IMG/VR virus record: IMGVR_UViG_2740892351_000003
Span: 119,237 to 139,236 of that record
Length of the DNA: 20,000 nt
Direction: 5' to 3' (one strand)
From: an uncultured virus (IMG/VR IMGVR_UViG_2740892351_000003)
Lineage: Duplodnaviria; Heunggongvirae; Uroviricota; Caudoviricetes
A program made the translations under genes and the position numbers. This document shows positions 1 through 20,000 of the stretch, in pieces. Each line of letters begins with the position of its first letter. The stretch's first letter is position 1. The notes beneath the pieces were generated by a model, which saw nothing but the letters and a program-made list of their open reading frames with translations, did not search any database and had not been told where the DNA came from.

Positions 1-3000
1 GGAACATTAAATATAGCAACAAGTTTGTTAAATGGAGCTATGATAGGTTTAGCTACTTTTGCTATATCTAAGGGGATACAATGGATAGATGATACTATTC
101 ATAAATATGAAAAACTAGCAGAGAAGCAAAAAGAAGTTATTGGAACTACTACAAGTGAGATAAGCTCTTTGCAACAGAAGAAAAAGAGTTTAGAGGGTAT
201 ATCAGAGGAGTACAATAATTTAGCTAGTAAAACCGAAAAAACTGCTGATGAAACTGCTAGATTTAGTGAACTTAAACAACAAATTGCAGATATAGCACCA
301 GAATTAGTATTGGGTGTAGATGAGAATAATGACCCTATTCTAAATATGAGTGGTAACTTAGATGAGGTCATTAATAAATTAAGAAAGGCTATAGAAGAAA
401 AAAATAAACTTTTAAAGTCTCAAGAAGATGAACTTGCAATAACTACATCAAAGACTGCACCAAATACAAAAAAAGACCTTGATAAAGAAAAGAAAAAACT
501 TGACAAAGTTCTTGAAGATGAGAATAATTTATTTAAAAATGCTTTAAGTAAATCTAATTTTAAAGAACAAACAGAAGCATTAAAAAAGGCTTACAACCAA
601 CAAGAAACTGATTTTGCAGAACATCATCAAAACCTTCTTACTGAATATGAAAAATATAATGAAGAAGAAGAGGTAATGCAAAAAAGGGCAATTAATAGAT
701 TAACTAATTCTGATATATCTAAAACATATGCTAAGCAATCTGAACAAAAGAAAAGTAAAATGAATGAGCTTGTGGCTAATATGAATTGGCATGACTATAG
801 TGTAGGACAACAGAATAGTATTATAAGTGCTTTTGATAAAATAAGTCAGTCAATTCCTGTTGAAAAATTAGACCAGTGGAATAAGAAGATAACTGATGCC
901 AATACAAATTATCAAGCATCTGGCGATATGAACCAATATACTAAAGAGTTACAAGGTTTAGCAAATGAACTTCAAAAACTAAGTGGAGGAAGTATAAGTG
1001 CTGATACATGGCTTGTTGGATTACAACAAGGCTTCTATGGATTAGATTTAGCTAGTGTAAAATTACATACTTTCTTGAAAAGTTATGGTTCGTCTTTAGC
1101 TGAATTTGAGAATAAAGACAGTCTTGCAATAAAGCTTAAAAATCAATTTGATGCATTAAATGATTTTTCTCAAGATTTAGAAGTCAATGGTAAAATCAAT
1201 GTAAAACTGCTTGAAGATATACAAAGTGGAGAAGATGGTCAAGATTTACCACAACAATTAAAAGAATTTATAAATGGAATAATGGCTGATGGTGATGCTC
1301 CAATTGAAGCTGAATCAGAACTGCTTCTTCAAATTACTACTAAAATTGAAAATGAAGGGCAATTATCAAATGATGTTGTTGAAAAGTTAAACAGACTTTT
1401 TAAAGGTGAATTAACTCCATTAGAAATAGGTGATGGATTAAAAATCAGTGATGATTTACCTCCATTATCAAAAGAAATGGTTCAAGCATTAAATGATAAA
1501 TATAAAGAAGAATTTAAAAAGAATAAAGTTGCACCTGAAATTACCCCTAGTGTCAATGGAAAAAAAGCTAAAAAAGAATTAAAAGAATTAGAACAATTCA
1601 AAAAAAACACATTTAAATCAGATAAAATTGTGACTGAAATTAATAATAAAGGACTAGATTTCGCAAAAAAAGACTTGAGTGTATTAAAAGAACAGTTGGA
1701 TAGATTTAAAAATGAAGATACAAAGTTGTCTTTTACTACAGATTGTGCAGATGCTTTTAAAGATGTAAATTCTTTAGAGGAAGCTAGAAAAAAAATATCT
1801 GCTCCAATGAGTTTAAAATATGATATAGATGTAGATAAAAAAGGATTGACTGAAGCAAAAAAAGTCTATGATATTTTACCTGATAATCTCAAAAAAAAGA
1901 TAGAAACAGAAGTAATAGGTATAGATAAATTAGACACATTACAAAACTTAATAGATAAAGCTCCAAATAAAAAAGAAACTATATTTGAAATAATTAATAA
2001 AAATCCAGATAAACTAAATGAGATAGATGAAATTCTTAATAATGTTCCAAATGATAAAAAGGAAGCTGTTATTGATTTTATAGTAAACAATTTAGACCAA
2101 CTTGAAAAAGCTAAAAATGTACAAGAATTAATAAACAGTCTACCTCCAGAAATAAAAAAACAACTTGGAATAGAAGTTGAAGGAGGAGAAAATGCAGAGA
2201 AAACTGTTAATACAGTTCAAAATGCAGATGGAACTAAGGCTGACCTTTTAGTAAATGCAGAAGTAAATGGAGAATCACAAGTAGTTGAATGCATAGAAAC
2301 ATTAGATAAGAATGGGAATAAAACATACACTCCTAATTTGAATCCTCAAGTTAATAATAGTGAAAAAGTTGTTCAGTGCATGAGAATATTAGATGAATAT
2401 GGAAATGAATCTTATATTCCAATTGTAAGTCCTCAAGTTACTAATGAAGAAGGGCTTAACAGTACTAAACAAAAAATGGATGAGTTAGATAATAAAACAG
2501 TAACTTCAACTGTACAAATAAAGACAGAAGGAGAAACTGAAGTTGAACAAGCAACCAATTTTATAGAAAATACAAATCCAACTAAGGTTATTGAGTTATC
2601 CATAAACAACTCTGGTAAAGATGAAATTGACAATACAAAACAAAAGTTAGATGAACTTAATAATGAAAAAGCCACTCCTACTATTGAAGCTACAGGTGCA
2701 GAACAAGCATCCAAACAATTAAATCAATTATCACAAAAAGCACAAGAAATTGGGCAAGGTAATTATCATATAAATGTTAGTACTTCAACTGAACAAGGGG
2801 CTAAGAATATTTCAGGACTTATAGCTAGAGTAAAACAATTCTTAGCTTTGAAAGTATCTACACTTGTATTTAGAACTGAAACTGCACAAGCAGCAAAAAA
2901 TGTATCAGGTTTGTTAGCCAAAGTACAAAGTTATGTTAGCCGATATGGTGGAAAAACTATAAAGACTACATTTAGTGCATTAACTGCAACTGCTGCAAAG

Positions 3001-5166
3001 AACATATCAGGGCTTATTAGGAAAATAGAGTCATTTAAATCAAATTATGCAGGAAAAACATTCACTACTACATTTGTAACTAATAAAGTGACTAATAGTT
3101 CTGGTGGTGGAGGAGGAGGAAATAGTTCAGATAAGACCAATAAAACTGAACGTACCTCTGTTACTAATGTAACTCCAATTCCAGCTAATCTATTAGCTCA
3201 ACCTAGAACATCAGAACCAGCACCAATAAGTGACGAAACTCCTGTAACACCAAAACCATCCTTATTCTCAAGAGCAGTATCAAGAGCCACATCCGCTTTC
3301 AAAGTAATCAAACCTAAAGTTACAATAAACAATGACACAATAGACTCATCTGTAAAATATAGTATAGAATTATTTAAAGAGTTAGAAAATGCTATATCAG
3401 CAGTAACAAATGAAATAGCTCTATTAGACAAAAAAATGGAACATGCTACAGGTGATGAGAAGATTAAATACTTACAGGAGCAAAATAAATTATTTGCTCA
3501 ACAAAAAGATTTAATAAAACAACAACAAGATGGATATAAAGCTGAAAGTAACAGACTTAAAAATAGATTAAAAGAAAAGAAAATGGGCTTTAAGTTTGAT
3601 GATACTGGAAATCTAACTAACTATGAAGAAAAGTTAATATCAATAGAAAAAGAATTAGACAAATTAAATTCAAAGTCTGGTGACAAAGAAAATAAAAAAG
3701 ATGAATCCAGAAAAAAAGAGTTGGAAGAAACTAAGAAAGTCCTTGAAGAATATATTAAAGTTACATTTACAGAACTGCCTAAATGTGAGCAAGAATGGGA
3801 AGAATACAATAATAAAATTAAAGAACACAATGAGGAGTTAAGGAAAGCACAAGAAGAAATGTGGAAACTTAATAAGAATTCCACATGGACTTCTATGTAC
3901 AAAGATGTAGAGCAAGTAAATAATGAAATAGCAATGATAGATGTATTACTTAAAAATGCTACAGGTGATGAGCAGATAGAGTTGTTAGAAAAGAAAAAAG
4001 AGTTAATGGCCAAGAAGGCTAAAGAACTATCTGAAACAACAGCATATCTTCAAGAAACACAAAAAGAGCTACAACAAAAGCTACAAGGCTATGGATTTAC
4101 ATTTAGAGATAATGGCGATATAACTAACTTCATTCAACATAAAAATCAACTTAAAAAGAACATGACTGATGAAGAATTTAAGAGAATGGAAGAGGCAGCA
4201 GAGGGATATTTGGATTTATTGATAAATAAAATACCTGATGCCAATAAGGAAATTGCTGAATCTAAGGAAGAAATTGAAGCATTAAATAAAGAAATTCAAG
4301 ATGCTTATAAAGACCAGCTTAAAGAAGCTCAAAGCCTACAAGAAAAAATTAGAGACATGTATAAAAAAGAGCTTGAAGAGAGACTTAAAGAAATAGATAA
4401 AGAAACTAAAGCTAAAATTGATTCTCTTAAAAAGCAACAAGATGCTTACAATGATTCAAGAAAAGAAGCCAAATATAAAGATGATTATGAAGAACAACAA
4501 GATGTAATAAGTGATTTAGAAAAACAAATAGCAATAGCTGAAAGAGATAGTTCTTTAAGTGGTCAGAAGAAACTTAAAGATTTACAAAAACAATTAAAAG
4601 AAGAACAGAAGAAATTACAGGATTTAGTACAAGACCATGTAGACGACCAAGTTAACGATATGTATGACAAGGAATCTGACAGACTACAAGAAGAAGCAGA
4701 TAAGTTAAAAGAAGAGTTAGAGAAAAAATACTCAGATGAAAATTTAGTTGATTTAATTAATGAAGCAATTTCAAGTGGTAAATTTGTAGGTCTTGATGGA
4801 GAGGTTAAGAAACTTCAAGATGCTATTATTGAATACATAAATAAATATGAAGATGGTATGTTGGCAATGGGTTCTGTCACTAAGCAGGAATGGCTTGATA
4901 AGCTAAAAGAAGGTAAAGAGACATTAGAAGATATTAACGACATATTAGATGAATTAGATTTAAGTAAATTTGCTATGCCTAATTATAATCCTTCTTCAAA
5001 TTCTCGTTCAAGAAGTGTGTCTCCAACATCATCAGTCAACTTTAATTCACCATTCTTTGTTGTTCAAGGAAATGTAACTAAGGATACTATGAAAGACTTA
5101 GAGAAATTTGGTAGAGATTTAGAAAATAGAGTATATAGAAAAATAGTAGAAAATATTAAATCATAG
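1..5166 (+). CDS. Phage tail tape measure protein, 5' truncated by the window edge
   Basis: Frame 1 is open from base 1 (GTLNIATSLLNGAMIG...) to TAG at 5164-5166, so the true start lies upstream. More than 1700 aa, mostly helical/coiled-coil and K/E-rich, with a hydrophobic patch near the start. The C-terminus (VNFNSPFFVVQGNVTKDTMKDLEKF...) is typical of tape-measure ends, and tail/baseplate genes follow. Confidence 0.9.
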   Translation, partial: GTLNIATSLLNGAMIGLATFAISKGIQWIDDTIHKYEKLAEKQKEVIGTTTSEISSLQQKKKSLEGISEEYNNLASKTEKTADETARFSELKQQIADIAPELVLGVDENNDPILNMSGNLDEVINKLRKAIEEKNKLLKSQEDELAITTSKTAPNTKKDLDKEKKKLDKVLEDENNLFKNALSKSNFKEQTEALKKAYNQQETDFAEHHQNLLTEYEKYNEEEEVMQKRAINRLTNSDISKTYAKQSEQKKSKMNELVANMNWHDYSVGQQNSIISAFDKISQSIPVEKLDQWNKKITDANTNYQASGDMNQYTKELQGLANELQKLSGGSISADTWLVGLQQGFYGLDLASVKLHTFLKSYGSSLAEFENKDSLAIKLKNQFDALNDFSQDLEVNGKINVKLLEDIQSGEDGQDLPQQLKEFINGIMADGDAPIEAESELLLQITTKIENEGQLSNDVVEKLNRLFKGELTPLEIGDGLKISDDLPPLSKEMVQALNDKYKEEFKKNKVAPEITPSVNGKKAKKELKELEQFKKNTFKSDKIVTEINNKGLDFAKKDLSVLKEQLDRFKNEDTKLSFTTDCADAFKDVNSLEEARKKISAPMSLKYDIDVDKKGLTEAKKVYDILPDNLKKKIETEVIGIDKLDTLQNLIDKAPNKKETIFEIINKNPDKLNEIDEILNNVPNDKKEAVIDFIVNNLDQLEKAKNVQELINSLPPEIKKQLGIEVEGGENAEKTVNTVQNADGTKADLLVNAEVNGESQVVECIETLDKNGNKTYTPNLNPQVNNSEKVVQCMRILDEYGNESYIPIVSPQVTNEEGLNSTKQKMDELDNKTVTSTVQIKTEGETEVEQATNFIENTNPTKVIELSINNSGKDEIDNTKQKLDELNNEKATPTIEATGAEQASKQLNQLSQKAQEIGQGNYHINVSTSTEQGAKNISGLIARVKQFLALKVSTLVFRTETAQAAKNVSGLLAKVQSYVSRYGGKTIKTTFSALTATAAKNISGLIRKIESFKSNYAGKTFTTTFVTNKVTNSSGGGGGGNSSDKTNKTERTSVTNVTPIPANLLAQPRTSEPAPISDETPVTPKPSLFSRAVSRATSAFKVIKPKVTINNDTIDSSVKYSIELFKELENAISAVTNEIALLDKKMEHATGDEKIKYLQEQNKLFAQQKDLIKQQQDGYKAESNRLKNRLKEKKMGFKFDDTGNLTNYEEKLISIEKELDKLNSKSGDKENKKDESRKKELEETKKVLEEYIKVTFTELPKCEQEWEEYNNKIKEHNEELRKAQEEMWKLNKNSTWTSMYKDVEQVNNEIAMIDVLLKNATGDEQIELLEKKKELMAKKAKELSETTAYLQETQKELQQKLQGYGFTFRDNGDITNFIQHKNQLKKNMTDEEFKRMEEAAEGYLDLLINKIPDANKEIAESKEEIEALNKEIQDAYKDQLKEAQSLQEKIRDMYKKELEERLKEIDKETKAKIDSLKKQQDAYNDSRKEAKYKDDYEEQQDVISDLEKQIAIAERDSSLSGQKKLKDLQKQLKEEQKKLQDLVQDHVDDQVNDMYDKESDRLQEEADKLKEELEKKYSDENLVDLINEAISSGKFVGLDGEVKKLQDAIIEYINKYEDGMLAMGSVTKQEWLDKLKEGKETLEDINDILDELDLSKFAMPNYNPSSNSRSRSVSPTSSVNFNSPFFVVQGNVTKDTMKDLEKFGRDLENRVYRKIVENIKS
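2263..2445 (+). repeat. Two ~29-aa tandem repeats in the tape measure protein
   Basis: VNGESQVVECIETLDKNGNKTYTPNLNPQ / VNNSEKVVQCMRILDEYGNESYIPIVSPQ, followed by a partial VTNE. Confidence 0.75.
2788..3036 (+). repeat. Three amphipathic repeats (AKN[IV]SGL) in the tape measure protein
   Basis: TEQGAKNISGLIARVKQF / TAQAAKNVSGLLAKVQSY / TATAAKNISGLIRKIESF. Confidence 0.8.
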
Positions 5167-5195
5167 ATTATTTATATAAACAAAGGATTTTAAGT

Positions 5196-5230
5196 AGAAA
5201 TCCGGATTTCTCTAACAAAATCCAGATTTT
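5196..5230. promoter_or_regulatory. Pair of related palindromes, possible operator
   Basis: Perfect 16-bp palindrome AGAAATCCGGATTTCT (5196-5211) and variant AAAATCCAGATTTT (5217-5230), centres 20 bp apart, directly upstream of the promoter at 5233. Confidence 0.45.
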
Positions 5231-5232
5231 AT

Positions 5233-5261
5233 TTCAAAAAATAATATGTATATGATATAAT
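5233..5261 (+). promoter_or_regulatory. Sigma-A-type promoter for putative antitoxin RNA 1
   Basis: TTCAAA (5233-5238), 17 bp spacer, TATAAT (5256-5261) with extended -10 TG (TGaTATAAT). Confidence 0.6.
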
Positions 5262-5267
5262 AATGAT

Positions 5268-5420
5268 ATAAATGATATAAATTTATATCATAAAGACATA
5301 AAAAAAGAGACTACAAACTATTTGCTGTAGGGTGTAGTTCTTAAAGTTAACAATAAAAAGAATAGATTTATGTATTACTTTCAGAATCACTAGACCCGCC
5401 AGTCTGGTGATTCTTTAATT
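5268..5420 (+). ncRNA. Putative type I antitoxin RNA (~150 nt), antisense to the 53-aa toxin mRNA
   Basis: Bounded by the promoter at 5233-5261 and the hairpin/T-rich tail at 5383-5422. Has a 5' hairpin at 5272-5291 and overlaps convergently the 3' end and 3'UTR of ORF 5368-5529(-). Ends are estimates. Confidence 0.65.
5300..5340 (-). terminator. Intrinsic terminator of the toxin mRNA
   Basis: Minus strand reads GAACTACA-ccctacagcaaatagtt-TGTAGTCTC-TTTTTTT (ACTACA/TGTAGT stem then a U-run). Confidence 0.6.
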
Positions 5421-5529
5421 TTCTAATAGATGCTTTCAAGTTTAAGATTGCATCTATTAGCTTTGTCAAATGATTGATTATTCTTGTAATCATAATTATC
5501 ATTATTAAAAACAAAACTAAGTACTCCAT
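5368..5529 (-). CDS. Small hydrophobic protein (53 aa), putative type I TA toxin
   Basis: Manually translated: MEYLVLFLIMIIMITRIINHLTKLIDAILNLKASIRKLKNHQTGGSSDSESNT*. Strong SD GAAAGGGGGTGA 4 nt before ATG (5529). N-terminal hydrophobic helix and basic/polar tail, with its own promoter and terminator and a convergent antisense unit. Not in the ORF track. Confidence 0.8.
   Translation of the reverse strand: MEYLVLFLIMIIMITRIINHLTKLIDAILNLKASIRKLKNHQTGGSSDSESNT
5383..5422 (+). terminator. Terminator hairpin of putative antitoxin RNA 1
   Basis: AGAATCACTAGAC-ccgcca-GTCTGGTGATTCT (13-bp stem, one G-U) followed by TTAATTTT. Confidence 0.65.
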
Positions 5530-5607
5530 AGTCTCACCCCCTTTCTTACTGGGGATTTTAACTAAAGAGCCATCACCCTAATAGTCTAAACTGTAGTCTC
5601 TAAAAAT

Positions 5608-5635
5608 ATTATACCATAATTTTCCATAATGTTAA
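5608..5635 (-). promoter_or_regulatory. Sigma-A-type promoter of the toxin gene
   Basis: Minus strand TTAACA (5635-5630), 16 bp spacer, TATAAT (5613-5608) with extended TG (TGgTATAAT). The predicted start at ~5601 coincides with the edge of the long inverted repeat. Confidence 0.65.
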
Positions 5636-5648
5636 ATTTAATATTATA

Positions 5649-5678
5649 TTGACGACAGCAGTAGAATAAAGATATAAT
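5649..5678 (+). promoter_or_regulatory. Near-consensus sigma-A promoter, back-to-back with the toxin promoter
   Basis: TTGACG (5649-5654), 18 bp spacer, TATAAT (5673-5678). Confidence 0.7.
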
Positions 5679-5731
5679 ACAGGTAACAGAAAATTAAAAT
5701 ATTTTTACATAAAGAATTTCTACTTATCTAG

Positions 5732-5757
5732 GCCACCTTAAACAAGTGGCTATTTTT
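5732..5757 (+). terminator. Terminator/attenuator-like hairpin
   Basis: GCCAC-cttaaacaa-GTGGC followed by TATTTTT, about 70 nt downstream of the predicted start of the promoter at 5649-5678. Confidence 0.55.
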
Positions 5758-5790
5758 ATACTCTGGTATATATTTAAGGAGGTGTTACAA

Positions 5791-5946
5791 ATGATAAATA
5801 ATATAGAAGATTGTAAGCTTCTTATTGAGATAGAAATAAGAATGAAAGGTATAGATGAAAAAGAACTAATATCTCAAAGCGAAATTCTGAAAGACCTAAA
5901 TATTAATGAAAAAGACCTTGAAGATATTGAAGTGAATTTTGAATAA
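5791..5946 (+). CDS. 51-aa acidic protein resembling the C-terminal half of clostridial Phd/YefM-type antitoxins
   Basis: Perfect SD AAGGAGGTG at 5776-5784 favours ATG 5791 over the track's start at 5746. Sequence MINNIEDCKLLIEIEIRMKGIDEKELISQSEILKDLNINEKDLEDIEVNFE. The pattern IED..L.IE...RM...IS..E[IV]...L.I.E.DL.DI.V..E resembles, from memory, the C-termini of such antitoxins. The ORF is well supported; the function is inferred. Confidence 0.6.
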   Translation: MINNIEDCKLLIEIEIRMKGIDEKELISQSEILKDLNINEKDLEDIEVNFE

Positions 5947-6036
5947 TGAAATGATTTATAATATACCTATTTAAAACATGTATTAATTGATATCAGTAAT
6001 AGTGATTTTTTATTTATTAACTGTAAACGAATCTGT

Positions 6037-6063
6037 TTTACAAAAACGTATTTATGATATAAT
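6037..6063 (+). promoter_or_regulatory. Extended -10 promoter for putative orphan antitoxin RNA
   Basis: TGaTATAAT at 6055-6063; TTTACA at 6037-6042 (15 bp spacer, suboptimal). Confidence 0.55.
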
Positions 6064-6069
6064 AAAAGT

Positions 6070-6175
6070 AAGGAATTTAATCTACTTAATACAAAGAGTG
6101 ATTGTTTCCTTAAAGTTAATTAAAAATCAATTTATCTTTTGAAACCACTCTTATTGGCGTTTGAGTGGTTTTTTG
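6070..6175 (+). ncRNA. Putative orphan type I antitoxin RNA (~105 nt)
   Basis: Promoter upstream and strong terminator at 6142-6174. Antisense to a toxin-like remnant, and shares CTTAAAGTTAA (6109-6119) with antitoxin RNA 1 (5340-5350). Ends are estimates. Confidence 0.6.
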
Positions 6176-6245
6176 CTTTATCATATATGTAACAAACTAT
6201 TAAACTTGTTGCAATATTTAGATTAATAAAATATTTTAACTCATC
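6132..6245 (-). pseudogene. Start-less remnant of a short C. difficile-type type I toxin
   Basis: Minus frame reads *DELKYFINLNIATSLIVCYIYDKAKNHSNANKSGFKR*. The hydrophobic stretch plus YIYDK..NHS.ANKSG tail resembles the ~34-aa C. difficile prophage type I toxins (recalled). There is no in-frame ATG/GTG/TTG, no SD, and an in-frame TAA at 6248-6246. Confidence 0.65.
6142..6174 (+). terminator. Intrinsic terminator
   Basis: AAACCACTC-ttattggcgttt-GAGTGGTTT followed by TTT (9-bp perfect stem). Confidence 0.8.
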
Positions 6246-6286
6246 TTAATTGATGGGCTTTTCTAATACAAAGAAGGTGATAAAAT

Positions 6287-8002
6287 ATGCATTTTAATGT
6301 GAATCTTAAACAGATAAAATCTGATTACACATTAACCATTCACAAGATGAACAAATCATTTTTAGGTCAAATCCCAATCAACTTTTTAAATTCTATAAAG
6401 CGTGAGCTTGGTGGAGTAGATGAAATACAACTTACCATTCCAAAACATATTACAGAACGTTTTCAATTCTCTAAAGTAGTAAATCCTCTATTTGATGAAA
6501 TGAAAGAAGAACGTCTTATCTGTCTCAATGATAAAGAGTACTTTGTAATTAAGAATGTTGTGACCACAGATGACAAGTTAAAAGTAGTAACAGCTAAATC
6601 TAAAGAAGTTAAACTAGGAAAAATTGATGTGAATATTGAGGACTATGGATTACAGATGTTTACCAAAGATGAAGAAGCATCTATTATATCTCTTAATGAT
6701 TATTTAAAACAAGAGACAGGCTGGAAACTTGGTTATGTGGATGATTCAATTGCTTATGAAACTGATAGTGAAGGTAATAAGAGAGAAAAGGTAAGATGGC
6801 AAGAAAGTATTAATTCTAACTGGTTAGACTATTTTAATAATGAACTAAAAGAACAATTTGAATGTATAGCTGATTTTGATACTTATAATAATTTAGTTAA
6901 TTTATATCATATAGACAGTTTTGGAGATAACATTCAGTTATATTTATCTCATGATAACTACATAAAATCACTTGAAAGAACTACAAATAGTGATGATATA
7001 GTAACTAGACTGAAGCTTGAAGGTAGTGAAGATATGGATATAATAGGAGCTACAGTTACAGGATATGATTACATTGAGAATTATTCTTATTTCTTAGACA
7101 ATAAAGAAATGAGTGAAGAACTTAGTAAAGCTATAAAGAAATATCAAGAAATGAATGAAATAAGAGAGCCAATTTGGAGAGAACTAATAGATACAAAGCT
7201 TAAGAAACAGAGAGAATGTGATAGTAAAAGCAATGAATGGTTACATGTAATAGAGACTATAAAGGCTAAAAAGGATATAAAGAAAACTTATGATAATCCA
7301 GAACATAAAGATGAAGTAAATTCAGCTAAGTTAGCAGTAGAGATAAGTGAACTAGAAGATAAAAAAGTGATATTAGATGTTCAAATAAAACATTTAGAAG
7401 AAGAAATAGCTAAGTTAGATGAAAGTATAAAAGATATAAATATTCTTTGTAAGAGGGAGACTTCAACTGATGAGGATGGATATTTAATATTTAATGAGGT
7501 TCTATTAGATGAATTAAATGAGTTCCTCTACTATGACACTTATACAAATGATGCTTTTTTAAAAGTTGAAGATTTAATAGCAGAAGGTAAAAGGCAATTA
7601 AGTTTGAAATGTATTCCAACACGAGAATGGACTCTGGATGTTATAAACTTCTTAGATAGAATTATAGATATTAATTTTAGACAACATTGGAAGGGAGATT
7701 TGAGTTTAGGAGATATTATAGTGTTACATAGCAAAGAATCTAAAGAAGAAGAATTAGTATATTTTACATCTTTTACCCAGAATTTAAAAAATGGGAAATT
7801 GGATACTTTAGAATTAACTTTAAGTAATAAAAAAATAAAAGAAGATGACAAAAGAACTATAGCTGATTATTTGACTAAAGCTGAACATGCAACAAGAACA
7901 TTGAACTCTAAAAGACATTTATTTATTCAGCAACAGAAGAAAAGAATTAACCTACCAGATGAATATATTCCTAGGAAAAATATACAAAAGGAGCTGATGT
8001 AA
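6287..8002 (+). CDS. Phage tail protein (Tal/tail-hub, prophage tail endopeptidase-like; SPbeta YomG-like)
   Basis: 571 aa; SD AAGAAGGTGA at 6271-6280. Motifs FECIADFDTYNNLVNLY, YIKSLERTTNSDDIVTRLKLEG and LSLGDIIVL...TLELTLSN are typical of siphophage tail hub proteins. Located downstream of the tape measure gene. Confidence 0.75.
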   Translation: MHFNVNLKQIKSDYTLTIHKMNKSFLGQIPINFLNSIKRELGGVDEIQLTIPKHITERFQFSKVVNPLFDEMKEERLICLNDKEYFVIKNVVTTDDKLKVVTAKSKEVKLGKIDVNIEDYGLQMFTKDEEASIISLNDYLKQETGWKLGYVDDSIAYETDSEGNKREKVRWQESINSNWLDYFNNELKEQFECIADFDTYNNLVNLYHIDSFGDNIQLYLSHDNYIKSLERTTNSDDIVTRLKLEGSEDMDIIGATVTGYDYIENYSYFLDNKEMSEELSKAIKKYQEMNEIREPIWRELIDTKLKKQRECDSKSNEWLHVIETIKAKKDIKKTYDNPEHKDEVNSAKLAVEISELEDKKVILDVQIKHLEEEIAKLDESIKDINILCKRETSTDEDGYLIFNEVLLDELNEFLYYDTYTNDAFLKVEDLIAEGKRQLSLKCIPTREWTLDVINFLDRIIDINFRQHWKGDLSLGDIIVLHSKESKEEELVYFTSFTQNLKNGKLDTLELTLSNKKIKEDDKRTIADYLTKAEHATRTLNSKRHLFIQQQKKRINLPDEYIPRKNIQKELM

Positions 8003-8003
8003 A

Positions 8004-9929
8004 TTGATATTGGATAATTCACCAGCAGATTCATGGATTAGAATTACTGGAGTAATTGTTACTTATAACAACACACTTTATCAAGTAGTAGATAAAGAGA
8101 CAAATAAAAAATATATATACTGGGATGCTGATAATCCAGGGACATTAAAAGTTTCTAATGTAAGATTACCAGAGGGAAACACACAATTTTTAGTAGTTGT
8201 AAATGACAATGGAAAGCATACAGAAGTTCCTATAAACTCATCAATATTCAATATATCTTTTGATGGTAATTCAAGAAAAAATACTGAAGAACAAATCTGG
8301 GCATTGTATGAAACAGATGAAAAACACAATGAAAAATTTGTAGTTATTGAAAAAGACATAGATGGGATACATCAGACAGTTTTAGAGGTACAAGAAGATG
8401 CATCTCATATAAAAGAAAATATGTCTCTTATAGACCAGAGAGCTGAAAATGTAAATATATTAGTAAAAGAAGTAACTAAAAATTTTGGTGGTTCACAAGA
8501 AAATATAACATTAAGAGAAAACATAAATAAGTCTATAATTAAGTTAAATGCAGATTTAGGTACATTTAGTTCTAATATGTCTAATTATTTTAATGATAAT
8601 GAGATTACAGATGAAGAAAAAGAAAAGATTGATATTGAACTTAATTTATTAGATACAGACAAAGCAAGTTTATATACAGAGCTACAAAAACTTATTGATA
8701 GAACTACTGGAGTAGACTTAGTAGCAATAAACACTTCAAAAACAGCATTGGATGCAGCAAGTACCAATCTAAACTCTATAATCAATTCAGTTATTTCAGA
8801 TAGTATAATTACACCTTCAGACAGAATTTTAGCTATAAATGCAAATGCTCAATATAACTTAAAGATAAATGAACTTAAAAATACAGTGGATAGAATTTAT
8901 ATAACAGGTATGGGTGGAAGTATATCAGAAGAATTTTCTCAAATAAATGCTACAGCTAAAGAAATAAAATTAGAAGTAGCTAGAGTAGATGGTGTGACTA
9001 AAACTAATGCTGCTGAAATTAAATTAACCAAAGACGATATAACAATGATGGTTACAAGAAATGGCTTAGGTTCAATTGTAGGAATTAAACCTGATAAAAT
9101 TGAATTTGGATTTAATGATATATCAAATTATGTAGAGATAAGCAGGAGTGGTTTAACAGTAAATCAAGGAGCTATAGCATGTGATATATTAACTACTCCA
9201 CCTGGCCATGAACCAATAATCAGATTATTTGGAAGTAGCAGGTCTGGATTTGCAATAGATGCAAGAAGGTCTGATGGTTCTAGTCAAGCATCAGCTATAA
9301 GATTAAAATATAATAGTAATAATTATTTTTTTGTTGGAGATGGAGGTGCTGCTATATATGTAGATGCGTATGAGAATTATAAATTTGATTTAAATGAAGC
9401 AAAATTGGGAGCTAATAAAATAGAGGTTGGTTCTGATGGAAACACAAGAATGGACTTTTCACGTGGACATTTTAGGTTTTATACATCTGCTGACGAAAGG
9501 GCTGACAATGGTATTGTTATTTGGAGTGATGGAGCAATATCTTTCATGATTAGAGGAGATGAATGTCACAATTTTGGTAGAAATGGTTCAAAAGTCGGAG
9601 GAAGTATAGAAATAAATGGTACGAAATTTGGTATGTCTCCAGTTGATAGTCCTAAATTTCTAATTGAAGACGTTTTATTTGATGTAGAAGTTGAAGAAAC
9701 TGGTACAATAATAAAATTAAATAATATCTTTGCTCAGAGTATATTAAATTTTGCAGTATTTAGTTCTAATGCTAATTGCAAGGTTGTTGAAAAAGGTGAG
9801 GATTATTTTAAAGTAGTTGGATATGCAGGTAAATGTGATTTTAGAATAATAGGTAAAAGAATAGGATACGAACATACATATTACAAAATAATGGGTGGTG
9901 AAGAACAACATGGCGATTGGAAAGAGTAA
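8004..9929 (+). CDS. Phage minor tail protein / central fibre or spike
   Basis: 641 aa, TTG start with AGGAG upstream. Central coiled coil, then a beta-rich region, then a C-terminal domain (FLIEDVLFD...FKVVG...DFRIIGKRIGYE) common at the ends of Firmicutes phage tail proteins. Confidence 0.7.
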   Translation: MILDNSPADSWIRITGVIVTYNNTLYQVVDKETNKKYIYWDADNPGTLKVSNVRLPEGNTQFLVVVNDNGKHTEVPINSSIFNISFDGNSRKNTEEQIWALYETDEKHNEKFVVIEKDIDGIHQTVLEVQEDASHIKENMSLIDQRAENVNILVKEVTKNFGGSQENITLRENINKSIIKLNADLGTFSSNMSNYFNDNEITDEEKEKIDIELNLLDTDKASLYTELQKLIDRTTGVDLVAINTSKTALDAASTNLNSIINSVISDSIITPSDRILAINANAQYNLKINELKNTVDRIYITGMGGSISEEFSQINATAKEIKLEVARVDGVTKTNAAEIKLTKDDITMMVTRNGLGSIVGIKPDKIEFGFNDISNYVEISRSGLTVNQGAIACDILTTPPGHEPIIRLFGSSRSGFAIDARRSDGSSQASAIRLKYNSNNYFFVGDGGAAIYVDAYENYKFDLNEAKLGANKIEVGSDGNTRMDFSRGHFRFYTSADERADNGIVIWSDGAISFMIRGDECHNFGRNGSKVGGSIEINGTKFGMSPVDSPKFLIEDVLFDVEVEETGTIIKLNNIFAQSILNFAVFSSNANCKVVEKGEDYFKVVGYAGKCDFRIIGKRIGYEHTYYKIMGGEEQHGDWKE

Positions 9930-10215
9930 GTTATTAGCAACAGGTCAACAAGTTTATTATTGGAGGATATCAACTGTAAATATATCCTATAGTAATAAAA
10001 TGGCTCAGATTAAAGTATCAGGATATATTTCAGAGGAAGCAAGAAGAGAAGGTTTAGATGCTGTTGAATATGAAAATATATCTATTTTAGAAGATAATTT
10101 TGATAACTATTTTGGAATTAATACACTAGATGCAACAGGTAAAAACCCACTTGAATCAGGATATAACTATTTAAAAGAAAACATAGAAAAATTTAAAGAT
10201 TCTTTGGATATATAA
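9910..10215 (+). CDS. Hypothetical phage tail-associated protein (101 aa)
   Basis: ATG at 9910 (MAIGKSKLLATG...) preceded by GGGTGGTGA; overlaps the upstream gene end by 20 nt. Preferred over the track's start at 9895. Confidence 0.7.
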   Translation: MAIGKSKLLATGQQVYYWRISTVNISYSNKMAQIKVSGYISEEARREGLDAVEYENISILEDNFDNYFGINTLDATGKNPLESGYNYLKENIEKFKDSLDI

Positions 10216-10230
10216 AGGAGGATAATAATT

Positions 10231-10392
10231 ATGGAAGTAAACATGCAAAGAGCATATACAATAGCTTTAGAAGAAATAAGAGGATTGCAAAATGAATTAA
10301 TACTTTATAAGGCACTAAATGGACAATTACAAGAAGAGATAAATGAGTTAAGAAAAGAAAAAGTAGAAACTAAACAAAATAAAGAACAATAG
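10231..10392 (+). CDS. Small coiled-coil hypothetical protein (53 aa)
   Basis: Not in the ORF track. SD AAGGAGGA at 10215-10222. MEVNMQRAYTIALEEIRGLQNELILYKALNGQLQEEINELRKEKVETKQNKEQ*. Fills the gap between its neighbours. Confidence 0.8.
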   Translation: MEVNMQRAYTIALEEIRGLQNELILYKALNGQLQEEINELRKEKVETKQNKEQ

Positions 10393-10403
10393 GATGTGAT
10401 ACT

Positions 10404-12482
10404 TTGAAAAATTATGAAATAAAGAATCATACCATAGAGGTCGACTTTAGTAATTATAGAATAAACAAAAGATTACTAGATTATTTTATTTATAATGAAA
10501 ATGATGTCAAAACAGCTTATATTGAAGCAATATTGAAAAACAAAGATGAAATAATAGATTTATCTGAATATGACAGGGTTTTAGTTAGCATTACAAAATC
10601 AGACGGACAAAAAGTTAATGGCGAATGTGAAGTTGTAGATGCTACTAGTGGTGTTGTAGAGATAGAACTTAGCCGACAAGCACTTGCAAGTGTTGGTATA
10701 AATACATTCCAACTTTCTCTAGTAAAAGGAAATACTCTTATTAATACTACTAATCTTTATTATCGTGTTGAAGAAGGTATGATTAATGATGATGATTTGA
10801 CCAGTACAGATGAATATGGAGTTTTATTAGTCTTAATATCTCAAGCAGAAGAAATTATAAAGAATAATAAAGAGCTAACTAAAAGAGTTGAACAACTTGA
10901 AATAACTATACTTGGAAATGAAGAAGTTAGAGATAAAGCAGAGCAGATTAGGATTTATAATGAAGATATAAGAAACATACAAGAAGAAGAAAGAGAGTTT
11001 AATGAGTTAACACGTCAAAATCAAGAGGCAAATCGTGAAGAATCCATTCAAAATATGCAAATTCAAGTCGATGATAAACTTACAGATTGCCAACTCCAAT
11101 TAGACGAGATTATAGATGCTAAGTCTGAAGAAATAGATAATATAGTTGATGATAAAATGCTTGATGTTCAAGTTCAGACAGATAAGAAGTTTCAGGACTT
11201 AGATACTAGAGCTAATAGTACTTTTGATTTGTATGATAAGACATTTGAAGATAAACTTACAGATAACCAAGAGCAAATTGATTACAAACTTGATGAAGTA
11301 AATCAAGCTATATCTGATGTGGAAGATTGTATTGATGAAAGTACTATAAAATTAGATACAAAGATAAAAGAAGTAGATGACAAAATAGTTGAAGTAAATA
11401 CTGCTAAAACTGATATGACAACTACTGTTAGTAATAAAATAACTGAATTTGAAAATAGGTTTGAAGAATTAGAAAGTCTTGATGCTAGAGGCGAATTAAT
11501 ACAAGCTAGAGAAAGTGTTGATGGAACTGTAAAGGATACTTTAAAAGATAGATTAACATATGATTTTGATAAAGTTAATGAGAAAATAGCTGAGATGACG
11601 TCTGCTGCAACTAATGTAGCATTTAGTAAATCTTATGTTGAATCGAATTGGATTGCTGATGGAGAATATTTTAAACTTATAGTTAATCATAATTTAGTTA
11701 CAGAAAATATATTTGTAGCAATATTAGATGAAGCAACCAAGAAAAGTATGACTAATTCTTATACTATAGTAGATTCTAATACAATAGAGATATTCAATGA
11801 ACTAGCTATAAATGTAAGAGTAACGGTTGTAAATGGGAATACAAATAAAGAGGTTATACCAAATACAATAAATGATAATATAACAACACTAGATAGTACT
11901 TACTCTAGTATTAAAATTAATGCAAAATTTGATGAGAGTCTAACTAAGATAAATGAAAATAAAAGTAATATAGCTACTAATTTAGATAAGATAAATCTAA
12001 TACAAAGTAAAGTTGGTTCGAGTGAATTAAGTACAGTATCTAAAAATATATCAGATGCGGTAAATGAATTAGATGCTAGTGTTAAAGTTCTTGAATCTGG
12101 TGGAAATACAAACGAGCAATTGAAAATATTAAAAGAAAATTATAATAAAATGTCTGTGGAAATACTTAAAATTCTATTTGAATTAGAATTAGATAAGGAA
12201 GCTACAGCAGATGAAGCTGGGTATTGGTATGATACCCTATATGATTCTAAAAACATAAGTAATTTAGATGGTTTAAAGCTTAATAAATTTAAGCAACAAT
12301 TAGAGTTACTTTCAAATAGTGGAACTGTATTATTTAAAAATGTAACAGTTCCTTTTTTATGCAACAAAATAAGATATATTCATGATTTAGGAAGCAACTA
12401 TAGTGAAACTAAAACAGAAGAATCTTATCAAAAAGGTGATACTGAAATAAAAATAAACAAGTATTCCTACGAAGTGAGATAG
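10404..12482 (+). CDS. BppU-like baseplate upper protein / fibre attachment protein
   Basis: 692 aa, TTG start. The N-terminus (YNENDVKTAYIEAIL...IDLSEY...ITKSDG...VVDATSGVVEIEL..QALASVG) fits the BppU/DUF2479 pattern. A long acidic coiled coil, a beta domain and a C-terminal GYWYDTL region follow. Confidence 0.75.
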   Translation: MKNYEIKNHTIEVDFSNYRINKRLLDYFIYNENDVKTAYIEAILKNKDEIIDLSEYDRVLVSITKSDGQKVNGECEVVDATSGVVEIELSRQALASVGINTFQLSLVKGNTLINTTNLYYRVEEGMINDDDLTSTDEYGVLLVLISQAEEIIKNNKELTKRVEQLEITILGNEEVRDKAEQIRIYNEDIRNIQEEEREFNELTRQNQEANREESIQNMQIQVDDKLTDCQLQLDEIIDAKSEEIDNIVDDKMLDVQVQTDKKFQDLDTRANSTFDLYDKTFEDKLTDNQEQIDYKLDEVNQAISDVEDCIDESTIKLDTKIKEVDDKIVEVNTAKTDMTTTVSNKITEFENRFEELESLDARGELIQARESVDGTVKDTLKDRLTYDFDKVNEKIAEMTSAATNVAFSKSYVESNWIADGEYFKLIVNHNLVTENIFVAILDEATKKSMTNSYTIVDSNTIEIFNELAINVRVTVVNGNTNKEVIPNTINDNITTLDSTYSSIKINAKFDESLTKINENKSNIATNLDKINLIQSKVGSSELSTVSKNISDAVNELDASVKVLESGGNTNEQLKILKENYNKMSVEILKILFELELDKEATADEAGYWYDTLYDSKNISNLDGLKLNKFKQQLELLSNSGTVLFKNVTVPFLCNKIRYIHDLGSNYSETKTEESYQKGDTEIKINKYSYEVR

Positions 12483-12492
12483 GGGGAATTAT

Positions 12493-15400
12493 ATGAAAAA
12501 GAATAAACTATTACAAAGAGGTTCTTTATTTGGAAACAAAGAATTTAAAATAGAAGAGTTTAATAAAAATTTTGATACTTTTAATGTTAAAGATATATTT
12601 ACAGATATGGATTCTAGTTCTGTGTTTATAATTAAGGATGATTTAAAGTTATATGCAGCAGGATATAATGTTTTTGGCAATTTAGGACTTGGAAATAAAG
12701 TATCACCTATAAGATATTTTTCAAAAATAGATATTGACAATGTTAAGTATGTTTCATCTTCTGGAACTCATTCTCTTTTACTTAAAAATAACGGAGATGT
12801 GTATTCTACTGGCTTAAACACAGATGGGGAGTTAGGTTTGGGAGATAATATTGATAGAAATACTTTTACTAAGATAAATATAAGTAATGTAAAACAAATT
12901 GCTTGTGGGAATGGCTATTCTATGTTAGTTACAAATGACAACGAGCTTTATGTATGTGGTAATAATAAATTTGGAGGGATAGGCTTAGGAAATACATCTA
13001 CTGTAAATACATTTACTAAAATTGATAATTTGAGTGTTAAAGAAATATTTGCAGGAGTCAGTTGTTCATATATATTAACTTTAAATAATGAAGTCTATTC
13101 AACAGGTACAAATTCCTATGGGCAGTTAGGACTTAATGACACTACTAATAGAAATATTTTTACTAAAGTAAATTTAGATAATGTAATAAAGATTTCTACT
13201 GCTCAAGGTGCTGTAAATTTTCTTTTAGAAAATGGAGATGTCTATGGTTGTGGAGATAATTCAAGTGGGCAAGTTGGTGTTGGTGGAGGAGCTACAGTAA
13301 CAGTCTTAACAAAACTATCTATATCTAATGTAAAAAATATAGAAAGTGGTAGATATCATAAATTTTATATAGCTAATAATAATGATATATATGTAACTGG
13401 AGCCAACCCAGATGGGCGTTTAGGAGATAAAATAAATTGTGATACATCAACATATACTCCTAGAAAATCTTCTATTAGTATTAAAAATATAAGTAAAATT
13501 AAATGTGCTTATGCTATAAGCTTTATATTAACTAGCAACAATGAATTGTATATGACAGGAAATAACAATTATAGTTTTTCTTATTTAAAAAGATATGATA
13601 AATTTATATATGGATTTGAAAAATTTGAGGACTTTGATATTGAAGAATGTAATCATATTGAGTCTATTGATAATAGATTATTAATAAATAAAAATGATGA
13701 AAGAGTTTTAGATATAGGGCTTGAAAATAATTTTGTGAATATCTCTTTAGTGAAAGCAAATGACACCTCTACATTTATTGTTGTGAATGGTAATGAACTA
13801 TACGCAGCAGGATACAACGCTTATGGAGGTTTAGGTTTAGGTCATAATCGTCATTGTTATGAGTTTACTAGAGTGCCATTGGAATTAGAAGAAGGAGTTA
13901 CTATAAAAGATATATATTTAAATCTAGGCTCATATTTCACGTTTATATTACTAAGTGATAATACATTATATTCAACAGGATATAATGTATTTGGAGTGTT
14001 AGGATTAGGGGATAATATTAATAGAAATACTTTTACTAAAGTAAATATTTCTTCTGTTGACAAAATTTCTGTAGGAGATAACCATGCGTTATTAAAAACA
14101 ACTACTAATGAATTATTTTCAACTGGTTTAAACAATTATGGGCAGTTAGGACTTAATGACACTACTAATAGAAATATTTTTACTAAAGTAAGTACTGTAA
14201 CTTATGTAAATGAAATTATTGCATATTCAAATTCTTCATATTGCATAGACAATAGCAGAATATCTTATGCAGCAGGATATAATGTTTTTGGCGAATTAAG
14301 TCTTAATGATACCTCAAGTAGGAGCGTTTTTGTTAAGATGAGATATTCAAGATATAAAACAGATACAACAGTATCAGATGTATCTAACATTGCTGAAATT
14401 ATTCCTTTTAATAATGGATGTTTAATTAGAACTACGTCTAATAACTACTATGTTTCTGGGAGACATAATTATTATAGCACAAGTATTAAAAATTCTGTAA
14501 CTGATGATTATTATTCAAGGTTTGGAGAGTTTGTAGGAAGTAAAAACTCAAATGCAAATGAAGTCGCAGTTTTAATAGATGAACCTAAATTATCAAAAGT
14601 TCTGGTTTCTAACTATAATTTATGTTTATTATTAGATGCTAGTGATGGAGGATATAAAGAAATAAAATTCACAGGAAGACCTTCGACTTTTGGAGCTTCA
14701 TCCCAAGACAAGAATTTAGGTTTAAGAAGTCTTATATCGTCTTCTATGCCTTATTATAATCATTATCTTGGAACAGACAATCTTTTATATACAACAAGTA
14801 AAACAAGGATGGAGTCTAAATTTGAAATAAGAGGTAGAAATGCAGGTGGGCAAAGAGGAGACAGTAGTTATTATTCTAATAGTCAAAAATACACATTATC
14901 AAATGCTTTTTTTGCATATAATTCACAAGTAATATATGCTAGTAGATTAAGGATAGTAATTAAAGATTATTTTGGGAACATATATTGTTCTGGAGTAAAT
15001 TCTCATGGCTGTTTTGGCATAAAAAAACCTTATGATGTTAGACATGATGGTTTTGTAAATATATCAAAACAATTTTCTAAAAAATATATCATATCAAATA
15101 TAAAAGAAATTAAAAGTGATAGACAAGCTTTATATATATTATTAAATAATAGCGAAGGATATGTCTGTGGTAATAATGCTGGTAACAAGTTAGGGACAAT
15201 TAAAGCTCGGTCTGAATTTATAAAAGTTCCTATAGATAATATAAAAGAATTTATTCCATCGAATGATTGTTTATTTATTCTTACAAATAATAATCAAGTC
15301 TATTCAATTGGAACAAATGACTTAGGGCAATTAGGTTTAGGAGATAATATTGATAGGGGTACTTTTACTAAGGTGCCTATTGATAATGTAAAAAAAGTAA

Positions 15401-17772
15401 TAACATGTTACAAATCTTCTTACATTCTAACCTATGACAATGAATTATTTTCAACTGGTTCAAATGGCTATGGTCAATTAGGATTAGGGGATGATATTAA
15501 TAGAAATACTTTTACTAAAGTAAATATTTCTGGAACAATAAAGGATATATTTTGTGGAAGGTATGTTTTTATTATATTATTGGAGAATGATAATATAATT
15601 TCTTTAATGGGTTGTGGAAATAGAAATTACATAAGTTCAAATACAAATTCAAACAGTTTAACTAAAATAAATATTGAAGGATTAACAGACCCATCAACTA
15701 TATCAAATTTAATGTTGGAAGAAGGCAAAACTATAATTACAATGAAAAATAGAATATTTGTCACAGGATATAACTCATTAGGAGGTTTAGGTGTTGGTAC
15801 TTCATATAATAATTCATCAGGATATATTGAAGGATATAAGGATTTAGCGTTTAATAGTAATATAAAAGAGGTTGCTCTAGGAGAATACACTATTTTTGTT
15901 TTACTTGAAAATGGAGATTTATATTCTGGAGGAAATGCTGATGATGGTATAGGTTTTAATGAATCTGGTACTGTAGTATTAAAAAAATTAACAAGTAATA
16001 TAAAGCACATATATGCAAATGGTAAAAATGCTTATTATATAGATAATGATAATGCCTTATATGTGTTTGGTAGTAGACAATTGGGTCAAATCAATAATTA
16101 TTCTGATGTTGTACAAAAAACACCTGTTAGAAATTGCCTTAATGTAAAACAGGTATATACACAGCATAATGGTCTTATAGTTCAATATACTAATAATAAA
16201 TTAGAAGGAAAAGGTAATGCTGTAGTTGGTCAAGTAGGTATTTTTAATGGACATGAAGAAAATCAGATTGCAAACACTTCTAGTGATAATCCTAGTGATT
16301 TAAGTTTTTCTAATGAAATGTCTATTATAAGAAATAATTATGGACTATTAGTAAATAAGAAGATATTTTTACATAATGATGATAGTATTAATTATAGAAT
16401 ACCATTTGGCACAAATGCTGGAAATTATTCAACTTCATTGCCTTTTGATAATATAAAAAAGATGTCTTTATCATCAACTCATTCAATTTTGATATTAGAA
16501 AATGGGGATGTCTATGGTTGTGGTTCAAATCAATTTGGGGAACTTGCTATAAATAAATCTGAGCTAACAACAACTTCTGAATTTATAAAAATTAACTTAA
16601 CAAATATAATAGATGTTGCTTGTGGTGATAATTTTACTTACTTCTTAAAAAATGATGGCTCATTGTTTTCTATTGGTAAAAACTCAGAATATCAACTTGG
16701 AATAGGGCATAATGATGAGGTTAATGAGTTACAAGAAGTATTAACTATTTCTAATATAAGGGAGATATATGCTTATAGTAATTATATATTGGCTATAACT
16801 ACAGAAGGTCAATTATACGTACAAGGATATAATATAAATGGAATCTTAGGACTGAATGAGAATACAAAAAATACAATTATTAAATTATTTACTAAAGTAT
16901 TAGAAAATGTAAAATATATAAAATCTTATGATGATAAACATATATTTGTTATAAAAAATGATAAGACTTTGTATGTTACAGGGATAAATAAGGAAACATA
17001 TAAAATTAAAGATGTAGAGATTGGTTCTATGTTATATACTTTCTCACAAATATATATTCCAAGAGATGTTAATGATATAGTGGATGCTTTAATAAAAGAT
17101 GAAACATTATATATAATCTCAAAAGTAGATTCAGAGAAAACTTGTTTGGAAATAAAGAATAAGTCATACTCATCTATTGAAATAGATTTGCAAAATCCAA
17201 ATAATGAATTGACAAAAATAGAGATGTTTATAAATAATATTAGTTCAAGTATAATAGAAGACTTATCTACAGGAACAGTTACGTTTGAGATTAATCCAGA
17301 GGATTTAGTTCTTGGAGAAAATAAGATTGTATTTAAAGCACATTCTGACATTGGAAATAATTTATATATAAATGTTTATATTTATAAAAAAGAAGCAGGA
17401 GCAACTATAGTAAAAGATTCAACTGTATTAATCAATGGGAATACTTATAATGTATCTAGTATAGTTGATAATTCACAAGATGTAGTACTTACACTCAATA
17501 AAGGTCTGTTAGAAGATTTAAATTCTAACAATCCAATTTATCATTTAGTAAATAAATTAAAAGTACAATTAAAGATAAATGAATCAGATACATTTAAAGA
17601 TATGGTTAAAGTAGAGACAAGAAAAACTAAGAATGGATATAAGGAGATATATGAGTTAAAAGATATGAATATACAATCTGCACAACCTAAAGTAATAGTA
17701 GAAGAAGGAAACACTAATACAACTATAAAAAAACCATCTATGTTATTCAATTTAGATGTTGAAACACTTTAA
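12493..17772 (+). CDS. Large RCC1-repeat (beta-propeller) protein, putative receptor-binding protein, diffocin RBP-like
   Basis: 1759 aa; SD AGGGGG at 12481-12486. Many RCC1/BLIP-II repeats (e.g. VYSTGxNxYGQLGLxDxxxRNxFTKVNI; VKQIACGNGYSMLVT). Sits after the baseplate protein and before a CD1375-like gene. Confidence 0.85.
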   Translation: MKKNKLLQRGSLFGNKEFKIEEFNKNFDTFNVKDIFTDMDSSSVFIIKDDLKLYAAGYNVFGNLGLGNKVSPIRYFSKIDIDNVKYVSSSGTHSLLLKNNGDVYSTGLNTDGELGLGDNIDRNTFTKINISNVKQIACGNGYSMLVTNDNELYVCGNNKFGGIGLGNTSTVNTFTKIDNLSVKEIFAGVSCSYILTLNNEVYSTGTNSYGQLGLNDTTNRNIFTKVNLDNVIKISTAQGAVNFLLENGDVYGCGDNSSGQVGVGGGATVTVLTKLSISNVKNIESGRYHKFYIANNNDIYVTGANPDGRLGDKINCDTSTYTPRKSSISIKNISKIKCAYAISFILTSNNELYMTGNNNYSFSYLKRYDKFIYGFEKFEDFDIEECNHIESIDNRLLINKNDERVLDIGLENNFVNISLVKANDTSTFIVVNGNELYAAGYNAYGGLGLGHNRHCYEFTRVPLELEEGVTIKDIYLNLGSYFTFILLSDNTLYSTGYNVFGVLGLGDNINRNTFTKVNISSVDKISVGDNHALLKTTTNELFSTGLNNYGQLGLNDTTNRNIFTKVSTVTYVNEIIAYSNSSYCIDNSRISYAAGYNVFGELSLNDTSSRSVFVKMRYSRYKTDTTVSDVSNIAEIIPFNNGCLIRTTSNNYYVSGRHNYYSTSIKNSVTDDYYSRFGEFVGSKNSNANEVAVLIDEPKLSKVLVSNYNLCLLLDASDGGYKEIKFTGRPSTFGASSQDKNLGLRSLISSSMPYYNHYLGTDNLLYTTSKTRMESKFEIRGRNAGGQRGDSSYYSNSQKYTLSNAFFAYNSQVIYASRLRIVIKDYFGNIYCSGVNSHGCFGIKKPYDVRHDGFVNISKQFSKKYIISNIKEIKSDRQALYILLNNSEGYVCGNNAGNKLGTIKARSEFIKVPIDNIKEFIPSNDCLFILTNNNQVYSIGTNDLGQLGLGDNIDRGTFTKVPIDNVKKVITCYKSSYILTYDNELFSTGSNGYGQLGLGDDINRNTFTKVNISGTIKDIFCGRYVFIILLENDNIISLMGCGNRNYISSNTNSNSLTKINIEGLTDPSTISNLMLEEGKTIITMKNRIFVTGYNSLGGLGVGTSYNNSSGYIEGYKDLAFNSNIKEVALGEYTIFVLLENGDLYSGGNADDGIGFNESGTVVLKKLTSNIKHIYANGKNAYYIDNDNALYVFGSRQLGQINNYSDVVQKTPVRNCLNVKQVYTQHNGLIVQYTNNKLEGKGNAVVGQVGIFNGHEENQIANTSSDNPSDLSFSNEMSIIRNNYGLLVNKKIFLHNDDSINYRIPFGTNAGNYSTSLPFDNIKKMSLSSTHSILILENGDVYGCGSNQFGELAINKSELTTTSEFIKINLTNIIDVACGDNFTYFLKNDGSLFSIGKNSEYQLGIGHNDEVNELQEVLTISNIREIYAYSNYILAITTEGQLYVQGYNINGILGLNENTKNTIIKLFTKVLENVKYIKSYDDKHIFVIKNDKTLYVTGINKETYKIKDVEIGSMLYTFSQIYIPRDVNDIVDALIKDETLYIISKVDSEKTCLEIKNKSYSSIEIDLQNPNNELTKIEMFINNISSSIIEDLSTGTVTFEINPEDLVLGENKIVFKAHSDIGNNLYINVYIYKKEAGATIVKDSTVLINGNTYNVSSIVDNSQDVVLTLNKGLLEDLNSNNPIYHLVNKLKVQLKINESDTFKDMVKVETRKTKNGYKEIYELKDMNIQSAQPKVIVEEGNTNTTIKKPSMLFNLDVETL
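13117..14191 (+). repeat. Exact 55-bp direct repeat (13117-13171 and 14137-14191) in the RCC1 gene
   Basis: TATGGGCAGTTAGGACTTAATGACACTACTAATAGAAATATTTTTACTAAAGTAA occurs twice, 1020 bp apart (in frame). Confidence 0.95.
13999..15531 (+). repeat. 54-bp direct repeat with one mismatch (13999-14052 and 15478-15531)
   Basis: TTAGGATTAGGGGAT[A/G]ATATTAATAGAAATACTTTTACTAAAGTAAATATTTCT, 1479 bp apart (in frame). Confidence 0.9.
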
Positions 17773-17783
17773 GAGGTGATTAA

Positions 17784-18107
17784 ATGATAAAAATAGATAA
17801 AGAAAAAATTGAGAAGTCAAGACAAAGAAAAGAATTAGATGATTTAGATTCAAGTCAAAAAACGCAAGATAATGACATAACAGATTTAATGTTAGCGACT
17901 GCTGAAATATGTGAAATGGTATTAAGTAGTCAACAGGCATCTACTATGTCATTAAAAAATATAAAATTAAATGAAGGAGGAAGTAGTATGGCAGCAATTT
18001 ATGTAGGATTGATAGAGAGAGGTTTAAAAACAATTGACCAAGTACCTGTTAAATATCGAGAAGAAGTAAGAAAAATGTGTGAAGCACTAGAGATTTCATT
18101 ATCATAG
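17784..18107 (+). CDS. Putative tail fibre assembly chaperone with C-terminal CD1375-family domain
   Basis: 107 aa; SD GAGGTGA upstream. C-terminal MAAIYVGLIERGLKTIDQVPVKYREEVRKM fits the recalled CD1375/XkdX-like pattern (IY..LI..G.KTID.VP..REEV). Confidence 0.7.
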   Translation: MIKIDKEKIEKSRQRKELDDLDSSQKTQDNDITDLMLATAEICEMVLSSQQASTMSLKNIKLNEGGSSMAAIYVGLIERGLKTIDQVPVKYREEVRKMCEALEISLS

Positions 18108-18163
18108 AACTGTAAGAGTTCTTTTTTTATGTTCAAAATAGAGAGTTACTAATGTAGCTCTCT
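18106..18163. terminator. Terminator after the RCC1/chaperone genes plus a second hairpin
   Basis: AGAACT-gtaag-AGTTCT-TTTTTT (18106-18128, + strand). AGAGAGTTAC-taat-GTAGCTCTCT (18140-18163) is followed by an A-rich tract. Confidence 0.65.
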
Positions 18164-18185
18164 AAATAAAAAAGAAGGTGATAAA

Positions 18186-18725
18186 TTGTTAAATGAAGAG
18201 GTAGTAAAAAAAATAAAGAATGTACCTAATAACACTAATACAGAAATAGAAAAAGTTAATACAAATATAGAAACTGCTAAAACAGAGTTGAATACTAAGA
18301 TTGACCAGCTTATAGCGGGTGGTTCAAATGTTGCATCTACTCAAACAATAACTATTGATGATTGGGTGGAGGATGCAGAAAATGGATTCAAAGCAACTGT
18401 AACACATAGTTTATTAACACAGAGAATAGTTGTAAATATTATAGATGCTACTACAAAAGAAAATGTAGTTCCAAATTTTAAAATAGTTGATGATAATTCA
18501 ATTGAGATTAGAAGTGAAGTAAAAGTTGAGTTAAATGTTTATGTTATTAATGGAAATGCAGAAACTCATTTTATTAATGCAACTGTAGATGATAACAGAG
18601 TATCTGAAATGACTACTTATTCATCTAAGAAAATCGAAGATAGATTGGTTAATATAGAAGAAAAATTAAGTGGTGGGTTATCTAACATTGCAACAAGTGT
18701 AAATGAATTGATAACTTATTGTTAA
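18186..18725 (+). CDS. Tail fibre adaptor-like protein (179 aa), paralogous to an internal domain of the BppU-like protein
   Basis: TTG start with SD AAGAAGGTGA. Short coiled coil plus a beta domain alignable by eye to the domain encoded at ~11612-11936. Confidence 0.7.
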   Translation: MLNEEVVKKIKNVPNNTNTEIEKVNTNIETAKTELNTKIDQLIAGGSNVASTQTITIDDWVEDAENGFKATVTHSLLTQRIVVNIIDATTKENVVPNFKIVDDNSIEIRSEVKVELNVYVINGNAETHFINATVDDNRVSEMTTYSSKKIEDRLVNIEEKLSGGLSNIATSVNELITYC

Positions 18726-18739
18726 AGGAGAGTGAGAAA

Positions 18740-20000
18740 ATGCAGACAGAATGGAACTTTGGGTACAATGGTTCGCCACAAAGTGTTATATTGAAACCTG
18801 GCAAATATAAATTTGAATGCTGGGGTTCTTCTGGAGGTATCAACAATTCTTCTTGGCATACTGATGCTAAAGGCGGATATTCTAAAGGTGAAATTACATT
18901 AAAAAAACAAACTACATTATATGTTTACGTCGGCGAAAGTGGTTTTGCTTCTTCATCTACGAGTAATAACACTAAAAGTGGTTTTAATGGCGGTGGTAAA
19001 GGTTATTTAAATCAACAGGTTATGGGTACTTATTATTCTATGTACGGTGGTGGTGCTACTGATATAAGGCTCGTTGGTGGTGCTTGGGATAATGAGCAAG
19101 GTTTGCTATCTCGTATAATTGTCGCAGGTGGTGGCGGTGGTTCATATTCTCCTTATACTGGTGGTGCAGGAGGAGGATTAGAAGGAGGTACTGGGTATAG
19201 TGCTAACGACAGACATCGTCCCGGCGGTACTCAATATCAAGGTGGTATTGGTCGTGTAAGCACAGAAAACGGAAGTTTTGGAAAAGGGTGTTCTGCTAAA
19301 GATTCAACTGGCGAAGGCGGTGGAGGTGGCTGGTTTGGTGGTGCAGGAATGAATGGTGCGGGAGCAGGTGGAGGTGGAAGTGGCTACGTATTAACTAAAG
19401 ATAGTTATAAGCCTACTGGCTACACACCAACATCTGAATATTATTTTGATAATGTTGTTATGGAATCTGGTGGAAATACTGCTGGTGCTTATGGTTATGC
19501 CCTAATAACATTACTACAAGCATTACCTTTTTTAACCGTATCCTCTTATAACTCCACACAAGCAACATTTAAAGCTGACCACACAGACCCTACACTATTA
19601 ACTAAGATAGAAGTATTTATAGATGATGTACTAAAAGAAACTATAACAACAGATTTAACAACAGAGAAAACAATTAACTATACATTAGAAGATAATGCAC
19701 TGCACACGCTTAAAATAGTTGTTACAGACAGCAATAATGCAACTGCTGAAAAAGTTTTAAGTATAAGTAAGAATATAATGCCACTGCCCGAAAATGTAAA
19801 TTTAAATGATATATCAACAAAATTAGTTGAGGTTAATGCAGGATTTAAAGTTGGGAAAACAAGTATTATAAACACTTTAGCATTAAAGAATATAGAAGCA
19901 AGTTTGAATAACACACTTGTTGAGTTATCAGAGAAAATAAAGCAGTCTTTTGATAGTGGAGACGCTAGTTTACAGGATTTGATGAATCAGTTAACACAAG
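18740..20000 (+). CDS. Glycine-rich domain tail fibre / putative second receptor-binding protein, 3' truncated by the window edge
   Basis: Absent from the ORF track because no stop occurs in the window. SD AAGGAG at 18725-18730, ATG 18740. MQTEWNFGYNGSPQSVILKPGKYKFECWGSSGG...GGGATDIRLVGGAWDNEQGLLSRIIVAGGGGG...GGGGGWFGG...GGGGSGYV is the phage glycine-rich domain pattern. An Ig-like segment and a helical region follow. Confidence 0.85.
   Translation, partial: MQTEWNFGYNGSPQSVILKPGKYKFECWGSSGGINNSSWHTDAKGGYSKGEITLKKQTTLYVYVGESGFASSSTSNNTKSGFNGGGKGYLNQQVMGTYYSMYGGGATDIRLVGGAWDNEQGLLSRIIVAGGGGGSYSPYTGGAGGGLEGGTGYSANDRHRPGGTQYQGGIGRVSTENGSFGKGCSAKDSTGEGGGGGWFGGAGMNGAGAGGGGSGYVLTKDSYKPTGYTPTSEYYFDNVVMESGGNTAGAYGYALITLLQALPFLTVSSYNSTQATFKADHTDPTLLTKIEVFIDDVLKETITTDLTTEKTINYTLEDNALHTLKIVVTDSNNATAEKVLSISKNIMPLPENVNLNDISTKLVEVNAGFKVGKTSIINTLALKNIEASLNNTLVELSEKIKQSFDSGDASLQDLMNQLTQ

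What the first reader, a model, noticed from the sequence alone, without database searches (positions are those of the whole stretch)
5776..5946. Stand-alone antitoxin C-terminal fragment with no DNA-binding domain and no toxin
Seen: 51-aa highly acidic ORF with a perfect SD, and no ~90-100 aa toxin ORF between 5946 and 6287. Recalled, not searched: clostridial Phd/YefM-family antitoxins paired with RelE/ParE toxins end in a similar ...IE[DN]..L..EA..RM...IS...V...LGI.E.DL.DI.VEIE tail, the region expected to bind toxin. Inference: a trimmed antitoxin with its own strong start could inhibit RelE/ParE-type toxins in trans. A generic acidic DNA-mimic role is the alternative.
Basis: inference. 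Interest (0 to 1): 0.75.

Follow-up and report, generated by a model that had tools for sequence, protein, structure and literature searches.

The report
Toxin-less antitoxin stub in phage
A 51-residue gene in a large Clostridioides difficile phage is the surviving toxin-binding tail of an antitoxin whose complete toxin-antitoxin pair sits at the same spot in sister phages, so it is either a stand-alone antidote against those sisters' toxin or a decaying leftover.

Summary
An acidic 51-aa ORF lies at 5791-5946, behind SD AAGGAGG (5776-5782). No toxin gene follows it, and none is found anywhere in the 139-kb phage.

A profile of the ORF family matches the C-terminal 50 residues of about 110-aa Phd/YefM antitoxins (hhalign 99%, E 4e-18), and these sit directly upstream of RelE-family toxins.

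Sibling phiCD211-like phage-plasmids carry the complete Phd/YefM-RelE pair at exactly this site, between tape measure and Dit. Here the antitoxin's own SD is fused to internal Met61, so codons 1-60 (the DNA-binding/dimerisation core) are gone. The proximal promoter is also gone, and the toxin is cut after codon 2.

Among 24 Dit-anchored sibling loci, 7 have the full pair, 13 the stub only and 4 neither.

Whether the stub still works is open:
- For: the frame is intact in 17 of 17 loci, a second independent core-deleted allele exists, and the stub is the majority allele.
- Against: dN/dS is about 0.6-0.9 within the stub lineage, one allele has lost its ATG, one has a damaged SD, and the substitutions show no constraint pattern.

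My odds: stand-alone immunity or anti-addiction allele 0.45, inert remnant 0.40. Binding could not be modelled here.

The parts
5791..5946 (+). 51-aa ORF. It corresponds to residues 61-111, the toxin-binding tail, of a Phd/YefM-type antitoxin.
   Evidence: (phrog_13860, E 8e-34)
5776..5782 (+). Shine-Dalgarno AAGGAGG. It is the ancestral antitoxin gene's own SD, now 8 nt upstream of the internal Met codon.
   Evidence: DNA alignment with the full module of pCd18_2. The SD is identical in 15 of 17 stub loci, including pCD1602_4 (whose start codon is ATT), and has 2 nt deleted in L024/L025.
5946..5954 (+). Remnant of the RelE-family toxin gene: ATG AAA TGA (Met, Lys, stop). Homology to the sibling toxin gene ends at 5953.
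5649..5678 (+). Sigma-70-like promoter TTGACG-18-TATAAT. It is the only candidate promoter left upstream of the stub.
   Evidence: 11 of 12 positions; about 94-100% conserved in siblings
5731..5759 (+). Weak hairpin (GGCCAC/GTGGCT, 9-nt loop) followed by a T-run. It lies between the promoter and the stub and would have to be read through.
   Evidence: Read from the sequence; the centroid fold shows only this hairpin; the terminator scan did not call it.
5954..6236 (.). DNA that replaces the toxin gene. It includes a type I TA-like cassette shared with phiCD38-2-type phages (6058-6221).
5368..5529 (-). Divergent neighbour: a 53-aa hydrophobic small ORF (phrog_5620), type I toxin-like. It is not the stub's partner.

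Best explanation
SHOWN (confidence about 0.95). The ORF is the C-terminal, toxin-neutralising third of a Phd/YefM-type antitoxin. Its ancestor was a complete Phd/YefM-RelE operon at this exact site, between the tape-measure and Dit genes, where sibling phiCD211-like phage-plasmids still carry one. Three changes produced the present state. One deletion fused the antitoxin's own SD to internal Met61, removing the beta-sheet DNA-binding/dimerisation core. A second removed about 80 nt holding the operon's proximal promoter. Third, the toxin gene was replaced after its second codon by a type I TA-like cassette.

INFERRED (the confidence given below). The stub is still made, by read-through from the conserved upstream promoter at 5649-5678. 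It acts as an immunity-only allele. As an acidic peptide predicted to form three helices, it would fold onto the basic RelE-family toxin made by sibling phage-plasmids, or by a second RelE allele present in C. difficile genomes, and block it without repressing anything. This would let its phage displace, coexist with or infect cells holding a TA-bearing relative without post-segregational killing or abortive infection.
For: Homology:
- The profile of 10 close homologues found 28 proteins at E<=1e-3 among 1.84e9 representatives. The longer hits carry PF02604 N-terminally and match the stub at their C-terminus.
- hhalign against 8 toxin-linked full-length antitoxins gave 99.0% probability and E 4.1e-18, over columns 62-114 of 115.

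Toxin linkage:
- In 7 of 9 full-length genome loci an intact ParE_toxin/RelE ORF follows with 1-4 nt overlap.
- In 62 of 62 further viral loci an ORF abuts the toxin, and 53 of 62 match the stub-only HMM at E<1e-3.
- 16 of 25 places found in 400 Clostridia genomes are full-length antitoxin plus toxin.

Same-site origin:
- pCd18_2 has a 111-aa antitoxin (PF02604, 30.5 bits against gathering cut-off 29.8) and a 111-aa toxin matching E. coli RelE at E 1.4e-6. Both lie between the TMP and Dit genes.
- The DNA alignment shows the SD-to-Met61 fusion and the toxin gene cut after codon 2.

For retained function:
- The stub frame is open in 17 of 17 DNA loci (6 alleles) and in 13 protein variants. The adjoining 93-nt type I toxin remnant is frameshifted in 6 of 13 loci.
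- A second allele in C. difficile (P0015/P0016, 67 aa) deletes the same core in frame but keeps the tail.
- The stub is the majority state: 13 of 24 IMG/VR loci, and 5 of 6 C. difficile PLSDB hits.
- The promoter-leader-SD-ORF block is 92-100% identical in the most divergent sibling, where flanks are 58-80%.
- Candidate targets exist in the same host species. These are the sibling module (7 of 24 loci) and a second RelE allele, 84-87% identical, on contigs up to 656 kb.
- Contigs from RNA libraries cover the ORF in 4 of 4 runs from 2 studies.
Against: - Within the stub lineage, changes are mostly non-synonymous: N:S of 9:3, 4:1 and 5:0, and dN/dS 0.57-0.86 where computable. Against the full-length tail the ratio is 0.18-0.27.
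- Variable positions are not enriched in family-variable columns (Mann-Whitney p 0.29, Spearman rho 0.06). They hit conserved columns such as position 14, which is Ala in 95% of the family.
- One allele (pCD1602_4) has ATT in place of ATG. One allele (L024/L025) lost 2 nt of the SD.
- The proximal promoter is deleted and a hairpin with a T-run stands before the ORF.
- In run X4 the contig over the ORF has depth 12.7, against 172-363 on the neighbouring small-RNA/toxin modules. This is about the level seen on the Dit gene, and DNA carry-over cannot be excluded.
- The cassette is absent from ES-S-0107-01, L031 and L040.
- The stub is only 63-73% identical to the sibling antitoxin tail. A paper passage states that type II antitoxins usually cross-neutralise poorly (PMC11825919, passage).
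- No binding model or assay exists.
Confidence: 0.45

Rival explanations
1. Inert erosion remnant. The TA module decayed in the usual order, with the toxin lost first. What remains of the antitoxin is drifting, and it is still open only because the lineage is young and the ORF short. It may be transcribed by read-through, but it has no selected function.
For: - dN/dS is 0.57-0.86 within the stub lineage, with N:S of 9:3, 4:1 and 5:0.
- Substitutions show no constraint pattern.
- One allele lost its ATG and one has a damaged SD.
- The proximal promoter is deleted.
- The whole island looks like a TA graveyard. The neighbouring 38-aa type I toxin is 5'-truncated here and frameshifted in 6 siblings.
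- Three siblings have lost the cassette.
- The conservation of the block in pCD1602_4 includes non-coding and synonymous sites, so it fits recent recombination as well as it fits selection.
- An open frame of this length is not rare by chance in this island: 411 of 2000 shuffles.
Against: - The deletion places the native SD at ideal spacing before an in-frame Met.
- A second, independent allele also removes only the core, in frame.
- There is no frameshift or stop in 17 loci, while a true remnant beside it is broken in 6 of 13.
- It is the commonest allele at the locus. Phage genomes tend to purge useless DNA (general knowledge).
Confidence: 0.4
2. The stub has been re-used for something other than RelE neutralisation. 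Examples would be a generic acidic DNA mimic or anti-restriction protein, or a decoy that titrates the toxin-antitoxin repressor complexes of relatives.
For: The protein is acidic (net charge -9.5) and predicted helical at pLDDT 72. The changed substitution pattern could reflect a new constraint. C. difficile phages do carry acidic helical anti-defence proteins such as AcrIB2 (PMC10732046, passages).
Against: No hit in PADLOC, Pfam or NCBIfam. No significant fold match: Foldseek found nothing, and VIA gave Z<=3.6. Acidity is inherited from the antitoxin tail. The AcrIB2-like gene of phiCD211 lies elsewhere, according to the passage seen.
Confidence: 0.08
3. The stub is the protein partner, or a regulator, of the divergently transcribed 53-aa membrane peptide next to it.
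For: The two are driven by back-to-back promoters 5635-5608 (-) and 5649-5678 (+). They co-occur in most siblings.
Against: The two separate freely. ES-S-0107-01, L031 and L040 have the peptide without the stub. pCD1602_4 has the stub without a detectable peptide. Phages bearing the full TA keep the same promoter block. The peptide has its own convergent antisense layout, typical of type I systems.
Confidence: 0.03

Closest known systems
Phd/YefM-RelE (StbD/StbE-like) type II toxin-antitoxin modules. The nearest is WP_009894885.1/WP_009894887.1 of C. difficile phage-plasmid pCd18_2.
   Same: The stub aligns residue for residue with positions 61-111 of that antitoxin, at about 71-73% amino-acid and 83% nucleotide identity. 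It uses the same SD and sits at the same genomic site.
   Different: It has no Phd/YefM beta-sheet core, no operator or proximal promoter, and no toxin gene. It therefore cannot autoregulate or addict.
Orphan antitoxins used by phages as counter-defence: AdfN, a DarG-like NADAR enzyme of T-even phages (PMC11825919; abstract and passages seen).
   Same: An antitoxin homologue carried by a phage without its toxin, proposed or shown to neutralise a TA toxin made by another replicon.
   Different: AdfN is a whole enzymatic type IV antitoxin with demonstrated activity. This is a type II antitoxin cut down to its binding tail, and its activity is untested.
Anti-addiction modules: antitoxins that neutralise the toxin of an incoming or competing replicon. 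The idea is cited in passages of PMC13617665 and PMC11825919; the original paper, Saavedra De Bast 2008, is recalled and was not read.
   Same: An antitoxin in one replicon could cancel post-segregational killing by a related TA on an incompatible sibling replicon.
   Different: The classical cases are complete chromosomal TA pairs. Here only the neutralising domain remains, and it is allelic to the addictive module.
TA erosion and pseudogenisation (PMC13617665; passages seen).
   Same: Toxin loss with a surviving antitoxin piece, in a variable hotspot.
   Different: The truncation keeps translation signals and the reading frame, and it is the commonest allele.
Isolated antitoxin C-terminal peptides that neutralise RelE, Doc or YoeB in vitro (recalled from the TA structural literature; not checked here).
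   Same: They show that a toxin-binding tail can suffice without the DNA-binding domain.
   Different: Those are laboratory constructs. This would be a natural gene of that design.

Membership tests
Phd/YefM antitoxin family (PF02604) | N-terminal Phd/YefM beta-alpha core for dimerisation and DNA binding | tested here: not met
   No Pfam hit for the 51-aa or 66-aa reading at E<=10. The stub aligns only to residues 61-111 of the 111-aa sibling antitoxin. In the AF2 model of a full-length relative, all three strands (15-17, 38-43, 46-52) lie before the stub's start.
Phd/YefM antitoxin family (PF02604) | C-terminal tail homologous to that of family members encoded beside a toxin | tested here: met
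   hhalign gave 99.0% probability and E 4.1e-18. The library-wide profile gave E 3.4e-8 to 3.4e-4 for proteins bearing PF02604. 53 of 62 toxin-adjacent viral antitoxins match the stub HMM.
Type II toxin-antitoxin module | Cognate toxin gene in the same operon or genome | tested here: not met
   The toxin gene is cut after codon 2. There is no match to the toxin profile A5 or to PF05016, PF15781, PF06769 or PF02661 in the 139-kb phage. The positive control rang in 2 of 2 TA-bearing siblings, and the search was negative in 3 of 3 other complete stub-bearing phages.
Type II toxin-antitoxin module | The antitoxin binds and neutralises the toxin | not testable with these tools
Phage-borne orphan antitoxin or anti-addiction gene | Stand-alone antitoxin homologue with intact expression signals on a mobile element | tested here: met
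   SD and ATG are both intact in 14 of 17 loci. There is an upstream promoter. RNA-library contigs cover the ORF in 4 of 4 runs, although transcription is not proven.
Phage-borne orphan antitoxin or anti-addiction gene | A target toxin exists in the same host or among competing elements | tested here: met
   The full module is present in 7 of 24 sibling loci and in 1 C. difficile plasmid record. A second C. difficile RelE allele is 84-87% identical.
Phage-borne orphan antitoxin or anti-addiction gene | Purifying or adaptive selection on the orphan | tested here: inconclusive
   dN/dS is 0.57-0.86 on very few changes. There are no frame breaks, but one start-codon loss and one damaged SD. The substitutions show no constraint pattern, p 0.29.
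Acidic DNA-mimic or anti-defence proteins | Homology or fold likeness to a known mimic or anti-defence family | tested here: inconclusive
   No PADLOC, Pfam or NCBIfam hit. Foldseek found nothing and VIA gave Z<=3.6.

The most novel reading that the evidence does not exclude
The TMP-Dit site of phiCD211-like phage-plasmids holds a three-allele conflict of the colicin rock-paper-scissors kind. The alleles are an addictive killer (complete Phd/YefM-RelE), an immunity-only cheater (the 51-aa tail, and independently the 67-aa core-deleted form) and an empty, sensitive state. The stub would be maintained by frequency-dependent selection. It would let its carrier displace TA-bearing incompatible relatives, and its fast amino-acid turnover would reflect tracking of toxin alleles rather than decay.
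Probability: 0.2. Interest if true: 0.8.

Novelty: new variant of a known kind. Interest (0 to 1): 0.55.

Why it matters
If the stub is active, it would be a natural type II antitoxin reduced to its neutralising tail and carried by a phage without any toxin. That would be an immunity-only allele competing at the same locus with the addictive module of sister phage-plasmids in a major hospital pathogen. The anti-addiction idea has little experimental support, according to the passage seen in PMC11825919. Here it would become directly testable with three naturally occurring alleles. It would also show that small "hypothetical" acidic ORFs in phages can be hidden antitoxin fragments that Pfam-style annotation misses.

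If the stub is inert, the locus is still a clean, datable example of stepwise TA erosion in a phage hotspot.

Tried and rejected
- First family scans used a wrong frame and were repeated correctly.
- Pfam, NCBIfam and PADLOC gave nothing for the stub. PHROGs gave only an unannotated family.
- The word-indexed protein search found only 13 close C. difficile homologues, and nothing among longer proteins. Only the exhaustive profile search reached the full-length relatives.
- A PDB sequence search with the stub profile gave chance-level hits.
- Foldseek on the stub model found nothing. VIA-align against 48,161 chains gave Z<=3.6; RelB and DinJ chains are at the top, but with rmsd 6-8 A, so this is not evidence.
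- Foldseek on a full-length relative's model gave best E 0.19.
- Rfam found nothing in 5000-6500 apart from a chance snoRNA hit.
- The leader plus SD region does not fold better than shuffles, z 0.40.
- No direct repeat links the leader to the 53-aa ORF mRNA.
- Relatives cannot be drawn for a virus record.
- The genomic context of the 67-aa allele (P0015/P0016) could not be fetched; the viral scan returned only the 7 full-module loci.
- The partner antitoxin of the second toxin allele (P0065-P0070) was not found in IMG/VR, PLSDB or the phage collection.
- RNA evidence comes from assembled contigs only. Parts without cover, contig ends and depths are not evidence of transcript ends or levels.
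- The search of earlier findings returned nothing.
- Literature searches on phiCD211 plus toxin-antitoxin (6 papers) and on orphan antitoxin plus phage (26 papers) found no description of this stub in the listings and passages I saw. Supplements were not opened.

Full report
WHAT IS THERE

The window belongs to a phiCD211/phiCDIF1296T-like large phage of Clostridioides difficile. Megablast of 5167-6290 gave 98% identity to those records. The window's own record is a 139,236-bp virus contig that CheckV rates 100% complete. According to passages of PMC5786514, these phages are extrachromosomal "plasmidial" prophages, and some carry a toxin/antitoxin system.

The finding lies in a 1.1-kb non-structural island between the tape-measure gene (ends 5166) and a Dit-like tail gene (starts 6287). 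The ORF runs from ATG 5791 to stop 5944-5946, 51 aa, behind AAGGAGG at 5776-5782. It has 15 acidic and 6 basic residues and pI 4.2.

An ORF of this length is not rare by chance in the island: 411 of 2000 shuffles produced one. The case therefore rests on homology. GenBank records call the ORF hypothetical. It falls in phrog_13860, of unknown function, at E 8e-34. It has no Pfam, NCBIfam or PADLOC match.

WHAT IT IS

The word-indexed search found only 13 close homologues, all C. difficile, at 84-98% identity. It found nothing among longer proteins.

A profile of 10 of these homologues, run against every one of 1.84 billion representatives, found 28 proteins at E<=1e-3. The longer hits (P0018, P0024, P0031, P0032, P0035) carry the Phd/YefM domain in front of it. 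P0031 scores 30.8 bits against a gathering cut-off of 29.8; the others fall below the cut-off.

Eleven genome loci were retrieved with a sub-alignment. Nine hold a full-length antitoxin of about 110 aa.
- In 7 of the 9, an intact ORF of 105-136 aa follows with 1-4 nt overlap. Six of these 7 reach the PF05016 ParE_toxin cut-off of 23 bits, with scores of 23.2-28.0; the seventh scores 18.8.
- One locus has the toxin split in two.
- One locus (Clostridium homopropionicum) has none.

hhalign of the stub family against 8 toxin-linked antitoxins gave 99.0% probability and E 4.1e-18, over columns 62-114 of 115.

Two wider samples agree.
- In 62 further viral loci found through the toxin, 62 of 62 have an ORF abutting the toxin. 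Of these, 53 match an HMM built from the stub family alone at E<1e-3. Only 22 of the upstream proteins are distinct, and 2 are cut by contig ends.
- In a sample of 400 Clostridia genomes, 23 have the domain, at 25 places. Sixteen places are a full-length antitoxin plus adjacent toxin, and none is a stand-alone ORF of 70 aa or less.

WHERE IT CAME FROM

A C. difficile phage-plasmid in PLSDB, pCd18_2 (136 kb), has a complete annotated pair at the same place, between the TMP and Dit genes. The pair is a Phd/YefM antitoxin of 111 aa and a RelE/ParE toxin of 111 aa.
- The antitoxin passes the PF02604 cut-off (30.5 bits against 29.8) over residues 15-79.
- The toxin matches E. coli RelE chains at E 1.4e-6. 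The Arg and Tyr that align with RelE's catalytic R81 and Y87 are conserved; that numbering is recalled, not from a call.

The window's 51 residues align with antitoxin residues 61-111. The stub's Met is the internal Met of ..EEMINAIEDY... The DNA alignment shows four things.
1. The divergent-promoter block and leader (5597-5765) are conserved.
2. About 80 nt that hold a TTGATA-17-TATAAT promoter in pCd18_2 are missing here. I read that promoter from the alignment; no promoter scan was run on it.
3. The antitoxin's own SD (AGGAGGTGTTA) is joined directly to the Met61 codon, with codons 1-60 gone.
4. The toxin gene survives only as ATG AAA TGA (5946-5954). From there to 6236 the DNA is unrelated.

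In an AF2 model of a full-length relative (pLDDT 74), all three beta-strands precede the stub's start. The stub begins inside the long helix 54-83. The stub alone is predicted as three helices at pLDDT 72.

THE LOCUS IS POLYMORPHIC

I anchored on the Dit protein and fetched 24 sibling loci from IMG/VR. Their island content:

| State | Loci |
|---|---|
| Full pair | 7 of 24 |
| Stub only | 13 of 24 |
| Neither | 4 of 24 (2 of these with under 820 nt of upstream sequence) |

Other collections give a similar picture.
- In the GenBank phage collection, 7 records (6 phages) have the stub, and no C. difficile phage record has the toxin.
- In PLSDB, 1 C. difficile record has the pair and 5 have the stub.
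- The toxin profile found nothing in the window's phage or in 3 other complete stub-bearing phages. It rang at E 3e-53 in 2 of 2 TA-bearing phages.
- A second RelE allele, 84-87% identical and 106 aa long, is named from C. difficile on contigs up to 656 kb. I could not fetch its context.
- A second truncated antitoxin form also exists in C. difficile (P0015/P0016, 67 aa). It has the first 17 residues of the full-length protein, an in-frame loss of the core, and then the tail. Its context could not be fetched either.

IS THE STUB STILL DOING ANYTHING?

For:
- The deletion keeps an ideal SD-ATG arrangement.
- Two independent alleles remove only the core.
- There is no frameshift or stop in 17 DNA loci (6 alleles). 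The 93-nt remnant of a type I toxin beside it is frameshifted in 6 of 13 loci.
- It is the majority allele.
- In the most divergent sibling (pCD1602_4), the promoter-leader-SD-ORF block is 92-100% identical while flanks are 58-80%.
- RNA-library contigs cover it in 4 of 4 runs from 2 studies. One run has a 190-nt contig matching exactly 5762-5951.

Against:
- Within the stub lineage, N:S counts are 9:3, 4:1 and 5:0, with dN/dS of 0.57-0.86. Against the full-length tail the ratio is 0.18-0.27.
- The 22 variable positions among 13 stub proteins are no more variable in 44 toxin-linked antitoxins than the invariant positions are (Mann-Whitney p 0.29).
- pCD1602_4 has ATT for ATG, and L024/L025 lost 2 nt of the SD.
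- The proximal promoter is gone and a weak hairpin plus T-run precedes the ORF.
- The contig depth over the ORF in run X4 (12.7) is at the level of the Dit gene, far below the neighbouring modules (172-363). Contigs cannot prove transcription.
- Three siblings have lost the cassette.
- The conservation in pCD1602_4 extends to non-coding sites, so it fits recent recombination as well as selection.

MECHANISM AND ODDS

Shown: the identity and origin of the stub.

Inferred from established knowledge of type II systems: in this family the C-terminal tail of the antitoxin wraps the toxin, while the N-terminal core dimerises and binds the operator.

I give these odds.
- 0.45: the stub is an immunity-only allele. 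It would be expressed by read-through from the 5649-5678 promoter and would neutralise the RelE of sibling phage-plasmids or of the second host allele. That would permit displacement of, or infection alongside, TA-bearing relatives.
- 0.40: it is an inert erosion remnant.
- 0.08: it has been re-used for something else.
- 0.03: it serves the neighbouring 53-aa peptide.

COMPARISON AND NOVELTY

It works like, and derives from, a Phd/YefM antitoxin. It fails two defining tests for membership as a functional TA module: it has no core domain and no toxin.

The nearest concepts are phage orphan antitoxins (AdfN, PMC11825919), anti-addiction modules and TA erosion (PMC13617665). I saw abstracts and passages of these papers only.

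I found no description of this stub in the listings and passages returned by the searches. Supplements were not opened.

A type II antitoxin naturally reduced to its neutralising tail, allelic to the complete module in sister phages, is a new variant of a known kind.

Noticed in passing
window 5233-5635, both strands: A 53-aa ORF on the minus strand (5529..5368, phrog_5620) has a hydrophobic N-terminus and a charged tail. It has a strong SD, its own promoter (5635-5608) and a convergent plus-strand promoter (5233-5261) and terminator (5383-5414) overlapping its 3' end. This is the layout of C. difficile type I toxin-antitoxin modules. An RNA contig covers 5301-5571. phiCD211 and phiCDIF1296T carry two diverged tandem copies of the module; the window has one.
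   Followed up: partly
window 6058-6227: This region is shared with phiCD38-2-type phages. In phiCD38-2 it lies just 3' of a small 'putative membrane protein' gene. Window 6227..6135 (minus strand) encodes residues 8-38 of a 38-aa lysine-rich hydrophobic peptide. That peptide is intact in 6 siblings. Here it is 5'-truncated: the start, SD and promoter lie on a 164-bp piece missing after 6221. In 6 other siblings it is frameshifted. RNA contig depth is high over 6089-6221 in one run. It looks like an orphaned type I antitoxin RNA next to a dead toxin.
   Followed up: partly
window 5167-6286 and sibling loci L001-L004, L017-L041: The TMP-Dit gap is a cassette hotspot. Siblings differ by whole modules: one or two 53-aa modules, the Phd/YefM-RelE pair or its stub, and the type I cassette with or without its toxin. 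The break points recur at 5762/5763, 6057/6058 and 6221/6222.
   Followed up: partly
L015 / L141 (Clostridium homopropionicum contig): The same antitoxin tail is fused to the C-terminus of a 437-aa PF09820 AAA-ATPase-like protein. The same genome also holds a full-length antitoxin with no toxin behind it (L013/L118). A 389-aa 'AAA family ATPase' from Kordiimonas is listed in the same 90% cluster as a 51-aa tail-only protein.
   Followed up: no
window 5733-5742 and 5773-5782: The left arm of the leader hairpin (CCACCTTAAA) is 9 of 10 complementary to the SD region (TTTAAGGAGG). It could act as an anti-SD. The region as a whole folds no better than shuffles.
   Followed up: partly
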